This document shows positions 1 through 64,000 of a stretch of DNA of 64,000 bases, in pieces. This DNA comes from Candidatus Bathyarchaeota archaeon (GTDB lineage: Archaea; Thermoproteota; Bathyarchaeia; Bathyarchaeales; Bathycorpusculaceae). The notes under the pieces are model-generated. The model saw nothing but the letters and a program-made list of their open reading frames with translations, had not been told where the DNA came from and made no database searches. Location of the stretch: contig CAWHXY010000004.1 of assembly GCA_963833575.1 (NCBI GenBank), forward strand, positions 800,001-864,000, in the 5' to 3' direction. Positions within the stretch are counted from its first letter, which is position 1. The number at the start of each line of letters is the position of its first letter. Made by a program: the position numbers and the translations under genes.

Positions 1-90
1 AATATTCACGATACAAGCCATAGTTTCGTGGTGACGCATTTGCATTTGCGTTTTTCTCCTATATTCTGTGCCGGAGCCTCAGCAAACCCT
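1..90 (+). ncRNA. Putative structured RNA element, copy 1 (5' end cut by the window edge)
   Basis: Shares AGCCATAGTTTCGTG, GCATTTGCATTTGC, TTTTCTCCT and CC(G)GAG(C)CTCAGCAAACCCT with the copies at 6142-6253 and 9572-9676; hairpin GACGCA(33-38)/TGCGTT(47-52). Confidence 0.6.
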
Positions 91-189
91 GTAGAAGAGC
101 GCTAAATTGTGGTTGCAGTTGTGCAGTCACAGAGTCTTATAGGCATGCTTTTACAAAATTAAGATCGGTGTTTTATGTTGGAAAAAAGT

Positions 190-462
190 ATGATGAAATA
201 TCAAGTTATGATCAAAACGATTTCGGGAAAAGGCGGCGAGTTCTGGGAGGCGTTCCAAAAGATGCCTACCGATCCAATGAAGGGAGTAATGATAGAATCT
301 TCATGGAGCCTATTCGGATACTGGGATTTCGTCATTTTCTTCAAAGCCGACAGCAATGAAAACAGCCTGCACTTCGTTGGCGAGGTCTTGCGAAAGATAC
401 CTGGCATAGCTGAAACAAGCACTTCACCGATGACTATGCTAAAAGAACACAAAATGATGTAG
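190..462 (+). CDS. Small GYD / Lrp-AsnC ligand-binding-like domain protein (no HTH)
   Basis: About 90 aa with SLFGYWDFV and a KIPGIAETSTS tail typical of AsnC/GYD ferredoxin-like domains; ATG at 190. Confidence 0.55.
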   Translation: MMKYQVMIKTISGKGGEFWEAFQKMPTDPMKGVMIESSWSLFGYWDFVIFFKADSNENSLHFVGEVLRKIPGIAETSTSPMTMLKEHKMM

Positions 463-777
463 ACCCCTTCTGTCTTGTTTCCTTATTCTTTTTCTTTTTC
501 GTTATTCCAAACCCGTTTTTTTAACCGCAATTCAAAAGAAAAAAAATCTAATTCTAATGCTCGCAAGTTTGATCTTAAATCTTTAGACGGAAAATAAATC
601 GCCACCTTTAATCAAATCTAACAAATATGCCTGAAGAATTAAAATACATCAAATATCTGTTTCAAAAAAATGAAAACAGCAAAAAGAAAGTCAGCTTCAG
701 ATACGGTCAAATTAATAATAACTCTCATGTAAAAAATGAGAATTAATTAATCTGAAAGAGATAACTGAGGAAAACAA

Positions 778-1284
778 ATGTTTAGAAATCCGGAAGAAAT
801 GCGGAGACGGCTAAACGAAATAGTGGAAAAGTTTCGCCAAAAAGGAGCTACATCTCCAGAAAGAGCTCTGACCATTCAAGAATTGGGTTTGCCGCCCCGT
901 TTCGAACAAGCCATGCATCGCAGGCTAGGTCAAACGGGAATTATTGTGGAAATAAACAACAAGTATTATCTAAATGAAGATCGGCTAAAACAAATTCAGG
1001 AACAAAGGTCCAATTCAGCCTCTGGTGGCTACGGCGGTGGGAACAGGCAGCAGCCTCCGTCATGGCTACGTTACGCTGGAATTTTGCTTATGTTACCTAT
1101 CGGCCTAATTGTCGTGGTCGTGCTATACTTCCTTTTTGCAAACACTGGAGCAGGATTTTACCAAGGAGAACTTCTAATCATACTTCTGGTTATCTTGTTA
1201 GCCGTGTTTGCTGCTCGAATGCTATTTTGGCGATCACGAAGAAGATATTGGCGTCAATACGGGCAAAACAATTATCCACAATAA
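778..1284 (+). CDS. Hypothetical membrane protein (soluble N-domain, two C-terminal TM helices)
   Basis: 168 aa ORF, GAGG SD upstream, two hydrophobic segments followed by an Arg-rich stretch. Confidence 0.7.
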   Translation: MFRNPEEMRRRLNEIVEKFRQKGATSPERALTIQELGLPPRFEQAMHRRLGQTGIIVEINNKYYLNEDRLKQIQEQRSNSASGGYGGGNRQQPPSWLRYAGILLMLPIGLIVVVVLYFLFANTGAGFYQGELLIILLVILLAVFAARMLFWRSRRRYWRQYGQNNYPQ

Positions 1285-1553
1285 CATTCCCTCTATATTG
1301 AAAATAATCTTTTGTTTCATTCTTTTCAGTAGATTAGGCTCTTAGAAATATTATTTTGTTAGTATTTCAGAGTCAAAAATCAGAAGAAATTTTGTTCTGA
1401 AGGAAAGGACAAAGAAAAACCTCAAAGGCGTGTGGGGGGGCCAAAGAAAGAGTTTTTTTGAAAAGACGAAAAGGTACCAAAAAGTAAGTCCTAAATCTAT
1501 ATATTGGTGTTGTTCAGAATGTTTTGATTAGAACTATAACTATTGGTGAGCAA

Positions 1554-1949
1554 ATGAGTAAACCAGTCGATGTCGGAGAATTACGCGTTGGCGGCTACAT
1601 GATGATTGAAGGCGAACCATGCCGCATAGTCGACATTGCCAAATCTAAACCAGGAAAACACGGATCAGCCAAAGCAAGAATTGTCGCAATCGGCGTCTTT
1701 GATAAACAAAAGAGACAATTCGTAAAACCAGTTGATCTTGGCGCTGAGGTACCTATAATTGATAAAAGGGCAGGACAAGTTTTCGCAGTTAATCCAACAG
1801 GCATTCAAATTATGGACTTGGAAACCTACGAGTACCTAGATGCTCCGTTTCCAGAAGAAGATGAGGTTCCTAAAGCCAAGCTTACTCCAGGCACAGAAAT
1901 TGAGTACTGGAGAATTCTGGGCAGAGTAAAGATCGTTAGAGCAAAATAA
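1554..1949 (+). CDS. eif5a: Translation factor aIF5A
   Basis: Hypusination motif SKPGKHGSAKAR; ATG at 1554 after GGTGA SD. Confidence 0.97.
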   Translation: MSKPVDVGELRVGGYMMIEGEPCRIVDIAKSKPGKHGSAKARIVAIGVFDKQKRQFVKPVDLGAEVPIIDKRAGQVFAVNPTGIQIMDLETYEYLDAPFPEEDEVPKAKLTPGTEIEYWRILGRVKIVRAK

Positions 1950-2190
1950 TAGATTATTTAACTTCCAACTTTTCCCTTATATTGATTATTTTTAACTATA
2001 ATTTAGTGCAAAAAAAGGATTGCGGTGGTGTCTCCATTAGGGGAGAGTTCAAAACCCTCACTGCATCAAATATTAAGCAAACATTATTGACTGAACATAA
2101 TTTGCTTTCACGCAAGAGAAATAGCGGAATTACAATATCGTACTTGCCTGCTTCGGGTGAGGGTTGTCCCCTGTAAACTAGTGAGGCTTG

Positions 2191-2472
2191 TTACAGGTAG
2201 GTAAGTCCCATGCGTTTCATGAAATCAAGGATCTTTTCGTACTCCCGGAGATATTGTTTACCTTTTTCAGTAAGTTTAAGCGACGTTTCATCCTCAATAA
2301 AACCAAGCTCTTTAAGTTCTGTTATGTAGCTTTTTAGCCGATCAAAGGGAACGTTTATTCGCACTTGAATATGCGTTAGAACGACTCTTTCTCTTTCACT
2401 ATCTTGGCTTTTCAGCGCTGACAAAAGATCCCCGTATATCTTCATCTTGTCTCTGCGAGGAATTGTCTTCAT
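2191..2472 (-). CDS. Winged-helix DNA-binding protein (archaeal HTH_45-like)
   Basis: RRDKMKIYGDLL...THIQVRINVPFDRLKSYITELKELGFI...LTEKGKQYL pattern; ATG at 2472 directly after the stop of the membrane gene. Confidence 0.8.
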   Translation of the reverse strand: MKTIPRRDKMKIYGDLLSALKSQDSERERVVLTHIQVRINVPFDRLKSYITELKELGFIEDETSLKLTEKGKQYLREYEKILDFMKRMGLTYL

Positions 2473-2473
2473 T

Positions 2474-3169
2474 TTATCCCCTTTCTTTGTCTGAACTGTA
2501 GAAGGTTCGATAGCTGACAAAAAGAAAGATAGCTAAACCTACAAAAGTAGTAACCAAGGATCCCACAAATGCCGAAAAGCTTGAATCAATATACCAAAAG
2601 AGTAACGTGTATTGACCTATTGCAAGAAAAATAAAACCGAAAGGAATCCAAATCGTGGTTGGATCGAGATTCTTGACATGACTTCGGAGCGTGTAGATTG
2701 AAATATAGGCGAGACAGATTACATTGAAAATCCTCAGGTACACATTAGCTTGCGAGTAACCTTCGAAAGCAAATTGTGGAGCAACAAAAGCAAGTAGAAA
2801 TGAAATGGCGACCGCAATAATTAACAGACTAATAGTTGTCTCTCCTAACAGCTTGCTACTGTTTGATTTCCTGTTTGAAAATAAGTATGTAGTTGCAAGG
2901 AATACAAACGCAAATGTTCTTGTTAGTTGTGGAAGCCACATTAATTTAGGGTCAAACCCTAGCGGGGAGTATGCTAGGGCTGCAAGAGCGTTTGATATTC
3001 CCAGAAAAGCAAATCCGAGCGGTAAACCTAGGTAACTTCCCTCCCTAGTCAGTTTATACGGTTTTGCCATGAACCTTACAATAACAAAACAAAGAATTGT
3101 CGCGACAACCTCTACTATCATCCGCTCTGTGGGATACATGTTAGCAGACATAGTGCTCAACTTATGCAT
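2474..3169 (-). CDS. Multi-pass (~7 TM) membrane protein, possible sensor
   Basis: About seven hydrophobic helices; stop abuts the wHTH start; divergent from the beta-propeller gene. Confidence 0.7.
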   Translation of the reverse strand: MHKLSTMSANMYPTERMIVEVVATILCFVIVRFMAKPYKLTREGSYLGLPLGFAFLGISNALAALAYSPLGFDPKLMWLPQLTRTFAFVFLATTYLFSNRKSNSSKLLGETTISLLIIAVAISFLLAFVAPQFAFEGYSQANVYLRIFNVICLAYISIYTLRSHVKNLDPTTIWIPFGFIFLAIGQYTLLFWYIDSSFSAFVGSLVTTFVGLAIFLFVSYRTFYSSDKERG

Positions 3170-3212
3170 TCTTTCTATAAGATATTTTCTCTTATTTCGA
3201 TAATTAGTCTAA

Positions 3213-3229
3213 AACCAACACGTTTGGTT
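3213..3229. promoter_or_regulatory. Perfect inverted repeat AACCAA-N5-TTGGTT in the divergent promoter region
   Basis: Seen directly between the two divergent starts; function inferred. Confidence 0.35.
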
Positions 3230-3253
3230 GTAATTAAAAAAAGTTTATCATTT

Positions 3254-3292
3254 TTTTGTATTCACGATACGTGAGTGAGTCTTATTAGCTGT
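3254..3292 (+). promoter_or_regulatory. Operator palindrome TCAC-N5-GTGA plus TATA-like CTTATTAG (promoter of beta-propeller gene 1)
   Basis: 34/39 nt identical to 6421-6459 upstream of the paralog. Confidence 0.7.
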
Positions 3293-3333
3293 TCTCGTCA
3301 GTGAAGGGTACTATGAATTTAGGAGAAAAAAAC

Positions 3334-6078
3334 ATGAAAAATTTAAGACTCAAGATATTTTCGATGATGGCTTTGTTTCTAATGCTATCTTTTGTAATTC
3401 CCTTTATGGTTACACCAATGGCTAGCGCACATACACCGGCATACCAAATTCCAACTTATGCTTTCTGTAATGTTGCGCCTAACCCTGCAGGTGTTGGACA
3501 GTCTGTTAACGTTGGCTTCTGGCTCGGTCTACCCCCACCTACGGCAGGAACTATTTACGGTGACAAATGGACTGGCATGACAGTCAAAGTTACCAAACCA
3601 GACAAAAGCACTGAGACCTTAGGACCATTTACATCCGACGACACAGGCGGATCACACACCGAATATACTCCCAGCCAACTGGGCAATTATACATTCCAAA
3701 TGAGCTATCTTGGACAAACATTAACGGGCGCTAATCCCCCACCTACCGGTTATTCTGCCGCAATAGCTGCATTCATCAATGATTCCTATCTACCTAGCAC
3801 CAGCAACATAGCAACTCTAACAGTGCAGCAAGAACCCGTTCCTGCTATTCCTCAAACTCCACTTCCAACAAACTACTGGACCCGCCCAATAGAATCAGTC
3901 AATGATTATTGGTACAGCATTAGCGGAAACTGGCTTGGACTAGGTGTACTATTTAGTGCTAATACTGGAATGTATAACGCAACAGGAAACTACAATCCTT
4001 ACACTACGGCGCCTACAACGGCTCACATCATGTGGACAAAACCTGAGACTTTCGGAGGCTTAATCGGTGGAGAATTCGGTGGGAGCGATACAAGCAATTA
4101 CTACTCAACCAGACAGTATGAGAGAATGTTCCAGCCAATAATTATGAACGGTGTTCTCTATTACGAACAATATCCGGGAAGCTCGAATAATCCCACAGGA
4201 TGGATTGCAGTCAACTTGAAGACAGGACAAACAATTTGGACTAACAATGCCCAAAACTTAGGCGGTGGTTCCCCAGCACAAAGCGCCTTAACTTCAACCG
4301 GCTTAGTTACGTCTCTACGCTGTGGTCAAACACTCAACTATATAACGCCAAACCAATATGGAGCCTTAGCATACCTATGGAGCACAGGAACGCCAATCGG
4401 AATCAATGCTGCAGCAGGAACAACAACATGGAATATGTTTGACGCCGTAACAGGGCAATACATTCTCAGCGTCGTCAACGGCAGTTCAATGGGCAACCTC
4501 CTTGAAGATAATGGAGGAGACTTAATCGGCTACTATACCAACGCTACTGTTGGCACACAAATAGTCAATGGGCAACGTGTCACTAATCCTTCCGGTGGAG
4601 CAATGTTAGAATGCTGGAACTCAACACAATGTATTATTGCTGGAACCAACGGCGCAGCAGCTTGGATGTGGAGACCCACACAAAACGGTCAAATACCCTT
4701 TGGTCTCGGGTTAATGTGGGCGCAACCATTAGCTACTAACATTTCAGGTGTCCCTCTGCCTTATTCTACAATCGCAGCTGTGTCTAGCGCAACTCTTTCA
4801 CTCCCTGCTGGAGCCTACACAACCGGCGGTGCCCAACCGAATAGTGGCGTGCTATTTTTGAGTTCAGTAGCAACAACCGGCGCTTCAAGCTATAACGCGG
4901 GATTCATCATTGAAGCTGGCTACAGTTCTGACACTGGTCAACAACTATGGATAGTTAACAGGACAGAAACACCATATACCAGAGTAGACTTCTCACAAAC
5001 TTCAAACGGCATCTTCGTAGAAATCAACCAGGATACAGCTGCATACACAGGCTACAGCATTATAACAGGTCAACAACTATGGGGACCATTCACACTTCCT
5101 AATGCGAACGCATACAACAGCATCGGCAGCTATTACGGCCAAGTCGCTAACGGCACACTGTATCTGAGCAGTTTTGGAGGAGACATATATAAAATTAATA
5201 TTCAGACAGGAGCGATCATCTGGCAAACAAACACCAACGCACTCTCAGGTCCCGCTGGCTCTGACACTCCCTATGGAGTTTGGCCAATGTGGCAATTCGG
5301 AAACCCAGGAGCAATCGCAGACGGAATGCTATTCCTCGGCGAAGGCCATGAGTACAGCCCACCGCTATTTCGTGGAGCAAACCTCATTGCAGTTAACCTA
5401 ACCACTGGACAGCTCGTATGGGAAGATATGGCTTTTGATGTAGACGGCGGCACAGCGATCTCCGATCAAGTACTGGTGGCTGAAAGCGCATATGACAACC
5501 AAATCTACGCTTATGGCACAGGACCAACTGCTATCACCGTTGATGCACCTAGCGTCGGCGTAACAACATCTACACCTGTAACAATACGCGGAACACTGAC
5601 AGACATATCTGCAGGCTCAAAGCAGGAAGCAGTTGCAGCAAACTTCCCACAAGGCCTTCCATGCGTTTCTGACCAAAGCATGACCCAATGGATGGAATAC
5701 GTCTACCAACAACAACCCATGCCTACTAACGTAACAGGTGTCCCCATCACTCTATCAGTCACAGACTCAAACGGCAACTGCTACAACATAGGTACCACAA
5801 GCACTGATGCAAAGGGCTTCTATAGCTTCAATTGGACACCCACAATCTCAGGCAGCTTCACAGTAACAGCAACCTTCGCTGGAACACAATCATATTATGG
5901 ATCATCAGCAGATACCGCCTTCTACGCAAGCCCCGTAACAACAGCAACTTCTACGCCCGCTCCAGTAACAGCTAACTATGCAACAACAACCGACTTCATG
6001 ATAGGAATAACTGCAATCATTGTAGTAGTCATTGTTTGCGTAGCAATAGCAATAGTGATGCTAAGAAAACGACCATAA
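3334..6078 (+). CDS. Secreted, C-terminally anchored PQQ-like beta-propeller repeat protein (paralog 1)
   Basis: Signal peptide; repeated A[VI][ND]LxTGQxxW blades; Ig-like ends; Thr/Pro linker, TM helix and MLRKRP tail; AGGAG SD before ATG 3334. Confidence 0.85.
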   Translation: MKNLRLKIFSMMALFLMLSFVIPFMVTPMASAHTPAYQIPTYAFCNVAPNPAGVGQSVNVGFWLGLPPPTAGTIYGDKWTGMTVKVTKPDKSTETLGPFTSDDTGGSHTEYTPSQLGNYTFQMSYLGQTLTGANPPPTGYSAAIAAFINDSYLPSTSNIATLTVQQEPVPAIPQTPLPTNYWTRPIESVNDYWYSISGNWLGLGVLFSANTGMYNATGNYNPYTTAPTTAHIMWTKPETFGGLIGGEFGGSDTSNYYSTRQYERMFQPIIMNGVLYYEQYPGSSNNPTGWIAVNLKTGQTIWTNNAQNLGGGSPAQSALTSTGLVTSLRCGQTLNYITPNQYGALAYLWSTGTPIGINAAAGTTTWNMFDAVTGQYILSVVNGSSMGNLLEDNGGDLIGYYTNATVGTQIVNGQRVTNPSGGAMLECWNSTQCIIAGTNGAAAWMWRPTQNGQIPFGLGLMWAQPLATNISGVPLPYSTIAAVSSATLSLPAGAYTTGGAQPNSGVLFLSSVATTGASSYNAGFIIEAGYSSDTGQQLWIVNRTETPYTRVDFSQTSNGIFVEINQDTAAYTGYSIITGQQLWGPFTLPNANAYNSIGSYYGQVANGTLYLSSFGGDIYKINIQTGAIIWQTNTNALSGPAGSDTPYGVWPMWQFGNPGAIADGMLFLGEGHEYSPPLFRGANLIAVNLTTGQLVWEDMAFDVDGGTAISDQVLVAESAYDNQIYAYGTGPTAITVDAPSVGVTTSTPVTIRGTLTDISAGSKQEAVAANFPQGLPCVSDQSMTQWMEYVYQQQPMPTNVTGVPITLSVTDSNGNCYNIGTTSTDAKGFYSFNWTPTISGSFTVTATFAGTQSYYGSSADTAFYASPVTTATSTPAPVTANYATTTDFMIGITAIIVVVIVCVAIAIVMLRKRP

Positions 6079-6104
6079 GATGAACCCAACGAAAACCACT
6101 ATCC

Positions 6105-6119
6105 CTTTCCCTTTTTTAG
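6105..6119 (+). terminator. Pyrimidine/T-rich archaeal terminator
   Basis: CTTTCCCTTTTTTAG about 30 nt after the stop; the same tract follows paralog 2. Confidence 0.5.
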
Positions 6120-6135
6120 TCAAACTTTAGGTAGA

Positions 6136-6204
6136 TTAATAAGGGCTGAGAAGGCTCTGGCTGAAATTCATGAAAATAGCCATAGTTTCGTGATGCATTG
6201 ACAT
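6136..6204 (-). CDS. Candidate 22-aa small ORF MSMHHETMAIFMNFSQSLLSPY antisense to the element
   Basis: AGGAG SD 9 nt before ATG; related ORFs start at 45 and 9634 in the other copies. Confidence 0.3.
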   Translation of the reverse strand: MSMHHETMAIFMNFSQSLLSPY

Positions 6205-6253
6205 TTTTCTTTTCTCCTAAAGAAGAAAATGTGCCAGAGTCTCAGCAAACCCT
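6142..6253 (+). ncRNA. Putative structured RNA element, copy 2
   Basis: Closing stem AGGG-CTGA-[GAA]-GGCTCTGG / CCAGAGTC-TCAG-[CAAA]-CCCT; inner hairpin TCATGAAA/TTTCGTGA; G-U pairs favour the + strand. Confidence 0.65.
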
Positions 6254-6420
6254 GTTCTGTTCTGCGCATTCAAAAATTGATTACTCAGCCACGATTTTGA
6301 ACTTGGAATAATTCAAGTCTTTATAGATTCCAGACCCAATTGTTGCGGATTCATTAAATTTTTCTCAATTGATATTAGCTGTGAGTGTCATTGTTTGTTT
6401 TTTTTTAAATGGACAACTTA

Positions 6421-6459
6421 TTTTGCACTCACGATAGGTGAGGGAGGCTTATTAGCTGT
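6421..6459 (+). promoter_or_regulatory. Operator palindrome CTCAC-N5-GTGAG plus TATA-like CTTATTAG (promoter of beta-propeller gene 2)
   Basis: Near-identical to 3254-3292. Confidence 0.7.
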
Positions 6460-6485
6460 CTCTGCAAGTTGGCTATTTACAAAAT

Positions 6486-9400
6486 ATGGAGAAGAAGAAA
6501 ATGAATTTAAAAACTAAAACTTCAGCTATCGTGATTGCTATATTGATGATAATTTCTATCGGAGCTTCAACATCGCTTATGCCAACTACAAAAGCACATA
6601 CACCATCCTGGCAGATTCCAACATACGCTTACATTGTCGCAGAACCTAGCCCAATAGGTGTCGGTCAAAGAATTCAAATTTACATGTGGCTTGACACAGT
6701 ATATGGAGCAGCCGGCGGAACTACAGCCGCTATAGGCACAAATGCCTCAACAGTTAGCGCAGCATTGCTAGCAAACAGCTACAGATTCCACAACTACAAA
6801 CTTACAATTACGGCTCCAGACGGAACAAACTCAACACAAACTTTCGCAACTGTCCAAGACACGACATCAAACCAATACGCAACATACGTCCCATCCCAAA
6901 CTGGCACTTACACTTTCACATTTAACTATCCAGGCGAACCATACGTTGGTTACGAAAAATCAATACTCGTTAACGATACTTACCTGCCAAGTTCTGCTTC
7001 AACAACAGTCACCGTTCAGCAAACTGCCATACCTCTACCGGTAAATAGCTATCCTCTTCCCGAAGCATACTGGACCCATCCAATCTACGGTGAAAACACC
7101 GACTGGTGGACAATCTCATCAAACTGGTTAGGTTCAGGTAACCCCGTTCCAGCAGGCTACACTAGCTCAACACTGTATCATGGAGACGCAGTAGGACCAC
7201 AAACAGGACACGTAATGTGGACAAAGCCACTTCAATTCGGAGGAGTTGTCGGCGGTAACCAATTTGTCGCAGGCGGTTCAAATCCAAACGGAGCAGTTCC
7301 AGGCGCAGCCTACTTCGACGGTGTTTCGTATCAGCCAAGATTCACAAACCCAATCATAATCAATGGATACCTATTCTACACTGAAGTATCATCATTTACA
7401 GGTCCCACAAGCGGGCCAACCGATGCAGTTGATCTTCGCACAGGGCAAGTTCTTTGGTCCAAGATGATTCCACCACTATCATTTGGCTACATATTCAACC
7501 TCTGGGATCCAGACCAACACGGAGTCTATCCACCAGTATTAGTTGCCCAAATCGGAGGCGGCGTTACCGGTCTGCCTGTTACATGGATGTTGATTGACGC
7601 CTACACAGGCGTAGGTCTCTTCAATGTAACTGATATTCCAGGTTTCGCAGGACAAACAGGCCAAACCGTAGGCGGTCAACCAGCCACAGCTCTTACAACA
7701 TTTACAGCAGCAGGACCAAACGGCGAACCACTAAGATACGTCTTTGAAAACGCAGGCACATCAACAAATCCAAACTGGTACCTTGCTGAATGGAACATGT
7801 CCAAACTCTGGCTATATGACGTCAACCCATACACAGGCGGCGGGAGCCTCTCACCTGACGTTGTCAATGTTACTGTTGGAAACGGCGGAGGAAACCTTGT
7901 TGTTAACATGCCCATCCCACTTGCAGGCGAAACAGGCACTACTCCAACTGGAGGGTCGGTCTTTATCCCATATGGTTCTACAATAACCGTTAACGGCAGC
8001 ACCACAACCGCTCAAGGCAATGCCATATCCTCAGCTAACCCAACAGGCAAGTACGACTGGAACGTTTCGGTGGCTTGGCTAAACACGATGCCTCTGCAAC
8101 CCGCATATAACGTTAACACGGGCGGAATAGTTCCACAAGTTATGCAGGGAAACTGTCCAACATTCCTCGCAGCAGGCGGAGTTAACCCAGTATCAATAGT
8201 AGCAGCTAATACCGGAGACATTATGCTCTGCAGAAACGGCACTCTGCCCACTGGTTACGCAACAACTACCACAGGCTATCCACAACTTCCATACACAATG
8301 TTCGCAGTCAACCTCAATTCTTCTCGCGGAGCGATCGGTTCAATTCTCTGGATGAAGAACTATGATCCACCAGCAGGCAACATCACTTTGCAACAGAGCG
8401 CAGTCGATTACCAGAACCGTGTCTTTATTCTAAGTTACAGAGAGACAATGCAGTGGATAGCTTACAATCTTGACACCGGCGCGTTAATGTGGGGTCCAAC
8501 GGTACCGCAAGCAGCCTTTGACTACTATGGTACACCAGGTGTTCCTACCTTGACAGCTACACTTGCATATGGCAAACTCTATAGCATGTCATTTGCAGGA
8601 ATAATGTACACCTACGACATCATGACAGGAAATCTTCTATGGACATATGGAAATGGTGGTGAAGGTAACTCAACTTTCGCAGGCTTTGCGACACCCTACG
8701 GGGTCTATCCAACTTTCGTACAATCTATTGCCAACGGAATAGTCTACATAGCAACTGATGAACACACAATCCCTGATCCATTGTATAAAGGCTCAACAAC
8801 TGCAGGTATCAATGCTACTACAGGACAAGAAATTTGGACGCTTTCAGACTATCCAGCTGAATGGTCATCCAGCGGCACAGCATACGTTGTTGCGGACGGC
8901 TATGCAACATTCATGAATAGCTACGACAACAACATCTACAGTGTAGGCAGAGGACCAAGTGCAATTACAGTTACAGCACCAAACTTTGGCGTATCTTTTG
9001 GCACACCAGTAATAATACGCGGTACAGTCATGGACAAATCTGCAGGAACAATGCAAACACAGCAAACAGCTGATTTTCCAAACGGTGTTCCAGTTGCTTC
9101 TGATGCTAGTATGAAGGATTGGATGGGTTATGTTTACCAACAGAAGCCGCTTCCAACCAACTTTACCGGCGTTCAGGTAACAATTGACGTTGTAGATTCT
9201 AATGGTAACTACCGAAATATTGGAACTGCAACCACTGATGCTACTGGCATGTATAGTCTTGCATGGACACCTAACATCTCAGGCAACTACAATGTTATCG
9301 CAACTTTCCACGGAACCAACGGTTACTGGCCATCATACGCAGAGAGCACATTTGCCGTAACAAACGCACCATCATCAACTAACGCTCCAACACCAACACC

Positions 9401-9509
9401 AATTTCAACCGCTGATCAGTACTTCCTACCAGTATCAATTGCAATAATTATCGCAATAGTGATAGTCGGCGCTGTTCTAGCTCTGCTAATGCTTAGAAAA
9501 CATCCATAA
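6486..9509 (+). CDS. Secreted, C-terminally anchored PQQ-like beta-propeller repeat protein (paralog 2)
   Basis: Same architecture as paralog 1 (AHTPxxQIPTYA start of the mature chain, SDxSMxxWMxYVYQQxPxPTN motif, MLRKHP tail); true start may be ATG 6501. Confidence 0.85.
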   Translation: MEKKKMNLKTKTSAIVIAILMIISIGASTSLMPTTKAHTPSWQIPTYAYIVAEPSPIGVGQRIQIYMWLDTVYGAAGGTTAAIGTNASTVSAALLANSYRFHNYKLTITAPDGTNSTQTFATVQDTTSNQYATYVPSQTGTYTFTFNYPGEPYVGYEKSILVNDTYLPSSASTTVTVQQTAIPLPVNSYPLPEAYWTHPIYGENTDWWTISSNWLGSGNPVPAGYTSSTLYHGDAVGPQTGHVMWTKPLQFGGVVGGNQFVAGGSNPNGAVPGAAYFDGVSYQPRFTNPIIINGYLFYTEVSSFTGPTSGPTDAVDLRTGQVLWSKMIPPLSFGYIFNLWDPDQHGVYPPVLVAQIGGGVTGLPVTWMLIDAYTGVGLFNVTDIPGFAGQTGQTVGGQPATALTTFTAAGPNGEPLRYVFENAGTSTNPNWYLAEWNMSKLWLYDVNPYTGGGSLSPDVVNVTVGNGGGNLVVNMPIPLAGETGTTPTGGSVFIPYGSTITVNGSTTTAQGNAISSANPTGKYDWNVSVAWLNTMPLQPAYNVNTGGIVPQVMQGNCPTFLAAGGVNPVSIVAANTGDIMLCRNGTLPTGYATTTTGYPQLPYTMFAVNLNSSRGAIGSILWMKNYDPPAGNITLQQSAVDYQNRVFILSYRETMQWIAYNLDTGALMWGPTVPQAAFDYYGTPGVPTLTATLAYGKLYSMSFAGIMYTYDIMTGNLLWTYGNGGEGNSTFAGFATPYGVYPTFVQSIANGIVYIATDEHTIPDPLYKGSTTAGINATTGQEIWTLSDYPAEWSSSGTAYVVADGYATFMNSYDNNIYSVGRGPSAITVTAPNFGVSFGTPVIIRGTVMDKSAGTMQTQQTADFPNGVPVASDASMKDWMGYVYQQKPLPTNFTGVQVTIDVVDSNGNYRNIGTATTDATGMYSLAWTPNISGNYNVIATFHGTNGYWPSYAESTFAVTNAPSSTNAPTPTPISTADQYFLPVSIAIIIAIVIVGAVLALLMLRKHP

Positions 9510-9535
9510 AGGCGAAAACAATGAAAACTATTTTC

Positions 9536-9550
9536 CTTTCCTTTTTTTAG
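9536..9550 (+). terminator. Pyrimidine/T-rich archaeal terminator
   Basis: CTTTCCTTTTTTTAG after the stop of paralog 2. Confidence 0.5.
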
Positions 9551-9571
9551 TTTCAATTTGAGCTTTAAGCT

Positions 9572-9676
9572 GGGGCTGAGTAGACTCTGGTTAAATTTCA
9601 CAAAATAGCCGTAGTCGTAATGGAGCATTTGCATTTGCTCGTTTTCTCCTTGTTTTCCAGAGTCTCAGCAAACCCT
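9572..9676 (+). ncRNA. Putative structured RNA element, copy 3
   Basis: GGGG-CTGA-[GTA]-GACTCTGG / CCAGAGTC-TCAG-[CAAA]-CCCT; hairpin GAGCA(9623-9627)/TGCTC(9636-9640). Confidence 0.65.
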
Positions 9677-9987
9677 AAACGCGATAGTCTCAAGACTCGG
9701 ATGCTCATAGATAGATGCTCTTGAAAATAGTTGAGTTTTAAACTTAAACTTAAAGTTTTACGAATACCTTGTCAAACACTCATTTACGTTTGAAAGAGAG
9801 ATTGAAAGATAGAAACGTTTAAAGTAAAAGTCAATAGGTTGAAAAAATAAAGTAAAACCTGATTTTAGCTTTTGTTTATTCCATCTTCTACTCTTTTTCA
9901 GAAATTTCACAGCCTAAATTGTTCAGGCTTAAAGCCAATTGATAAACGGCCAACGTGGCAAAAAATGTGAATAGCTATTTCTATTTC

Positions 9988-10188
9988 TTAGCTCCACCAT
10001 TTCCAGCCTAGTATTTTAAAGACAAGATATACTACTGAAAGAATTGCTCCCCAAACTAATGCAGTGCACGCAATAACAAGAATAAAGTTACTTTTCAATA
10101 AAGCGTAACTCGCCCAAGCGCCTATAACACCTAAACCTACAACTAACAAAAAGAAAATGCTTGCATGAATTACTCGTTCTGCCGACAT
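9988..10188 (-). CDS. Small two-TM membrane protein
   Basis: 66 aa, two hydrophobic helices, GGTG SD upstream. Confidence 0.6.
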   Translation of the reverse strand: MSAERVIHASIFFLLVVGLGVIGAWASYALLKSNFILVIACTALVWGAILSVVYLVFKILGWKWWS

Positions 10189-10274
10189 TTAATACACCTT
10201 ATAACCTTCTCTATTTCCGTGTGTTGTTAAAAGATTTTCTATCAATGTTTATTTTCTAGGTAGAGCTTTTTTGG

Positions 10275-10344
10275 TTGAAGCCAATGATGCATGAAGAGCC
10301 GTCTGAATTGTGAAGAATACTTTAATGGGGAACTGAGGCTTCAA
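10275..10344 (+). ncRNA. Box C/D sRNA (2'-O-methylation guide)
   Basis: Terminal stem TTGAAGCC/GGCTTCAA; C ATGATGC 10284-10290; D' CTGA 10303-10306; C' GTGAAGA 10310-10316; D CTGA 10333-10336. Confidence 0.8.
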
Positions 10345-10655
10345 AGGAAACATTGCCCTGAAAAAGCAAAAGAATAGACCTCTATTAACTGGAATGCTCT
10401 TTTACCCCTCTAACTTCTAAACTTATGTTTTAAAAAATCGCATCCACCTTTTCGCTTAACGTTACAGAATTGATACAAAGTGGCGTCCGCCCAAAAAATC
10501 GAGCGAAGAATATATAGTTAAGTCTTAAAACTACTAAATTGCATAGTTTAGTGGCAAAAAGCGAAAACAAAAAGCTACCCTATATATGTCCAAAGCAAAC
10601 AATAATCAAGCTTGAAAGCGGTAGCATCTCTATACTAAGGGAAAGGAGCAGTACA

Positions 10656-12344
10656 TTGCTTAGTAAACTGTGGAACACGCTCAATAAGTTGTCCTCTAAA
10701 AAACCCTTAAAGTACTCTCTCTACCTTTCTGTGATCGTTGTTTTTTTTGCGATAATTCTTGTTCCACCAATAATTGGAATCCTGATCAAAGCGCCAACAA
10801 TGCAAAGCGTTTTTAACCAGCCTGCTTTGATGAACCAAGCCTTAGGCGCTATCTCTAACTCTTTTATTATCGGTTTGATTGTTGCAGCTCTTGATTTGCT
10901 GGCAGGGGTACCATTAGCTTGGCTTATCTCCCGGGGAAAATCACGTTGGCTAAGTATCCTTGATACTTTGGCTGATCTTCCTTTTGTGGTGCCCACTGCA
11001 GCTTTGGGCTACTCTCTTTTGTTGTTTTGGAGCCTTGGCGGAGGAATATCCTCTTTCTTTGCTGGTCCTCTCGTTTCTCCTGGATGGCTTCTTGTTATGC
11101 TCCTGCATTTCACTTTTTCATTCCCAGTTGTTGTTCGCATCATGGTTGGCGCAATGCTCGATTATAAAATGGAGTATGAACGCGCTTCTCGAACGCTTGG
11201 GGCTCCTCCATTGACGGCTTCAAGAACTGTCACTTTTCCCATCATTAAGCCGTCTTTAATTGCGGCATTTTCTCTTGCTTTCGCAAGATCTCTTTCTGAA
11301 ACAGGCGCCACCTTCATTGTAGCAGGGGCAGTATTCATGAATGGACCTGTTTTTCTTCAGAATCTAAGCAATGAATTCAAAAGTGGTGCCATACCCTTAA
11401 GTACTTACGAGGGCGCAACGGTTTTTGCAAGCATTATTTTGATAGCGGTTTCGTTAACACTTTTTGCGTTAATACGCGTAGTAGGTCAAAGGGTAAAGTT
11501 ACCTTTTGGTCATGGCTTGCCCGTTTTCGAAAAGAAACTTAGCTACAAGAAAGCTGCTTGGTCACGAAACAGCATCACCCTTGCCGTCTTCATAATAATA
11601 ATATTAATTCCCTCAGTTTTCGTTGCATTGCCAGCCTTCCAGGCAATCGCCAGCGGAACACCATTAATTCAAGCTCTTAGTGGCCAGGGGATTTGGAGTA
11701 GCTTTTGGCAAAGCCTAGTTTTATCCTACGGTTTAGGGGTTATTGTAACAGTTTTAGGTATTTTACTTGGCATCCCTATGGCGATCCTCATTGCGCGCAA
11801 AACATTCGGCAAATTACCGAGTACCATTCTTGACAGTCTACTGAATGTTCCAATTATTGTGCCCTCAATTGCACTTGGCGTTTCCTTGAAATTCTTCTGG
11901 CAAGGCATCCCTGGCATACCCGAATTTCTTTTGCTAGTTTTTGCGCACTTGGCAATTACTTACCCGTACTTTGTTAGATCTATGTCAGCGGCTATGGAGA
12001 GAATAAATGTTGATATGGAAGAAGCGGCAAGAACTCTGGGCGCCAAACCCTTCACTGTTTTCCGCTCAATAGTGTTGCCTTTAACAAAATACTCGATTCT
12101 ATCTGGCGCCATTATCGTTTTTACAAGAAGCGTAAGCGAGACCGGGGCCACCTTAGCTGTTTCGTCAAACCTGAAGACTGCTCCTGTACTTATTGTCAGT
12201 TGGGTTAATTCGCTAAGGGGCACAATCCCGCCAATTGCAGGTGTTAATTCATTAACTGTTGGTTTAGCTTGTGGCTTTCTGATACTGTTTAGTTTCATAA
12301 TCCTGTTGGTTTTGAGGCTATTCACTAGAAAGGGGAAGACTTAG
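10656..12344 (+). CDS. ABC importer permease with two fused BPD_transp_1 domains (FbpB/ModB/WtpB-like)
   Basis: Two EAA-type loops (ERASRTLGA, EEAARTLGA); TTG start after AGGAG. Confidence 0.85.
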   Translation: MLSKLWNTLNKLSSKKPLKYSLYLSVIVVFFAIILVPPIIGILIKAPTMQSVFNQPALMNQALGAISNSFIIGLIVAALDLLAGVPLAWLISRGKSRWLSILDTLADLPFVVPTAALGYSLLLFWSLGGGISSFFAGPLVSPGWLLVMLLHFTFSFPVVVRIMVGAMLDYKMEYERASRTLGAPPLTASRTVTFPIIKPSLIAAFSLAFARSLSETGATFIVAGAVFMNGPVFLQNLSNEFKSGAIPLSTYEGATVFASIILIAVSLTLFALIRVVGQRVKLPFGHGLPVFEKKLSYKKAAWSRNSITLAVFIIIILIPSVFVALPAFQAIASGTPLIQALSGQGIWSSFWQSLVLSYGLGVIVTVLGILLGIPMAILIARKTFGKLPSTILDSLLNVPIIVPSIALGVSLKFFWQGIPGIPEFLLLVFAHLAITYPYFVRSMSAAMERINVDMEEAARTLGAKPFTVFRSIVLPLTKYSILSGAIIVFTRSVSETGATLAVSSNLKTAPVLIVSWVNSLRGTIPPIAGVNSLTVGLACGFLILFSFIILLVLRLFTRKGKT

Positions 12345-12393
12345 AATGGCAACTTGCAAAAGCGTTAAAAATCTTTCGAAGGAGAGTTAACTT

Positions 12394-13488
12394 GTGCCGG
12401 ACATTAAAGTCGTAAACTTAACCAAAAAATACGGAAAAATATACGCCCTAGATAATGTCAGTTTAATGATACGTGACCAAGAATATTTCTCTTTGTTGGG
12501 ACCGAGCGGCTGCGGAAAAACCACCCTGTTGCGGCTTGTAGCGGGTCTTATTGAACCTGACGAAGGGGAAATTTACATAGGCGATAGACGAGTTGACAAT
12601 ATTCCTCCTGAAGATAGAGACGTAGGCTTTGTTTTCCAAACTTTCGCGTTGTTTCCACACATGACTGCTTGGGGCAACGTTATTTATGGTCCAAAAGTTA
12701 AAAACTACGATGCTAAAGAGGCCGACGTTATCGGTCATGAAGTTCTTGAACTGGTGAAACTTGATGAACGCTTAGATGCTTACCCCTCCGAACTAAGCGG
12801 CGGCATGATGCAAAGAATAGCAGTTGCTCGAGCATTGGCCGCCGGCGCCAAAACATTGCTCTTAGATGAACCACTCGGTCAATTAGACGCAAAAGTACGA
12901 AATGACATACGATATGAAATCAGAAAGATGGCAAAAGACCTCAAATTAACTGCTATCCACGTCACTCATGACCAGGCAGAAGCCATGTCAATCTCAGACA
13001 GAATTGCAGTCATGAAAAAAGGAAAAATCGTTCAAATTGGAACTCCACAAGAACTATATATGCATCCGAACAGCTTGTTTGTTGCCCACTTTATTGGGGA
13101 ATCCAATTTTTTAGAAGGCTACATTGCCCAAACAAATGGGTACTCTAAGCTAGAGTTACGAGATGGATTGAGAGTTAACGCAGTAAATCCCGGCATAAAA
13201 CAAGGTGAAAGAGTAGTTTTAGCTATTAGACCTGAAACTTGCGAGATGAAAAAAGGAAACGACCTTACAGAAGGTTTGGTTGGAAAAATTGTAAAAGTCA
13301 CATTTGAAGGAACTATGGTTCGCTATGATATCAGGCTTGAAAACGGAGACCACTTGATAATAAACCGGCAATCACTAGCTGAAAATTGGTTTGAAATTGG
13401 TGAAGAAGTAACAATAACTTATCCACTTGAAAAGGCTCATCTCTTTCCATATCCTGAAGAGGGTTTAATCAAGGAAATTTCTGTCTAA
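12394..13488 (+). CDS. ABC importer ATP-binding subunit (PotA/FbpC-like, C-terminal TOBE)
   Basis: GPSGCGKT, LSGGMMQR, LLLDEP, VTHDQ. Confidence 0.9.
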   Translation: MPDIKVVNLTKKYGKIYALDNVSLMIRDQEYFSLLGPSGCGKTTLLRLVAGLIEPDEGEIYIGDRRVDNIPPEDRDVGFVFQTFALFPHMTAWGNVIYGPKVKNYDAKEADVIGHEVLELVKLDERLDAYPSELSGGMMQRIAVARALAAGAKTLLLDEPLGQLDAKVRNDIRYEIRKMAKDLKLTAIHVTHDQAEAMSISDRIAVMKKGKIVQIGTPQELYMHPNSLFVAHFIGESNFLEGYIAQTNGYSKLELRDGLRVNAVNPGIKQGERVVLAIRPETCEMKKGNDLTEGLVGKIVKVTFEGTMVRYDIRLENGDHLIINRQSLAENWFEIGEEVTITYPLEKAHLFPYPEEGLIKEISV

Positions 13489-13679
13489 AATTCTTATGGT
13501 TAGGTTCTGCTGTGCTCTACCTGTCCCAAAATTGCATTTTGAAGTAGAGTGCTTAAAGGGTCCAGAAATGTAGACTTAAGTTTGGTGAATTAATCCTGTG
13601 AAATTTATTTCTTGTTTTGGTCTAAGAACGAGGTATTAAATATCAAAGTAAACCATAAGTTTTTCGAGGAAACTTGTTT

Positions 13680-14733
13680 ATGGTTGCCAACGACATTGAT
13701 CAAGACCGGCAGCGGGCTGAGGTTTTTGATGCTCTAAGTCATCCGACCCGTATAATGATTCTAAAAGCTTTAAGCGATGAAGCTCTGGGTTTTTCCGATC
13801 TAAAGAAGAAACTTGGTATAGAGAGCAGCGGGCATCTCTAGCACCATCTGAACAAGCTCAATGACTTACTCAAAACGGATGAATATGGAAAGTACACACT
13901 TTCAGACCAAGGAAAAGATGCATTGCTCAGTGTTCAGGCTGTAGAAAGTACGGCTAAATTAGAGAAAAAAATGGAAAAGCCTACAGGTCATCGCACTTGC
14001 TTTCCTGTTGGCAGTTAGTTCAACTCTTGCGGTGTTTGACTATACGGCCCTCGGCAACCAGAAGGCGTCCTATCAAAATGAATTGAGCAAACGAAACACG
14101 GCAATTACTCAGCTTGACACAGCTCTAAACTTTTCACAAGCAATGCTCAATATAAAGCAGCCAAGTGAATTTCAATACTTAACAACCCTTCCCGATAGCA
14201 ATAGTGAAGGCAACCCCACAAAAATCCTTCTTCTTTCAGCAAACATTGGTTACTTCTACAGTCCTAATCCAAATCCGTTTAATGAGACCCTCAGAGATGC
14301 CTTAACAGTACCATTGAATAATGGGTCGGTAAGCTTACCAGATTTCGGTTGGCAGTATGCGCCAGGAAATTATAGCTGGCTACTTATGAGCGGAGAACCC
14401 TACCTCGTGATAGACGTTAGTGTTAGAAATGATTATACAGCGGCCGATGCTGGGAACAGCAATAATCCTACCGCGCCAATTGGTAATCTTAGAGGTTCTT
14501 ATCTGTCCTATCTGACCTTGACCGTAAGACTTTACGGTCAGGACAACAGCATTGTTCAAACCAAATCCCTAAACGTTACTTACGCCCCAAATAACATGGC
14601 ATTGGGCGATCAAAAATTTATTTCAGAAAGTAGTGCGACAACACAAGTCATCTTTTATCTTTCCCCTTCTAGCTTGAACATTGATTACTACGAAATCTAT
14701 GTCTCTTCACTATCAACCCTTCCGCAATCTTGA
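13680..14733 (+). pseudogene. Interrupted ArsR-family HTH / TM / extracellular-domain regulator
   Basis: VFDALSHPTRIMIL...GIESSGHL*HHL with TAG at 13839-13841; frameshift near the A7 run at 13965-13971 links it to the TM-containing frame of ORF 14008-14733. Confidence 0.75.
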
Positions 14734-14878
14734 GGGAAATTAACTCGTTAGCAGCTTGGGATTCGTTACCAAATCAGTACTCTCAAAGTTTATTGAAGCC
14801 TTTAGGCTAGTTTATTTGTTTTTAACCTGTAATCTTTATTTAAAAGGATTATAGAATTATTAAGACTGAGAGACTCTG

Positions 14879-16231
14879 ATGGCGCTTGACAAATTAAGTT
14901 CTTCTTTAACAGACGCTATAAAAAAGCTGTTTAAAGCTGGCGTAATAGACGAGAACACAGTGAAAGAACTTGTCCGCGATATACAAAGAGCGCTTCTCCA
15001 ATCAGACGTTAATGTCCAACTTGTTCTTGAAATATCAAAGCGCATAGAAGAACGTGCGCTAAAAGAAAAAGTTCCTCCAGGCATTTCAAGGCGCGAGCAT
15101 GTTATAAAGGTCGTTTACGAAGAACTAACACGGTTTGTAGGTGATAAGCCAGTTCCACTAAAAATGGAACCAGGCAAAAGAAAAGTTGTAATGCTTGTCG
15201 GAATCCAAGGCTCGGGCAAAACCACTCACGCTGCTAAACTGGCACGATATTTTCAGAAGCGAGGATTAAAACCCGCACTAATTGCAGCTGATACTTTCCG
15301 TCCAGGTGCTTATGCTCAGCTTCAGCAATTGGCAACAAGAATAAACATGCCCATTTACGGCGACGTCAAAGCCAAAGATCCAGTTAAAGTAGCTAAAGAG
15401 GGATTAAAACAGTTTCCAGACAAGGACTTAATAATCATAGACACCGCAGGCAGGCACAAAGAAGAAAAAGACCTCATCAAAGAAATGAAAGATCTTGAAA
15501 AACACATCAAGCCCGACGAAGTCATTATGGTTATTGACGGCACCATCGGACAACAAGCCCTCATCCAAGCCAAAACATTCCATGAAGCAACACCCATCGG
15601 CGCCATAATCGTGACAAAACTTGACGGTTCTTCACGTGGAGGAGGCGCACTCTCCGCCGTTGCAGCAACAGGCGCACCAATCAAATTTATAGGCACAGGC
15701 GAAAAAATCGAAGACATTGAACCTTTCATACCCTCGCGTTTTGTCGGTCGACTCTTAGGCATGGGCGACTTAGAGACGCTTTTAGAAAAGGTACATGACG
15801 CAGAAATTAAAGTTCCAGAGAAAAAAGCCAAAGAAATACTCAGCGGAAACTTCACATTAACCGACATGTATGAGCAATTCCAAGCAGTAAAAAAAATGGG
15901 TCCTTTCGGCAAAGTCCTAAAGATGTTACCTGGAATGTCGGCTAATAATTTGCCTGATGAAATGGTAAATAACGCAGAAGGCCGTTTGGACAAGTGGGCC
16001 GTTATAATTCAATCTATGACTCCTAAAGAAAAGGAAAACCCAAAGATATTGAACTCTTCTAGGGCCAAACGTATTGCCCGCGGCTCAGGAACAACTGAAA
16101 AGGAAGTCAAAGATCTTCTAAAACAATACATTATGATGCGTAAAATGCTAAAGCAGTTCAAACGCAAAAAGAAGCTGCCTTTCGGGCTCGGCGGCGGAAA
16201 AGGAATGCCAGCGAACTTTCCAGTAGGCTAA
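14879..16231 (+). CDS. srp54: Signal recognition particle protein SRP54
   Basis: GIQGSGKTT, DTAGRH, TKLDG and Met-rich M domain. Confidence 0.97.
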   Translation: MALDKLSSSLTDAIKKLFKAGVIDENTVKELVRDIQRALLQSDVNVQLVLEISKRIEERALKEKVPPGISRREHVIKVVYEELTRFVGDKPVPLKMEPGKRKVVMLVGIQGSGKTTHAAKLARYFQKRGLKPALIAADTFRPGAYAQLQQLATRINMPIYGDVKAKDPVKVAKEGLKQFPDKDLIIIDTAGRHKEEKDLIKEMKDLEKHIKPDEVIMVIDGTIGQQALIQAKTFHEATPIGAIIVTKLDGSSRGGGALSAVAATGAPIKFIGTGEKIEDIEPFIPSRFVGRLLGMGDLETLLEKVHDAEIKVPEKKAKEILSGNFTLTDMYEQFQAVKKMGPFGKVLKMLPGMSANNLPDEMVNNAEGRLDKWAVIIQSMTPKEKENPKILNSSRAKRIARGSGTTEKEVKDLLKQYIMMRKMLKQFKRKKKLPFGLGGGKGMPANFPVG

Positions 16232-16237
16232 AAAGAC

Positions 16238-17569
16238 ATGGATGTTTTACAAAAAGCGCTTGAACTTGTTAGCAGATATCCCCTCTGTGACCACTGTCTT
16301 GGTAGACAATTTGCGTTGCTTGGCTACAGTATGGAAAACAATGTTCGAGGCTCAGCGCTAAAAGTCAGCTTAACCTTACAAGCCACTGACGCCGCCAAAG
16401 AAAAAAACGTTGAAGGTATCAAACAACTAAAAGTTTTAGCAACAAACGGTTTTTCCAGAGAAGCCGAAGAAACCCTAAAACACCTAAAAAAACGGGTCCC
16501 TAAAGCTTCAGAAAAAAAATGTTATCTCTGTGATGGCAAGTTTGGGCTTCTAAATAACTTAACCGACAAATCCTTGAAAATGGTTGAAGGTTATGAGTTT
16601 ACTACATTTCTTGTCGGAATAGAAGTACCTATTGAGGTTGAAGAACGAGAAGACGAGTTTAAAGCGACTTTCAACCTTGGATACAGCGAGAGTATAAAGC
16701 ATGAATTTGGACGATTATTCGGAAAAGCCCTTGCTGAACGAACAGGCAAAACAGCAGATTACCTAATTCCCGACATTGTTGTAGTAATCAATCCATTTCA
16801 AGAAAGGATACGCCTTCAGGTTAACCCACTTTTTGTCGGAGGAAGATATCGAAAACTAGTACGGACCATTCCACAGTCAAAATGGTTCTGTTCAAGCTGT
16901 CATGGAAGGGGCTGTGAGAAATGCGGTGGAACAGGCAAAATGTACCCCGAATCGGTTGAAGAGCTATCATCAAAACCACTGTTGGAAGCCGCGGATGGCG
17001 AATCAACTTCATTTCACGCTTCAGGTCGCGAAGACATTGATGCTCGAATGCTTGGAACAGGGAGACCTTTTGTTATTGAAGTCTCTAAACCTAAGAAGCG
17101 ATTTATCAATTTGAAAGAAATTGAAGCCAAAATAAACGCCGAAGCAGTGGGAAAAGTGCAGGTTTCTCGGTTACGTTTCACAACTAAGAATGTGGTTAGA
17201 CATCTCAAGAAAGGAGAAGGCGCTCAGAAAGAATATCGCTTGCTTGCCGAATTTGAGAATGATATTTCTGATCAGGATTTGCGACTGTTGGAGGAAAAGC
17301 TCACTGGGGTTACAATTAGACAACAGACGCCTCTGCGTGTTATGCATAGAAGGGCGGATTTAATCCGAGAAAGGTACATATATAAGGTTAAAGTTAAGAA
17401 GGTGTCGCTTAAGAGGGCGCTTATGGAAATTCGTTGCCAAGGCGGTCTCTACGTCAAAGAACTCGTGTCTGGCGATGAAGGTCGAACAATACCCAACGTT
17501 TCAGACCTCCTTGGAAACAAGGCGAAGACGCTTAAGCTTGACGTATTAAAAGTAATAATGGATGATTAA
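16238..17569 (+). CDS. pus10: tRNA pseudouridine(54/55) synthase Pus10
   Basis: LCDHCLGR, GREDIDARMLG, GGLYVKEL. Confidence 0.95.
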   Translation: MDVLQKALELVSRYPLCDHCLGRQFALLGYSMENNVRGSALKVSLTLQATDAAKEKNVEGIKQLKVLATNGFSREAEETLKHLKKRVPKASEKKCYLCDGKFGLLNNLTDKSLKMVEGYEFTTFLVGIEVPIEVEEREDEFKATFNLGYSESIKHEFGRLFGKALAERTGKTADYLIPDIVVVINPFQERIRLQVNPLFVGGRYRKLVRTIPQSKWFCSSCHGRGCEKCGGTGKMYPESVEELSSKPLLEAADGESTSFHASGREDIDARMLGTGRPFVIEVSKPKKRFINLKEIEAKINAEAVGKVQVSRLRFTTKNVVRHLKKGEGAQKEYRLLAEFENDISDQDLRLLEEKLTGVTIRQQTPLRVMHRRADLIRERYIYKVKVKKVSLKRALMEIRCQGGLYVKELVSGDEGRTIPNVSDLLGNKAKTLKLDVLKVIMDD

Positions 17570-17585
17570 AAAAGGTGAAAATTGC

Positions 17586-17882
17586 ATGAGAGGTTCAAAA
17601 GGATATTATACTGGCACTCGCAGTTTGCTGAAAAAGCCACTCAGAGAAAGAGGAAAGCTAAACATTGGAAGAATACTTCAAGTCTATCCAATCGGTTCTA
17701 AAGTCCTAATAAAGATGGATTCTAGTGTACAGAAGAGTATGCCTCATAAAAGATTCCATGGCAAAATAGGCGTTATCAAGGAAAAGCGTGGCCGTGGATA
17801 CGTAATTACGGTTCCCCAAGGCAATAGCATTAAAGAAATCATTACTCGCGCAGAACACATACAGCTCTATACAGGTAAGTGA
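17586..17882 (+). CDS. rpl21e: 50S ribosomal protein eL21
   Basis: SKGYYTGTR, MPHKRFHGKIG; conserved position after pus10. Confidence 0.95.
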   Translation: MRGSKGYYTGTRSLLKKPLRERGKLNIGRILQVYPIGSKVLIKMDSSVQKSMPHKRFHGKIGVIKEKRGRGYVITVPQGNSIKEIITRAEHIQLYTGK

Positions 17883-17887
17883 GGGAA

Positions 17888-18226
17888 ATGAGCAAGAGAG
17901 AAATTAGCGAAAGTCGCTTGACTCTGCCACAAGTCAAGAAAGTATTAGAATCAGTCGGCGAAGAAAATCTAGACCAACTACAACGTAGAACGTTGGATTA
18001 TGTAAATAAATTTTCCAAAGTTGAACCAGAGAAAGCGGAAGAGCTCCTTCAAACGTTAGTTAAAGAATATGAAATTGATGAAACTGAAGCAATTCAAATT
18101 CTAAATTGCTTGCCAGAAACTGTTGATGAGCTAAGAATTTTCTTGGCTGGCGGTCGCAAAATCATAGAGACATCAAAATTAAAGGCCATTGTAACGCTAT
18201 TGAATGAGAATAGAATTCTGAAGTAG
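17888..18226 (+). CDS. rpo4: RNA polymerase subunit Rpo4 (F)
   Basis: RTLDYVNKFSK and ILNCLPETVDELR HRDC-like motifs; synteny. Confidence 0.9.
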   Translation: MSKREISESRLTLPQVKKVLESVGEENLDQLQRRTLDYVNKFSKVEPEKAEELLQTLVKEYEIDETEAIQILNCLPETVDELRIFLAGGRKIIETSKLKAIVTLLNENRILK

Positions 18227-18288
18227 GCGCTTAGTGACTAAGTATTTTTAAGTAGTGCGCGTAATAACTAGAGGGCTCAGTGACTATT

Positions 18289-18855
18289 ATGGAAAAGCGG
18301 TATGAAGAATACGCTTACGTGTTAGACTTCTTGTCCCACGGTAAGCCTGGATTTCGCCCAACAGGACGGGCCGGTTATCGAGCGGGAGCTCTGATTCAGT
18401 GTATCGGAGAAGAATTCTTTACACTTTTAGAAGCTTTAGTCAAAGAAGGTTTAATGCTTAAGCCAGGAGACCGCGTATACGTTGGCAAAGATAGCCGACA
18501 AGAAGTCACCTATATCATCGGACGAATTGGCTTTGAAGAATTAACCGCCTCAGCCAAAGCTGAGCTCACCAGCGACATAGCTAAAATAGTCATAAATCGG
18601 GAAAAGTGGTTTGTAAACTTTTTCAACACAACACGCGCCATTACCCCTCGCATGCACGCCTTAGAACTTGTTCCAGGAATTGGAAAAAAATATATGTGGC
18701 AGGTAATTAACGAGAGAGAGCGCAAACCCTTTGAAAGTTTCGAAGATTTGCAGAAACGCACAGAGTTACCTAATCCAGTTAAATTAATCACCAAGCGTGT
18801 TATGGAAGAACTTGAAGGCGATAGCAAGTACCGTTTGTTCACAAGGGCACAATAA
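18289..18855 (+). CDS. DUF655 putative RNA-binding protein
   Basis: EEYAYVLDFL, FFN...RMHALELVPGIGKK. Confidence 0.9.
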   Translation: MEKRYEEYAYVLDFLSHGKPGFRPTGRAGYRAGALIQCIGEEFFTLLEALVKEGLMLKPGDRVYVGKDSRQEVTYIIGRIGFEELTASAKAELTSDIAKIVINREKWFVNFFNTTRAITPRMHALELVPGIGKKYMWQVINERERKPFESFEDLQKRTELPNPVKLITKRVMEELEGDSKYRLFTRAQ

Positions 18856-18865
18856 GGCATAAACG

Positions 18866-19684
18866 ATGAGCCTTGAAGAAACGAAGCAAATGCTTCGGAA
18901 ATACCGAATATCACCGAACAAGCTTCTGGGCCAAAACTTCATGGTAGACCATTCGCTCTACGATAAACTGTGCTCTTACGCCGAACTTGCCCGTTCGGAT
19001 GTGGTGTTGGATGCTGGTGCAGGTTTTGGCTTTCTGAGTCGCTTCATGGCTAACAAATGCAAAATGGTTATAGCTGCTGAAAAGGATCGGCAAGTTGCTG
19101 AAGTGCTTCGTGAACAAATCAAAGGAATCGGCAATGTGATTGTTGTAGAAGGCGATGTATTGAAAGCAACGCTACCTGAATTTAACAAGGTAATAGCCAT
19201 CCCGCCATACTACCTCTCCTCTCATCTTATAACATGGCTTCTTGAACGCAGATTCGACTGTGCAGTAATGATTTTGCAGAAAGAATTTTCCAATAGGCTT
19301 ATTGCCCCTGCAGGGAGCGAGGAATACGGTTGGTTAACGGTTGTGACCAATCAACGCGCCCAAGTTGAGCTTCTGGATGCGGTTCCAAAAGAGATGTTTT
19401 ACCCTCAACCGGACGTAGATTCAGTGATTCTTAGTTTGAAGCCTTGGAGTAAAACTCTGTTTGAAGTGAAAGATGCAGTGTTTTTCAAGCAAATGGTTAA
19501 GTGGCTTTTTACTCAGCGCAACAAAAAGTTAGGCAAAGCACTTGCGCCATTCCTCAAGACTACTTTAAAGTTAAGCAAGCAGGATGCAGAAAAACTAACT
19601 CTAACCTTGCCATATCATGATAAACGTGCAAGAGAGTTGCAGCCTAAAGATTTTGGAGAATTGGAAAATGTCATTCCCCGTTAA
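18866..19684 (+). CDS. rsmA: 16S rRNA dimethyltransferase KsgA/RsmA
   Basis: LGQNFMVD, DAGAGFG, PPYY, FYPQPDVDS. Confidence 0.93.
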   Translation: MSLEETKQMLRKYRISPNKLLGQNFMVDHSLYDKLCSYAELARSDVVLDAGAGFGFLSRFMANKCKMVIAAEKDRQVAEVLREQIKGIGNVIVVEGDVLKATLPEFNKVIAIPPYYLSSHLITWLLERRFDCAVMILQKEFSNRLIAPAGSEEYGWLTVVTNQRAQVELLDAVPKEMFYPQPDVDSVILSLKPWSKTLFEVKDAVFFKQMVKWLFTQRNKKLGKALAPFLKTTLKLSKQDAEKLTLTLPYHDKRARELQPKDFGELENVIPR

Positions 19685-20294
19685 GCGAGTGTATTTTGAA
19701 AAGCAAGCATTTGATGTTTGCGAGGACGTTTATGAGCCTGCCGAGGACTCTTTTCTCTTCGCCGAAAATCTCGAAATAGAACGAGGCGCTGAAGTTTTAG
19801 ATGTTGGAACTGGCTGCGGTATTCTTGGTATAGTAGCAGCCGAAAAAGGCGCAGATGTGATTGCAGTTGACTTAAGCCCTTACGCTATTCAATCTGCAAA
19901 AGAGAATGCATCGCTCAATAATGTACGAAATAAAATAACTTTCCTGCAGGCGGGTCTACTAACCGCTTTTAACGAGAAAGCCAGGTTTGATCTAATTCTC
20001 TTTAATGCACCGTATCTTCCTTCGGCCGAAGACGAAGCGGAAAGTTGGATTGGACGCAGTTGGGCCGGAGGAGTAAATGGTCGTAAAGTTATCGACCGGT
20101 TTATCTTTGAAGCGCCATCGCATTTGAAAGCCAACGGGCGAATTCTCATGATGCAGTCTACCCTTGCGAACGCTGAAGAAACCATTCAGAAATTTGCAGA
20201 ACAGCATTTGAAAGCGCAGATTAAAGCCAAACGTAAATTACCTTTCTTTGAAACTCTAACGCTCATAGAAGCAGGCTTCAGGGTTTCTCCTTAA
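19668..20294 (+). CDS. HemK2/Mtq2-type release factor glutamine methyltransferase
   Basis: VYEPAEDS, DVGTGCG, FNAPYLP, WAGG. Confidence 0.88.
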   Translation: MSFPVKRVYFEKQAFDVCEDVYEPAEDSFLFAENLEIERGAEVLDVGTGCGILGIVAAEKGADVIAVDLSPYAIQSAKENASLNNVRNKITFLQAGLLTAFNEKARFDLILFNAPYLPSAEDEAESWIGRSWAGGVNGRKVIDRFIFEAPSHLKANGRILMMQSTLANAEETIQKFAEQHLKAQIKAKRKLPFFETLTLIEAGFRVSP

Positions 20295-20448
20295 CAAGAA
20301 AAGAGGTTTCTTGGTAACCCAAATCAAAAAAATAGTTGAAATTTTCAACAGTGGTTTCGTAAACGAAATGAGACTTATTTTTCGGGGAGTTTTTGTGCTT
20401 ATGAAAAGCAAATAAAGGTATGTAGCATTGGTTTATTGGAGTGGTTAG

Positions 20449-20778
20449 ATGACGATTTGGGTTTACGTTAAAACAAGTGATGAACCGAAAGCTGTTGGAG
20501 ACATTGTCTGCAGCTTCAATGTTGCCGAAGGCATTCATCCGGGAGACAAATACTCTTGGATTATTGAAGCTGGGAAAGATGAGCCAGGCTATTGGGAGAT
20601 CAAAGGCAAATATGCGAAACTAAAAGACTTAACAGAAATAGGGATCGTTTACAGGATAGGCGACACAGTGGTTTTAGCTGAAATAGATGATGATTTGACT
20701 CCCGACTTCCTTGACCCCTTAATAACACAATACGGGTTTGACAACGTCAAGTGGATCGTTGTCCAAAAAATAAAGTAA
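20449..20778 (+). CDS. Hypothetical protein
   Basis: 109 aa ORF with GGAG/GTGG SD; no recognised motif. Confidence 0.65.
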   Translation: MTIWVYVKTSDEPKAVGDIVCSFNVAEGIHPGDKYSWIIEAGKDEPGYWEIKGKYAKLKDLTEIGIVYRIGDTVVLAEIDDDLTPDFLDPLITQYGFDNVKWIVVQKIK

Positions 20779-20824
20779 ACTTTCTTTTTTATTATTAATA
20801 AAAAGATTTCTTTTATGTCCTGCG

Positions 20825-21310
20825 TTATTGTTTGTCGTATTTTTCTACTTCATCATTCATAACAATTAATTCGACACATGCTTGTTTGAACATCTGTGTT
20901 GTATCGGCGTCGGCATGATAGCGTTTTTCGCAAACTACTTTCTTTATGCCCGCGTTAATTATTATCATTGCACAAGTTCTGCAAGGCGTCATTTTACAAT
21001 AAAGTGTTGATCCTTCAAGGGGTATCCCAAACCTAGCTGCTTGAATGATCGCGTTTTGCTCCGCATGTAGCGTGCGCACGCAATGCTGAGTTACATTACC
21101 GTTACTGTCTAATACTTTGCGCATGTCATGGCCGGCTTCATCGCAGTGAGGTAATCCAGCAGGGGCACCAACATAACCAGTGGTCATAATTCGCTTGTCC
21201 TTGACAATGACACAGCCGCTTCTCCCACGGTCGCAGGTCGCTCGTTTAGCCACTGCTTCGCATAAGTCTAAAAAATATCTGTCCCAATTGGGTCTTGAAT
21301 TGCTGTCCAA
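20825..21310 (-). CDS. dCMP deaminase (ComEB-like)
   Basis: HAEQNA and PCRTC zinc motifs. Confidence 0.92.
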   Translation of the reverse strand: MDSNSRPNWDRYFLDLCEAVAKRATCDRGRSGCVIVKDKRIMTTGYVGAPAGLPHCDEAGHDMRKVLDSNGNVTQHCVRTLHAEQNAIIQAARFGIPLEGSTLYCKMTPCRTCAMIIINAGIKKVVCEKRYHADADTTQMFKQACVELIVMNDEVEKYDKQ

Positions 21311-21386
21311 TGTTCCTCAGCCTCAAATCTTTTAGGACATAGTTCATCACAACAAATTAATAAATCATATCTTGGAAAAATACAAG

Positions 21387-22685
21387 TTATTTTCGGCAGA
21401 TATGAATTTGTCTTCCGATTTTGTGTCGTTCATCAACTTCAATTAAAGAATACATATCGGTTAATTCTTGAACATTCTTAGAGTCTTGAGAAAACATGTC
21501 TTTCGAAAAAGGTTGAACTAATTTGAATCCTGTTTTCTCAAGTTTCACAGCAATAGGCATAGTTACTGATTGTCCGGAACGAGTCATGATGTAGGGCGTT
21601 ACAAGAACTAGTCGTCCATTCTCTTTTAGCACTCTATATGCTTGTTCAGCTAAACCGAAGAACAGGGGCGTAAGCTTCTCAATAATTTTTTGAGCGTACG
21701 GTCCTGTAGGCACTTGACGTAACGCTGGACCCAAATCAGGCTCTGTTACAATACAATCAACTGTTTCTTGTCCTACCTTCTGTGCCAATCTACTAACGTC
21801 ACCCTGCAGCACTCTAAACTCCGCATTTTCAAGGCTATATTCTTTTTTTATCCAATCAAGATTTTCGTTTGATGCCTTGACACACCAAGGATTTACATCT
21901 ACACCAACGACATTTGCTCCTTCCAGTAAGGCTTCTTGAAGGACAGTGCCTACACCGCAAAACGGGTCAAGCAAAACTTTGCCTGGTGTACAAGAGGATA
22001 AGTTCACCATTATTCTGGCAATCCTTGGTGGCATACCGAAAATTTTTCGTTGTACTGGTTTGTATACGTCTCTTTTTTGAAATTCAAATGGATTGTGAAC
22101 TGCGATAGTTTGAGCTATCCATGTTTCTTCTCTGCCAATGCATAGCAGTACTTCTGACTTGTTTTCGACTAGGTTCTTCTTTAAAACTTCTACATGACTT
22201 AGTTGCGCAGCTTTTCTGTCTTTAGAAAAACCCATGAACTTTGATTTCTTGCCATACCCTTTCAACTCATCTTTTATTGCGCTTCCGACAAACCGTTGAA
22301 TGATCCCTGAGAAAGGGCGTACTGGATTTTCAGCGCAGTATACACTTACTCCAAAAAACAGCTTTTCAGCAGATTTGTTTATTTCTTCAACTAAACTGCT
22401 TGCTGCTAACGTTTCGGTTATTTCTGATTGAGCTTGCTTATTTTTGTCAAGAAATGCTTCTTTAATAATTTGAGTTGAAGTTTTTGTTTTCTCTTCTCCA
22501 ATTTTTATTGTTCCACCTAAATTTGGCATCGCGGAAGCGTCAAAGCCGTTTTCAAAGTTAAACGTAAAGAATTCCTTGGAGGAAAATTCTACCTCAAATT
22601 TGACTTCTCTCGCTTTTAGGTAAGCGGTTAGCTCTGCTAGAGAGAGTTTCCAGTTTTTTCCTGAAATGAATAATATTGTTTGCAT
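21387..22685 (-). CDS. Trm11-like SAM-dependent RNA methyltransferase
   Basis: MPPRIARIMVNL, DPFCGVGT, VTEPDLG. Confidence 0.8.
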   Translation of the reverse strand: MQTILFISGKNWKLSLAELTAYLKAREVKFEVEFSSKEFFTFNFENGFDASAMPNLGGTIKIGEEKTKTSTQIIKEAFLDKNKQAQSEITETLAASSLVEEINKSAEKLFFGVSVYCAENPVRPFSGIIQRFVGSAIKDELKGYGKKSKFMGFSKDRKAAQLSHVEVLKKNLVENKSEVLLCIGREETWIAQTIAVHNPFEFQKRDVYKPVQRKIFGMPPRIARIMVNLSSCTPGKVLLDPFCGVGTVLQEALLEGANVVGVDVNPWCVKASNENLDWIKKEYSLENAEFRVLQGDVSRLAQKVGQETVDCIVTEPDLGPALRQVPTGPYAQKIIEKLTPLFFGLAEQAYRVLKENGRLVLVTPYIMTRSGQSVTMPIAVKLEKTGFKLVQPFSKDMFSQDSKNVQELTDMYSLIEVDERHKIGRQIHICRK

Positions 22686-22852
22686 CTGGAAGATGAAGAG
22701 TTACTTAAGTATATAAGAAGTGACGCCCCGTTATGACTAGAAATGCGTTTGCTATCTTTACAATCTTAAATTGAAAAGACACATAAGCTTATATGAAATG
22801 TTACAAATCGTTTAAATACCGCTAAATGAGTATGCTAAAAAGGGACGTTTCC

Positions 22853-23410
22853 ATGCACGCAAAAAATTATAGGCACGTGAAAAATCGAGCCTACACAAGA
22901 AAAGAATATGCTAGAGGTTTTCCACCACCAAAAATAGTGAAGTTCACCATGGGCGATACTAAGGGAACCTTTGAAGTTGAAGGGAAACTTATCGCTTTGG
23001 AACGAGCTCAAATACGCCACAGTGCACTTGAAGCAATGCGTGTAGCCACGAACCGTATCCTAATGGACAAATTAATTAATGATTATCTTATGGTTGTTAA
23101 TCTTTATCCTCACATTATTCTAAGAGAAAACAAAATGATTTTCGGCGCTCACGCTGACCGACTTCAACAAGGAATGAGACGTTCTTTCGGAACAGCGATT
23201 GGTACTGCAGCAAAAGTTGAAGTTGACCAAGTCATAGAAACGGTTAAAGTAAAAGCGTCAGCTGCTGAGACAGCCAAAGAATCTCTCAAAAGAGGAAGTG
23301 CAAAACTTCCAATTCCCTGCAAAATAGTTATCTCCAAAATTGTAGCTCCTCCAGAAGTAGACTCAGCTGACGAAGCTGAGAACGCGGAACCGGAGACGGA
23401 GACGGCTTGA
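22853..23410 (+). CDS. rpl10e: 50S ribosomal protein uL16 (L10e)
   Basis: YTRKEY, QIRHSALEA, ADRLQQGMRRSFG. Confidence 0.96.
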   Translation: MHAKNYRHVKNRAYTRKEYARGFPPPKIVKFTMGDTKGTFEVEGKLIALERAQIRHSALEAMRVATNRILMDKLINDYLMVVNLYPHIILRENKMIFGAHADRLQQGMRRSFGTAIGTAAKVEVDQVIETVKVKASAAETAKESLKRGSAKLPIPCKIVISKIVAPPEVDSADEAENAEPETETA

Positions 23411-25839
23411 GCGTCAAAGGGAAAGAACTGGTTTTATGGTTTGATGAAGTAAGAAAAGAAGACATTCCTGTTGTTGGAGGCAAGAACTCCAGCCTAGGCG
23501 AAATGATTAATGCAGGACTCCCTGTTCCACCCGGTTTTGCAGTAACAGCTTATTCCTACGAAAAATACATCGAAGAAAAGCGTATAGCTGAACAAATATA
23601 CAAAATTATTAAAGAAACAGTCACAAACCCAAACGATCCAAAACAGTATGACGTGGCATCTAAGAAAATCCGTGAACTGATGGAAAAAACTCCAATGCCC
23701 AAAGACATCGAAACTGCCATAAGAACTGCTTACAAAGAACTAAATGAGCGCCTAAAGTTAAAAGACACTTTTGTTGCCGTCCGATCAAGTGCGACAGCAG
23801 AAGATTTACCAGATGCATCATTTGCGGGTCAACAAGAAACTTACCTTAACGTTAGAGGGCCAGAAGACCTTCTACTAAAAGTAATTAAATGCTGGTCAAG
23901 CCTCTTTACTCCACGCGCGATATTTTACCGAACCGAAAAAGGATTCCCTCATGAAAAAGTATTCATAAGTGTGGGCGTCCAAAAAATGGTCAACTCGGGA
24001 TGCGCCGGAGTCATGTTCACAATAAACCCTGTAACAGGGAATAAAGATGAAATTGTCATTGAAGGCAACTACGGTTTAGGTGAAACCGTCGTTTCAGGCG
24101 TGGTTAACCCTGACGATTTTGTAGTCGACAAGGCTACTGAGACAATTAAAGAAAGAAGAATTGAACGCAAAACAATAGAGTACATTCGTGATCCCAAAAC
24201 TGGCAAGACGGTACACTTGGATGTTCCTTTAGATAAACAAAAAGTAACTTGCATAAATGATCAGGAAATTTTAAAGTTAGCACAGCTTGCCAAACAAATT
24301 GAGAAACATTATGGCAAACCCATGGATATTGAATGGGCAATTGATCAAGATCTGCCTTATCCTGAAAACATGTTTATAGTTCAAGCTCGGCCAGAAACAA
24401 TTTTTGGCACAAAAGAAATGGAAGCACCTAAAATGGATGATACAAGAGCCCAGGAACAATTAAAAGTAATAGTCAGAGGTATTTCAGCTGGAAGAAGAGG
24501 CTACGGTGTAGGCAAAGCAACTGTTGTCCTCAACCCCGATGACGCAAACAGAGACATGAAAAAAGGCGACATTCTCGTAACAGGCATGACCGACCCTGAC
24601 TTTGTACCATTCATGAAAATGGCAAGTGCCATAGTTACCGACAAAGGCGGAATCACATCTCACGCAGCAATTGTAAGCCGAGAACTTAACATTCCCTGCG
24701 TTGTAGGAACCGAAACAGCCACACAAGTCATGAAAACTGGCAAAGAATACACTGTCGACTCACGAAACGGCGTAATTTATGAAGGCATAATCGCTCAAGC
24801 CGTTCAACCAGCCGCAGGAAATAATGAGTCAGGCATGGTCGTGCAAGGAGCAGAAGCTGCTCCAGTTACAGCTACAAGAATCTACATGAATCTGGGAACT
24901 CCAGAAATGATCGAACAATACAAAAATCTGCCGTTCGAAGGCATCGGCTTAATGCGAACCGAGTTCATCCTTGCAAGCGCCATAGGACAACATCCAATGG
25001 CATTTGTTGACGCAGGCCAAAGCCAACAATTCGTCGACAAACTAGCTGATGGCATAGCTACGGTGGCACGCGTAATTCAGCCCAAACCAGTTGTTGTGCG
25101 ATTAAGTGACTTTAAAACTAACGAATACCGCGGCTTGAAAGGCGGAGAAAAATACGAAATCGTGGAAGAAAACCCAATGTTAGGTTGGAGAGGTTGCAGC
25201 CGCTACATCAGCAAATGGTATGACAAAGCATTCAGACTGGAATGCCAAGCCATCAAAAAATGTCGCACAGAATGGGCTCTGAAAAACGTTTATGTTATGC
25301 TTCCAATGGTACGCACTCTCTGGGAAGCCCGAAAAGTTCTCGACATAATGAAAGAAGAAGGCTTAGAACGCTCACGTGACTTCAAGATATGGTTTATGGC
25401 CGAAACACCTTCAATAGGCATAATGGCTGACGAATTCTCAAAGCTAGTTGACGGTTTCTCAATAGGCTCAAACGACATGACCCAAGGCGTACTAATGATC
25501 GACCGTGACTCCGAACGCCTAGGACAAATGGGCTACTTTGACGAAAGAGACCCAGCAGTCAAAAGAATCATTGCGCACCTAATCAAAGCCGCTCACGAAA
25601 ACGGATGTACCGTATCCATCTGCGGTGAAGGGCCATCAAACTATCCAGACTTCGCAGAATTTCTGGTCCGCGTCGGAATCGACAGCATATCCGTAAACAA
25701 TGACGCCGTTATTGTAACAAGAAAGAATGTTGCAAGCATAGAACAAAAAATAATTCTCGAACGCCTCGCCGAGCAAGCTGCAATAGCACGCGGACAACCA
25801 CTTAAAAAACCAACCCCAGACTGGGAATGGCCGCGCTAA
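23407..25839 (+). CDS. ppsA: Phosphoenolpyruvate synthase
   Basis: VGGKNSSLGE, RSSATAED...SFAGQQET, GGITSHAAIVSRE, SIGSNDMTQ. Confidence 0.97.
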   Translation: MSVKGKELVLWFDEVRKEDIPVVGGKNSSLGEMINAGLPVPPGFAVTAYSYEKYIEEKRIAEQIYKIIKETVTNPNDPKQYDVASKKIRELMEKTPMPKDIETAIRTAYKELNERLKLKDTFVAVRSSATAEDLPDASFAGQQETYLNVRGPEDLLLKVIKCWSSLFTPRAIFYRTEKGFPHEKVFISVGVQKMVNSGCAGVMFTINPVTGNKDEIVIEGNYGLGETVVSGVVNPDDFVVDKATETIKERRIERKTIEYIRDPKTGKTVHLDVPLDKQKVTCINDQEILKLAQLAKQIEKHYGKPMDIEWAIDQDLPYPENMFIVQARPETIFGTKEMEAPKMDDTRAQEQLKVIVRGISAGRRGYGVGKATVVLNPDDANRDMKKGDILVTGMTDPDFVPFMKMASAIVTDKGGITSHAAIVSRELNIPCVVGTETATQVMKTGKEYTVDSRNGVIYEGIIAQAVQPAAGNNESGMVVQGAEAAPVTATRIYMNLGTPEMIEQYKNLPFEGIGLMRTEFILASAIGQHPMAFVDAGQSQQFVDKLADGIATVARVIQPKPVVVRLSDFKTNEYRGLKGGEKYEIVEENPMLGWRGCSRYISKWYDKAFRLECQAIKKCRTEWALKNVYVMLPMVRTLWEARKVLDIMKEEGLERSRDFKIWFMAETPSIGIMADEFSKLVDGFSIGSNDMTQGVLMIDRDSERLGQMGYFDERDPAVKRIIAHLIKAAHENGCTVSICGEGPSNYPDFAEFLVRVGIDSISVNNDAVIVTRKNVASIEQKIILERLAEQAAIARGQPLKKPTPDWEWPR

Positions 25840-25918
25840 CACAAAGGCAAAAATCAACCAACATCTTATTTCCTTATCTTTTAGTTTTCATATTTTCCGT
25901 CACTGGTGAGAGCGCTAT

Positions 25919-26920
25919 TTGAAAGGATTTGATTTTGAGGAAGAACGCATTAAACAAGAAATTGGCAAAATTTGCGCCAAACGAGTATTGTTGCAATTCC
26001 CAGAAGGACTTAAACCTGAAGGTCCGCGCATTGCGAAAATAGTTGAGAAAGAAGGAGCCATACCAATAATCTCTGCAGACCCATGCTACGGTGCATGCGA
26101 CATAGCTATCAATGAAGCCGAAAGCTTGGGCGTAGATTTGATTGTACACTTTGGGCATGCCAAGCTCACAACTTATGACAAGACTCCAACAATTTATGTT
26201 GAAGCGAGAGCAACAGTGGCTGTTAAGGAGGCTGTTAAGCAATCCTTATTACTTCTACAAAATTATTTCCGCATTGGTTTAGCAACTTCAGTTCAACATT
26301 TACACGAGTTAAGTAACGCAAAAGACATTTTAGTTCAAGCTGGAAAAAAGGTGTTTATCGGCAATAACGGTCAGAATATTTATCCAGGCCAGGTCATAGG
26401 TTGCAACTATAGTAATGCGCAATCCATTGACAAAGATGTAGACGCTTTTCTTTTTGTGGGCGGTGGGATGTTTCATGCTTTGGGAATTGCTTTAAGCACT
26501 TCAAAACCAACTTTCGTAGCAGACCCATATGATAGTCGAGCTTTTTCAATTAATGATGAAGCCCAAAAAATCCTCAAACAACGCTGGACATGCATTCAAG
26601 AATCGCAAAATGCTAAAACATTCGGGATTCTAGTAGGTTCGAAACAAGGCCAAAAACGGTTTGACCAAGCTTTAAGCATCAAAGCGTTGGCAAATAAACA
26701 TGACAAAGAAGTTTATCTTTTGATTTCTAGAGAGATAAATCCTGAAACGCTTTTGGAATTTCCATCCATTGACGCATACGTAAATACGGCATGCCCCAGA
26801 ATATCTCTTGAGGCGCCGCAAAAGTTTTCAAAACCTGTTTTAACTGTTAATGAGTTCATGGTTGTTTGTGGCGAGTATTCATGGGAGAGCCTGCTCAAAA
26901 AAGGATTATTCGAAAATTAG
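25919..26920 (+). CDS. dph2: Diphthamide synthesis enzyme Dph2
   Basis: LQFPEGLK, CYGACD, GCN, TACPR. Confidence 0.95.
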   Translation: MKGFDFEEERIKQEIGKICAKRVLLQFPEGLKPEGPRIAKIVEKEGAIPIISADPCYGACDIAINEAESLGVDLIVHFGHAKLTTYDKTPTIYVEARATVAVKEAVKQSLLLLQNYFRIGLATSVQHLHELSNAKDILVQAGKKVFIGNNGQNIYPGQVIGCNYSNAQSIDKDVDAFLFVGGGMFHALGIALSTSKPTFVADPYDSRAFSINDEAQKILKQRWTCIQESQNAKTFGILVGSKQGQKRFDQALSIKALANKHDKEVYLLISREINPETLLEFPSIDAYVNTACPRISLEAPQKFSKPVLTVNEFMVVCGEYSWESLLKKGLFEN

Positions 26921-27585
26921 ATTTAGAGCTCTTTCTCTCGAAAATTGCTCCTCAGCCTACTCCACAGGTGAGTTTTGAACAATACACTATTTCTGAGTCG
27001 GTTGCATCAACCATGCTGTACCTAGCGGCTTACACAAATAATGATATTGTTGGAAAAAAAGTGGTTGATTTAGGCTGTGGAACAGGCAGACTTGCTATTG
27101 GCGCGTCTTATCTTGGCGCAAAAACAGTTGTTGGGATTGACTTTGATAAGTTGGCTATAAAAACTGCAGTGAAAAACTCGTTAGAAACTGGTTTATCCAA
27201 AAAAGTTCAATGGGTTAATGGTGATATCCATTCCGTTATGGGCAATTTTGACACGGTTTTACAAAACCCACCTTTTGGGGTCCAAAAACGTAAGGCTGAC
27301 AGAGCATTTTTAGTAAAGGCTTTGGAAGTTGGTAGTTCCATTTATTCTTTACATAATCATCCAGAGACCGATATGCGGTTAATTAAGCAGCTTAAGTCAA
27401 GTGGCGGCTTTTTGCAGGTTTCGCCTTCGCCCTTCTTGGAGAGGTTTGTTTCACAGCATAATGGATTCGTAAAATCAGTTTATACTATGCTTATGACTAT
27501 ACCTCGCATGTTTGATTTTCACACGAAGCTTAAGCACGATTTTGTTGTTGACCTGTATTTTATCAAAAATGTCAGCGATAAATAG
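26881..27585 (+). CDS. METTL5-family RNA methyltransferase
   Basis: EQYT, DLGCGTGRL, QNPPFG. Confidence 0.9.
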   Translation: MGEPAQKRIIRKLDLELFLSKIAPQPTPQVSFEQYTISESVASTMLYLAAYTNNDIVGKKVVDLGCGTGRLAIGASYLGAKTVVGIDFDKLAIKTAVKNSLETGLSKKVQWVNGDIHSVMGNFDTVLQNPPFGVQKRKADRAFLVKALEVGSSIYSLHNHPETDMRLIKQLKSSGGFLQVSPSPFLERFVSQHNGFVKSVYTMLMTIPRMFDFHTKLKHDFVVDLYFIKNVSDK

Positions 27586-27708
27586 CATTTTCCGTAGTAG
27601 AATTAGAGTTAATTTGTGTATTCATCAAAAGGTTTATTGATGGGCATGGAAACTTAGGATATGCATTATCACAAGGGTTCAGCTTATTTAACATAAAAGG
27701 GAATTATC

Positions 27709-28293
27709 ATGACTTTAAACTCACCCGAACAAAAAACTGGGCGTTTAGTGGTGCCTGGAGAACGCTTAGGCGTTATTGAAGAGTTTATTCCAGACTCCGG
27801 AACATACGTTAAAGACGGTGTTATCTACTCTAAAGTAATAGGTCGAGCTTTAATCGACTTACAAAACAGACGTGTTTCAGTTTATCCACTCGTTAAAGAT
27901 GAACTTGTCCCGAAAGCTTCAAGCATCGTTATAGGGCAAATTGGTAATGCTCAATCAGATAACGTCTTAGTAAAAATCTTTAAGTTAAACAACAAAAATC
28001 TCTCGGGCGAATTCAGCGGTATCTTGCATGTTTCCGACGTTTCTGATAGGTATGTCGATATGATGAGTGATGTCGTTAAGCCTGGTGACATTGTTAGAGC
28101 TAAAGTTATTAGTTCAAAAAACCGCGTTTATCATCTGTCAACTAACGACAAGAACTTAGGAATAATGTACGCTTTTTGTTCTCGATGCAGCACTCTGCTG
28201 GAACACCAGCGCTATGATGAATTGCGTTGTCCAAAATGCGGCAACATAGAAAAACGTAAAATTTCGCCAGATTATGGAAAAGAACCGTTATAA
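27709..28293 (+). CDS. csl4: Exosome RNA-binding subunit Csl4
   Basis: VVPGERLG, S1 domain (KPGDIVRAKV), C-terminal Zn ribbon. Confidence 0.95.
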   Translation: MTLNSPEQKTGRLVVPGERLGVIEEFIPDSGTYVKDGVIYSKVIGRALIDLQNRRVSVYPLVKDELVPKASSIVIGQIGNAQSDNVLVKIFKLNNKNLSGEFSGILHVSDVSDRYVDMMSDVVKPGDIVRAKVISSKNRVYHLSTNDKNLGIMYAFCSRCSTLLEHQRYDELRCPKCGNIEKRKISPDYGKEPL

Positions 28294-28307
28294 CAAAGGA
28301 GAAATGA

Positions 28308-28592
28308 TTGATGAAAATAAAAGTACTAACACGATCGGGTAATGAGCTTAAAATTGAAATTGAAGGCGGCACGCACGGTATTTGTAACCTCGTTCAGAAG
28401 AGACTTCTAGAGGATAAAACTGTTGAGTTTGCTGGTTATGATGTTCCGCATCCTTTGGCGTCAAGCCCTGTTATTTATGTTAGGATGAAAGGTGACACTA
28501 AGCCTGAAGCTGCCTTAATCAAGGCTGTTGAAAAGGTTCGCGAGACAAATGATGCTTTTAGCAAAGAGTTAGATCGTGTTCTAAAGCCTTAA
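28308..28592 (+). CDS. rpo11: RNA polymerase subunit Rpo11 (L)
   Basis: FAGYDVPHPL; synteny with csl4. Confidence 0.93.
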   Translation: MMKIKVLTRSGNELKIEIEGGTHGICNLVQKRLLEDKTVEFAGYDVPHPLASSPVIYVRMKGDTKPEAALIKAVEKVRETNDAFSKELDRVLKP

Positions 28593-28778
28593 TTATTTCA
28601 TTAAATTTTCCTCAAGTTTTCTTGTCAAATTGATTCTTTTTCGATCCATTAGAGCCCGTTAAGTTTCTAGGTTTTCTTATGATTAATTCCCCAAAATAAT
28701 CAGGTTTTCAAAGTTATGTCTAATTGATTGATGTCTAAATTTAAAAGTAAAATAAACATTATCATTTTAAGGTAAAAG

Positions 28779-29357
28779 TTGGAAGCTAAAGAGTTTCGAG
28801 CTATAAAATCTGAAATCCGCGTGCTCGGAGTAGATGATGGCAAATTTGTTCCGCGCACACAAGGAAACGTATTGATTGTTGGAGTTGTCTTGCGAGGCGG
28901 CTGTTGGCTCGAAGGAGTAATGCATACTAGCGTTGCAATTGATGGTTTTGACTCCACTGAACAGATAGAGTTAATGATTAACAGTTCATCACACTGCAAG
29001 CAATTGCGTTTGGTTATGTTAAATGGGATAACATTTGGTGGCTTTAACATAGTTGATATCAACAAGCTCAGTTTAGCGACAAGCCTTCCAGTTATAGCCT
29101 TGATGCGTAAAAAACCTGATCTGGACGCGATTCGTAAGGCGCTTAATAATTTGCCCCGAGGTGATGAACGCTTGAAAATGATTCTTGCCGCTGGAAAACT
29201 TCTAGAGGTAAAGTGCAGAGGCAAGAGTATTTACATGGAGATAGCTAGGATTTCTGAAAGTGACGCTAGAAAGGTTGTTGAGTTAACGGCGACAAGAAGC
29301 CTGATTCCTGAACCTTTGCGGGTTGCACATCTGATTGCATCAGGAGTTACTACTTGA
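28779..29357 (+). CDS. DUF99 / UPF0215 protein (endonuclease V-like fold)
   Basis: IRVLGVDDG, GITFGGFNIVD, IPEPLRVAHLIA. Confidence 0.9.
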   Translation: MEAKEFRAIKSEIRVLGVDDGKFVPRTQGNVLIVGVVLRGGCWLEGVMHTSVAIDGFDSTEQIELMINSSSHCKQLRLVMLNGITFGGFNIVDINKLSLATSLPVIALMRKKPDLDAIRKALNNLPRGDERLKMILAAGKLLEVKCRGKSIYMEIARISESDARKVVELTATRSLIPEPLRVAHLIASGVTT

Positions 29358-29431
29358 TTAGGTCCGAATTAGAAAAAGTTTAAAAGGTACAATGCTAAGG
29401 GAATCCGAAACGGATAGAGAAGTGACGGTAT

Positions 29432-29785
29432 ATGGAATTCTGCCCTAAATGTGGATCGCGTCTTGAACCAAAGAAATCTAAGAGTGGAAAAGACGCTTCG
29501 TTAGTTCTCGCGTGCCCCAAATGCGGATATAAAAAGCCAGAAGGTGGCGAAGCGGAGACGAAAGTGGCACCGAAAGTTATCCAACATAGTCCCCAGCAAC
29601 TTGTTGCAGTCATCGGCAAAGAAGAGCAGAAATTAAGTACATTACCAACAGTGCGGATCGAATGTCCAAGATGCGGAAACAACAATGCTTATGTTTGGCA
29701 AGTCCAAACGCGGGGAGCGGATGAATCTTCGACTCAGTTTCTACGCTGCACCAAGTGCAATTACACCTTTAGAGAATATAGCTAA
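29432..29785 (+). CDS. tfs: Transcription factor S
   Basis: Two Zn ribbons and QTRGADE. Confidence 0.95.
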   Translation: MEFCPKCGSRLEPKKSKSGKDASLVLACPKCGYKKPEGGEAETKVAPKVIQHSPQQLVAVIGKEEQKLSTLPTVRIECPRCGNNNAYVWQVQTRGADESSTQFLRCTKCNYTFREYS

Positions 29786-29950
29786 ACTTTTTCTTTTTAT
29801 TTCTTAAGTATTCTATTTTGATTCTTGTAGACGCAATATTCTGTTAAGGCGTGGTTTTTGTTCGACTAGAACAACTTATTTATTAGCACAATGTGTAATC
29901 ATAAGCTATATAATTCACAATAATATGCAATATCGAGGAAGAGAAATAAC

Positions 29951-30706
29951 ATGTTCAAGCTTAAAGTGTCTGATGCTAAATTATTAAGAGACATGGCTAC
30001 TGCCATATCAATTCTTGTTGATGAAGCTACATTCAAAATTGACCCTGACGGTTTGAAATTACGCGCAATGGATCCTTCACGCGTTGCCATGATTGATTTT
30101 GAATGGCCAAAAACCATCTTTCAAGAATACATTTCTACAGATCCAACGAAAATGTGCATCAACATAAGCGAACTGCTAAAACTTCTCAAACGTGCTGGAA
30201 GAGATGAAGCAGTTGAGTTATCTCTTGATGATAAAACTGGACGATTACAAATTACAATAACAGGTAAATATAGTCGCAACTTTACGATGCCCACTTTGGA
30301 AGCTTCAGAAGAAGAAGTTCCAACTCCAAAAATAACCTTTAACGTTAAGGCTAAAACTACAACACAAGGCTTAAGCCAAGCCATAGAAGACGCCCAACTA
30401 GTAAGCGATCATGTTCGAATTGAAGCTGAACCTGAAAAACTAACACTTAGCGCTTCGGGCGACTTGATGGGAGCCACTATAACTCTTCAAAAAGGCAATG
30501 ATGCTCTTCTTGATTTAGAAGTAAAAGAAAATGCAAAAGCAACATTCAGTCTAAGCTATCTTTCAGAAATAATTAAGGCTGCATCAGCCACATCTGACAT
30601 TGCAACGCTAGAATTCTCCAGCGATATGCCAGTAAAAATTGATTTTCAACAGACAAAAGAGGGAAGGCTAACTTTCTTCTTGGCGCCAAGAATCGAAACA
30701 GAATAA
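29951..30706 (+). CDS. pcn: Sliding clamp PCNA
   Basis: RAMDPSRVAM, FFLAPRIE. Confidence 0.97.
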   Translation: MFKLKVSDAKLLRDMATAISILVDEATFKIDPDGLKLRAMDPSRVAMIDFEWPKTIFQEYISTDPTKMCINISELLKLLKRAGRDEAVELSLDDKTGRLQITITGKYSRNFTMPTLEASEEEVPTPKITFNVKAKTTTQGLSQAIEDAQLVSDHVRIEAEPEKLTLSASGDLMGATITLQKGNDALLDLEVKENAKATFSLSYLSEIIKAASATSDIATLEFSSDMPVKIDFQQTKEGRLTFFLAPRIETE

Positions 30707-30716
30707 GGGCTTCAAA

Positions 30717-31739
30717 TTGCAAATGGATTCGGCATTATCTTCTGAAGATTTTGCCAAATACCCTTTTTTGAAACACGCCTCAAAACAGATAGAAGAACTC
30801 CAATTTACAATCGGAACGTTGTCTTCAGAAAAACAGGTTTTTGACCGCGCTAAAAATCGCGCTGAAAAAGCTATTTTGGAAACGAGTACTGGTGAAGCCG
30901 TTAGGGATAAAAGAGCTGAAATTTCATCTTTTGCAGCAGCATTAATTTTGATTATTGCGACTAAGAATTCGTGGATAAAAAAAAGATATGCTCTATCTAT
31001 CGCAAAAACGGCGCATATACAGATGCTTGCCGAGAATAAAGGAAAAATTTTTGCTATCGCCCAAGACTTTGGTTGGGATATCGGAGAAGGCGCCTTTGGA
31101 AAGGATTTTCGTATTGGGTTTAGTTTCTACTTGAAGAATGCTGCTCATATGCATGGTTCAGAGTGGAAGCTCGTTAATCAAATCATGGATAAGGGCATGG
31201 TCTTTCTAAATAAAGACAAAATTGTTCGCCTGCTACAAGAAGAAGTAAAGAATCGGGTAGAAAAACGGCTCGACGTTCCAGAAATCAAAAACCTTCCTCC
31301 AGAGATAACTTTGATCGCTGAAGGATTAATAAAATCGGCGCAGACGATAATGGGACAAGAAATTGAAGACATACCCAAAGTAGTCGTGCAAGCAGCTTTT
31401 CCGCCCTGTATTAACGCAATTTACGAGGCGGCATCTGTAACCCATCATCTTTCCCAAATGGAACGTTTTACACTGACGTCCTTTCTTTTAAACATTGGAA
31501 TGTCTTCGGAAAAAGTGAGTGAACTCTATAAGAGTTTTTCAGACTATAATGAAAGGTTAACTCGGTATCAAATTGAACATATTGCAGGAGAGCGGGGTTC
31601 TGGAACACGATATACTCCTCCACAATGCTCTATTTTGCAAACGCATGGCCTCTGTAAAGGCAGGGATGATCTGTGCCATCGAATTTATCATCCGCTTGCT
31701 TATTATAAGCGAAAACAACTCCTGGCAGGAGCTAATTAG
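30717..31739 (+). CDS. priL: DNA primase large subunit
   Basis: AKYPF, FPPCI, YQIEHI, Fe-S cysteines and HPL. Confidence 0.93.
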   Translation: MQMDSALSSEDFAKYPFLKHASKQIEELQFTIGTLSSEKQVFDRAKNRAEKAILETSTGEAVRDKRAEISSFAAALILIIATKNSWIKKRYALSIAKTAHIQMLAENKGKIFAIAQDFGWDIGEGAFGKDFRIGFSFYLKNAAHMHGSEWKLVNQIMDKGMVFLNKDKIVRLLQEEVKNRVEKRLDVPEIKNLPPEITLIAEGLIKSAQTIMGQEIEDIPKVVVQAAFPPCINAIYEAASVTHHLSQMERFTLTSFLLNIGMSSEKVSELYKSFSDYNERLTRYQIEHIAGERGSGTRYTPPQCSILQTHGLCKGRDDLCHRIYHPLAYYKRKQLLAGAN

Positions 31740-31785
31740 TTAACATTTATTAATTGAACGCCACAGTAAAATAAATAGAATTCAT

Positions 31786-32529
31786 ATGAATTATCAATTA
31801 ATTGGAAATGATCAGCTTAGCTCACAGATTGGGATAATCTTACCCACTTATCGAGAAGAGGAGAACATTTCCAAACTAATTGAAGCCATTGAAAACTTAA
31901 AAATTGATGCTTCAATTCTTGTTATTGACGATTCAAGCCCTGATGGAACTGCTGAAATCGTAAAGGAAAAACAATGCAAATACAACAATATCCGTTTAAT
32001 GATCAGGCCTAAGAAAAGTGGTTTAGGTACAGCCATTACTGATGGCTTTAGATTCTTTTTATCACTAAAACAAATGCCAAAATATGTTATGACCATGGAT
32101 GCTGATTACTCGCATAATCCTCAGGATATTCCAAGGCTGCTCTCAACCATGTATGCAAATGATTGCGCGATAGTAATTGGCAGCCGATATGTTAAAGGTG
32201 GAAAAATAGAAGGTTGGCCTTTCACTAGAAAAATAATTAGCCGAACAGCTAACTCCATAGCAAAATTTTCGCTTAGTCTAAAGCCCCTTGATTGTACAAG
32301 TGGCTTTCGCTGTTACTCAACCAAGTTCTTAACAGAAGCTATCAGCAATCTTCACAGTCACACTTACGAAATCCAAATAGAAACCATAAGACAAGCATCT
32401 CTCAGAAATTTCAACATGAAAGAGACTCCTGTCTTATTTGTTAACAGAAAAAGCGGAAAATCAAAACTCACATCAACTGAAATCCGAAGCTACCTGACCT
32501 ACACATTAAAGGCAATCTCTCGTTCATAA
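31786..32529 (+). CDS. GT2 polyprenol-phosphate glycosyltransferase (DPM1-like)
   Basis: ILPTYREEENI, IDDSSPDGT, MDADYSHNP, DCTSGFRCY. Confidence 0.9.
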   Translation: MNYQLIGNDQLSSQIGIILPTYREEENISKLIEAIENLKIDASILVIDDSSPDGTAEIVKEKQCKYNNIRLMIRPKKSGLGTAITDGFRFFLSLKQMPKYVMTMDADYSHNPQDIPRLLSTMYANDCAIVIGSRYVKGGKIEGWPFTRKIISRTANSIAKFSLSLKPLDCTSGFRCYSTKFLTEAISNLHSHTYEIQIETIRQASLRNFNMKETPVLFVNRKSGKSKLTSTEIRSYLTYTLKAISRS

Positions 32530-32731
32530 TTGTACTTTTTTCAGATTGTTTCAGCTCAACAATGGTTACCTTTTGTGATTATAGTACTTTCGTTTACCCA
32601 AGTCTCATAGTTTATTGCATATTTTTTGGAGGTTTGACCATTATAGTGCATTTTCTCTTATGTCCGGTATATAGTTAAATTTAGGAAAAGCAATTATTAA
32701 AATAACTTATTTAAAGAGGGAGCAACGAAAA

Positions 32732-33955
32732 ATGGAGGTTTCTCGAGACTTCGTTTATCAAAAATTCTGCGATTACTACCGAGATCCCTCCACAGTTATA
32801 CCTGCACCAGTTTCAAGTAGCCAAAGAGAGTTTGCCTATCTGCTTTTCAAAGAACGATTTATGGTTAGACACAAAAGATTTGAGAAAATTGAAAACTTAC
32901 GGTCAGTGCTAAATGAAACTATCCCATCAGACGTTTATCACTCGTGCGCGTATTATGAAAACCCAGATTTCGACATGAACAAAAAAGGTTGGCTAGGCGC
33001 CGACTTAGTCTTCGACATAGATGCGGACCATATTCCCACAACCTGTGACAAAATCCATGACGAATTCACATGTGTAAGATGCGGATTCAAAGTCAGAGGA
33101 ATAACTCCAGAAACTTGTCCCGCTTGTGAAGCGACAAAATTTGAAGCCAAAACCTGGCCTTGCGAAATATGCATAAAATCTGCCAGAGATGAAACCGCCA
33201 AACTGATTGATATGCTGGAAAATGATTTTGGCTTTTCTCTAGATGAGTTACACGTGTTTTTTTCCGGGCATAGAGGATACCATGTCCATGTCGAGGAAGA
33301 ATCAGTGAGGTCATTAGATGCCATGGCAAGAAAGGAAATAGTTGATTATGTCACTGGATTAGGCTTATCTTTGTTTGACAAAGATGCTAGGTCAAAACCT
33401 GGCAAGCGTGCTACTCAAAAATTTAGTTTACACAATTTTGGATGGAACAGACGACTAAAATTAGGAATGCAAAATTTTCTGTTAAACGCCACGAAGGAAG
33501 ACCTGAAAAAAATAGGTTTAAGAAATAACGCAGTTCTAAAAAATAAGGAAATTATTATTAAACGCTGTATAAATGAGGGCCGATGGGACAGCGTTAAGGA
33601 CATAAGCATTCAAACGTGGCTAAAACTTGCTGATCATATACGCGAACTGCAATCAGCTAATATAGATACGGTTGTTACAACTGATGTGCACCGGCTTATC
33701 AGGATGAATGGTACTTTGCATGGCAAAACAGGATTGAAAAAAGTTGAGTTCCCAGCTAAAAATCTGGAGGATTTCGATCCTTTTACTGGAGCGGTAGCTT
33801 TTAAAAAGGGCGCTGTAAAGGTGTTGGTCTCTGATGCGCCGATGTTTAAGTTGGGTGGAGAAACTTTGGGTCCATACAAGGATGAGACAATAGAATTGCC
33901 TGTTGCGGCAGCGGTTATGCTTATTTGTAAGGGTAGAGCAAAGGTGGCGAATTGA
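32732..33955 (+). CDS. priS: DNA primase catalytic subunit
   Basis: LVFDIDAD, FSGHRGYH, IDTVVTTDVHRLIR. Confidence 0.95.
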   Translation: MEVSRDFVYQKFCDYYRDPSTVIPAPVSSSQREFAYLLFKERFMVRHKRFEKIENLRSVLNETIPSDVYHSCAYYENPDFDMNKKGWLGADLVFDIDADHIPTTCDKIHDEFTCVRCGFKVRGITPETCPACEATKFEAKTWPCEICIKSARDETAKLIDMLENDFGFSLDELHVFFSGHRGYHVHVEEESVRSLDAMARKEIVDYVTGLGLSLFDKDARSKPGKRATQKFSLHNFGWNRRLKLGMQNFLLNATKEDLKKIGLRNNAVLKNKEIIIKRCINEGRWDSVKDISIQTWLKLADHIRELQSANIDTVVTTDVHRLIRMNGTLHGKTGLKKVEFPAKNLEDFDPFTGAVAFKKGAVKVLVSDAPMFKLGGETLGPYKDETIELPVAAAVMLICKGRAKVAN

Positions 33956-34558
33956 ATGTATAATGAACTTTATGCAGCATGGCAAAGAGAAATCGAAGAA
34001 AGATCGCTTGGAGGTTTACCACCTGACTTCTACGCTAGAATAGCCGATTACCTGCGACACATAAACGAAGAGAACAAAATGCTTGACAAAAAATCCATCA
34101 AAGTAAACCTGTTAGACCATGAAGCTCAGAACGTTAAGCGGATGCTTGAGGAACTGCTTTGGGCAAGATACAGGAAACTTGTTAAAACCATCACTCAAAG
34201 CAAGAAGTTGCCATCTGACTTGTTAACGGTTGAAGAAACCAAGATGTGTGAAAGTTTTGTCGCCTTCGCTGATGTATACCAAAGGTTCGCTAGAGACATC
34301 CTTCAAGGGCAAATCATCAAAGTGGCAGTTGTCGCCGCCATTGACTCGAAGGCAGACTTGAAGATAGAATCCAAAGTGGAAACTCCAGTTACTCATAAGC
34401 GAGTAGCTTTACGATTCATAAAGAATATTCCAACTATCATTGGGGCCGATATGAAGACTTATGGTCCATTCGTAGTTGAGGATGTTGCTTCTTTACCTGT
34501 TGAGAATGCTAAAATGTTAGTTAAACAGGGTTTAGCTGTGTCGATTGAGGTTTCATAG
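33956..34558 (+). CDS. gins15: GINS subunit Gins15 (Gins51)
   Basis: LPPDFY, IIGADMKTYGPF B-domain; follows priS. Confidence 0.85.
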   Translation: MYNELYAAWQREIEERSLGGLPPDFYARIADYLRHINEENKMLDKKSIKVNLLDHEAQNVKRMLEELLWARYRKLVKTITQSKKLPSDLLTVEETKMCESFVAFADVYQRFARDILQGQIIKVAVVAAIDSKADLKIESKVETPVTHKRVALRFIKNIPTIIGADMKTYGPFVVEDVASLPVENAKMLVKQGLAVSIEVS

Positions 34559-35603
34559 CGTTATCTATGATAGAATCGACTTTCTTTGTCTTTATCTTCC
34601 GCCATAAACCTTGACTCACAAGAATAATTAGTGGATAACAAACAATCCAGATAATCGCATATATGGGGCCGTAGTAGTAATGGAATGTTTGCACTTGGGC
34701 CGAGTCTATGCCATATTCTGTACCAATTGTAAAGATTGTGACTATTCGCAAGACGTTTATGAAGTAAGTAACCCCTGCTCCGAAGGCGAAGTATCCCACC
34801 TTAGCTTTCCAAGAGATTGGCATCCGCTGCAAAAACAGCAAAGTAACAGCCGTGAAAATTAGAAGACTTTCAATGCCTGCACAAGGCCAAGCTATCGCAA
34901 ATTTAGCTGTTCCTAATGATCCTGTTACTTGCAAGGTTGGCATGCCATTTTCTGTTCCAGTCAAAACGGCGTATCCCATTAAGCCCAGAACAAAAGCTGC
35001 AAGGGTGGCAGTTGTTGGAACTAATAGTTGAAATGGAGTAAATTGGCCATAAGGAAATATATTATCAATGGCATAAATTACCCCGACTAAACAGACAAAT
35101 AACGCAGGTAATGCAAAACCAGTCAAACCCTTTTTTCCAAAAAATAAGAAAGTGATTAAAAGGCAGAGAACTGAGAAAACAAGGTACTCCATCGCAATCG
35201 GCATGGACAAGAAGAAGGTAATCCCGATTTGTTTGGATGCATTTGCAATCGTCCAGTTTAGACCAAAATAATACTCCGAAATTACATACAACGTTGGAAG
35301 CAACAAGGCAACGGCGACTGCGATAAGTCCTGCCTTGTTTTGTTTGTTAATTTTCAGCTGAATATTTTCCCAGCTGAGAATGAACTCTAATGCTATTAAC
35401 CAAATAAAGAACAATTCGAAGGTTCTGCCCTTCCACATTAATTGAAACGAAAACTGGGAACTTGGTCCAAGGTATGGATCAGGCAGATTTAGCCAATACA
35501 GCAAAGCCAGCGGAACAACGAACGCAAATAACGGAAGCATTTTTATGAAGAATGCTGAGTGACTTTTGATTTTCATAAAAAGTTGCGATGTCAATGCATT
35601 CAT
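34521..35603 (-). CDS. Archaeosortase/exosortase family protein
   Basis: Multi-TM; catalytic Cys in IAWPCAGIES, Arg in INVLRI, His in FHYYYG. Confidence 0.85.
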   Translation of the reverse strand: MNALTSQLFMKIKSHSAFFIKMLPLFAFVVPLALLYWLNLPDPYLGPSSQFSFQLMWKGRTFELFFIWLIALEFILSWENIQLKINKQNKAGLIAVAVALLLPTLYVISEYYFGLNWTIANASKQIGITFFLSMPIAMEYLVFSVLCLLITFLFFGKKGLTGFALPALFVCLVGVIYAIDNIFPYGQFTPFQLLVPTTATLAAFVLGLMGYAVLTGTENGMPTLQVTGSLGTAKFAIAWPCAGIESLLIFTAVTLLFLQRMPISWKAKVGYFAFGAGVTYFINVLRIVTIFTIGTEYGIDSAQVQTFHYYYGPIYAIIWIVCYPLIILVSQGLWRKIKTKKVDSIIDNAMKPQSTQLNPV

Positions 35604-35822
35604 ACCTGCAGACTAGATATGATGTAACATTACTTTCAGTTTAAAAAAGGCTATGGCTTTTTGTCAAATAACGGGTTACTGAGAGCATCCACCAGAATTA
35701 TGATGGATAAATAAGCTTTGTAGATTCGATGGACGGTAGTTCAATGGGTGAATGCCTCGAGTTTTTATCTCATAAGTGAAAAAGTATAAGAATGCGTATG
35801 TTTCTTCTATGCAAAGCTGGTC

Positions 35823-36107
35823 GTGAAGAACGTGAACGTTCCCAAAGAAGTTAAAACTTACTGTCCAAAATGTAAAGCTCATCAGATTCACAGTGTAACC
35901 CTTTACAAGCCTGGGAAGCGCAGAGCGTTAGCTCACGGTGAGCGTGCCCATGCTAGAGAAAAAGAGGGTTACGGCGGACAAAAATATGCACTTCAAAGAG
36001 AATTTGCTAAAACAACTAAGAAACAAACCTTGCGCCTTAAGTGCAAAGTCTGCAATTTCATGAGGCACAAGGATGGTATTCGACTAAGAAAACTAGTTAT
36101 ACAATAA
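35823..36107 (+). CDS. rpl44e: 50S ribosomal protein eL42 (L44e)
   Basis: TYCPKC, GYGGQK, AKTTKK. Confidence 0.96.
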   Translation: MKNVNVPKEVKTYCPKCKAHQIHSVTLYKPGKRRALAHGERAHAREKEGYGGQKYALQREFAKTTKKQTLRLKCKVCNFMRHKDGIRLRKLVIQ

Positions 36108-36121
36108 TGGAGAAAACTGTT

Positions 36122-36319
36122 ATGTCTGAATGGAGTAAACTTATTCCGAAACCACGAAGCGTCTTCCTTAGAGTTAAATGTCCAAAATGTGGTAACGAAC
36201 AATTGGTCTTCAGCAATGCTGTTAACAAAATTAACTGCAACGTTTGTGGGGAAACCTTAGCCGAACCTTCTGGTGGAAGGGCAAAAATCAAAGGCGACGT
36301 ACAAGCAGTTCTTGAATAA
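36122..36319 (+). CDS. rps27e: 30S ribosomal protein eS27
   Basis: PRSVFLRVKCPKCGNEQ...CNVCG...PSGGRA. Confidence 0.96.
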   Translation: MSEWSKLIPKPRSVFLRVKCPKCGNEQLVFSNAVNKINCNVCGETLAEPSGGRAKIKGDVQAVLE

Positions 36320-36335
36320 GGGATGAAGTAACTTA

Positions 36336-36500
36336 ATGGCTGAGCGTAAGCCCGAGTGGCGAGAAGCCGGCAACTTAACAATAACCAGTATGAAAACATT
36401 CACTGACTTCGGCGCTTATAGTGAACTTGACGAAAATAATAAATACATTTTAGTCGCCAACAAAGCATGTGGGCAAGACATTTTCAGAAGGGAAGATTAA
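36336..36500 (+). pseudogene. eif2a: Internally deleted, degenerate aIF2-alpha remnant (54 codons)
   Basis: MAERKPEWREAGNL...TDFGAYSELDE matches the aIF2-alpha S1 start pattern (WPExGxLV...xxYGAYxxLDEY); lies exactly between rps27e and nop10. Confidence 0.8.
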
Positions 36501-36668
36501 ATGGTATGGCAACTGCGCAAATGCGTAAACTGCGAAAAATACACTCTGCAGAAGGATAAATGCCCTTTCTGTGGAGGACCAGTTAGGATTCCACATCCGC
36601 CGAAATTTTCTCCTGATGACAAATATCTAAAATATCGAATGGCTATGAAAAAGAGTTGTACTGAATGA
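36501..36668 (+). CDS. nop10: H/ACA RNP protein Nop10 (not in ORF track)
   Basis: MVWQLRKCVNCEKYTLQKDKCPFCGG...PHPPKFSPDDKY; 55 aa. Confidence 0.95.
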   Translation: MVWQLRKCVNCEKYTLQKDKCPFCGGPVRIPHPPKFSPDDKYLKYRMAMKKSCTE

Positions 36669-37438
36669 AAGAAACCTACATTAAAGAATTCATGGAAATT
36701 GAGCCAAACAATCCTGTTCTTATCGAGGGTCTCCCAGGTTTAGGCCTTGTGGGCAAAATTGCACTTCGTTACCTGATTAAACAATTAAAGGCCAAGAAAA
36801 TTGCTTATCTTTACTCGCCTCATTTTCCTTACTTCGTCTTAGTTAACAAAAAGGGCAACGTTCGTCTATTAAGAGGGGCATTTTACTTTTACAAAAATCC
36901 AACTGGATCAAACGATATAATCTTGTTCACCGGAGATAGCCAATCACAAACAATTGAAGGCCAATACGAAATTGCTGATCGCATCCTTGATTTCTCAGAA
37001 AAATACGGCGTAAAAACCATAGCGACCATTGGAGGGTACCGAATGGAGCCACAAGAAAAACCCAAAGTTTTCATCGCTGCAACATCACAGGAGGTATTGG
37101 ACAAAGCTTTGCAAGCAGGCGCAACCTTGAGCACTTCAGGAAGCCCCATTGTTGGCACAGCAGGATTAATTCTTGGTCTAGCCAAATTCAAAAAAATAAG
37201 CGCTCTTTGCCTCCTTGGTGAAACACGAGGTTATCTGCCTGATCCTCTTGCGGCAAAAAGCATTTTAGAAGTCTTAAAATCTACTTTTAACTTCGACTTA
37301 GACTTAACCGGATTAAACGAAGAAATTACTCGGGCAGAAACAATGGTGGCTCGTCTACAGCAAATTGAAGAAAAGCGTGCTTTGCAAGCAGAAGAAACAC
37401 GTAAAGAAGATGATAAGAAAACCACTTACATTTCTTAA
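36665..37438 (+). CDS. PAC2-family proteasome assembly chaperone
   Basis: LIEGLPGLGLVGK, LLGETRGY..DP; follows nop10. Confidence 0.9.
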   Translation: MKETYIKEFMEIEPNNPVLIEGLPGLGLVGKIALRYLIKQLKAKKIAYLYSPHFPYFVLVNKKGNVRLLRGAFYFYKNPTGSNDIILFTGDSQSQTIEGQYEIADRILDFSEKYGVKTIATIGGYRMEPQEKPKVFIAATSQEVLDKALQAGATLSTSGSPIVGTAGLILGLAKFKKISALCLLGETRGYLPDPLAAKSILEVLKSTFNFDLDLTGLNEEITRAETMVARLQQIEEKRALQAEETRKEDDKKTTYIS

Positions 37439-38526
37439 GTGGCAAAGCTTTTCTTTATTATTTCGAGAATTTTTTGGGCTGCAGTACCATCTCCGAAGGG
37501 TGAAGTAAACGGCAAACTCGTTTTCTTTTCTACAGCTTCTTCTATAGCTACTAAAATGTCTTTCTTATCAGTTCCAACGACTTTGGCGAATCCTGCTTCC
37601 ACTGCCTCTATTCTTTCAGTTGACAAACGCATTACTATAACTGGTTTCCTTATGTTTGGAGCGGTTGCTTCCTCTTGGATACCGCCTGAATCGGTGATTA
37701 ATAGTTTACAGTTTTTCAACAAGACCAAAAAATCCAAATATCCTTGGGGTGGAAGTATTAGCAGATTTTTTAGCGCTTCCATTTTCGTTAGTAAGTTGTT
37801 TTGTTGAAGTTGTTTTCGTGTTCTCGGATGCATCGGGTAAACAAAGGGGATGGGTGATTTCGAGAAAATGTAAATCAAAGATTCAAGAAAGGATGGGTCA
37901 TCAACATTTTCTGCTCTGTGCGCAGTTGTTAAGGCGAATGTTTCAAACGGAATTGTTTTCATGATTGATGATTTTTTTTCGGCGATTGTTAAATTTTCAA
38001 TTACGGCGTCAATTGCTGTGTTTCCAGTTAGGTAGATTTTGCCCCAGACATTTTCTTTTATAAGATTTGCTTTTGCTCGTTCGGTAGGTGCAAATAAGTA
38101 CTCAGATATGTGGTCGGTTAAGCGTCGGTTATGTTCTTCAGGCATGCGAAGATCAAAGCTTCTTAAACCAGCTTCTACATGGCCAATAGGTATCGTTTGT
38201 TTATTGGCCGCTAAAGCTGTTGCCAAAACACTATTTGTATCGCCTTCAACCAGAACTATTGAGGGTTTGATCTTTTCCAGCAACTGGTTCATTTTCGCCA
38301 TTATTTCTGCTGTTTGAGATCCTGGGGACGAGGCTTTAATTTTAAAAGAGAAGTCTGGTGGTGGCAATTCGAGGTTTTCGATGAATTGCTGAGACATGTT
38401 GTAATCATAGTGTTGACCGCAGTGGACAAATACTGATTTCATTTTTGTCTTGTTTAAGGCTCTGATTACCGGAGCCATTTTGATTATTTCAGGTCTTGTC
38501 CCTGCAACTACTAGTATTGGGTTCAC
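37435..38526 (-). CDS. wecB: UDP-N-acetylglucosamine 2-epimerase
   Basis: GTRPEIIK, HVEAGLRS, TDSGGIQEE. Confidence 0.95.
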   Translation of the reverse strand: MNPILVVAGTRPEIIKMAPVIRALNKTKMKSVFVHCGQHYDYNMSQQFIENLELPPPDFSFKIKASSPGSQTAEIMAKMNQLLEKIKPSIVLVEGDTNSVLATALAANKQTIPIGHVEAGLRSFDLRMPEEHNRRLTDHISEYLFAPTERAKANLIKENVWGKIYLTGNTAIDAVIENLTIAEKKSSIMKTIPFETFALTTAHRAENVDDPSFLESLIYIFSKSPIPFVYPMHPRTRKQLQQNNLLTKMEALKNLLILPPQGYLDFLVLLKNCKLLITDSGGIQEEATAPNIRKPVIVMRLSTERIEAVEAGFAKVVGTDKKDILVAIEEAVEKKTSLPFTSPFGDGTAAQKILEIIKKSFAT

Positions 38527-38544
38527 GGCGACTTCTCATTTCGG

Positions 38545-40581
38545 CTAAGTTTTCTTTAAACATCCTTCTCTGGGTTCATAGATTGTCCCTTCACGTAGCA
38601 GCTGGCTAATCATGCGTTCAATTTCTCCTCTTGGGATCTTATGCTTGGTTTCTAATTCGGTGACAAGTGCTTCTTTCTCAACTATGCCTGTTACTTTTTC
38701 CATATCCATCAAAGCTGACAAGATAATATGTAATCTATCTCGCATGCTTTTTGGTCTGCCCGTCATGATCAAGTCAATGTCCACTTTGTAGGAGGACAAG
38801 TCGATTCCTACTTCTTCTAAAGACCTCTTCATTATGTTTATTGCCGCTCCTGCATCTTCAGCCGTCACTTCTTTGCGCAATGCAACACGGGCTCGAGCTT
38901 CTGAAATCCGGACCAGAGACTCTAATTGTCGTGCCGTTATTGCGACAGGTGAACCTTCAGTTTCGCTTGCTCCACGCATAGCTAAGTAAAAATCACTTAG
39001 TTGCTTTGACGCTTCAACACTAAGCACTGGTTTGATCCCTTTTGCGAAGCTAACATATTTTCGAAGTAATTCCACATCGACTTGAGCTTCTACAGGGCTT
39101 ACTCCTCTACGGTGAATTTCTAAAATGTGGTGAGACATCTTGCCGTCTGATTCCTTATTGGGTACGTCTCGCAAAACGAAAATTAAGTCGAAACGGGAAA
39201 GGATTGTTACTGGTAGTGGAACGTTTTCGGCAACTGTTCTGTTGGGTTCATACCTGCCCAAGGATGGGTTGGCGGCTGCAAGTACTGCTGTTCTAGCGTT
39301 TAATGTGGCTACGATTCCGCCTTTTGCAACGGAAACCGTGTGTTGTTCCATGGCTTCGTGGATGGCAACTCGGTCTTCAGGACGCATTTTGTCCATTTCG
39401 TCAATGCAGGCAATTCCTTTGTCAGCTAGTACAAGTGCTCCTGCTTCAAGGCTCATGCTTCCGCCTTTTTCTCTCACAACTGCAGCGGTTAAGCCTGCGG
39501 CGGTGGTTCCTCTACCGGAAGTGTAGAGTCCCCTTGGCGCTATTCTGGCCACATATTGGAGTAGTTGGCTTTTTGCAGTACCAGGATCTCCAATAAGTAA
39601 AGCATTCATTTCGCCCCTAATGTTAACATCTGGCAGACTTTTTGATACCCCGCCGAAAAGCAAGTACATTATTGCTTCTTTTATGTGCTCATAACCGAAG
39701 ATAGACGGTGCAATTGACTGCATGATTTTTTTGTGAACCCATGGATCTTGAGAGAGTGCACGGATTTTTTCTTCTTCTTCAGGCGTTGGAGGTGAAGTTT
39801 CTGGTTCTTTTCCGAGCACTTCCACAGAGTTAGCATCAAGCTGAAGAATGAATGTTCGAAGTTTTCCCATTCCCATTAGCGAAGGTGCAAAAGCGCGGAC
39901 AATGCCAACTATAGAAATGTGATCTCCGGGTCTTGCAACATCAACTATGTCGTCGCCGATAGTCTTTACAGCCAATGTGCGTGGCAATTGCCCCGGAGGC
40001 AGATCTTCAGGTTTTTCTTGTAGCCGTAGATCTTGGGAATCAATAAATGTGGATTCTTCTTGAGTAAATTCGAAGGGGCCATCTCTTCCACAGTCGGGGG
40101 CTTGGCATATGGTTGGGGTTTTTAGGAATTGCCCGGTTTGTTCTACTAGGTTCATTGTTCCACAACGTTTGCATTTGAAAGCTCCTTGTAGAACCATTGG
40201 TCGTACTGGTGTGGCTCTAACTACAATGCCTTCAACCATGATTAACTTTGACATTTGTCTTGAGCCAAGTTTTCTTAGAACCTCTTTGCCTAGAAGCTGA
40301 ACAATTCTTACATTGATTTTTTCTATTTTCTCAGCGTATTCAGAATCTTCTATGCGGAGTTGTTCGTAGGCTCCTTTTCCCGCATGCTGCAAGTATTCTT
40401 CAGGCTTGTTGAGCAATTGTTCAGCTAGTGCCTGATCGAACCCATAAAGTTCTTCGAAATCAATTACTATTGAGTTCTTTCCAGAGATGGCTAACTGTGC
40501 TATTCTCTGTCGATATTTTTCTTTTTTGAAGAACTCTTGGAAAAGTTGTTGTGGATCTACCATTAATTGGTCGTTAGCCAT
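38545..40581 (-). CDS. mcm: Replicative helicase MCM
   Basis: GDPGTAKSQ, IDEMDKM, SRFD; no intein. Confidence 0.97.
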   Translation of the reverse strand: MANDQLMVDPQQLFQEFFKKEKYRQRIAQLAISGKNSIVIDFEELYGFDQALAEQLLNKPEEYLQHAGKGAYEQLRIEDSEYAEKIEKINVRIVQLLGKEVLRKLGSRQMSKLIMVEGIVVRATPVRPMVLQGAFKCKRCGTMNLVEQTGQFLKTPTICQAPDCGRDGPFEFTQEESTFIDSQDLRLQEKPEDLPPGQLPRTLAVKTIGDDIVDVARPGDHISIVGIVRAFAPSLMGMGKLRTFILQLDANSVEVLGKEPETSPPTPEEEEKIRALSQDPWVHKKIMQSIAPSIFGYEHIKEAIMYLLFGGVSKSLPDVNIRGEMNALLIGDPGTAKSQLLQYVARIAPRGLYTSGRGTTAAGLTAAVVREKGGSMSLEAGALVLADKGIACIDEMDKMRPEDRVAIHEAMEQHTVSVAKGGIVATLNARTAVLAAANPSLGRYEPNRTVAENVPLPVTILSRFDLIFVLRDVPNKESDGKMSHHILEIHRRGVSPVEAQVDVELLRKYVSFAKGIKPVLSVEASKQLSDFYLAMRGASETEGSPVAITARQLESLVRISEARARVALRKEVTAEDAGAAINIMKRSLEEVGIDLSSYKVDIDLIMTGRPKSMRDRLHIILSALMDMEKVTGIVEKEALVTELETKHKIPRGEIERMISQLLREGTIYEPREGCLKKT

Positions 40582-40582
40582 C

Positions 40583-41137
40583 TTACTTTTCTCCTTCGGT
40601 TTCTATTATTTCAGTTTTCCATTGCGAGATTATTTTGACGAGTTGTTCGAAGAGGATTTTTTCTTCGCTTGTAAGTTTCTTTAAAATCTGATCGGTTTGT
40701 GTGGGGGCAGAGGATAAAGCCACTATTTTTTTTAACCGTGAATTTACAATGTCGCGTGCTAAATGTTTTGCTTTATTGTATTCTTGATATTTTTCGGTTT
40801 CTTTTGATGCCTGATCTTTCAAATCGAAAATAAACCTACGGAGTTTTGGGTAAAAATCATCTGGTAGTTCAGAAATTTGCCCTGGAATTTGTACGCCTTC
40901 TTTCCACTGCACCTTAAACAGTTTTGTGGCATCCAAAACATCGTCTTCTCGGAAATGAACCATTCCCGAACTCGCTAATTGTTTTGCCACCCAGAAATAA
41001 ACTTCATATTCATTTCCTTCATCAAAAGGGCCAACCGTTAATCCCGCAAGCTTAATCTCAGGACAATTCCTATTAGCAACAATCTTGACCAGTGAATTTT
41101 CATAACGGAAGTCTAAGGTACAGATTTTTGCTGCCAA
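40583..41137 (-). CDS. gins23: GINS subunit Gins23
   Basis: N-terminal B-domain (GPF...WVA), LPDDFY, LTSEEK; directly upstream of mcm; TTG start inferred. Confidence 0.8.
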   Translation of the reverse strand: MAAKICTLDFRYENSLVKIVANRNCPEIKLAGLTVGPFDEGNEYEVYFWVAKQLASSGMVHFREDDVLDATKLFKVQWKEGVQIPGQISELPDDFYPKLRRFIFDLKDQASKETEKYQEYNKAKHLARDIVNSRLKKIVALSSAPTQTDQILKKLTSEEKILFEQLVKIISQWKTEIIETEGEK

Positions 41138-41239
41138 GTTACTTTTTCCCTTCCCAAACCCGATTGTTTTCCCTTTTGTGGGGTTCAACAGATATAGCAA
41201 GACTGGTTTTAAGGGTTTGCATAAAACGGAAAAGATTGT

Positions 41240-42490
41240 TTATGGCCATAGTCCCAGCGTTTTTATGGCGTTAGCTACTCTTCCCACACCCAGCATTAAG
41301 GCCCCTGTGCGCATGTCACTCTCCTCCTTCTCAGCAATGCCAACCACATCGGTAAATGCTTTGGTCATTTTGGCTTCAAGCCTCCTGTTTACCTTCTCAA
41401 GCGGCCACTGCTCACGCGTCAAGTTTTGTACCCATTCAAAGTAACTTACAGTAACTCCGCCACTGTTGGCAAGGATGTCTGGGATGAGGCAGATTTCTTT
41501 TTCATATAACACCTTGTCCGCGTCAGGTGTGGTTGGTCCGTTTGCTGCTTCAGCAACCATCTTTGCTTTGATTTTGTCAGCGTTTTTGATGGTGATTTGA
41601 TTCTCTAAAGCTGCAGGAATAAGCACGTCACATTGCATTTCTAGCAGTTCTTCGTTAGTTATGTTTTTGCAGCCTTTGTAGTTCTGGATAGAGTTAGCTT
41701 TTTCTTTATGGGTTAAAACGTCTGGAATGTTTAATCCATCTTGGCAGTAGATTCCTCCTGTTGAATCGCTGACAGCTATTACTTTGGCGCCTATTTCTTG
41801 GGCTGCAACTGCAGCGTTATAGCCGACGTTGCCGAAGCCTTGGATTGCTATGCTGGCGTTTTTGAGTTTTACGCTGTTGTTTTCTGCGGCTTGTTTTACG
41901 CAGTGGATGACGCCTCTGCCAGTGGCTTCGGTTCTGCCCCATGAACCGCCGATTTCAACAGGTTTGCCAGTGACGCTTTCGGGTATGCTGTAGCCTTTCA
42001 GTTGGCTGTAGGTGTCCATTATCCACGCCATGGTTTGTGCGTCAGTGTACATGTCTGGCGCGGGAATATCGCGTTGGGGTCCGAGGTACTCAAAGATTAG
42101 GCTGACGTATCTTCTGGTTAATCGTTCAAGCTCGTGTTTGCTCATTTTCTTAGTGTCAACGCATATGCCGCCTTTTGCTCCTCCAAAGGGTATGTCGGCG
42201 ATGGCGCATTTCCAAGTCATTAGCATAGCCAACGCTGTTACTTCGTCAAGGGTGATGTTTGGGTAGTAGCGGATTCCGCCTTTGAATGGCCCACGTGCAT
42301 CCCAATGTTGGACTCTTAAGCCGTTGAATACGCCAACGGAACCGTTGTCCATGCGGATGTCGATGCTGACGCTGATGGAGCGTTTTGGTGAGCTGAGCAT
42401 TTTATGCATCCCGGCATCTAACTGTAACTTTTTACATGCAAGTTTGAGTTGAGAGAGAGCGACCGATAATCCAGTATGTTCTTCTGACAT
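41240..42490 (-). CDS. gdhA: Glutamate dehydrogenase
   Basis: GPFKGGIRY, PFGGAKGG, DIPAPD, QGFGNVG, GGVTVSYFEWVQN. Confidence 0.95.
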   Translation of the reverse strand: MSEEHTGLSVALSQLKLACKKLQLDAGMHKMLSSPKRSISVSIDIRMDNGSVGVFNGLRVQHWDARGPFKGGIRYYPNITLDEVTALAMLMTWKCAIADIPFGGAKGGICVDTKKMSKHELERLTRRYVSLIFEYLGPQRDIPAPDMYTDAQTMAWIMDTYSQLKGYSIPESVTGKPVEIGGSWGRTEATGRGVIHCVKQAAENNSVKLKNASIAIQGFGNVGYNAAVAAQEIGAKVIAVSDSTGGIYCQDGLNIPDVLTHKEKANSIQNYKGCKNITNEELLEMQCDVLIPAALENQITIKNADKIKAKMVAEAANGPTTPDADKVLYEKEICLIPDILANSGGVTVSYFEWVQNLTREQWPLEKVNRRLEAKMTKAFTDVVGIAEKEESDMRTGALMLGVGRVANAIKTLGLWP

Positions 42491-42783
42491 AACAAGGCCT
42501 TCTGAATTAAAAGTAATTGGGGTTGGCTAGATAAGAATTGCCGTCGCGTATTTTGTGGGTTTGGTTGATGCTTTTGTATACAGAGTTCGTGTTTAATTTT
42601 TGTTAAGACTTTTGATCCAAATAAGGTGCCTCTGCACTTTTGCTTTCTCGGTCAAATTTGTGCTCAAAATATAGTTCAACATACTTTAATATAGACTGAA
42701 ATTTGTACATTCTGACATAAAAATTCTGATTTTCAATATATTTTAAGTTAAAATTATTGATGTTACGACAAGCTGTTTTGACA

Positions 42784-43092
42784 TTATTTTGATGGTTTAC
42801 TTGATGCTTCTTTATCTCTAAAAATTTCCAGAAAGCCCTTCATTTTCCAATAAGTATCTAAGAATTCTAAGCCACGGGGTGTGGCAAAATAGAGGTTTTG
42901 TTCATCTGTGGTGAGTTTTCTTGTTAATCCATAATTACTGAGTGCTTCTAAGATAGATCTGAGGCGGTCGACTGGGACGCCTACACCGTAGGAGAGGCGG
43001 GTGATTTTTCCACCTTCGGGGTAGCGTATGAGCACCTCTAAAACTTGTGCATAAAGGTCGGTTTTGGAACGCTTAGTTTCTCGGTCCCTCAT
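42784..43092 (-). CDS. Winged-helix DNA-binding protein (HTH_45-like)
   Basis: RSKTDLYAQVL...ITRLSYG...TPRGLEFL. Confidence 0.8.
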   Translation of the reverse strand: MRDRETKRSKTDLYAQVLEVLIRYPEGGKITRLSYGVGVPVDRLRSILEALSNYGLTRKLTTDEQNLYFATPRGLEFLDTYWKMKGFLEIFRDKEASSKPSK

Positions 43093-43116
43093 TTGTAATG
43101 TTCTCCAGGGGTTTTC

Positions 43117-44349
43117 TTAGAATGGCGGGTTAGGTAGAATAGTGACCTTTTTTGGAGGTTCGCTTATAACCGCACCGAAGTCAATCTTAAGCTCATTTGT
43201 ATACGTCACTTGCTCTGCAGCTGAACCCTGCTCCAACTTTACTGTGTCCGCGAAAATGCGTCCTACCCTGCACATCGGTCCGATTACAACTTCAGTCGCA
43301 TAAATGTCGTCAACTCTGGCCATCCCTCCCGCAATAGCCCATTTTGTCGCCCAATTCATTCCCCATCCGACATAGCTTAAGTCCGCACTTTTGCCAACTT
43401 CCACTCTTTCTCCGATCAGAAATCCTTCACATCGGCTTCCGCTACGCACCGTTAACTGTTTAGCTTTGAGCCCCAAGTCGGTCTCTATTTTACCGCTAAT
43501 ATCCGCTTCTTCACGGGCAATTATCTTGTTTGCCTCTAATTTGCCGCTGATTCTAAGAGTGTTCGTTTCTAGTGTGCCCTCGATTTCTGTATTTCCGTAA
43601 CCTTCAACCCTGTCTGAAAACAATGAACCAGAAACTTCCAATTTCCCACCGATTTCAACACGTTGCGCATGACAATCGCCTTGTATTTCTATGGAGCCAC
43701 CAGCTTCGATAAAGTCGCAGGTGAGGTTACCGTCTACTTCGAGTTTACCATAAGTTGAGACTCGGTGTCCCTTGCAGTTAGCAGGCAAAAAGCCCTTACC
43801 ATAAACTAGTAGTTCGCCAAATTCAAGTTGTTGTTTGCTGCTGAATTTTCCCCCGACTGTTATGTTGCCTGAGATAGAGCCTCCTCCAAACTCAGCTTCG
43901 CCGCCAACGCGCAAGTCGCCCAGTTTGACCATGCCAGAAGCATTTACTTTGCCGCCTACATCAACGCTGGAGGCTTCAAACGCGTTCTGGATATCAGCTC
44001 GCCCGCCTACCCTTATCCGATTGCAGATTATAGCGCCAGCAAAAATTTTTCCGCCTACATCAATGTCTTGAGCATTAATTATGCCTTGTACCTCTATTGA
44101 GTGTCCTACATCGAGCCTTTTGTGAACCGTAAGGTTACCGTTTACTTCAAGTCTTCCGCGATGACATTCCAGTGAATCACATTCTAAGTCCCCGCTTATT
44201 TTAGCACTGCTTTCGAAAAACACGCCTTTGGTTACAACTATAGTTTTGCCGTTTTCAGCTTGGATTCTTGCGTCGTGGCCTACTTTTAGTTCTCCCTCAA
44301 CTTTGTCAAGGGTTGCGATCTGTCCGCTTGGAATCCGTAAATCTGACAT
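43117..44349 (-). CDS. Long beta-helix protein of the polymer-forming (bactofilin-like) family
   Basis: Many short [VI]xGx[LI]x repeats (IDVGGKI, IRVGGRA, VDVGGKV) across 410 aa. Confidence 0.7.
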   Translation of the reverse strand: MSDLRIPSGQIATLDKVEGELKVGHDARIQAENGKTIVVTKGVFFESSAKISGDLECDSLECHRGRLEVNGNLTVHKRLDVGHSIEVQGIINAQDIDVGGKIFAGAIICNRIRVGGRADIQNAFEASSVDVGGKVNASGMVKLGDLRVGGEAEFGGGSISGNITVGGKFSSKQQLEFGELLVYGKGFLPANCKGHRVSTYGKLEVDGNLTCDFIEAGGSIEIQGDCHAQRVEIGGKLEVSGSLFSDRVEGYGNTEIEGTLETNTLRISGKLEANKIIAREEADISGKIETDLGLKAKQLTVRSGSRCEGFLIGERVEVGKSADLSYVGWGMNWATKWAIAGGMARVDDIYATEVVIGPMCRVGRIFADTVKLEQGSAAEQVTYTNELKIDFGAVISEPPKKVTILPNPPF

Positions 44350-44414
44350 GGTTTTTAGTACAACTCCTGTGCTTTTAAGGGTGATTCACTTTGCGTTACT
44401 ACAACCACGCCATT

Positions 44415-45278
44415 TCACTCCGCTCTTAGGGCTTTTTTCGCAACCAAGTACCCTACGATGGTGAACGCCAAAGCAAAGATTACCAGATATAGCATGTCCC
44501 AAGCGAAAGTAGCAAATTGACCGCTTGATAGTGTGCTATTAATTATTAGTAGTCTTGCTGCATCGTTAGCTTTAGAGATGGGGTTGACTTGAGCTACGGT
44601 TTTCATCCAGTCTGGAAACGATGCTGTTGGGAACATGGCGTTGCTGAGGAATACTACTGGGAACGCTATGAAATTGATTATCGCCACAAGGGAATCAACG
44701 GTTCTTACTGAGAATGCCACAGCGGTGAATATGCAGCAGAAACCAAATGCTAACAACGAAATAGTAGCGAAAACTCCAAGCAAGCCTAAGACGCCAAAGC
44801 CCTGCGCTAACTCCAAGCCGCTAGGAATAACCAAAGCTACAATAAACGCTAACACCGCGATAACCATGGCTTTAACAAAGTTCTGCATTACGCCTGAGAA
44901 GAATATCGATGCTCTGCTAATTGGCTCCGTTAAGAGCGTGTTTAGATACCCAAGTTGTCTGTCAAGCACTATGTCTATGCCGCCGTAAGCCATGTTGATC
45001 ACGACTATGAGCCCTATGATGCCTATTGTTAGGAAAGTTATGTAGTTTGGGGCACCGCTGAAAGTTTGCGTTAGAATAGTGGAGCGGACTTGCTGGAGCA
45101 TTTCCGGCGAGAGTGAGACGCCGCTGATTTGGGAAGGTATCATGTTAGTTGGGTTAAACGAGCTTCCGAAAAGTGCCAGCCAGAAAATGGCCGTGAAGAG
45201 TCCTGGCATAATTGCTGCTGGGTTTCTTATCCATTTCTTAAGTGAGCGTGCTGTTAAGGTTAAGGTGTCATTGAACAT
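44415..45278 (-). CDS. ABC-2 type exporter permease
   Basis: DRQLGYLNTLLTEPISR, FPDWMKTVAQVNPIS. Confidence 0.9.
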   Translation of the reverse strand: MFNDTLTLTARSLKKWIRNPAAIMPGLFTAIFWLALFGSSFNPTNMIPSQISGVSLSPEMLQQVRSTILTQTFSGAPNYITFLTIGIIGLIVVINMAYGGIDIVLDRQLGYLNTLLTEPISRASIFFSGVMQNFVKAMVIAVLAFIVALVIPSGLELAQGFGVLGLLGVFATISLLAFGFCCIFTAVAFSVRTVDSLVAIINFIAFPVVFLSNAMFPTASFPDWMKTVAQVNPISKANDAARLLIINSTLSSGQFATFAWDMLYLVIFALAFTIVGYLVAKKALRAE

Positions 45279-45279
45279 T

Positions 45280-46275
45280 TTACTTCAGCCTCTCAATCAG
45301 CACATGTTGTCCAAAACCGTCGCCATTTGTTGACCCATCGCGCATGGTGTTGCCTGTAATTTGCAGGAACACTTGGTCTAGTGTCGGTTTTGTCAAGTTA
45401 ATGTCGGATATTTTGAGTCCTTTCTTGGTTACGGCTTCAACTATTGCTGGTAGTGCGGTTTCGGTTCGTGCAAGTTTTATATTGTAAGTGTCGTTTTCTT
45501 TTGTAACTGTGGTCACGTCTTGGAGTTTGCTCAGTGGCTCCGACATATCAGCGCCATCAATCAGTTTCAAAGTTAGAATGGTTGCTCCAAGTTTGCCTTT
45601 AAGCTCCGAGGGTGAACCTGACAGTTTGATTTCTCCATTGTCAATTATGGCAATTCTTCGGCAAAGCGAATCTGCCTCTTCTAGGTAATGAGTTGTCATA
45701 AAAACGGTGATTCCATCCTTCCGGTTTAGTTCTTCAATGTATGCCCACATTTTCTGCCTGGTTTGAATATCTAAACCCAAAGTGGGTTCATCTAAAAACA
45801 GGATTTTTGGGTCATGAATCAACCCCATCGCTAGTTGTAATCGCCTGCGCATGCCGCCTGAATATGTTTTAACTTGCCTCTGGGCAGCACTTTCAAGCTC
45901 TAAAAGTTTCAGCAAATCCTGCGCCTTATTGTGCGCTAAAGCGTTTGGAACATGGTGAAGCTTAGCTGCAAGAAGCAGGTTTTCAATGCCTTTTAGCTCA
46001 TCGTCTGCAGTAAGTTCCTGAGGTACTATTCCTATCGCTTTGCGGACTTCTGCAGGGTTTTTACCCACCTCATAACCTGCTACTGTCGCTTTTCCAGAGG
46101 TTATGGCTGCTAGTGTTGTTAGCATTTTTATGGTTGTGGTTTTTCCAGCGCCGTTGGGACCAAGAAACCCAAATAGTTCTCCTTCTTCAACCGAAAAAGA
46201 AATGTCGTCCACAGCTTTTACCGATTTCTTATATATTTTGGTGAGTTTTTCAGCCTCGATTATCATATTTTTCAT
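45280..46275 (-). CDS. ABC exporter ATP-binding subunit (DrrA-like)
   Basis: GPNGAGKTT, YSGGMRRR, FLDEPT, TTHYLEEA. Confidence 0.92.
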   Translation of the reverse strand: MKNMIIEAEKLTKIYKKSVKAVDDISFSVEEGELFGFLGPNGAGKTTTIKMLTTLAAITSGKATVAGYEVGKNPAEVRKAIGIVPQELTADDELKGIENLLLAAKLHHVPNALAHNKAQDLLKLLELESAAQRQVKTYSGGMRRRLQLAMGLIHDPKILFLDEPTLGLDIQTRQKMWAYIEELNRKDGITVFMTTHYLEEADSLCRRIAIIDNGEIKLSGSPSELKGKLGATILTLKLIDGADMSEPLSKLQDVTTVTKENDTYNIKLARTETALPAIVEAVTKKGLKISDINLTKPTLDQVFLQITGNTMRDGSTNGDGFGQHVLIERLK

Positions 46276-46325
46276 TCAATTCACATCTTTCTTTGTAAAT
46301 CATCTAAATGCAATAAATAGTCAGT

Positions 46326-46365
46326 TCACAGTTGGTAATCACAATACGTACTCACAATAAGTTAG
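46326..46365. promoter_or_regulatory. Three 13-nt-period TCACA-N4-GT repeats upstream of the ABC/bactofilin/wHTH operon
   Basis: TCACA at 46326, 46339 and 46352; adjacent to a minus-strand TTTATT at 46312-46317. Confidence 0.5.
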
Positions 46366-46408
46366 CAAGAAAACAACAATTCGCAAGAAAGATAGAATAC
46401 GGAAAAAA

Positions 46409-46747
46409 CTATAATTTTTCTATATATTCTTCAAAATGTTTTCTATCCCTCAAACATTGAGGGCAGACGCAACTAAAAGGTTGATCTTTTGTGGCGCATA
46501 ACTCATTGTATTTGCACTCTGAACATGGAAAGTTTTTTCCACATCGGATGCATGTTTGAGAAAAAACGACTTCAGTGTTTAGTATAGAAGCGACTGTGTC
46601 AATTACTTTTTCAATATTGTTATAATTTTTGATGGAATAGAGGCTTTGCTCCCGGTTATAGTCTAAGCCTAAGCGTATCAAGAGCATAAATTTTTCTTTT
46701 TCAACCCTTGGAAGCTTGAAACCTTTTGGATTCAAAACAATAACCAA
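46409..46747 (-). CDS. Hypothetical Cys-rich zinc-binding protein
   Basis: CxxC...CxxC...C...CxCxxC. Confidence 0.7.
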   Translation of the reverse strand: MVIVLNPKGFKLPRVEKEKFMLLIRLGLDYNREQSLYSIKNYNNIEKVIDTVASILNTEVVFSQTCIRCGKNFPCSECKYNELCATKDQPFSCVCPQCLRDRKHFEEYIEKL

Positions 46748-46760
46748 TGTTTACATTCCT

Positions 46761-47990
46761 CTAGTACCTGTTCATTTTAACTAGGAAATCAACCTCTTCA
46801 GGTGTAAGCTTAAGCCAAGAAATCAATGCGCTTGACTTTTGCTTTTGCAGCATAGATTTTATGAATGGCACAAATTCATGTTTAGCTATTGAAATGGAAA
46901 CATGACATTGAGCCCCAATTTTTCCGCAAATGCCGTTAAGCATTGTTCTTTTGCCTTTAGTCAAAAACAATGTAATGATCCTAATCGGCGGCGAAATAAA
47001 TTCAAAGGGCTTATACGATTCAGGGGCGACTGCGGCTGCTTTTGACAAATCATTGAAAAAGTACTTTAGAAGATGCCAATACTCTGTTCCAATTCGTCCT
47101 CGGAAAAGGTCTGCTTGAGAAATATAATCGTAGGCGACTGCAAGTTCATCTGGGTTAGTGTATCGTCTGGGAAGGTTGTCGCTTATCGACATTAAAAACT
47201 CATCATAGTCAACGTTTGAGCGGAAAAGTAACGATGAAGCCTCATCAACTGATTTTGCACTGAAAAAGCCTCTAAGTGTTTCGTCCATGCTGATGTCTTT
47301 ATTTCTTGGAGCCAACGCCATTGTGTCCTGCAGTGTTAAGACCTGATTTTCTTCGCTTAGACTTTGCAGATCGTTTATTGCTGAGCGGACGTCGCCTTTG
47401 CTATTTTGAGCTATGTGTTCAAGAGCTTCAAAATCTGCCTTCACATGCTCAAGCAGACAAATCTTTTGCAGTAATGTTATAACGAGCGGTAGTCGGATTT
47501 GGTGAAAACGAATCAGCAAACAAACTTTCTTTAAAGGTCTTAACTTGTCTACGTCAGGATCGTTTGCTGCCATTATAACCGGGACTCTTGATTTTTCAAC
47601 AATGTCTATAATGGCGCTTACTCCACCCCTGTCCTCGTTCCCTGCAATACCATCAACCTCGTCGAGAAAGAGGAGGTTGCCTTTGCTTTCAGCAGTAAAA
47701 GTGTCAAGTGCCAAATAGGAAGTGGCTGGTTTAGCAATCTCATTAACAGCTTTTTCTGATCTTGTGTCGCTGGCGTTCATTTCAATGATTGTAAAGCCGA
47801 ACTCTTTTGCGGCAGCATTAACCATCGCTGTCTTGCCAACGCCGGGTGAACCATAAAGTAAGACTGCTTTCTTGGTTTTGCGCTTGTTTTTTAGCCATTC
47901 GATGAAGGTAGCTTTAGCTTCTTCGTTTCCAACGATGTCTTCTATTTTTTTTGGGCGGTACTTTTCCACCCACAGAAGATCATTTCTCAA
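46761..47990 (-). CDS. rfcL: Replication factor C large subunit
   Basis: WVEKYRP, GSPGVGKT, EMNASDTR, LDEVDG. Confidence 0.93.
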   Translation of the reverse strand: MRNDLLWVEKYRPKKIEDIVGNEEAKATFIEWLKNKRKTKKAVLLYGSPGVGKTAMVNAAAKEFGFTIIEMNASDTRSEKAVNEIAKPATSYLALDTFTAESKGNLLFLDEVDGIAGNEDRGGVSAIIDIVEKSRVPVIMAANDPDVDKLRPLKKVCLLIRFHQIRLPLVITLLQKICLLEHVKADFEALEHIAQNSKGDVRSAINDLQSLSEENQVLTLQDTMALAPRNKDISMDETLRGFFSAKSVDEASSLLFRSNVDYDEFLMSISDNLPRRYTNPDELAVAYDYISQADLFRGRIGTEYWHLLKYFFNDLSKAAAVAPESYKPFEFISPPIRIITLFLTKGKRTMLNGICGKIGAQCHVSISIAKHEFVPFIKSMLQKQKSSALISWLKLTPEEVDFLVKMNRY

Positions 47991-49006
47991 TAAGTTTCCC
48001 CTAGGACTTTACCGAATTTTCCAAATTGAGCAAGCAGAGCACTCAACTGGATGTCACTGTTCGCGCCTTGTGTTAAGCGGTAATCATATTCGCCGATTAC
48101 GTTTGACAGATCTGCTTTTTGTTCAGGTGTAAGGTCAGACATTTTAAAGATTTCCCGTTGGATTTGACGAATTATTTCGGTGCCTGAAAAGCCAAAAGAC
48201 CCCATTATTTCATACATTGTCTTCCTTGATTCCATGAACTCGCCAAAAAGTGCCTTTCTAATCATTTTTTGAACCTGCATTGGGCTAGCTTCCCCGATAA
48301 CAAGTGAGATTGTTTTTTCATCTATTTCTCCTCCTTCCTTGTAGGCTGACGCTGTCTGCAAAGCATTTATTGCGTGTCTAAGGTCGCCCTCAGAGAAATC
48401 TACTATTCTCTCAGCTGCTTCAGGTAAAAGTTTAACTTTTTCTTTTTTGGCGATGCACTGCAGTTGTTCTTTCATCGCTTGTTTGTCGAGCCTTGAAAAC
48501 CTGAATATGGCGCATCGGCTTTGGATGGGTTCAATTATTTTGCTTGATTGGTTACAAATTAGAATAAATCTGGATGTGCGGGAGCTTGTTTCCATAATTC
48601 TTCTTAGCGCTGTCTGAGCAGGACCAGTCATTTGGTCGCATTCATCAAGAATAATTAGTGCAAACGGGATATCTCCAAAACCTGCACGGCTATAACGCGA
48701 GAAATCCTTAACTCTTTCACGCACTGTGTCAATGCCTCTTTCATCGGAAGCATTAAGCTCAAGGGTGAAGTTTTTCCAGTTTGGACCAAAAAGTTCATGA
48801 GCAATACATAAAGCAAGCGTAGTTTTTCCAGTTCCCGGTATCCCCGCGAACATAAGATGAGGCATCGTTTTGGGATTTCTCATAAAAGCTTTAAGACTTT
48901 CGACGATATCATGTAAATCTACAACTTCATTCAGGTTTTTCGGACGGTATTTCTCAACCCACATAAGTGCTTCTTCATTAACAGCCATTAAGATAACCTT
49001 CAACAA
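47987..49006 (-). CDS. rfcS: Replication factor C small subunit
   Basis: WVEKYRP, GIPGTGKTT, ELNASDERG, IQSRC; start probably 48988. Confidence 0.96.
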   Translation of the reverse strand: MLKVILMAVNEEALMWVEKYRPKNLNEVVDLHDIVESLKAFMRNPKTMPHLMFAGIPGTGKTTLALCIAHELFGPNWKNFTLELNASDERGIDTVRERVKDFSRYSRAGFGDIPFALIILDECDQMTGPAQTALRRIMETSSRTSRFILICNQSSKIIEPIQSRCAIFRFSRLDKQAMKEQLQCIAKKEKVKLLPEAAERIVDFSEGDLRHAINALQTASAYKEGGEIDEKTISLVIGEASPMQVQKMIRKALFGEFMESRKTMYEIMGSFGFSGTEIIRQIQREIFKMSDLTPEQKADLSNVIGEYDYRLTQGANSDIQLSALLAQFGKFGKVLGETY

Positions 49007-49095
49007 TAAATTATACAGTAAAGTGGTTTAATTAAAGAATTTAACTTTTCCCTAGCGACTTACTCTAATCTAACAGAACCGTGAATTCTACATTA

Positions 49096-49428
49096 CTAGC
49101 CTATTTTGCTTCCTTCCAAAATATCCTTCTCTGGTTGAAGCACGGTAACGTTTCCTTCGCTGTCCTCGGCCGCTAAAACCATACATTGTGATTCCACTCC
49201 AGCTAACATGCGTCTTTGAAGGTTCAATAGAAAAACACATTTTTTCCCTACCAACTCCTCAGGCTGATAATACTTAAGTAGACCTGCAACCGCCTGCCGT
49301 TTTTCCAAGCCAAAATCAACCATTATTTTGATGAGTTTTTTCGAATTAGGAATTGGAATTGCTTCAACTATTTTTCCAATGCGCAAATCAAGTTTTTGAA
49401 ATTCATCGAATGTTACTTCTTCAGCCAA
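49096..49428 (-). CDS. Stand-alone tRNA-binding OB protein (Trbp111/CsaA/MetRS C-terminal like)
   Basis: FDEFQKLDLRIGKI, GVESQCMVLAA. Confidence 0.88.
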   Translation of the reverse strand: MAEEVTFDEFQKLDLRIGKIVEAIPIPNSKKLIKIMVDFGLEKRQAVAGLLKYYQPEELVGKKCVFLLNLQRRMLAGVESQCMVLAAEDSEGNVTVLQPEKDILEGSKIG

Positions 49429-49452
49429 ATGTTTTCACGCTCTAGCGATAGT

Positions 49453-50142
49453 TTAGTTTTCAGTGATATTTACTTTGCTTTCAAGTGTAAGCCTGATTCT
49501 TTCTTTTGTGGCTAAATTATGAGCTTGAAACAGCGGTTCGGGAATACGATTTTTGGCACAGTGCTTAACGATTTTTATTGCTGTTTCAAGGGAAACCATG
49601 TGGCCAATACTTACGAAAACAGGCTTGGTGTTTTGCTTTGTAGTTACTACCGCACCGATAATTTCGTCTTTATCAACCAGAAAAGTCTCCCCGTCACGCT
49701 CAATTTGTATACCAATCAATCTGCTTTTTGCAGCTCCAATAGTCGGCTTGTCTAAAGCCAGCCCAAGATGGCTTGCAAATCCACACCTGTAGGGATGGGC
49801 AAGTCCATGTGCATCAACCAGAAACATGTCAGATTGAACTTTGAGTTTTTTTATTGCCGCTATCGTCGGTGGAATTTCTCTAAACGAAAGCAAAGTAGGA
49901 ATGCACGGAATTTTAACTTGACAAGTTGCAACCTGAGTTTCCAAAAGCCCCAAAGAATCAAAATCTAAAACAACTACAGCACTAACACCTAATTGTCCTA
50001 CATAAGAAACATCGACGCCTGCCACAGTTTTTATTTTTGACGATAGTCTATCTTCTAAAATAATTTTTTGCGATAAACACTGTTGCGTTCTGTGAGCTTT
50101 TTTTGCAGAAAAAACCTTCATTAGCTTAAACGGTTCACTCAA
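49453..50142 (-). CDS. nfi: Endonuclease V
   Basis: AGVDVSY, LSFREIP, VDAHGLAHP...GFASHLG, IGAAKS, PEPLFQAH. Confidence 0.92.
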   Translation of the reverse strand: MSEPFKLMKVFSAKKAHRTQQCLSQKIILEDRLSSKIKTVAGVDVSYVGQLGVSAVVVLDFDSLGLLETQVATCQVKIPCIPTLLSFREIPPTIAAIKKLKVQSDMFLVDAHGLAHPYRCGFASHLGLALDKPTIGAAKSRLIGIQIERDGETFLVDKDEIIGAVVTTKQNTKPVFVSIGHMVSLETAIKIVKHCAKNRIPEPLFQAHNLATKERIRLTLESKVNITEN

Positions 50143-50801
50143 ATCTTAGCCTTTTTCGATTTTCGTTTAGGGGTTCGTATTGCTGGGTCAAACTTTTTTA
50201 AGTAATCTTCAAGAGATTTTCTGCGAACTTCAACTGTGACATCGCCGCGCGTCGACTCTATTATTCTTCTTGCTGTATCTGATTTGTGTCTAAGTCCTGG
50301 GACAAACATGTAGGCCTCGTCAAGAGCCAAGAGTTGGATAAATATCTGATCCATAATTTCTAAGCATTCTTCGCCTTTTCTTACTTCACCTTCACGCAAA
50401 TCATCTAGCGCTAGGCGTCTGTATTCGCCAATAACGTCTGCTAAACCAAGAACGTAATCAACCGAAGGCACGCCTACTTCAGCAGGCGTTATAAAACGTG
50501 ATTCTTTGATAAGTGTTAAAAATATTCGTGCTTCAGAGTGTTCCTGAAGTGCTGCACTAAACATGCCACCATAAATAATCTCGGGATATTGTTTAGCTAA
50601 ATCTTGAAGATTCGAAATTTTTTCTTTAGCATTTTCTATAAGCTCTTCAGCGTCAGCATATTTCTTTTGGTGAATTAGAAGTATTGCTTGTTTTGAAAGG
50701 CTTGTTGCTTTCCGCATGCTTTCATGAGCTTGTTCACGTACATCATTTTTCTGCATAAGGTCGTTTTTAATTTTTTGAAGGACAGTTTCTAGGGCGGACA
50801 A
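50139..50801 (-). CDS. Translin/TRAX family protein
   Basis: ALQEHSEA, YVLGLADVIGEYRR, GLRHKSD. Confidence 0.88.
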   Translation of the reverse strand: MSALETVLQKIKNDLMQKNDVREQAHESMRKATSLSKQAILLIHQKKYADAEELIENAKEKISNLQDLAKQYPEIIYGGMFSAALQEHSEARIFLTLIKESRFITPAEVGVPSVDYVLGLADVIGEYRRLALDDLREGEVRKGEECLEIMDQIFIQLLALDEAYMFVPGLRHKSDTARRIIESTRGDVTVEVRRKSLEDYLKKFDPAIRTPKRKSKKAKI

Positions 50802-50889
50802 AAATTCACCAAATTATTAAATGAATTAAAGATACTTATTTCAATTTCCCAAAAAAACTTGGCTACGTTTTCTTATTTTAATTCGGAAG

Positions 50890-51058
50890 TCAATTTTCTA
50901 TGAAAGGCTTGGTATCTTCTAATGAAAGCTAACTTTAACGAATGCTGAATCTAATATTTTAAATGGAAGTATACTGTCCTCTGCTGTTTCTTTAGGCAAA
51001 CAGAATAGATACTTGCCATCTTTTTTTTGAATAAGCGTACTTTTCCTTCACTTACAAC
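50890..51058 (-). pseudogene. Decayed small gene (VSEGKVRLFKK / DGKYLFCLPKETAEDSILPFK...VKVSF), possibly AbrB-like
   Basis: Protein-like segments in different frames joined at the T8 run 51021-51028; further lesion near 50920; no intact start. Confidence 0.35.
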
Positions 51059-51148
51059 TTTAGCAACTGCATGATTGGTAATCAAGCACATAAGGGAAAA
51101 AAATAACTATTTACGTTTAACCGAAGACTGAATTGCCCAAGAAAAATA

Positions 51149-52135
51149 CTAACTATTGCCAACTTGAATAGGCTTTTCCAATCTGCTTAACAAAACCACT
51201 CTGCTTTCTGGCGCTTCATTAATTATCTTATACCCAGTTTTCTCGGATAACTGGAGAGCAAAATCCTTCACTTCCGTATGCATTGGCATACGTTCAAAAC
51301 CTAAACGTAAGTTTGAAAAACCAATGTGCATGTATGCCTTGGTTTCTATGTAGGTAGGATTCGCTTTCTCAATAAGTTTAGCATATTGATCTACATGTTC
51401 CATGTTGTGTTCTTTTACAAGCGTCGTTCGAACTACTGTTGGGCAACGGAAACTCTGCAATAAACATAGTGTCTCGTTTAATTTTGCCCAAGCGCCGGGA
51501 AAGTGAGGACGGCAAACCTGCTTGTACACTTGATCGTTGGGGGCGCACACGGAGATATAAAGTTGGGTAGGTTCTTTGCTAAGTCTTGAAAGTTTGGAGG
51601 GTAAGGTGCCGTTAGAAACAAGAAAAGTCGTTAAACCTTTTCTGGAAAATGTTTGAATTAACTCTCCTAAGGGTTCATAGATTGTCGGTTCGCCTGTTAG
51701 ACTTATGGCAACCTGCTTTGGAATTAGGGCTTCTTGGAATTTACGCCAGTTGGTTTTTGGGTTTCCTTTGTAACCGGTTAAAATTTTTTCTTGGGCTTTG
51801 AAGCAGCCTTCCACAATTTCTTCTGGCGAGTCAATTTTTGGAATTTTCAGCTCGTCCCAAGTCACTTGTAAGTCTCCGCTTTGAGCTCTCCAGCAAAACA
51901 AGCATTCTTGCGTACAATAATACAGAGACGGTGACATTTGGATACATCTATGCGATTTTATTCCGTAAAATTTTTGTTTATAGCAGGCTCTATCATTTAC
52001 TATAGATTCGTAGAGCCACTTGCACCTTTTAACCGCAGAATGATTGCCTACTAAATGGTATTTTTGTTTCTTTAAAGCTCCCGAAAGCACAGTTGCAGTG
52101 GTTTTTTCCAAGGGTTCACCGAACTTGTTAACCAA
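51149..52135 (-). CDS. taw1: 4-demethylwyosine synthase TYW1 (radical SAM)
   Basis: HSAVKRCKW, CYKQKFYGIKSHRC, CTQECLFCWR, SLTGEPT. Confidence 0.95.
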   Translation of the reverse strand: MVNKFGEPLEKTTATVLSGALKKQKYHLVGNHSAVKRCKWLYESIVNDRACYKQKFYGIKSHRCIQMSPSLYYCTQECLFCWRAQSGDLQVTWDELKIPKIDSPEEIVEGCFKAQEKILTGYKGNPKTNWRKFQEALIPKQVAISLTGEPTIYEPLGELIQTFSRKGLTTFLVSNGTLPSKLSRLSKEPTQLYISVCAPNDQVYKQVCRPHFPGAWAKLNETLCLLQSFRCPTVVRTTLVKEHNMEHVDQYAKLIEKANPTYIETKAYMHIGFSNLRLGFERMPMHTEVKDFALQLSEKTGYKIINEAPESRVVLLSRLEKPIQVGNS

Positions 52136-52323
52136 GGAAACCCGATCATTTAAAAACTGTGTGGTATAATGATTGTTTTAATGGGAATAATGTTTATTCT
52201 AACCCGTTTAAGTCAATTTGTGTCTTTATGCAACGATTAAATGGCAAAGTTTAAAATCATCTCTTAGTTAAATCATGAGTCATTACGGAAAAGGATAGGA
52301 ATAAATCGGGAGAGCAGAGCGGT

Positions 52324-54435
52324 TTGAATAATAAAATAGTTACGATCATTCTCTTAGTTATGATGTCATTAGCTATGATGTATATGCCATCAAAACTAGC
52401 CTCTGGTCAATACAATCAGGTATCAATTTTGCAGGTTCAACCTGCAGGTCAAACTCTTAATAACGGATCAAGCACATTGACCGGACCCGTAGGCTATGCG
52501 TTGAATCTTCAAGGGACAATTTACACTTCTAATAGTAGCTATGACGTAATATTTGCCAACCAAGTTGTCGCTAGCGGCACATCTGAGGGATACTACGTAA
52601 ACGCGAATTTCAGTGTGCCTGCAGTTCCAACTGGCACTTATGCACTAAGGCTCAGAGACGTCGTGCTTAACACAAATTCAACTGAAGATGACTTTCAAGT
52701 TACAACATCCTACATCTTAAATGCCCTCCCTTCACAAGTTCAAGAAGGCAGTAGCGTAGTGATCAATGTAGGTGTTACTGGCGGTGCTCCTAGCACCCCC
52801 TATTATGCTAATGTTTCTGTCGTGCTTCCAAGCCCGCTCACCACACAATACTCACAAATAGTATCATTAGGAACAACCAATCAAGCTGGAAGTGCAAGTG
52901 CTCAAGTTACTTATCCGGGAAGTGCCTTCCTACCAAGCGGTTCGGTTACCGATTATTCGGGCACATACTCCCTCAACTTTAATCAGTCGTTGGCCCAAAG
53001 CCAATTTTCAGTAGGTTTTCTCGATTCATCAACATACCATAGAGGTCAAACAGTTACAATACGAGCGGTAGGCTATTCATCGGGTGAAACCGCGACTTTG
53101 AGCGTTACCGGCACCTCAGGTGGTGCCAATCTCGATTCTGAGACGGTAACAGCTGGAACCGATGGCGTTATTAGTAAAGCATGGGTAGTTCCATCCAACG
53201 CTGCAGTTGGAAGTTATAAGGTAACAATAACTCCTCAAGGTACCGCGAAGGGAATAGAAGATTCACAGACTTTTTCAATTAATGGATACGCTATTCAAGT
53301 TAAAACAGTAAACTTGGCTGGTGATGTGGTTCCGCAGATACAAGTTCAAGCCATTGATGGACCAACCAATACACCATATAATAGCACAAGTGCAGCAAAC
53401 GGCATCGCAAGTCTAAACCTTGAATCAGGAACCGATGTTTTGAACGCATTTAAAAACGGCGTTAACATTGGAACAACCAACATAACAGTTACCGGCAATG
53501 CAACGTTCACTTTTCAATGCCAATTAACCAATCTCAAGATTGAAGTCCAGAACCAAAACAGCATTGCAATGCCATTCGTTGACTTAGCCATTACATATCA
53601 ATTTCAACCAGCAGCTGGAGGTTCCCAAACTGGAAGTGCTTCCGGGCAGACAGATTCCACGGGCGTCTTCATCTTAAACTCTACTCTAACGGGAGTAAGT
53701 TACACAATAAACGCTTCATTATATGACAAAGTTTTCAATTCAGGTAACAACACATTTAACAATATTCCAGCACAACCAATTACAACCGTAGTCATAACTT
53801 GTCCAAACGAAACTGTGTCTCTTAATGTAGTCGGTTACAACCAAGAAGCAGTCCCTAATGCACGAATAGAACTAGTTGAATTAACAAATGGCATATTCTA
53901 CGCAGCAACAACAGATACTTCAGGCTCAGTAACAAGCCAAGTTAGCTTTGGAATGTATCGAGCAAGATTCTACAAAGATAATATTCTAATTAACCAAACA
54001 GACATCTCAGTGTTCAGTAACACTCAAACGCGAGTAGTTTGCAGTCTTTACGGAATTCAAGTTTCAGTACGAGTTGTTGACTTTTTCGGTAGCCCAATTT
54101 CAAACGCTAACGTGACATTAAATGGGCCAGCAACAGAGCGGTTCTCTGCTATGACTAAAAGTGATGGAACTGCAACCTTCAGTAATGTTGTTGGCGGCGA
54201 TATGCAAGTAGTAGCTTTTGCTTCAAGCGGACAAAATGATTATCAAGCCTTAACGCTAACCGTCGATCAGCCAACCACAGTTCAACTAAAAATCGATAGA
54301 TACGTTGCTCTTGGGTCTCTTTTGATTCCTGTAAGTTCATTGATTGCTGTTCTGGTCATTTTGATGGGCATAATCTTGTTGGTCATTGTGGAAGTCTATA
54401 TGCGAAAAAGAAGTAAACATACTTCTGGAAGCTAA
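52324..54435 (+). CDS. Secreted Ig-like / carboxypeptidase-regulatory-like repeat surface protein with C-terminal TM
   Basis: Signal peptide, repeated V.VV...G.PI.NA.V / TD.SG modules, TM helix and basic tail. Confidence 0.8.
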   Translation: MNNKIVTIILLVMMSLAMMYMPSKLASGQYNQVSILQVQPAGQTLNNGSSTLTGPVGYALNLQGTIYTSNSSYDVIFANQVVASGTSEGYYVNANFSVPAVPTGTYALRLRDVVLNTNSTEDDFQVTTSYILNALPSQVQEGSSVVINVGVTGGAPSTPYYANVSVVLPSPLTTQYSQIVSLGTTNQAGSASAQVTYPGSAFLPSGSVTDYSGTYSLNFNQSLAQSQFSVGFLDSSTYHRGQTVTIRAVGYSSGETATLSVTGTSGGANLDSETVTAGTDGVISKAWVVPSNAAVGSYKVTITPQGTAKGIEDSQTFSINGYAIQVKTVNLAGDVVPQIQVQAIDGPTNTPYNSTSAANGIASLNLESGTDVLNAFKNGVNIGTTNITVTGNATFTFQCQLTNLKIEVQNQNSIAMPFVDLAITYQFQPAAGGSQTGSASGQTDSTGVFILNSTLTGVSYTINASLYDKVFNSGNNTFNNIPAQPITTVVITCPNETVSLNVVGYNQEAVPNARIELVELTNGIFYAATTDTSGSVTSQVSFGMYRARFYKDNILINQTDISVFSNTQTRVVCSLYGIQVSVRVVDFFGSPISNANVTLNGPATERFSAMTKSDGTATFSNVVGGDMQVVAFASSGQNDYQALTLTVDQPTTVQLKIDRYVALGSLLIPVSSLIAVLVILMGIILLVIVEVYMRKRSKHTSGS

Positions 54436-54526
54436 GAAATGCAATTTCCCCCTTATTAGGAAAAAAGTTTATATTGTTATCAATGAACATAGAGAAAATA
54501 CAAGGACAAACAACTAAGATTTTGAT

Positions 54527-54838
54527 TTGACACTTGAGGTGTATCTATTGGATCAATCAAAAGCTTGCTCTCCAAACTGCAGCTCTTTTAAATGCGCCCA
54601 AAACAATGTTTTCTACCGTAGAGACTCTATAGGGTGTAGATTAACAGAGGAAAAGTGCGACATTGCCAACTGCACATATTCAATGTGCATGAAACGACGA
54701 TTGCTACCTGGAGGAGTTTGCGGTGAAACAGTCAAACGCAAAACTGTTGAAAAAGACGTTGACGACGATTTATTAGGTGAATCGATAAGGATTAAAGGTA
54801 AAGCACTGCGGAAACTCGGAGACAAGGAAATCTATTAA
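54527..54838 (+). CDS. Hypothetical Cys-rich protein
   Basis: Eight cysteines in about 60 aa; start uncertain. Confidence 0.65.
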   Translation: MTLEVYLLDQSKACSPNCSSFKCAQNNVFYRRDSIGCRLTEEKCDIANCTYSMCMKRRLLPGGVCGETVKRKTVEKDVDDDLLGESIRIKGKALRKLGDKEIY

Positions 54839-54899
54839 AAAATTGGTTTGAAAAAATCAAAAATAAGTTACTCGTAAAAGAATAACGAGTATCCCTTTC

Positions 54900-55061
54900 T
54901 TATTTTGATTGAACACGTTTTACTACTGGCGGCTTAACTTTCTTTAGAATCCTATAACCGCAAATGATACATTTTGTTTCTCCGCCGCGTAGCTCTAGTT
55001 CTTCAGATGGCACTCTTGCCCCGCATCTCATGCATTCGTAAACAATTCCTGACTTTTCCAT
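54900..55061 (-). CDS. rpo12: RNA polymerase subunit Rpo12 (P) (not in ORF track)
   Basis: MEKSGIVYECMRCGARV...KCIICGYRILKKVKPPVVKRV; 53 aa. Confidence 0.92.
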   Translation of the reverse strand: MEKSGIVYECMRCGARVPSEELELRGGETKCIICGYRILKKVKPPVVKRVQSK

Positions 55062-55142
55062 TAGAAACGCCTCTTCCTACAAAGAAAAGTATTTTGCTTT
55101 TAAACATTTCCAATACTTACCCATTTAATGAGGATATGTTAG

Positions 55143-56009
55143 TTGACTAAACGCTTTCGCGAAAAGCTTTCAATGTCCCTTGATCCTGAAGAGTTAGCTA
55201 AAGTATACGCTTCCTTTGACATAGTTGGCGATATTGCAATTATTAAAACTCCAAACAACGACAATGTTAACGCAAAAACTGTAGCTACCCAAATAATGGC
55301 TACGCACAGGGGGGTAAAAACAGTTCTTTTACAAACTAGCCCTGTCTTAGGCAATTTTAGAATCCGAAAACTAAACCTGTTGATTGGGGAAAATAAAACA
55401 AATACTATATACAAAGAAAGTGGCTGCGTTTTTGTAGTTGATGTGGAGAAATGTTATTTTTCACCTCGGCTTTTGAATGAACGATCAAGGATTGCACGCT
55501 TGGTTTCGTCGGGCGAGACAATTGTTAACATGTTTGCAGGTGTAGGGTGTTTCAGTATAATAATCGCCAAGAACGTAAATCAAGCTAAGGTTTTTTCAAT
55601 TGACATTAATCCAGTAGCGGTTCAATGTATGAGTGAGAACATTAGAATTAACAGAGTTTTCGGTAAAGTGATTCCTTTGCTCGGCGACTCAAAGGAAATA
55701 ATCCAATCCCAAATGACTGGTATGGCTGACCGTGTTTTGATGCCTCTACCTGAAAAAGCTCTCGAATATTTGCCTTATGCACTTTCTGCACTTAAAAAAG
55801 AAGGAGGTTGGATCCACTACTACGATTTCCAACACGCGATTGGACTGGAAAATCCAGTCGAAAAAACCAAGAGGAAGGTCGCAGATCAGCTTGATAACAA
55901 AGGCGTAGCTTATACTTTTGCTTTTTCACGCGTAGTGCGTAGTACAGGTCCTAACTGGTACCAGACCGTTTTAGATATACATGTTAATTCGATGCCAAGT
56001 AAGTTTTAA
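55143..56009 (+). CDS. Trm5/Taw2 (Met-10+) tRNA methyltransferase
   Basis: FDIVGDIAI, YFSPRL..ER, NMFAGVG, DRVLMPLP. Confidence 0.9.
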   Translation: MTKRFREKLSMSLDPEELAKVYASFDIVGDIAIIKTPNNDNVNAKTVATQIMATHRGVKTVLLQTSPVLGNFRIRKLNLLIGENKTNTIYKESGCVFVVDVEKCYFSPRLLNERSRIARLVSSGETIVNMFAGVGCFSIIIAKNVNQAKVFSIDINPVAVQCMSENIRINRVFGKVIPLLGDSKEIIQSQMTGMADRVLMPLPEKALEYLPYALSALKKEGGWIHYYDFQHAIGLENPVEKTKRKVADQLDNKGVAYTFAFSRVVRSTGPNWYQTVLDIHVNSMPSKF

Positions 56010-56045
56010 TAACTCAGCCTTTAACTAATTAATCCGTGAAAAATA

Positions 56046-56315
56046 ATGAAGCGGAAATTGATGGAAATTTTAGCTTGCCCAATTGATAAGTATCACCCTC
56101 TTGAACTACATGTTTTTGAAGAAAAAGACGAAATAACGGAGGGCTTAATCGTATGCCCGAAATGTTTACGTTGGTATCCAATAAGAGATGAAATTCCAGA
56201 AATGCTACCTGATGAATTGCGAAAGGAAGCAGATGATCTGCCATTTTTGAAGAAATGGAAGGCAAAAGTTCCAGAAAAAATAGTGACTGAAGGAAAACCT
56301 TTCAACCTAAAATAG
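56046..56315 (+). CDS. trm112: Trm112 methyltransferase activator
   Basis: LMEILACP, CPKC.RWYPIRDEIPEML. Confidence 0.92.
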   Translation: MKRKLMEILACPIDKYHPLELHVFEEKDEITEGLIVCPKCLRWYPIRDEIPEMLPDELRKEADDLPFLKKWKAKVPEKIVTEGKPFNLK

Positions 56316-56318
56316 TCT

Positions 56319-57269
56319 CTATTTTTCTAAGCTGATTGCTCTATTTTTAGCTGAAGATTGCATTGCTGCTTGAGCAACTTCTAATGCTTTTAAACCGTCT
56401 TCTCCAGTTATGAGTGGCTTTTTCTTTTCCTGTATGCATTCTGCAAAATGTTGAAGTTCACATTTTAGTGGTTCTTGGAATGGATATCTAGGTTGTACGC
56501 TTTCTTTTTGCTGCTCAATCCATAGATCTTGAGTTATGTAATCTAATCTCATTATGGCTTCTGATCCTGTGACGGTTAGTGTTCTTGTTTTGTAGGGTGT
56601 TAGCCAGTTAGATTCAATGAAAGCGCTTTCTCCACTTTTGTATGTTAGCATTATGTGTGCGTAATCCTCGAATTTTCGGTGCTTCATGTTTCCCATTTTT
56701 GCGTAAACGGTAATTGGGTCTTGTTTGGATATGAACCGCATAACGTCTATGTCGTGAATTGCTGTGTCTTTTACTACTCCAACGTCTCCAATTCGTTCAG
56801 GCCACTGGGAAACACGTTTTGCGTTTGCACATACTAACTGACCGATTTTTTTGCTTTCTACTGCGTCTCGAATACTTTGTAATCCAGGTATAAACCTCAT
56901 CAAGAAACCGACAGTTAATACAAGACCATTCTGTTCTGCGGTTTCACAGAGTTTTTGAGCCTGCTTTGTGTTTGTGGCCATGGGTTTTTCAACCAGAACA
57001 TGTTTTCCTGCTCTAAGTCCTTTGAGCGCTTCCTTGGCGAGAACCGTTGACCAAGTGCACACGCTTATGGCTTCTATTTCTTTATTTTTCAGCATTCGAG
57101 CACTATTAGTATATGCTTTTACGCCAAACTGGCCAGCGACAGTTTTGGCTCTTTCTGAATCAACATCACAAATAGCAACTAATTCAGTTCCGGGCAGTTC
57201 CTTGTATACTCTTGCGTGATTTTTCCCCCAAAAACCTGTACCAATAACTGCTACTCCGAGTTTCTTCAA
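56319..57269 (-). CDS. Gfo/Idh/MocA oxidoreductase (UDP-GlcNAc 3-dehydrogenase-like)
   Basis: IGTGFWG, VEKP, DTAIHDID. Confidence 0.88.
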   Translation of the reverse strand: MKKLGVAVIGTGFWGKNHARVYKELPGTELVAICDVDSERAKTVAGQFGVKAYTNSARMLKNKEIEAISVCTWSTVLAKEALKGLRAGKHVLVEKPMATNTKQAQKLCETAEQNGLVLTVGFLMRFIPGLQSIRDAVESKKIGQLVCANAKRVSQWPERIGDVGVVKDTAIHDIDVMRFISKQDPITVYAKMGNMKHRKFEDYAHIMLTYKSGESAFIESNWLTPYKTRTLTVTGSEAIMRLDYITQDLWIEQQKESVQPRYPFQEPLKCELQHFAECIQEKKKPLITGEDGLKALEVAQAAMQSSAKNRAISLEK

Positions 57270-58585
57270 TGCTGCTCTTTACCTCTTCCCAATCCACGAT
57301 ATATGAAGCCTTCTGCTTCCACTTTTTTTGGCTCAAACGCACCTGCTAAATCTACAAGAACGGAAGGTGTTTTCGTTAATGCTTTAAGCTTCTTGAGGTT
57401 TAAGTTTCTAAACTGGTCTTCTGCTGTGACTATTACTATACAATCGGTGCCTTCAACCGCCTCATTGAGGTTAGTTTTTACCACTCCTAGATCCAACACA
57501 TCTTTTTTTGATAAGGGATCATAAAGGCTGGGTTTAGCGCCCTTTAACTGCAACATTTTAACAAAAACGCCAGTTGTCTCATTGGCTGTGCCTAAAATGG
57601 CAACTCTTGCTCTCCTCAACGTTTTATTACAGCTTCGCAGGGCATCTTGTGTTAAATTAACTGCATGTTTAACCATATCTTCGTTTATCTGCCTAGCCAA
57701 TGCTGGAAGTCTAAGCTTAACGCTAATATTGTCTGCACCGTCTAATAGCAGATACGCTTCGTTTCTGTTCCCTTGATCAATAGTTGTGGGTAAAAAACTC
57801 GCATCATTAAAATCTAGAAACTTTAGAACTTCAAAATAGTCGATGCAGGCGCTTTCACAGAAAACCGCCAGCTCATTGGCTAACGCGGTGTTTGTATCCT
57901 GTTTTGCAATTGCAAAAAGGGTTGCTATTTCCGCAGTTTTTACATCGCTTACTTGCTTTACTTTCTTAGCTATTGTCTCTAGAACATTTGTTGCGGAATC
58001 TATATTGCTTTTTCCGATTGGAGCGATCTTAAACTCCATGTTGACCAATTGCTTTGGATTTTGCATCGGAACATAAGCTAAATCGACTTCTTGTCCAATC
58101 TTCAGACCGGATGTGTTCTCTATTGTTTGTTTTACTATGTCTTCGTTAAACCCGAAGCCTGCAACATTAGAGATGACAACTAACATGCCACTGTGAATTG
58201 CCGATGCAACTTGTTTGCAAGCGTTCACTGCTTCCGTGTAATCAATTTTTTTCTGGTCGTCAATTTTTGCGCCTGTAGTAATAATTATTATGTCGCTTTG
58301 TGAAACCATTTTTTTTAATTCGCTTGTTACGTTTAATTTTCCTGAATTGATTAGGCCTCTTAGTTTGTTTTCAGCTTCTTGTCCCGCGAAAGGTGCTTTA
58401 CCTTTTGCAACTTTTTTTATTACGCTTAACTCGGCGTCTGAACATGCAACTTTGAAGCCTGCATGAGCAAACTCAATAGCTAGCCAGATTCCTCTTTGCC
58501 TGCATCCAATAACACCTATCGTATATTTTGAACGTTTTTCAGCACTGTCAACGTCTTCTGGCTTTATGTTTAGGACTTCAGGCAC
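57266..58585 (-). CDS. UDP-sugar 6-dehydrogenase family protein with degenerate active site
   Basis: Overall WecC/WbpO layout (ANELA..C, ARQINEDM, VAILG, YDP), but NAD and catalytic motifs are altered. Confidence 0.8.
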   Translation of the reverse strand: MPEVLNIKPEDVDSAEKRSKYTIGVIGCRQRGIWLAIEFAHAGFKVACSDAELSVIKKVAKGKAPFAGQEAENKLRGLINSGKLNVTSELKKMVSQSDIIIITTGAKIDDQKKIDYTEAVNACKQVASAIHSGMLVVISNVAGFGFNEDIVKQTIENTSGLKIGQEVDLAYVPMQNPKQLVNMEFKIAPIGKSNIDSATNVLETIAKKVKQVSDVKTAEIATLFAIAKQDTNTALANELAVFCESACIDYFEVLKFLDFNDASFLPTTIDQGNRNEAYLLLDGADNISVKLRLPALARQINEDMVKHAVNLTQDALRSCNKTLRRARVAILGTANETTGVFVKMLQLKGAKPSLYDPLSKKDVLDLGVVKTNLNEAVEGTDCIVIVTAEDQFRNLNLKKLKALTKTPSVLVDLAGAFEPKKVEAEGFIYRGLGRGKEQH

Positions 58586-58613
58586 AGAATGGATTCTCCG
58601 ATTGTTGAATCTG

Positions 58614-59993
58614 CTATTGCAAGGTTTTGAGGCTTTTTTGAAGCATCAGAGTGTAATCCTTGACTAGCTTTAAGGCTTTTTCTTGGTTTTTTGCCTCAGC
58701 ATATAACCTAAACACTGGTTCTGTCCCGCTTGGTCTAATAAGTATGGCACTGTTATCGCTGAACCAAATTTTTACGCCGTCAAGCGTGTTAATGTTTTCG
58801 CCTTTCACTTGCTCAACGATTTTTTTAAGCAATGGTTCTTTTTTCTCGTCGGGGCACTCGATTTTCCCCTTCTCAATGAAATATTGCGGTTGCTCAGCCA
58901 CTAGAGCAGAAAGCTTCTTTCCAGTTTGAGCCATTATGTCAAGAAGCAAAGCAGTTGTCATTGCGCCATCTCTAACTGCTTGGTGGGGACCGTAAAAAAT
59001 TCCACCGTTTTCTTCTCCACCCAGTTTAGCATCTAGCTCTTTCATCTTCTGTGAAACGGTGACGCTTCCAACTTTGGTCCAAATTAGCTCGCCTTTGTAG
59101 GCTTGTACAGTGTCTTTGATTAATGTCGAGGAGCTTACAGGTGTGATTATTTTTGCTCCTGAGTTTTTGGTTAGGAATTGTTTTATGACCACGGCAAAGG
59201 TTTTGTCGCCCCAGTAGATGGTGCCGTTTTCGTCTGTGAAGATTGAGCGATCAGCGTCGCCGTCAAAAGCTACTCCCATATCTGCGCCGATTGCTTTCAC
59301 AATTGAAGATAAATCTGTGAGGCTTTCAGGTCTAGGCTCAGGAAGTCTTCCGGGAAAAGTGCCATCAATGTTAGCGTTAATAGTTGTTATCTTACAGCCA
59401 AGTTCCCTTAGCAAGGGAGGCGCAGTGAGACCGCCCACGCTATTCGCTGCATCTACGACAACATGGAAGTGCTTTTCAGCAATTTTCTTTATATTTACAT
59501 GTTTTTTTATGGCTTGGATATATTCATCGTTAATTGCTGATAAATCACGTACTGTTCCAAGCTGATCCCATTGTGCAAAAACTAGTTTGTTATCAAAGTA
59601 AATATTTTCTATTTCTGTTTCTTGCTCGTGTGAAGTTTCAATTCCGTCGCTCCAAATGACTTTAATGCCATTATATTCTGGTGGGTTATGTGAAGCTGTT
59701 ATTATTACTCCGCCATCCATTTTGTGATTCTTAACAGCAAATTGCAGGGCTGGTGTTGGAGCCATACCAGCGAAAAACACGTTGCACCCAGTTGCTGTTA
59801 AACCTGAAATTACTGCTTTAGCAAGCATGTTTCCGCTTGTTCTAGCGTCAAATCCTAAAAGTAGATTTTTTCTTCCAAAAAAAGTTCCAATTGCACAGCC
59901 TACTTTTATGGCCATTTCAGGTGTTAATTCTATGTTAACTAATCCCCGTATTCCGTTTGTTCCGAAAAGCTTTCTTTCGCTCATAAATTTCAC
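58614..59993 (-). CDS. glmM: Phosphoglucosamine mutase / phosphohexomutase
   Basis: FGTNGIRG, TASHNP, FDGDADR, RPSGTEP. Confidence 0.9.
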   Translation of the reverse strand: MKFMSERKLFGTNGIRGLVNIELTPEMAIKVGCAIGTFFGRKNLLLGFDARTSGNMLAKAVISGLTATGCNVFFAGMAPTPALQFAVKNHKMDGGVIITASHNPPEYNGIKVIWSDGIETSHEQETEIENIYFDNKLVFAQWDQLGTVRDLSAINDEYIQAIKKHVNIKKIAEKHFHVVVDAANSVGGLTAPPLLRELGCKITTINANIDGTFPGRLPEPRPESLTDLSSIVKAIGADMGVAFDGDADRSIFTDENGTIYWGDKTFAVVIKQFLTKNSGAKIITPVSSSTLIKDTVQAYKGELIWTKVGSVTVSQKMKELDAKLGGEENGGIFYGPHQAVRDGAMTTALLLDIMAQTGKKLSALVAEQPQYFIEKGKIECPDEKKEPLLKKIVEQVKGENINTLDGVKIWFSDNSAILIRPSGTEPVFRLYAEAKNQEKALKLVKDYTLMLQKSLKTLQ

Positions 59994-60004
59994 TTCATTG
60001 CTAT

Positions 60005-61096
60005 CTAACAGTGAATCTTGGGTTTTAAAACGTTTTCAGCCACTTCTTTACCTGGACAGATCTTGCCTGAAAGTTCGAGATTGTCTCTAACTTTTGCGTA
60101 GTCAGCAATTATGCAGTCACTGCAAATTTTCACATTTTTTCCAATACTTGCTGCCTCGCCAATTATTGCTCCCTCGATTGATACGCAATCGTCTATTGTT
60201 ACATCTGCAAAGATTACGGAATTGCTTATTTGTGCATTTTTGCCGACCTTAACATTTTTTCCCAAAATGGCATAAGGCCCAATAACCGACTTTTCCCCAA
60301 CAGAAACCCCTCTATCGAGGGCAACTGGGTTTCTTAACTCAAAGTTTTTTCCTTTTTTCAATTTGGTATTTTTGTTTAGTGAATCAAGTATTATTCTGTT
60401 TGTCTCTAGGTACTCTTCTGGTCTACCTATATCCATCCATAAGCCATTAGTGATGTAACCGGAGAGTTTACCTTCTTCGGCAAGTTTAGGGAAAACTTCT
60501 CGTTCCACTGAAACTGCTTTTCTAGAAGGAATATAATCGAAGACTTTAGGGCTTAGAACGTAAACACCTGCATTAATGAGGTTACTTGGAGCTTGGTCTT
60601 TGGGTGGTTTTTCGATGAATCGTTTTATGCAGTTGCCATTTCCCATTTCAGCCACCCCATATCTTGAAGGATCGTTAACCTTGCAGAGGGCAATTGTTGC
60701 TAAAGCGTTCGATTTTAAATGTACATTTAGCAACTCTTTGATGCTTAGTTGTGCAAAAATGTCGCCGTTCAAAACAATGAATGGATCATTGTTTCCAATC
60801 AACTTTTCAGCTTTTTTTACTGGTCCTGCAGTTCCCAGAGGTGTTTTGGACGGATCAATCGAAAACTTTATTTTCAAACCGTGCCTGCGGAGACGTTGCT
60901 GTCTTATGTGAAATTGTGTTAATGCATTAACTGCCAATATAGCTTCATTAACGCCATTGTTGGATAATCCTTCAAGAATCCATTCCAGCAAGGGTTTGTT
61001 AACTATTGGAAAAAGAGTCTTAGGTCGAGCGCAACTTAGTGGTCTGAGCCTTGTTGCGAAGCCTCCTGCTAAGATTACTGCTTTCAGTTGTGACAC
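60005..61096 (-). CDS. NDP-sugar pyrophosphorylase (mannose-1-phosphate guanylyltransferase-like)
   Basis: LAGGFATRLRPL, FIEKP, hexapeptide C-terminus. Confidence 0.9.
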   Translation of the reverse strand: MSQLKAVILAGGFATRLRPLSCARPKTLFPIVNKPLLEWILEGLSNNGVNEAILAVNALTQFHIRQQRLRRHGLKIKFSIDPSKTPLGTAGPVKKAEKLIGNNDPFIVLNGDIFAQLSIKELLNVHLKSNALATIALCKVNDPSRYGVAEMGNGNCIKRFIEKPPKDQAPSNLINAGVYVLSPKVFDYIPSRKAVSVEREVFPKLAEEGKLSGYITNGLWMDIGRPEEYLETNRIILDSLNKNTKLKKGKNFELRNPVALDRGVSVGEKSVIGPYAILGKNVKVGKNAQISNSVIFADVTIDDCVSIEGAIIGEAASIGKNVKICSDCIIADYAKVRDNLELSGKICPGKEVAENVLKPKIHC

Positions 61097-61152
61097 CTTG
61101 TTTTGGGGTAATGTATTGGTTCTTTTTTACTTAAACAGTTTTGGGAACTATT

Positions 61153-62703
61153 TTACTCCCACTCGATGGTTGCAGGTGGCTTATGAGTAATATCATAAAC
61201 CACACGAGTGACTTGTGGAATCTCATTTGTAATCCTAGTTGAGATTTTTTCAAGCACTGGATAAGGAATTTGGGCAAAATTGGCTGTCATAGCTTCTCGG
61301 CTTTCCGCTGCACGAACCGCCACTACGTACCCATATGCTCTGGAGTCACCTTTAACGCCAGTTGCTTTTGTATCTGTTAGCACCGCAAAGTATTGCCACA
61401 GCTTCTCTTCTAAGTTATTTTTCTCAATTTCCTGACGGACGATTGCATCGGCTTTCTTGGCAACACTTACTTTCTCCGGGGTCAGTTCACCTATTATTCG
61501 AACTGCCAATCCTGGTCCTGGAAATGGTTGTCGATTGACCAGTTCCTTGGGTAAGTTAAGCATTGTTGCAACTTTACGCACCTCGTCTTTGTAGAGATCA
61601 CGGAGAGGTTCAACGATTTTTTTAAAACTTATGTTTGTTGGCAGTCCAGCGACATTATGGTGGGATTTTATTACATCTGAGTTTTTTCTTATGCCTGATT
61701 CTATTCTGTCTGGGTAAATAGTGCCTTGAAGCAGATATTGGGCGCCGGACTTTTTTGCTATTTCCTCAAAAACCCTGATAAACTCTTCTCCAATTACCTT
61801 GCGTTTCTTTTCAGGGTCGACTACTCCGTTGAGCTTTTTCATAAAGCGGTCTTGTGCATCTGCCACAATGAAGTTTATGGGGAATTTTCCGAATGTTTCG
61901 CGGATGGCCTCAGGTTCGCCTTCCCGCATGAATCCATGATCAACGAAAACGGCTGTGAGTTTATCTCCTAATGCTTTTGCAGCTAATACGGTGGCGACGC
62001 TTGAGTCTATTCCGCCGCTCAAGCCTATTATAGCTTCGGCTGAACCAACATCAGTTTTTATCTCATTAACCATTTTTTCGATTATATCTTCTACTTTCCA
62101 ATTAGCTTCACATTTGCAGACCTCAAATATGAAATTGCGAAGCATGCGGGCGCCTTTTTCTGTATGGATCACTTCTGGGTGCCACTGCAACCCGTAAATG
62201 GGTTTTTGTTTATGTCTGAAGGCGGCAACTGGGCAGTTGTCTGTATGCGCTAACACCTCAAAATCCGGCGGTAAGGCAAAAACTGTGTCGCCGTGGCTCA
62301 TCCAAACTTTTTCTTGCCCGCTTGACCCTTCTAGCACCCCTACCGGCTTGTCAATAGCTACTTGTGCGATTCCATATTCTTTGCATGCTGCTGGTTCAAC
62401 TTTTCCGTTGGTTAGTTGAGCTAGGAGTTGGTGTCCATAACATAGTCCTAAGACAGGTAAATTTACCTCTAAAATGCGAGGATTAAGTTTAGGGGCATTT
62501 GGTTCATAAACGCTTGAGGGACCGCCGGAGAGAATTAAGCCTTTAACATTGAATTTTTCATTCAGAGCTTTAATTTCTTCAGGTGATATGTCATGCGGGA
62601 CAATTTCTGAGTAGACCCCGTTTTCTCTAATTCTTCTGCCGATAAGGTGGCAGTATTGCCCTCCAAAGTCCAGAACTAATATCGTATCATATTTTACTTG
62701 CAT
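61153..62703 (-). CDS. guaA: GMP synthase (fused GATase and ATPPase)
   Basis: LGLCYGHQ, QWHPEV, SGGIDSS, IKSHHNV, KPPATIEWE. Confidence 0.97.
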   Translation of the reverse strand: MQVKYDTILVLDFGGQYCHLIGRRIRENGVYSEIVPHDISPEEIKALNEKFNVKGLILSGGPSSVYEPNAPKLNPRILEVNLPVLGLCYGHQLLAQLTNGKVEPAACKEYGIAQVAIDKPVGVLEGSSGQEKVWMSHGDTVFALPPDFEVLAHTDNCPVAAFRHKQKPIYGLQWHPEVIHTEKGARMLRNFIFEVCKCEANWKVEDIIEKMVNEIKTDVGSAEAIIGLSGGIDSSVATVLAAKALGDKLTAVFVDHGFMREGEPEAIRETFGKFPINFIVADAQDRFMKKLNGVVDPEKKRKVIGEEFIRVFEEIAKKSGAQYLLQGTIYPDRIESGIRKNSDVIKSHHNVAGLPTNISFKKIVEPLRDLYKDEVRKVATMLNLPKELVNRQPFPGPGLAVRIIGELTPEKVSVAKKADAIVRQEIEKNNLEEKLWQYFAVLTDTKATGVKGDSRAYGYVVAVRAAESREAMTANFAQIPYPVLEKISTRITNEIPQVTRVVYDITHKPPATIEWE

Positions 62704-62919
62704 TTTAGTGGGCTCTATTTATTGGGGTTTAAGCTAGTAATTTAAGATTACTATCTGTTTTCTATAAAGTTAAGTGTCTTTAGAACCTCACAGATTTAGT
62801 TTAGTCAGCGGTTATATTTTAGTGGAAAATACTAAACTTTTATTAAGATAATCATATGATAATTAAAATTCGTTTCAAGAAGACTGACCAAATTGAATGA
62901 ACGTTCAGGAAAGTTGATT

Positions 62920-63363
62920 ATGGACTTAAATGAAACAGACTTAAAAATTCTTAAAGGTCTCTTAGAGGACGCACGGTTTTCAAGTAGACAAATAGCCAAA
63001 AACGTCGGTGTTTCAGTTGGGACCGTTTTGTCTAGAATTAAAAAGATGGAGGACGAAGGTCTCATCAAAGGATATTCAGTCCTTTTGGACCATGAAAAAC
63101 TTGGTTTCCAATTGACTGTAGTAACTGAAATTACTGTTTCAAAAGGCAGGCTTGTGGAAACTGAAAATGAAATCGCTAAAATCTCCAACGTTTGTAGCGT
63201 TTATGATGTAACAGGCTTAACTGACGCCATAATTGTTGCAAAGTTTAAGAGCCGAGAGGATCTTGGCGCGTTTACTAAGAAGCTTTTGTCTTTGCCATAC
63301 ATTGAGCGGACAAACACTCATGTGGTTTTGACGACAGTTAAAGAAAACTTCCGTCTGCTCTAA
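62920..63363 (+). CDS. Lrp/AsnC family transcriptional regulator
   Basis: DLKILKGL..DAR.S.RQIA HTH and VYDVTG.TD RAM domain. Confidence 0.93.
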   Translation: MDLNETDLKILKGLLEDARFSSRQIAKNVGVSVGTVLSRIKKMEDEGLIKGYSVLLDHEKLGFQLTVVTEITVSKGRLVETENEIAKISNVCSVYDVTGLTDAIIVAKFKSREDLGAFTKKLLSLPYIERTNTHVVLTTVKENFRLL

Positions 63364-63374
63364 TTACCTATTTT

Positions 63375-64000
63375 TTAGGTATGGTTTTCTTTCTTATATT
63401 TTAGTTCTGGCGCAGAGATAGTTATTTTTGTTCCTGAAGCTACAGGGGAGGTTACCCAAACATTTCCCCCGATTACGACATTGTCGCCTATTACTGCTTC
63501 TGCTCCCAGAAGTGTTGCCCCTGAGTAAATAACTACATTGCTGCCAACGGTTGGATGTCTTTTTCTTCCTTTGATAATGTTTCCTTTCTCGTCTTTTGGA
63601 AAGCTAAGTGCGCCCAATGTTACGCCTTGGTAGAGTTTGACGTTGTCGCCTATTTCTGCTGTTTCTCCAATAACAACACCTGTGCCATGGTCTATGAAAA
63701 AGTTCTTGCCAATTCTTGCTCCAGGATGAATATCTATTCCGGTTAAAGAGTGAAGGTGCTCGCTCATTATTCGTGGGATCAATGGAACGCCGCTAAGGTA
63801 AAGTTCATGAGCAATTCTGTATGTTGTAATCGCTAGTACACATGGGTAGCTTAGGATAACTTCATCAGTGCTTACCGCTGCGGGGTCGCCTGCGTAGGCT
63901 GCTTGGATGTCACCGCTTAAGGTTGCCCTGATTTCAGGTAGTTTTTCAAGAAGACCTTTGACGACAATATTTGCTCGCTTTTGGCAAACATCTTGGGGGC
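63375..64000 (-). CDS. cysE: Serine O-acetyltransferase (5' part beyond the window)
   Basis: GDPAA...SYP upstream of the listed ORF; [20 protein letters not shown]. Confidence 0.92.

Follow-up and report, generated by a model that had tools for sequence, protein, structure and literature searches.

A roughly 110-base element that recurs behind PQQ-type propeller genes has conserved ends predicted to fold as a canonical archaeal bulge-helix-bulge (BHB), and an interior that reads as antisense to the start region of the same gene family. With moderate confidence, we interpret the element as a circular, trans-acting antisense RNA that is excised by BHB splicing and that probably controls translation of the propeller family genes. 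Neither the splicing signal at its ends nor the antisense interior was part of the original prediction, which described a structured RNA repeated behind propeller genes in the 64,000-nt stretch of DNA analysed here (the window). Processing of the element is supported by the fold and by head-to-tail contigs; from its interior we infer a regulatory role.

All three copies first noted in the window are present, on the + strand. Copy 1 (1..89) comprises the 3′ four fifths of an element cut by the window edge, with its genomic start and the 5′ half of its BHB in the 22 nt ahead of base 1. It contains an anti-start-region segment at 38-60, the 3′ strands of the inner helix (71-79) and central helix (80-83), the AAA bulge (84-86) and the 3′ strand of the outer helix (87-89). 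This copy is solo. The propeller gene suspected to end just before base 1 is absent. The nearest same-strand ORF ends 223 nt upstream and is terminase-like, a fragment that matches Terminase_6C at E 1.5e-4 and 22.2 bits, below the cut-off of 22.6.

The two complete copies each follow a propeller gene on the + strand. Propeller gene 1 (3334..6078, stop 6076-6078) encodes 914 aa counted from the ATG behind AGGAG, with PQQ_2 propeller and Ig-like domains and a C-terminal membrane anchor, and its start region is AGGAGAAAAAAACAUG. Propeller gene 2 (6501..9509, stop 9507-9509) encodes 1002 aa with the same PQQ_2 propeller and Ig-like domains and a C-terminal membrane anchor that carries a basic tail. 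T-runs follow both genes on the + strand, at 6112..6117 (about 31 nt ahead of the copy 2 G-run) and at 9542..9548, and the G-run of the element starts just beyond them, 64 nt past the stop for copy 2 and 62 nt for copy 3, close to the 63 nt originally read. The T-run at 6112-6117 is a probable terminator of gene 1, and it could also serve as a TATA box for copy 2. Downstream of gene 2, an RNA-library contig from a relative stops at about 9536, with adapter letters next. Across the family, 70 of 83 copies have a T-run in the preceding 70 nt, in most cases 26-38 nt ahead of the G-run, a spacing compatible with a promoter of the element's own yet too loose to decide.

Copy 2 (6143..6252) has an outer helix of just 2 bp in the BHB register (6143-6144 with 6250-6251), a central helix at 6145-6148 with 6243-6246, an inner helix at 6152-6161 with 6233-6242, a 5′ AGA bulge at 6149-6151 and a 3′ AAA bulge at 6247-6249. 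The predicted excised RNA spans 6151-6248 (98 nt), and the antisense of the family start region occupies about 6202-6221 and continues to about 6165. Copy 3 (9572..9675) conforms to a strict BHB, with outer, central and inner helices at 9572-9574 with 9673-9675, 9575-9578 with 9666-9669 and 9582-9590 with 9657-9665, a 5′ AGU bulge at 9579-9581 and a 3′ AAA bulge at 9670-9672. Here the predicted excised RNA is 91 nt (9581-9671), and the antisense of the start region lies at 9627-9650. All of these features are on the + strand.

The element is repeated in the host genome far beyond chance. An nhmmer search returned 27 copies at E<1e-3, among 34 matches listed at E<=10, and a covariance-model search recovered the same 27 and one further weak match; the outer stems of that model are right, and it served only for finding copies. 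On the gene strand, 18 of the 27 copies lie 56-71 nt 3′ of the stop of a PQQ-type propeller gene, and in other genomes 42 of 56 copies follow such a gene, which bears out the proposed strand-specific RNA family tied to propeller genes. The position relative to propeller-family stop codons is constant in more than 30 genomes. The family is present in 35 of 151 genomes sampled across the order and in 8 of 63 genera, with up to 30 copies per genome and a few adjacent pairs. The remaining 9 of 27 host copies are solo, with no propeller gene ahead, and several copies are decaying. For the three window copies, Rfam gave no match at E<=10 (window 1-10200), in line with the original reading of an unrecognised family.

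The proposal that the element duplicates as an operator, gene, terminator and RNA cassette did not hold. A promoter-region repeat does precede both window genes on the + strand (3251..3292 for gene 1, with 86% identity to its partner at 6418..6459 for gene 2); the first of these includes the TTCACGATACGTGA motif, found also in 8 element copies, and sits directly 5′ of the TATA-like CTTATTAG. However, among 30 propeller paralogs this operator motif occurs 5′ of only the two window genes, 13 of the 30 paralogs have no element, and there are the solo copies noted above.

Comparative analysis of 57 aligned copies from 30 genomes supports a BHB layout of a 3-nt bulge, a 4-bp central helix (GCUG/CAGC), an AAA bulge, also of 3 nt, and an inner helix with strong covariation. 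The layout recurs in a second set, 30 copies drawn from five additional genera. In the 57 copies, 84.8% of cells are paired in this structure against at most 53.7% with slid partners, and there are 131 double-change cells compared with 54.9 in shuffles, none of 500 shuffles reaching 131. Covariation is significant, as had been anticipated from three copies. The central helix is paired in 99.6% of cells (99.2% in the second set), with double changes to GUUG/CAAC and GCCG/CGGC. The inner helix is 9-11 bp long, covaries at all 11 pairs in the 57 copies and is paired in 97.8% of cells in the second set. The pair that adjoins the 5′ bulge is AU in 38, GC in 12, GU in 6 and another combination in 1 of the 57 copies (AU 13, GC 12 and GU 5 in the 30); a rival 5-bp register does worse at this place, where 12 and 15 of its 57 cells are broken. 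Of the 57 copies, 55 have AAA as their 3′ bulge, and the 5′ bulge is AGA in 22, AGU in 19, AAA in 15 and AAU in 1. Both bulge columns are free of gaps in all 57 and 30 aligned copies, indels spare the 3-4-3 core throughout, and this core is the most conserved part of the element. Across the central and inner helices G-U outnumbers A-C by 40 to 12, which favours the gene strand as the RNA strand.

The third pair of the outer helix is present in 43 of the 57 copies and in 27 of the 30, and a strict BHB, defined by at least three contiguous outer pairs, is found in only 12 of 27 host copies. In window copies 1 and 2 the outer helix has 2 bp, and a shifted register fits some copies better; overall the registers score alike (72.5% against 73.4%). 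The G-U to A-U difference first noted between copies in this long outer stem is as read, and the pairing register differs from the one then implied. RNAalifold on a MAFFT alignment returned just 10 pairs because the element interior is rich in indels. The bare motif is common by chance, with 25,520 loose matches in the genome, and a strict BHB scan was dropped as a detector for being too unspecific. BHB substrates are normally recognised by shape, which would not account for the near-invariant sequence of the BHB in this element.

The small hairpin, ACGCA/TGCGT in one copy and GAGCA/TGCTC in another around an identical TTTGCATT loop, is correct as originally read, as is the C-G to U-G swap in the TCACGA hairpin. 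The TTTGCATT hairpin is a subfamily trait, however, with all five pairs in 15 of 83 copies, and its loop belongs to the antisense of the family ribosome-binding site (RBS), AUG and first codons. Likenesses to K-turn, C/D box, H/ACA and hammerhead RNAs were dropped by eye, there being no tandem G-A pairs, ACA box or core match, and Rfam agrees. A small opposite-strand ORF was set aside on an informal reading, its lengths and frames varying among copies.

The host genome encodes the enzymes that such a signal would call on. Two ORFs match tRNA_int_endo (203 and 198 aa, 96 and 70.5 bits) and one encodes RtcB (588 bits); we infer that EndA and RtcB are the processing enzymes of the element. Reference BHBs are found in the same genome. 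The tRNA-Arg(CCG) intron at 37/38 has the BHB layout of the element, with cuts between the second and third bulge nucleotides, and the 16S flanks share this layout. Handedness is the same in all three, running from outer helix to 3′-strand bulge, 4 bp, 5′-strand bulge and inner helix. At the intron positions proposed by ARAGORN, our BHB scanner found a BHB at just 1 of 8. Exactly 4 bp between the bulges is part of the BHB definition quoted in PMC7714728, where the alpha/beta EndA type is also reported to tolerate relaxed motifs.

Head-to-tail joining of the element at canonical cut sites is supported by three contigs. A search for the predicted junction, run with canonical cut offsets only and with one inner-helix sequence type only, matched 18 loci in a public metagenome collection, three of which hold the element (L149, L158 and L159). 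These contigs are assembled sequences of RNA or DNA origin. Each runs from the gene end through the stop, T-run, element and junction into an exact second partial copy, with which the contig stops; these repeats measure 83, 42 and 62 nt, at spacings of 105, 106 and 105, respectively. In L158 and L159 the AGU bulge pins both cuts to the canonical positions. Among 185,579 species genomes the same junction pattern occurs at 9 loci, all bacterial, and none of the 9 holds the element. Because the three head-to-tail contigs join at predicted cleavage sites and no such joint of the element occurs in those genomes, we read the element as excised and circularised. The joined molecules are presumably RNA, and DNA tandem duplication at the bulges may instead lie behind the three contigs.

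Each of 24 RNA runs holds at most 0.10 of the sampled words. In the assembled contigs of four RNA-library runs mapped over the window, the genes are covered and copies 2 and 3 are without cover, and none contains a joint at any window copy. At copy 1, RNA contig cover at position 63 reaches a depth of 17.9 in X10 and 4 in X2. Joints listed inside genes in RNA contigs have short sides of 20-29 letters and resemble mixes of paralogs.

The interior of the element is an inverted partial copy of the 5′ end of the propeller family, from the RBS to about codon 13. When 2033 candidates were ranked by an ungapped score for complementarity to element cores, family start regions held 20 of the top 41 ranks, and they differ from 413 other RBS-bearing genes with a Mann-Whitney p of 2.9e-13. 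The best duplex has 25 contiguous bp (-39.4 kcal/mol). In reverse complement the cores align to family 5′ ends at about -20 to +38, with a mean local score of 24.4 compared with 15.9 for other genes and 16.0 in the sense orientation. In genus g16 the start region and the antisense segment are altered together, and elements of genome G052 score a mean of 14.4 on their own genome's family starts against 11.2 and 10.5 on the starts of two other genomes. Letters opposite the ribosome site and the AUG are preserved in most copies, CTCC in 59 of 83 and TTTGCA in 44 of 83. The antisense segment shows no specificity for its own gene, the mean rank of the upstream gene being 18.6 of 30 (n=17). Paralogs that lack the element score slightly higher as matches than paralogs that have it (13.2 against 11.9, p 0.04), a weak hint of action on sister paralogs. 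The antisense match could also be a functionless relic of an inverted duplication.

We propose the following model. The element would be transcribed as a small RNA on the strand of the upstream propeller gene, from a precursor that may arise either by read-through of the gene or from a promoter of the element's own, and the two ends of the element would pair to form the BHB. The tRNA-splicing endonuclease, here of the alpha/beta EndA type, would cut between the second and third nucleotides of each 3-nt bulge, and RtcB would circularise the excised 91-107 nt, giving a ring kept closed by the 9-11 bp inner helix. As cargo the ring would carry 25-60 nt of antisense to the RBS, AUG and first codons common to the PQQ-propeller paralogs, and by pairing in trans with family mRNA starts it would alter translation, most likely blocking it. 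A bolder version, possible but doubtful, is that every propeller gene, when expressed, gives off a stable antisense RNA circle, made by the tRNA-splicing enzymes, which blocks the start region common to its sister paralogs. If true, the family would keep itself in check, its 30 surface or extracellular enzymes being expressed in a hierarchy or on a winner-takes-most basis, and BHB splicing would gain a new regulatory role as the source of the first family of dedicated circular regulatory RNAs known in archaea.

Four other explanations were weighed. The BHB might be a processing signal only, whose cutting trims or marks propeller mRNAs at their 3′ end or removes a selfish intron-like insert, the antisense being a fossil of the inverted duplication from which the element arose and the ring targetless. 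This would suit the primacy of the BHB core in conservation, matches to the own gene no better than to other paralogs, the solo and in part decaying copies, and the 13 paralogs that manage without the element. We consider it unlikely, since the antisense segment has tracked a changed start region in another genus rather than decaying, most copies retain its anti-AUG and anti-ribosome-site letters, and the best matches are strongly enriched in family start regions. The element might instead be a cis-acting 3′ UTR element, in which read-through antisense folds back on the start of its own mRNA and shuts it, and BHB excision relieves or fixes that state. The element does lie on the gene strand 56-71 nt past the stop, the three junction contigs run unbroken from gene into element, and the family start region is well matched in general. 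But the own gene is not preferred over its paralogs, a T-run terminator at which one RNA-library contig stops separates gene from element, and the solo copies would be left without a target gene, all of which makes this reading quite improbable.

Two readings at the DNA level fare worse. A non-autonomous MITE- or REP-like repeat, with terminal inverted repeats that resemble a BHB by accident and contigs that represent DNA tandems or excised circles, would account for the multiple copies, the patchy distribution among genomes and genera, the solo copies, the presence that varies among paralogs and the few adjacent pairs. We judge it very unlikely. Target-site duplications beyond chance, proposed earlier as a mark of such an element, are absent from the flanks: the longest shared word averages 3.13 in own flanks against 3.18 +/- 0.09 in re-paired flanks, and abutting duplications of at least 4 nt occur in 0 of 83 copies. 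A mobile repeat also fits poorly with a fixed position behind the stops of one gene family in more than 30 genomes, with compensatory and G-U changes that preserve a strand-specific fold, with a 3-4-3 core untouched by indels, with the missing head-to-tail joint in 185,579 genome assemblies, and with an interior that follows the family start region. Alternatively, the inverted 5′-end copy could be the partner site of a DNA inversion that flips the whole gene off its promoter. Surface-protein families often vary in phase, and the gene body is indeed bracketed by its own start region and the inverted copy. Such a switch strikes us as remote, given that the start of its own gene is not the closest match of the inverted copy, that no recombinase gene was noticed beside the loci in the ORF lists, that solo copies exist, and that it leaves the covarying BHB ends and the head-to-tail joint unexplained.

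If it holds, the preferred reading of a spliced-out antisense ring would open a way into how Bathy-6 archaea control their greatly expanded PQQ-domain family. Lignin or humic matter has been proposed as what this family acts on, in a paper in which the terms 'non-coding', 'intergenic' and 'sRNA' do not occur (PMC11697101). The same reading would mean that tRNA-splicing enzymes double as an archaeal sRNA-maturation pathway, and that circular RNAs are sequence-specific regulators in archaea.

The archaeal splicing endonuclease is known to act on tRNAs, rRNAs and two mRNAs, and the rings set free from them are regarded as by-products. Its BHB substrates (tRNA introns, 16S and 23S stems, the cbf5 mRNA intron and the Haloferax HVO_1309 5′ UTR; PMC7714728) share with the element a pair of 3-nt bulges that lie on opposite strands, 4 bp apart, with a helix on either side, the outer one short in some copies of the element. 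The junction likewise fits cuts between the second and third nucleotides and an end-joined excised piece. In contrast to those substrates, the element sits in no tRNA, rRNA or reading frame and instead lies behind the stops of one paralogous family, with as many as 30 copies in a genome, its BHB sequence is nearly invariant, and its apparent product is the excised piece, not the joined flanks. Animal tricRNAs (PMC4536317) are also stable rings, cut at a BHB-like motif by the tRNA-splicing endonuclease and closed by RtcB-type ligation, and circular archaeal tRNA or rRNA intron products are rings made by the same enzyme types (PMC12558985). Both arise as by-products of tRNA or rRNA maturation, whereas the BHB of the element would frame a dedicated antisense cargo with no tRNA host.

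Among small RNAs, bacterial 3′ UTR-derived regulators such as that from glnA mRNA resemble the element in lying on the same strand directly behind a coding gene and in possibly being released from its transcript; those regulators are released by RNase E, linear and directed at other pathways (PMC9731577), while the element would be aimed at paralogs of its host gene. Methanosarcina mazei sRNA162 is likewise a small RNA complementary to the start regions of mRNAs encoded elsewhere, and such RBS-masking archaeal sRNAs are single-copy and linear with short seeds (PMC3510493). Unlike these, the element exists in many paralogous copies, each attached to a member of its putative target family; its antisense homology extends over 25-60 nt, and it bears a maturation signal of the splicing type. 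Some plant microRNA genes were born by inverted duplication of their target genes. The interior of the element would similarly be an inverted partial copy of its target, an origin that explains its specificity, although the plant genes belong to another domain of life, depend on other processing machinery and yield a hairpin product rather than a ring.

All three copies of the ~110-nt element claimed by the original prediction are present in the window sequence (1..89, 6143..6252 and 9572..9675); the first is truncated by the window edge, with its genomic start 22 nt upstream. An nhmmer profile built from these copies recovered 27 copies in the 2.75-Mb assembly at E<1e-3 (contig C4, 19; C7, 6; C6, 1; C1, 1), a count that leaves out 7 extra rows at E >= 0.031. 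A covariance-model search of the genome recovered the same 27 copies plus one weak match, and Rfam gave zero matches to any of the three window copies at E<=10. Of 36 further genomes of the same genus, 27 carry the element, as do both genomes sampled from a second genus. When the order is sampled evenly, 35 of 151 genomes and 8 of 63 genera have it (17/35, 16/35 and 1/25 genomes in families f1, f7 and f6, respectively), and it is absent from 55 genomes of nine other families. At some loci, paired copies lie 10-180 nt apart (C4:949045-949449 in this genome, G013:C3:48593-48822 and G093:C15:7266-7541 in others), the second copy usually being more degenerate.

For 18 of the 27 copies, an ORF of 825-1074 aa on the same strand has its stop codon 56-71 nt before the element. 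Seventeen of these ORFs are homologues (31-57% identity) of the two window propeller genes (3334..6078 and 6501..9509, + strand), which both encode PQQ_2 and Ig-like domains, and the last, also a PQQ_2 protein, is more distantly related. Of 56 copies from other genomes, 42 are placed 40-96 nt behind a homologue of the propeller genes. The element is missing at 13 of the 30 propeller paralogs in the genome, and 9 of the 27 copies are solo, with no propeller gene before them. Copy 1 is solo: where the original prediction raised the prospect of a propeller gene ending before base 1, we find a terminase-like fragment, a 267-aa ORF (locus L087, C4:798951-799754) with a weak terminase nuclease-domain match just under the cut-off (E 1.5e-4). 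The 223 nt between this ORF and window base 1 include a stretch like the 3′ part of an opposite-strand tRNA, for which ARAGORN made zero tRNA calls; the region possibly marks the edge of a decayed provirus. Copy 1 is followed after 83 nt by a 95-aa ORF (175-462, + strand) that matches the Lrp/AsnC ligand-binding domain weakly and below the cut-off (E 4e-5). The window ORF at 1524-1949 (+ strand), which from its translation we take to resemble translation initiation factor 5A, is covered by RNA-library contigs of relatives.

Every single-sequence fold closes the element by a long stem with a 3-nt bulge, and the pairing register that we kept was determined from element sequences of 30 genomes. 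From the outside inwards, an outer helix ending GGG/CCC is followed by a 3′-strand bulge AAA, a 4-bp helix GCUG/CAGC, a 5′-strand bulge A-(G/A)-N and an inner helix of 9-11 bp, forming a bulge-helix-bulge (BHB), the cutting signal of the splicing endonuclease EndA. Across 57 copies, 84.8% of cells in this structure are paired versus at most 53.7% with slid partners, and 131 double-change cells are observed versus 54.9 in shuffles, with 0 of 500 shuffles reaching 131. In the same copies, covariation is seen at all 11 pairs of the inner helix, the central helix is 99.6% paired, and the pair adjoining the 5′ bulge is AU in 38, GC in 12, GU in 6 and other in 1. The register implied by the original prediction (CUGAG/CUCAG) fits less well: at those positions 12 and 15 of 57 cells lack a pair. 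Another 30 copies, taken from five additional genera, agree with the BHB picture. Within the central and inner helices, G-U exceeds A-C by 40 to 12, which assigns the fold to the gene strand. In this genome, just 12 of the 27 copies form at least three contiguous outer pairs in the BHB register. Window copies 1 and 2 form two each; some copies are better suited by a register moved by one G, and the overall scores of the two outer-helix registers are about equal.

Genes for two splicing-endonuclease subunits and one ligase RtcB are present in the genome, and the alpha/beta type of this endonuclease is reported to tolerate relaxed motifs (PMC7714728). The tRNA-Arg(CCG) intron at position 37/38 has a BHB with parts in an order identical to that of the element, and its ARAGORN boundaries sit between the second and third bulge nucleotides. 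The 16S rRNA gene (C4:51208-52702, - strand) is flanked by a textbook BHB of 6 outer, 4 central and 13 inner pairs with bulges AAA and CAA, whose strands start ~99 nt ahead of the gene and 34 nt past it. Chance alone makes a loose BHB motif frequent (25,520 matches in the genome), and our BHB scanner recovered a BHB at only one of eight ARAGORN-proposed intron positions.

Cutting by EndA at the canonical sites, followed by closure, would create a head-to-tail junction absent from any linear DNA copy. In the predicted junction, the two letters that immediately precede the third A of the 3′ bulge are joined to letter three of the 5′ bulge and the inner helix after it; the 19-letter pattern covers only the canonical offsets and the most common type of inner helix. 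In a metagenome collection, 18 loci match this pattern (15 aligned, the other three read directly), and by model the element is present at three, L149, L158 and L159, the other 15 being without it. These three contigs run in order through the 3′ end of a gene, its stop, a C-rich stretch, a T-run and the element, and the gene encodes a membrane anchor and a basic tail at its end. Past the junction lies an exact second partial copy of the element, after which the contig terminates. The exact repeats measure 83, 42 and 62 nt at spacings of 105, 106 and 105, and the contigs measure 3240, 2955 and 3017 nt, about one gene plus one element. The bulge AGU in L158 and L159 places both cuts between the second and third bulge nucleotides; in L149 an A-run permits several cut offsets, yet demands equal offsets on both strands. 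Among 185,579 species genomes, the pattern occurs at 9 loci, all with bacterial titles and none with the element. From their sequence, we read the junction contigs as circular RNA captured by RNA-containing assemblies; they may also be a DNA tandem copy of the element.

Because the junction contigs run unbroken from gene into element, the precursor may be a read-through from the upstream gene; alternatively, its start may be the T-run, located 26-38 nt ahead of the G-run in most copies. One RNA-library contig stops at ~9536 with adapter letters after it, hinting that many mRNAs stop there. At loci of genus g16 and genome G007, the post-gene T-run lies within the loop of a short hairpin of the CUCCC/GGGAG type. 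In the genus of the window, AGTCTTAAAAA comes after the T-run and resembles the TATA region in the promoters of the family itself. A 42-nt repeat in the promoter regions of the two window genes (3251-3292 and 6418-6459) contains TTCACGATACGTGA. Allowing up to two mismatches, the genome has 22 occurrences of this motif: 8 within element copies, two upstream of the two window genes and none upstream of the other 28 paralogs. Given its location just upstream of a TATA-like box, the motif is possibly the site of a regulator, or a sequence piece common to element and promoter.

Most propeller paralogs start with AGGAGAAAAGAAAAAUG, then AAA or CAAAU, and the element cores are complementary to starts of this type. 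When 2033 candidate start regions are ranked by complementarity, the family holds ranks 1, 3-8, 10, 12-14, 17, 18 and others, 20 of the top 41, and three low family ranks are genes with a mis-called start. The family also stands apart from 413 other genes with a ribosome-binding site (Mann-Whitney p 2.9e-13), and the strongest core/start duplex has 25 contiguous bp (-39.4 kcal/mol). In a gapped alignment, the reverse complement of the core tracks family genes from ~-20 to +38, making the conserved TTTGCAT and GCCATAG blocks antisense to AUGCAAA and to codons ~9-12, respectively. The mean local score is 24.4 for antisense versus family, 15.9 for antisense versus 150 other genes and 16.0 for sense versus family. 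In genus g16, the family start region is altered: it has a GAAGGUGA site and a spacer of six A, and the elements of that genus bear matching antisense. Elements of genome G052 score 14.4 on their own starts versus 11.2 and 10.5 on those of two other genomes, and elements of G000 score 12.5 on their own starts versus 9.7 on those of G052. On the opposite strand, elements of five more genera likewise carry, by eye, a ribosome site, an ATG and signal-peptide-like codons. Genome-wide, the propeller paralogs have a ribosome site and A-rich spacer in common, often with the first codons (AUG CAA AUU or AUG AAA); a few non-family genes (e.g. C1:5522-6253) have the same start region, and the element would match these too.

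The best-supported reading, which we consider probable, is a BHB-framed antisense RNA: the BHB at its ends would allow the element to be cut out of a transcript, the excised RNA would be closed into a ring, and the ring would act in trans, as antisense, on the family start regions. Its processing is supported by sequence comparison and by the contigs, and we infer regulation of the family. A pure processing signal or selfish intron-like insert, framed by the same BHB, is unlikely. A fold-back of the 3′ UTR acting in cis seems distinctly improbable; the elements show no preference for their own upstream gene (mean rank 18.6 of 30, n=17). The absence of target-site duplications around the copies argues against a DNA repeat, to which we give little credence. 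A DNA inversion switch is the explanation we hold least probable.

Among the papers retrieved on BHBs in Bathyarchaeota, BHB repeat families, and circular, small and antisense RNAs, none describes such an element, and the words 'non-coding', 'intergenic' and 'sRNA' are absent from the available text of the published account of this expanded PQQ-domain family in Bathy-6 (PMC11697101). BHB substrates known outside tRNA and rRNA, according to PMC7714728, are cbf5 mRNA and the HVO_1309 5′ UTR. Unlike the element, the circular omega RNAs of haloarchaea are without a BHB (PMC12558985). The element is a real, undescribed RNA family that joins two known kinds, the splicing-endonuclease substrate and the antisense sRNA.

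Follow-up and report, generated by a model that had tools for sequence, protein, structure and literature searches.

Archaeal splicing endonuclease (EndA) acts on bulge-helix-bulge (BHB) motifs in tRNA introns and in the regions that flank 16S and 23S rRNA, and BHB introns outside tRNA and rRNA are known from the cbf5 mRNA of Crenarchaeota and, as an intron of 46 nt, from the 5' UTR of Haloferax HVO_1309 (PMC7714728). In the accessible portion of that report, cbf5 and HVO_1309 are the only examples named outside tRNA and rRNA. The element described here, from a genome of the Bathyarchaeia, resembles these substrates in its two 3-nt bulges spaced 4 bp apart, its polarity, and the predicted rule for cutting; its host has both EndA and RtcB, its excised piece is expected to circularise, and, like cbf5 and HVO_1309, it lies outside tRNA and rRNA. 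It differs in that there are 25 copies per genome, which belong to a sequence family found across two GTDB families, and in that it lies behind the T-run of a gene or stands alone, rather than inside a functional RNA or a coding region. Furthermore, the sequence of its frame is nearly invariant, its outer helix is just 2 to 3 bp long, and the product appears to be the piece that is cut out rather than the flanks that are joined.

BHB motifs also mature permuted RNA genes, such as the permuted SRP RNA of Thermoproteus and permuted tRNAs. Copies of the element can likewise be stand-alone non-coding genes in which leader and trailer form a BHB that sets the mature ends, but nothing suggests that forming a circle returns some known, permuted RNA to its normal order, and no Rfam match was found. 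Circular RNAs of archaea were reportedly described by Danan et al. in 2012. Those on record include tRNA introns, pre-rRNA circles, C/D box RNAs and circular omega-RNAs (PMC12558985). A small circle produced by cleavage and ligation at a BHB, with a detectable back-splice joint, is predicted for the element as well; the BHB circles known so far are by-products or intermediates of processing.

A functional comparison is offered by sRNA162 of Methanosarcina mazei, an antisense small RNA that masks a ribosome-binding site (PMC3510493). On the evidence of the available excerpt, both RNAs have an exposed, pyrimidine-rich segment complementary to the Shine-Dalgarno sequence (SD) and start codon of their targets, whereas the element is framed by a BHB, is probably circular, has many copies beside genes of the target family, and is known from sequence alone. 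In the published literature, supplements aside, no BHB circle carrying the antisense of mRNA start sites was found, nor any description of BHB-framed antisense RNAs or of the present element.

A canonical bulge-helix-bulge frame conserved across genera

In the window, the whole 64,000-nucleotide stretch of DNA that was analysed, AGGGCTGAGAAGGCTCTGG (6142-6160) pairs with CCAGAGTCTCAGCAAACCCT (6234-6253) on the + strand. The pairing of these arms had been proposed in a preliminary description, and both sequences are present and complementary. As was also proposed there, the copies have one 3' arm in common, and TCAGCAAACCCT is invariant, being identical in copies 1, 2, and 3. The fold of 6140-6256 on the + strand had an energy of -37.9 kcal/mol (z = -3.92), and none of 200 shuffled sequences folded as well; the z value on the - strand was -3.20. 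The parts of the element are as follows.

6142..6144, + strand: outer helix h, 5' strand; G6143 and G6144 pair with C6251 and C6250, and A6142 and C6252 are unpaired in the window copy
6145..6148, + strand: central helix H, 5' strand, GCUG; 4 bp with 6243-6246
6149..6151, + strand: 5' bulge, AGA; predicted cut between 6150 and 6151 by the rule from the host tRNA
6152..6160, + strand: inner helix h', 5' strand; 9 bp with 6234-6242, each pair changed on both sides
6168..6193, + strand: internal hairpin 1, UCAUGAAA...UUUCGUGA; its sequence differs between genera
6202..6218, + strand: anti-TIR segment CATTTTTCTTTTCTCCT, the reverse complement of the SD-spacer-ATG of family genes
6234..6242, + strand: inner helix h', 3' strand
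6243..6246, + strand: central helix H, 3' strand, CAGC
6247..6249, + strand: 3' bulge, AAA; predicted cut between 6248 and 6249
6250..6252, + strand: outer helix h, 3' strand, CCC
6151..6248, + strand: predicted excised piece of 98 nt; ligation of 6248 to 6151 into a circle would be expected

The register in this list differs from the one first described. A central helix of 4 bp with a bulge 3' of it on each strand was retained, but its register proved to be one base off. Inside the host genome the register is ambiguous because the arms hardly vary and U6242 is able to pair with either A6149 or A6152. The pair assumed earlier, A6149-U6242, appears as A-U in 18 of 32 homologs and as A-C in the other 14; pairing with A6149 thus fails across genera, as 14 of the 32 have C at the 6242 position opposite an invariant A. 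Where the 6242 position is C, the base at the 6152 position turns to G, and among the same 32 homologs, which span genera, the pair 6152:6242 covaries (A-U in 14, G-C in 13, G-U in 4, and A-C in 1). Once the register is corrected by this covariation, the supposed second bulge of 4 nt, which had been considered non-canonical, vanishes, and both bulges are 3 nt long. The closure that had been termed BHB-like is therefore closer to the textbook form than was supposed.

In the corrected register, 96.7% of the 512 cells in the 32-sequence cross-genome alignment pair, and 11 of the 16 pairs, including all 9 of the inner helix, have changed on both sides. None of 500 shuffles reached any of five pairing measures, and slid controls paired at 24.6 to 54.7%. 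Pairing is far beyond chance, and the conserved motif is a canonical 3-4-3 hBHBh' BHB.

Bulges and pairs were scored in 61 copies out of 68 distinct sequences; the other 7 were dropped for having fewer than 12 of 16 pairs, and three of these were weak minus-strand model hits. The preliminary description had held that homologs ought to keep the bulges, and bulge length was constant at 3 nt in 61 of 61 scored copies. The 5' bulge follows the pattern A-R-N and begins with A without exception (61 of 61), and 60 copies have AAA as their 3' bulge. Each position of the central helix forms a standard pair in 59 to 61 of the copies. The outer helix is short, with only 2 to 3 G-C pairs, two of which are kept in 56 to 61 of the 61 and the third in 43. 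In the inner helix, G-U or U-G pairs outnumber A-C or C-A combinations 29 to 11 over the same 61 copies, an excess that favours an RNA read from the + strand. The polarity of the BHB is correct on the + strand only.

When copies in the host genome, where position 6242 is U, were folded with ViennaRNA, most preferred a slipped register with a central helix of 5 to 6 bp, which is slightly more stable. The canonical register is the conserved one, yet it is not the computed optimum in the host genome. From one genus to another, there is hardly any sequence change in the central helix, the bulges, or the outer helix. Such near-invariance is more than EndA requires and hints at a further reader of the frame.

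Substrates in the host itself provide a direct comparison. ARAGORN detected intron-bearing tRNAs in the host genome, and the intron of tRNA-Arg(CCG) is framed by UCGGC-CUCC-GG^A ... GGAG-UU^A-GCCGA, with its borders (^) after the second base of each bulge. The two flanks of the host 16S rRNA, when folded together, form CUCC-AAA ... GGAG-CAA between helices of 9 bp and 13 bp. The element has the same geometry and polarity as both, and the bulges of the 16S flank are A-rich too. The EndA polarity that had been claimed for the element, with the bulge 3' of the central helix on each strand, is thus that of the host tRNA-Arg(CCG) intron and the 16S flank. The host genome encodes two EndA (PF01974) paralogs, at C7:351219 and C6:37209, which score 96 and 70.5 bits, are encoded by ORFs of 184 and 185 aa, and differ at a corresponding place, with EHAPY in one and DTAPY in the other. 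Two EndA paralogs would make up a heterotetrameric enzyme with relaxed specificity. RtcB is also present (588 bits). The two 3-nt bulges 4 bp apart, the polarity, and the flanking helices place the element among the hBHBh' substrates, and the presence of these genes points to EndA and RtcB as the probable enzymes. According to the cut rule of the host tRNA, the predicted piece extends from 6151 to 6248 (98 nt), in place of the circle of ~96 nt from about 6152 to 6247 that had been expected.

Several other identities were considered and rejected. A search of the whole window against Rfam gave no matches at the gathering score, and the two matches around the element were at chance level (E about 4). 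Box C/D sRNAs and K-turns are recognised by a C box (RUGAUGA), a D box (CUGA), and tandem G-A pairs; CUGA is present in the element, but no RUGAUGA is conserved in alignments A1 and A2, and the CUGA forms Watson-Crick pairs with UCAG/CAG; the element has no Rfam match. The element sequence does not fit the hammerhead consensus, CUGANGA...GAAA. Integron attC sites have core sites (RYYYAAC / GTTRRRY) at their ends and form cassette arrays beside an integrase. On one strand, the arms of the element are GGGGCTGA / CAGCAAACCC, and on the opposite one GGGTTTGCTG; GTTRRRY is absent, and the copies are dispersed among four contigs, where they follow promoter-bearing genes that belong to a single family. 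Small ORFs in both directions were rejected too, as their frames and lengths differ from copy to copy.

Copies, gene context, and transcription

The element is ~110 bases long. In the host genome of 2.75 Mb, BLAST together with a regular expression identified 21 full copies, and covariance models 24 to 25; the copies are scattered over four contigs. The neighbourhood of the three copies in the window includes the following features.

1..90, + strand: copy 1, cut by the window start (genome C4:799980-800090); 3' arm at 71-90; no family gene upstream
3301..6078, + strand: upstream family gene; signal peptide, PQQ_2 beta-propeller, Ig-like domain, and C-terminal membrane anchor ending LRKRP
6112..6117, + strand: T6 run within CCCTTTCCCTTTTTTAG, 24 nt ahead of the element; terminator-like for the upstream gene
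6486..9509, + strand: downstream family gene; likely start ATG at 6501, GGAG at 6488-6491
9572..9676, + strand: copy 3, behind the gene ending at 9509; bulges at 9579-9581 (AGU) and 9670-9672 (AAA); predicted piece 9581-9671

The likely start of the upstream gene is the ATG at 3334, behind AGGAG. Both window genes encode a signal peptide, a PQQ_2 beta-propeller, and Ig-like domains, and their products are thus cell-surface proteins. Throughout the host genome, 17 of the 21 copies sit 60 to 75 nt behind the stop codon of a same-strand open frame of 843 to 1,076 aa, and each of these frames closes with a hydrophobic stretch plus a basic tail (for example, LRKRP). No family gene precedes the remaining four copies. 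When family loci were identified by tblastn (loci of at least 1.5 kb), an element was present within 400 nt downstream at 14 of 25 host loci and was missing from 11. Related genes at 23 loci elsewhere, in Bathyarchaeia of peat and bog origin, are followed directly by an element in 9 cases.

Model R1 detected the element in 35 of 151 genomes of the host GTDB family, representing 13 of 70 genera, and four of the five other genomes of the host genus gave no match to the element model. In a class-wide sample, 12 of 151 genomes had the element: 7 of 15 in the home family and 3 of 5 in a second family of the same order, with 1 of 27 in a third family, a single match at a contig end. The range of the element family covers two GTDB families.

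Of 66 distinct elements, 50 are preceded, at a distance of no more than 100 nt, by a run of five or more T, and in 36 of those 50 the run lies 19 to 33 nt ahead of the element (median, 27). This run resembles a terminator of the preceding gene, in which case the element would arise by read-through. Alternatively, the T-run, together with AGTCTTAAAA that follows it in some copies, may be a TATA-like box for the element. Most copies are preceded by a run of 6 to 8 T, at which much read-through should stop, and this counts against expression by read-through. At six loci in other genera there is no gene in front of the element; a conserved TTTAAA-type box lies about 45 to 50 nt upstream, a divergent TrmB-family gene is adjacent, and a T-run follows 20 to 45 nt downstream. 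At two of the six, part of the upstream motif recurs ahead of the next family gene. The promoter-like box and T-run suggest that the element forms a small RNA gene in its own right at these six loci, with a short leader and trailer that would serve only to close the BHB. The preliminary description had assumed a read-through transcript outside any tRNA or rRNA context; the context is as stated, but read-through is not the only route, given the promoter-like box in some genera.

Antisense of gene starts in the interior of the element

The most conserved stretch of the interior is pyrimidine-rich (UUCUCCU and its flanks) and is preceded in many copies by UUGCAUUU. The segment at 6202-6218 is the reverse complement of AGGAGAAAAGAAAAATG, a 17-mer that consists of an SD, a spacer, and a start codon. 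This 17-mer occurs six times in the 2.75-Mb genome: at the starts of four family genes, which have 868 to 977 codons and the family signal peptide, at one other gene, and on the minus strand of the element. Two more sites were found when one mismatch was allowed, and both are starts of family genes. The region from SD to ATG of the downstream gene in the window is complementary to 6202-6218 at 15 of 16 positions, two G-U pairs counted.

The relationship extends to the other copies. Antisense local alignment of the 21 host elements with six family gene starts gave scores of 24 to 51, compared to shuffle means of 18 to 21, and 20 of the 21 copies scored above the best of 30 shuffles; sense scores (18 to 26) were at shuffle level. 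With one gene, the antisense match continues beyond the ATG and into the opening codons (79% over query positions 41-89 of 131; window 6170-6218). Predicted duplexes between interiors and start regions had a mean energy of -17.1 kcal/mol, versus -10.5 for shuffled and -7.5 for reverse-complemented (sense) interiors. In the duplex energies of the host copies, no specificity code between an element and its own upstream gene was visible: the means were -16.4 kcal/mol for the own upstream gene and -17.2 kcal/mol for other paralogs, and the cognate gene ranked 2nd to 13th of 14. The antisense segment has low sequence complexity, being rich in U/C and facing A/G-rich partners.

Elements from other peat MAGs behaved similarly; 10 of 13 scored above the best of 20 shuffles, and UUGCAU in the element answers to ATG-CAA in the gene. 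In G234, a genome of the second GTDB family, the genes start with GAAGGTGAAAAA-ATG-AAAAAA and the elements carry TTTTTTCATTTTTTCACCTTC, an exact complement of the gene start in which CACC replaces CUCC. The corresponding 21-mer had 7 matches at up to 2 mismatches, versus 0 for the reversed control; among those whose place was examined, two are on the antisense strand of elements and one is at a gene start. Since GGAG genes are accompanied by CUCC elements and GGTG/GGUG genes by CACC elements, the SD of the gene and the anti-SD of the element change together.

The 3' end of the host 16S rRNA reads ...CACCUCCU and terminates in GAUCACCUCCU, so that the element offers the mRNAs a rival to the anti-SD of the ribosome. 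When the window piece was folded as a circle, UCUCCU lay in a hairpin loop with an unpaired probability of 0.72 to 1.0. The match to SD and start codon in the target mRNAs exceeds chance, and it is a feature by which antisense RNAs that mask ribosome-binding sites are recognised. This antisense cargo is a newer point than the BHB frame, and probably the more important one.

Processing, alternatives, and a possible role

In order to find the joint that circularisation would produce, a 25-nt junction motif built on the arms of the host genome and a looser 19-nt version were searched against metagenome_contigs. The 25-nt motif had no matches in this collection. The 19-nt motif had 47 loci, about what chance would give (some 30 in a rough estimate made by hand), and 44 of these are unrelated sequence. 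The three others (L117, L139, and L141; records Ga0265604_100698, Ga0257136_1003727, and Ga0257144_1002231) hold an element of the family (46.6, 37.4, and 27.7 bits, respectively) behind a gene end and a T-run. Their contigs are 3,240, 2,955, and 3,017 nt long, about the length of one family mRNA plus an element, and the joint lies 35 to 75 nt from one end. Past CAGC-AA there is no A-CCC; instead, the sequence jumps back into the 5' bulge at its third base, passes through the inner helix, and copies the beginning of its own element base for base to the contig end, with periods of 105, 106, and 105 nt. The 5' bulge is AGU in L139 and L141, so that the joint is unambiguous there, between G and U in the 5' bulge and between AA and A in the 3' bulge, and these are the canonical BHB cut sites. 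The interiors of the three differ from one another and each repeat is identical to its own first pass, as would be produced by an assembler entering a cycle and unlike old tandem duplications. In a collection of DNA assemblies with one genome per species, the 19-nt motif had 23 matches, all in bacteria-titled records and none with features of the element; that collection does contain carriers of the linear element. Circles are supported if the loop-back contigs come from an RNA library, and tandem duplication rather than circles if they come from a DNA library. In these relatives, cleavage after the second base of each bulge and ligation into a circle may take place, should the loop-back contigs be of RNA origin.

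Metatranscriptomes provided little coverage of the element. At most 0.13 of the sampled words were present in any of 24 peat, wetland, and soil metatranscriptomes. In four that were searched at 88% likeness, contigs cover both coding regions well and the bins 6156-6339 and 9652-9835 hardly at all. No joint of 6248 to 6151 was listed in these four; as the contigs belong to related strains, neither the sparse cover nor the lack of the joint is informative. RNA-library contigs cover position 9641, inside copy 3, in two runs, which says neither strand nor level.

Considered together, these results lead us to propose, with moderate confidence, that the element encodes a circular antisense RNA, matured by EndA and RtcB, that masks the translation starts of a surface-protein family. 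The excision of a circle suggested in the preliminary description finds support in the structure and in the likeness to substrates of the host, and indirect support in the loop-back contigs. Processing of the window's own copies and the regulatory effect are both predicted from sequence. A small non-coding RNA cassette would be transcribed from the + strand, with transcription continuing beyond the T-run of the surface-protein gene or, in some genera, starting at a promoter that belongs to the cassette. The two ends of this RNA would fold into the canonical BHB motif, EndA (two paralogs) would cut after 6150 and 6248, the second base of each 3-nt bulge, and RtcB would join the ends of the 98-nt piece. 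The resulting circle would be a 9-bp stem closed by the loop CAGCAA+A and would display a pyrimidine-rich antisense of the SD-spacer-AUG of the paralogous surface-protein mRNAs. Pairing with their start regions would compete with the 3' end of the 16S rRNA and lower translation, and the output of one family member would thus be coupled to that of others.

The antisense cargo is strongly supported independently of the frame, and it could also be carried by an RNA that remains linear. The element would then be a + strand antisense or 3'-UTR element, whose stem is a clamp that presents the anti-TIR in cis or in trans and is left uncut by EndA. The outer helix is weak, the computed optimum in the host genome is a slipped, non-canonical register, and the junction was seen in contigs of relatives, not from the window's own copies, all of which would suit a linear RNA. 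However, a clamp needs no two 3-nt bulges exactly 4 bp apart, and these were kept in 61 of 61 copies and fixed by covariation. The loop-back contigs join exactly at the BHB cut sites, and the stand-alone copies with a promoter-like box are no 3' UTRs. It seems unlikely that the RNA remains linear.

With up to 25 copies per genome, the element might also be a selfish intron-like or MITE-like repeat that is spreading through the Bathyarchaeia, in which case the BHB would permit harmless removal and the likeness to gene starts would reflect an origin from an inverted fragment. Its distribution is patchy (found in 13 of 70 genera and, within its own genus, in 1 of 5 other genomes), 4 of the 21 host copies lack a family gene in front, and the antisense similarity at window 6170-6218 reaches into first codons (79%). 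We regard such an origin as improbable, given that the copies have a fixed place 60 to 75 nt behind one gene family and always the same orientation, that the interior follows the SD type of the host in two GTDB families, as a decaying fragment would not, and that some copies have a promoter-like box of their own beside a TrmB gene. A search of the host genome for empty sites gave 4 short matches, none of them related to the element.

A signal at the level of DNA is very improbable. The segments at 6202-6218 and about 6487-6503 are inverted repeats about 270 bp apart that bracket TTTTTTTTTAAAT, the promoter-like sequence of the next gene, and inversion or gene conversion between them could vary the surface in an organism with a large paralogous family of surface proteins. 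Many copies, such as copy 3, have no family gene downstream, however, and the stems are RNA-like in tolerating G-U but much less A-C. This explanation would leave the covarying BHB frame without a role, and no inverted variant was seen. An active minus strand, on which AGGAGAAAAGAAAAATG leads into a short open frame, 22 codons long in the window copy, or which serves as a decoy for ribosome binding, finds some encouragement in the stable - strand fold (z = -3.20) but is the least credible reading of all, as many copies have a hairpin inserted between SD and ATG, the frame varies in both length and sequence among copies and genera, the 29-to-11 preference for G-U over A-C and the promoter-like box and T-run of stand-alone copies belong to the + strand, and the bulge polarity is wrong on the - strand.

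The EndA/RtcB-matured circular antisense RNA could be part of something larger, although this extension is tentative and we would not yet expect it to hold. Each transcribed surface-protein gene may spill into its BHB cassette and yield a stable circular antisense RNA against the ribosome-binding region shared by ~25 paralogs, a family-wide circuit of translational control in the Bathyarchaeia built from tRNA-splicing machinery. If such a circuit exists, surface proteins would repress one another or be expressed to the exclusion of the rest, much as antigenic variation is controlled outside the archaea, and its RNA would be the first regulatory circular RNA from a splicing endonuclease. The question is open to testing, since single-base predictions are at hand for cut sites, junction, and target sites alike. 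What is described here is a family of BHB cassettes in uncultured peat archaea of two families in which EndA apparently manufactures a product rather than removing an intron. Its antisense product would give archaeal circular RNAs a regulatory role, one that is tied to a large repertoire of surface proteins.

Flanking genes and tRNA genes

The surface-protein gene cluster in the window is flanked by ordinary genes. ARAGORN identified 44 tRNA genes in the genome, 8 of them with introns, some of which are doubtful or at noncanonical positions. An orphan copy of the bulge-helix-bulge-framed element, at C4:745038, sits 220 nt from tRNA-Ser(CGA).

Features flanking the surface-protein cluster, 5′-UTR motifs, and a tRNA gene
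Window 1524-1949, aIF5A-like gene, flanking the cluster
Window 3251-3292 and 6418-6459, family-gene 5′-UTR motif, TTCACGATACGTGAGTGAG...CTTATTAGC, a small hairpin
Window 10539-13488, ABC transporter pair (permease and ATPase), flanking the cluster
Genome C4:744701-744822, tRNA gene (ARAGORN)

Tandem elements and sequence behind the gene stop

One locus in another genome (L035; G016:C3:46414-49523) contains three elements within 900 nt, with a spacing of only 25 nt between two of them. All three elements have complete arms; the locus is therefore a tandem array in the genome and clearly distinct from the contigs that loop back into the element at the predicted cut sites. In run X3, one RNA-library contig links the end of the T-run at window position 6117, via the letters TAGTC, back to 5813; this joint is probably a chimera between paralogs.

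In a second GTDB family, a small hairpin with the sequence CTCCC-T7-GGGAG encloses the T-run directly 3′ of the gene stop (L088, L089, L100, L101, and the loop-back contig L117), whereas the family represented in the window has a plain CCCC-T6-AG.

Motifs shared by the element and the surface-protein genes

By a count made by eye, about half of the copies have a GGAG(A) box 10 to 16 nt 5′ of the element (for example, L074, L077, L082, and the genome's own copies at C7:481082 and C4:949050), and this leader box is not universal. The box could mask the internal CUCC of the element by pairing with it in the precursor.

The 5′-UTR hairpin of the family genes is conserved and was also found in other metagenome-assembled genomes (L065 and L069). 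TTCACGATAC is common to this motif and to hairpin 1 of the element (window 6168 to 6193), in the same sense, so that one factor may bind both hairpins, or UCGUGA of the element may pair with the 5′-UTR motif.

At two loci with stand-alone elements (L037 and L043), the motif GTCAGAAG(A/T)GGCACTT precedes a TATA-like box, ∼60 to 100 nt 5′ of the element on the element strand, beside a divergent gene for a TrmB-family regulator. The same motif recurs 5′ of the next family gene at both loci. This common promoter-region motif near a TrmB-family gene suggests coregulation of the element with the surface-protein gene.

Follow-up and report, generated by a model that had tools for sequence, protein, structure and literature searches.

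An aIF2-alpha gene cut down to an open frame between rps27e and nop10 in a Bathyarchaeota genus, and the paralog that supplies the factor

The takeover of a core initiation-factor gene by a paralog, repeated across a genus of Bathyarchaeota, is well supported by comparison of 81 genomes. The dead operon copy persists as an open 'ghost' frame, which most likely serves the translational coupling of nop10. The window in which the locus was first seen is a stretch of 64,000 nucleotides from a Candidatus Bathyarchaeota archaeon, whose genome is labelled G000 (assembly of 2.75 Mb in eight contigs, 94% complete). In G000, the copy of aIF2-alpha between rps27e and nop10 (the syntenic or operon copy, S) is reduced to a relic of 54 codons, and the function of the alpha subunit is supplied by R, a paralog outside the operon. 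In about half of the species sampled, R has taken the place of S, which was lost several times independently.

Gene order and the 54-codon frame

The genes L44E, S27E, aIF2alpha and Nop10 form the 'LSIN' cluster, which is presented as conserved in nearly all archaea in the cluster description by Berthon et al. 2008 (PMC2643942). The same description places a COG2047-type gene after the cluster, and PCNA, PriS and Gins15 genes often at its 5' side in other archaea. The first gene of the cluster in G000 is rpl44e, for ribosomal protein L44e (35823-36107; Pfam Ribosomal_L44, 1.8e-23), with an uncertain GTG start at 35823. This is followed by rps27e (36107-36319; Ribosomal_S27e, 6e-22), which starts either at the ATG at 36107, with a 1-nt overlap with the rpl44e TAA, or at the in-frame ATG at 36122, and which stops with the TAA at 36317-36319. 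After a spacer of 181 nt (36320-36500) come nop10 (36501-36668; Nop10p, 1.1e-23), starting with ATG, and a PAC2-family gene (36665-37438; PAC2, 6.5e-45) that overlaps the nop10 stop by 4 nt (ATGA). All of these genes are on the plus strand. Upstream of the cluster and adjoining it, a multi-pass membrane protein of 360 aa is encoded on the opposite strand (34521-35603).

The spacer holds one plus-strand ORF (36336-36500, 54 codons), the TAA of which abuts the nop10 ATG; the first-pass annotation had given these dimensions exactly. The ATG of the ORF is preceded by a 16-nt leader (36320-36335) containing a GGGATGA motif. In G000 the ATG within this motif opens a two-codon ORF (ATG AAG TAA, 36323-36331) directly 3' of rps27e. 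The ATG of the motif is in frame with the relic in many other species and lengthens it there by four codons.

Alignment to the full-length syntenic gene of a sister genome, G003, divides the ORF into two parts. The head (36336-36443) corresponds to codons 1-36 of the former gene, the start of its S1 domain, with 77 of 108 nt identical. The tail (36444-36500) corresponds to codons 244-262, stop included, with 39 of 57 nt identical. A single in-frame gap of 621 nt, or 207 codons, lies between the two. The head is nearer to the G003 syntenic gene than to the R of G000 itself (68 of 108 nt), and the tail aligns to the end of the syntenic gene only. By BLASTP, the product of the relic shares 20 of 36 residues with the full-length aIF2-alpha of G000, over residues 1-36, at an E-value of 2e-13. 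Homology to aIF2-alpha is found at the very position between rps27e and nop10, within a graded series of relics in 43 genomes, and identifies the ORF as the relic of S, from which codons 37-243 were lost in one in-frame deletion. The earlier annotation had proposed as much from the letters, describing about 36 altered aIF2-alpha-like codons, a C-terminus-like tail (GQDIFRRED), and the in-frame loss of some 200 codons followed by drift. The alignment bears it out, with EWPEAG changed to EWREAG, LDEYDK changed to LDENNK, GGQGTFRREK as the counterpart of the tail, and a loss of exactly 207 codons against the G003 gene. The drift is seen between G000 and G044, where pN/pS is 0.33 for the relic and 0.02 for the flanking genes.

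Little of the protein remains. The 54-aa product matches no Pfam family at E<=10. Codons 1-36 of the S1 region are still there and give no match to the S1 RNA-binding domain (PF00575); EIF_2_alpha (PF07541) and the gamma-binding C-terminal domain are gone with codons 37-243. The same 178/181-nt form of the spacer is present in two more genomes of the genus (G009 and G044). It is also crossed by a 14,556-nt DNA contig from an unrelated public run, which spans 35733-37497 with 102 substitutions and no gap, so that the view of the earlier annotation that this is no misassembly holds. A second DNA contig, of 164 nt and near-identical, spans 36218-36381.

An intact paralog and the partner subunits

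R is encoded on the minus strand of the same contig, 375 kb from the relic (G000:C4:460359-461147), as a protein of 263 aa. It carries both the S1 domain (1.5e-10; the S gene of G003 scores 5.4e-12) and EIF_2_alpha (PF07541, 1.5e-25). A PF07541 search of the whole G000 assembly gave one match above threshold, within R (G000:C4:460461-460787, minus strand, 91.5 bits). The partner subunits aIF2-beta (PF01873, 3.7e-36) and aIF2-gamma (PF09173, 2.1e-30) are present in the genome as well, so all three subunits are accounted for, alpha in the form of R.

Two explanations had been offered in the first-pass annotation for the short gene. The first, a lineage that initiates translation without the alpha subunit, is refuted by an intact R with both domains and under purifying selection, and by the presence of beta and gamma in the genome. 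The second, relocation of the gene, was roughly right in that another copy exists elsewhere; that copy is an old paralog which coexists with S in 21 of the 81 genomes, and the event is a takeover and no move.

Within one genome, R and S are 57-72% identical. Both copies are under purifying selection, with median pN/pS of 0.157 (R) and 0.183 (S) where they coexist, and of 0.088 (R) and 0.100 (S) where either is single. The weaker constraint in genomes with both copies fits redundancy.

In G000, a 112-aa protein without a Pfam family lies just 3' of R (L001 1049-1387, minus strand), and it adjoins R at 41 of 59 R loci. A 100-aa protein, also without a Pfam family, lies 5' of R and was found at 16 of the 59. 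In one clade (L160 1501-2365, G090; L150 928-2760, G088), the R position is between a protein of about 175-180 aa and a CxxC zinc-ribbon protein of 72-73 aa; an aIF1A-like ORF just 5' of this neighbourhood in G090 appears truncated in G088. G059 has two nearly identical full-length R genes, on G059:C8 (L080) and G059:C9 (L135), which are sisters in the tree and share 84% and 83% identity with the R of G000. The S relic of G059 has no old ATG and is out of the ancestral frame.

Census of the genus

The sample comprised G000 and 80 genomes drawn from a larger genus. The locus was located with the PAC2 gene as anchor, which was found in 81/81, and the distance between the stop of rps27e and the start of nop10 was measured. 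This distance is 795-812 nt in 38 genomes and 59-300 nt in the other 43. Full-length S and R occur together in 21 genomes, S without R in 16, and truncated S in 43; the remaining genome, G068, has R and a broken S. Among the 81 genomes, 37 have the full LSIN cluster and one more has it with a disrupted aIF2-alpha; all seven outgroup genera have it too. At the truncated loci the relics are 14-103 codons long.

An intact R was found in 36 of the 43 genomes with truncated S. In G084, R is divided between two contig ends. In G085 and G087 the only R matches (G085:C38:46761-47547 and G087:C21:206780-207567) have internal stops or frame breaks; these are either assembly errors or species without an intact aIF2-alpha in the assembly, that of G085 being about 90% complete. 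A genus-wide search gave an aIF2-alpha match in all 47 genomes with >=90% completeness and <=5% contamination. It gave none in G011, G066 and G096, and in G021 a match through the relic only, these four being 52-65% complete.

The broken S of G068 is of full size and holds four TGA, two TAG and one TAA (L134, G068:C1:666210-668700); the adjacent PAC2 match has stops too. This single-contig genome may be an error-prone assembly, or the locus may truly be decaying. PAC2 matches with stops or splits were also seen in G080, G083, G092, G044 and G074.

Duplication and repeated loss of the operon copy

The history of the two copies was read from a protein tree of 103 rows (59 R, 37 S and seven from other genera of the order), built as a quick IQ-TREE run under LG+G4. 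R forms one clade (SH-aLRT 100) and S another (91), and the two together are separated from the seven outgroup genera (100), each of which has a single aIF2-alpha, within the LSIN cluster. The R subtree mirrors the S subtree, with G069, G055 and G072 in the first-branching group of both. As R and S are each one clade with mirrored subtrees, the tree is read as placing a single duplication, the origin of R, ahead of the radiation of the genus as sampled, with either copy lost later. The stem of R is long (0.26), and a long-branch artefact drawing R to the base may be an alternative.

The flanking genes gave a tree with 81 rows and 1461 columns, on which the label of full or inactivated S requires at least six changes under unordered parsimony. 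A truncated gene cannot regrow, and the drawn tree would therefore imply about 8-10 separate losses of S under irreversibility. G000 groups with G009 and G044, which share its 178/181-nt form (support 100), and then with G013, G021 and G081 (99). The relics of these last three are shorter and keep subsets of the G000-type head and tail, for which reason the G000 form may be the older state in its group.

Retention of the open frame

An ORF spans the spacer at all 43 truncated loci. At 34 of them the ORF is in the ancestral frame and extends from the original ATG as far as the original stop, -1 to +2 nt away from where nop10 starts. At the other nine (seven classes) the frame is shifted, and the stop comes either 12-13 nt short of the nop10 start or 28 nt into nop10 itself. 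The old ATG is kept in 39 of the 43; the four genomes that have lost it (G062, G059, G077 and G082) all have an in-frame ATG 12 nt upstream. Proximity of the stop to nop10 was dropped as a statistic, as each of the three frames has a stop within -28 to +13 nt and such a stop is uninformative on its own.

The relics were grouped by length and sequence into 25 classes, a grouping by the authors in which classes are not fully independent. Eighteen of the 25 are in frame, against one third expected (binomial p 8.8e-5); when six in-frame classes are merged away, 12 of 19 remain in frame (p 0.0074). Stop codons were examined in the interiors, head and tail left out, of the eight classes with at least two members. 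At least 141 interior substitutions would be expected to create about 6.4 stops, and none was seen (p 0.0015); the two remaining frames of the same interiors hold 72. In a class of six genomes (105 nt in a 120-nt spacer), at least 41 interior substitutions have accumulated with no indel. Length differences within classes fall in the leader before the ATG, which measures 8-17 nt over the 43 loci.

These counts bear on the main alternative, a plain decaying pseudogene that is open because it was a gene until recently, with constraint on its last ~20 nt, the ribosome-binding region of nop10, and perhaps on its first bases. Much about the relics would suit it: interior pN/pS reaches about 1, the 54-aa product is without a Pfam match, nine of the 43 loci have left the ancestral frame, short spacers would often be open by chance, and the tail block resembles a weak Shine-Dalgarno sequence for nop10. 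A neutral pseudogene is expected to have a pN/pS near 1 and to gather stops, frameshifts and deletions of any length; the relics show a relaxed pN/pS and otherwise depart from this pattern. The spanning ORF has survived at every truncated locus, although S was lost several times independently and the loci fall into 25 length classes, the in-frame excess and the missing stops run the same way, and the six-genome class has taken its substitutions without an indel. Moreover, the head and its upstream motif are kept at all loci, even those with a 59-nt spacer, and a replacement ATG is present where the old one was lost. Plain decay is an unlikely account on balance, though one that still carries some weight.

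The vacated position of R offers a contrast in a single genome. In G090, which has S only, a spacer of 118 nt lies between the neighbours of R; each of the three frames is broken by stops there, and no relic of R could be recognised. In G088, R lies 30 and 252 nt from those same neighbours, that is, without a tight junction. Among other S-only genomes, the search for the vacated R locus gave a match of just 40 nt in G041, and in G064 it matched that genome's own S only.

Conserved nucleotides at both ends

Conservation of the relics is concentrated in two blocks, which are shared by truncated and full loci alike. The first is the initial ~17 nt, ATGGCTGAGCGTAAGCC, with each position conserved at about 90% or above, and the second is TTTTAGAAGGGA at -21 to -10 before nop10. 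Between classes the relic interiors are unrelated. Within classes relic pN/pS is 0.22-2.2, and for the same pairs of genomes rps27e and nop10 together give 0.00-0.09. In the shortest relics, of 14-18 codons, there is little beyond the two blocks, and they are more conserved per nucleotide than their surroundings, with 1/48 to 8/57 differences against a pS of 0.42-0.55 at flanking synonymous sites.

The TTTT(A/C)AGAAGGGA block in the tail is likely to be the translation-initiation region of nop10. The 16S rRNA has GGATCACCTCCT at its 3' end, to which AGAAGGGA, ahead of nop10, and GGGATGA, ahead of the relic, are both only weak Shine-Dalgarno matches. Conservation of the tail could be explained by the Shine-Dalgarno sequence and initiation region of nop10 alone. 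The start codon of nop10 is TTG in 62 of the 81 genomes, GTG in 13 and ATG in six, G000 among the last; in G000, G009 and G044 it is ATG or GTG and never TTG. Intact S genes stop at -1, 0 or +1 nt from the nop10 start, or at +2 nt in G048. In six of the seven outgroup genera the stop of aIF2-alpha shares 1 nt with the ATG of nop10, and in the seventh 2 nt lie between them. Its presence in the outgroups marks the tight stop-start junction as ancestral.

A possible hairpin of 4 bp, GGCT-GAGCGTA-AGCC, lies over codons 2-6 of the relic (36338-36352). The stem is kept in many relic variants, with loop changes and G-U pairs. This GGCT-N7-AGCC candidate was set aside, being of only 4 bp and broken in the intact S of G003, G071 and G042 (ATGGAGGAGCG).

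What is retained in head and tail might be RNA or DNA signals and not an ORF, for instance a promoter or processing site for nop10-PAC2, or the hairpin. The head is indeed conserved at the nucleotide level, synonymous positions included, the short relics outdo flanking synonymous sites, and by the authors' reading the stem can form in many variants. Yet the stem is the element broken in the three intact S genes, no Rfam family was found at E<=1 on either strand of 35600-37600, and the fold of 36300-36530 is no better than that of shuffled sequences (z -0.55). A pure signal model also makes no prediction of an in-frame excess or of stop avoidance.

Contigs from RNA libraries, too, pass through the relic. 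A metatranscriptome contig of 317 nt covers 36085-36378, from rps27e into the relic, and another covers 36393-36561, from the relic into nop10, with 16 differences. A third, from a relative, links 36326 to 36500 by 121 other letters, which corresponds to another relic length. These contigs come partly from relatives (90-96% alike), and such libraries can contain DNA; they are compatible with co-transcription and no proof of a single transcript. Contigs of four public runs were compared with the locus; no run contained half of the words sampled, the highest shares being 0.24 and 0.21, and those of RNA runs at most 0.13. Taken together, retention as a signal without translation is improbable.

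A functional micropeptide, for instance a piece of aIF2-alpha still able to bind one of its partners, is more improbable still. The ORF is open, its start codon has an upstream motif, and an N-terminal MAERKP and C-terminal FRRE(K/D) are common to most relics. The lengths nevertheless run from 14 to 103 codons with interiors unrelated between classes, pN/pS rises to about 1 or higher, the ends are conserved as nucleotides down to synonymous sites, and all of domains 2 and 3 has gone, along with most of the S1 fold. That the lineage has no aIF2-alpha, or that the short gene is an assembly artefact, was suggested by the local look of the locus only and is refuted by the intact two-domain paralog, by aIF2-alpha matches in all 47 high-quality genomes of the genus, and by the relic in G009, G044 and the independent gap-free 14.6-kb DNA contig.

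A proposed translated spacer ORF upstream of nop10

S is a relic whose task has passed to R. The preferred reading is that it is retained as a translated spacer ORF through which the translation of nop10 is coupled by termination-reinitiation; judged from comparison of the loci, this is probably the case. The amino-acid sequence of the relic would be irrelevant. Ribosomes would enter at the old aIF2-alpha initiation region, traverse the relic and terminate at the codon that touches the nop10 start, where they could reinitiate. By this route nop10, which mostly has a weak TTG or GTG start and a weak Shine-Dalgarno sequence, would keep its ancestral translation input, together with the PAC2 gene that overlaps it by 4 nt.

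The same reading would account for the shape of the relics. Once S had become dispensable, harmless deletions would be those that spared the initiation region, the open frame and the junction; others would starve nop10 and the overlapping PAC2 gene of ribosomes. If deletions are tolerated only when both initiation regions and the open frame are spared, stepwise shrinkage should follow, to 14 codons in some species. The stronger form of the proposal, held with slightly less confidence but still leaned towards, is that after paralog replacement selection keeps a sequence-free translated ORF purely to bring ribosomes from rps27e to nop10, within an operon that ranks among the most conserved of archaea, and that repeated in-frame losses, in dozens of species, have whittled it down towards a pair of abutting initiation regions. 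The earlier annotation had suggested tentatively that the frame was kept for coupling to nop10. Comparative support from loci across the genus (open frames, in-frame excess, stop avoidance) now stands behind the suggestion, and the coupling itself remains a likely explanation of these patterns.

Coupling of this kind has been studied by Huber et al. (PMC6728339, PMC10666635). In the portions of these reports that deal with spacing, coupling is described as tight in Haloferax volcanii and E. coli, a distance of about 20 nt nearly abolishes it, and in archaea an overlap or very short distance is needed. For two pairs of genes in E. coli, the final 15 nt of the upstream gene are given as enough for coupling (PMC10666635). 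The loci described here have the layout of a coupled pair, with co-directed ORFs whose stop and start are 0 nt apart in G000 and within -1 to +2 nt at 34 of the 43. The nine shifted loci, along with the weak coupling published for such distances, indicate that the constraint is not absolute; they argue either that it is leaky or that the shifts are recent.

Implications

The alarming reading of the locus is removed, as the archaeon is not without aIF2-alpha. A subunit of a core initiation factor has existed as two paralogs through the whole history of a large genus, and either may survive. The pair matters for the assignment of orthologs and for phylogenies in which aIF2-alpha or the LSIN cluster serves as a marker. 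For annotation, such ORFs of 14-103 codons will be entered as hypothetical proteins or overlooked, and the locus may be flagged as lacking an essential gene.

In titles and abstracts of the literature, no gene remnant kept for translational coupling was found, which is no proof of absence, and no aIF2-alpha duplication is described among the matches listed, although one may still be published. The relics would be comparative evidence that translational coupling constrains operon architecture, the frame outliving the gene. The natural series, from 103 to 14 codons and with stops at 0, +13 and -28, provides ready-made constructs for upstream ORF length and stop-start distance in archaeal reinitiation. 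If the ghost-ORF reading is true, the genus is a natural deletion series that shows the minimal requirements of reinitiation in archaea.

Comparison with known systems

The displacement of a gene by its paralog, followed by pseudogene decay, is a general concept. The history of S and R resembles it in the duplication, in the redundancy with relaxed constraint on both copies, and in the loss of one copy by lineage, S having been lost in 43 of 81 genomes and R not being found in 16 of 81. Unlike ordinary pseudogenes, S has not been erased here; it has been cut in multiples of three with an open frame retained.

Leader and upstream ORFs that serve the translation of the next gene are likewise a general concept. 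The likeness would lie in a short ORF valued by the downstream cistron for its translation and not for its product. The relic differs in deriving from both ends of a former essential gene, and it bears no sign of attenuation or sensing.

As compared with the LSIN cluster in the description of Berthon et al. (PMC2643942), gene order and orientation are alike, and a COG2047/PAC2-type gene follows Nop10 here too. The difference is that in G000 and 42 other sampled genomes the 'I' member has been cut to a relic of 14-103 codons, and that a paralog located elsewhere encodes the factor.

A further parallel is with the coupled gene pairs of the 2019 and 2023 studies, so far as their accounts of such pairs extend (PMC6728339, PMC10666635). 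There, as here, the genes are co-directed with stop and start touching or overlapping (0, -1 or +2 nt here), the downstream start is weak, and a short 3' part of the upstream ORF would suffice, as 15 nt did in their E. coli constructs. The junction here is mostly of 0 nt, as opposed to the -4/-1 overlap typical of coupled pairs. The upstream 'gene' of this pair is a functionless relic, and coupling itself would therefore be its only plausible value.
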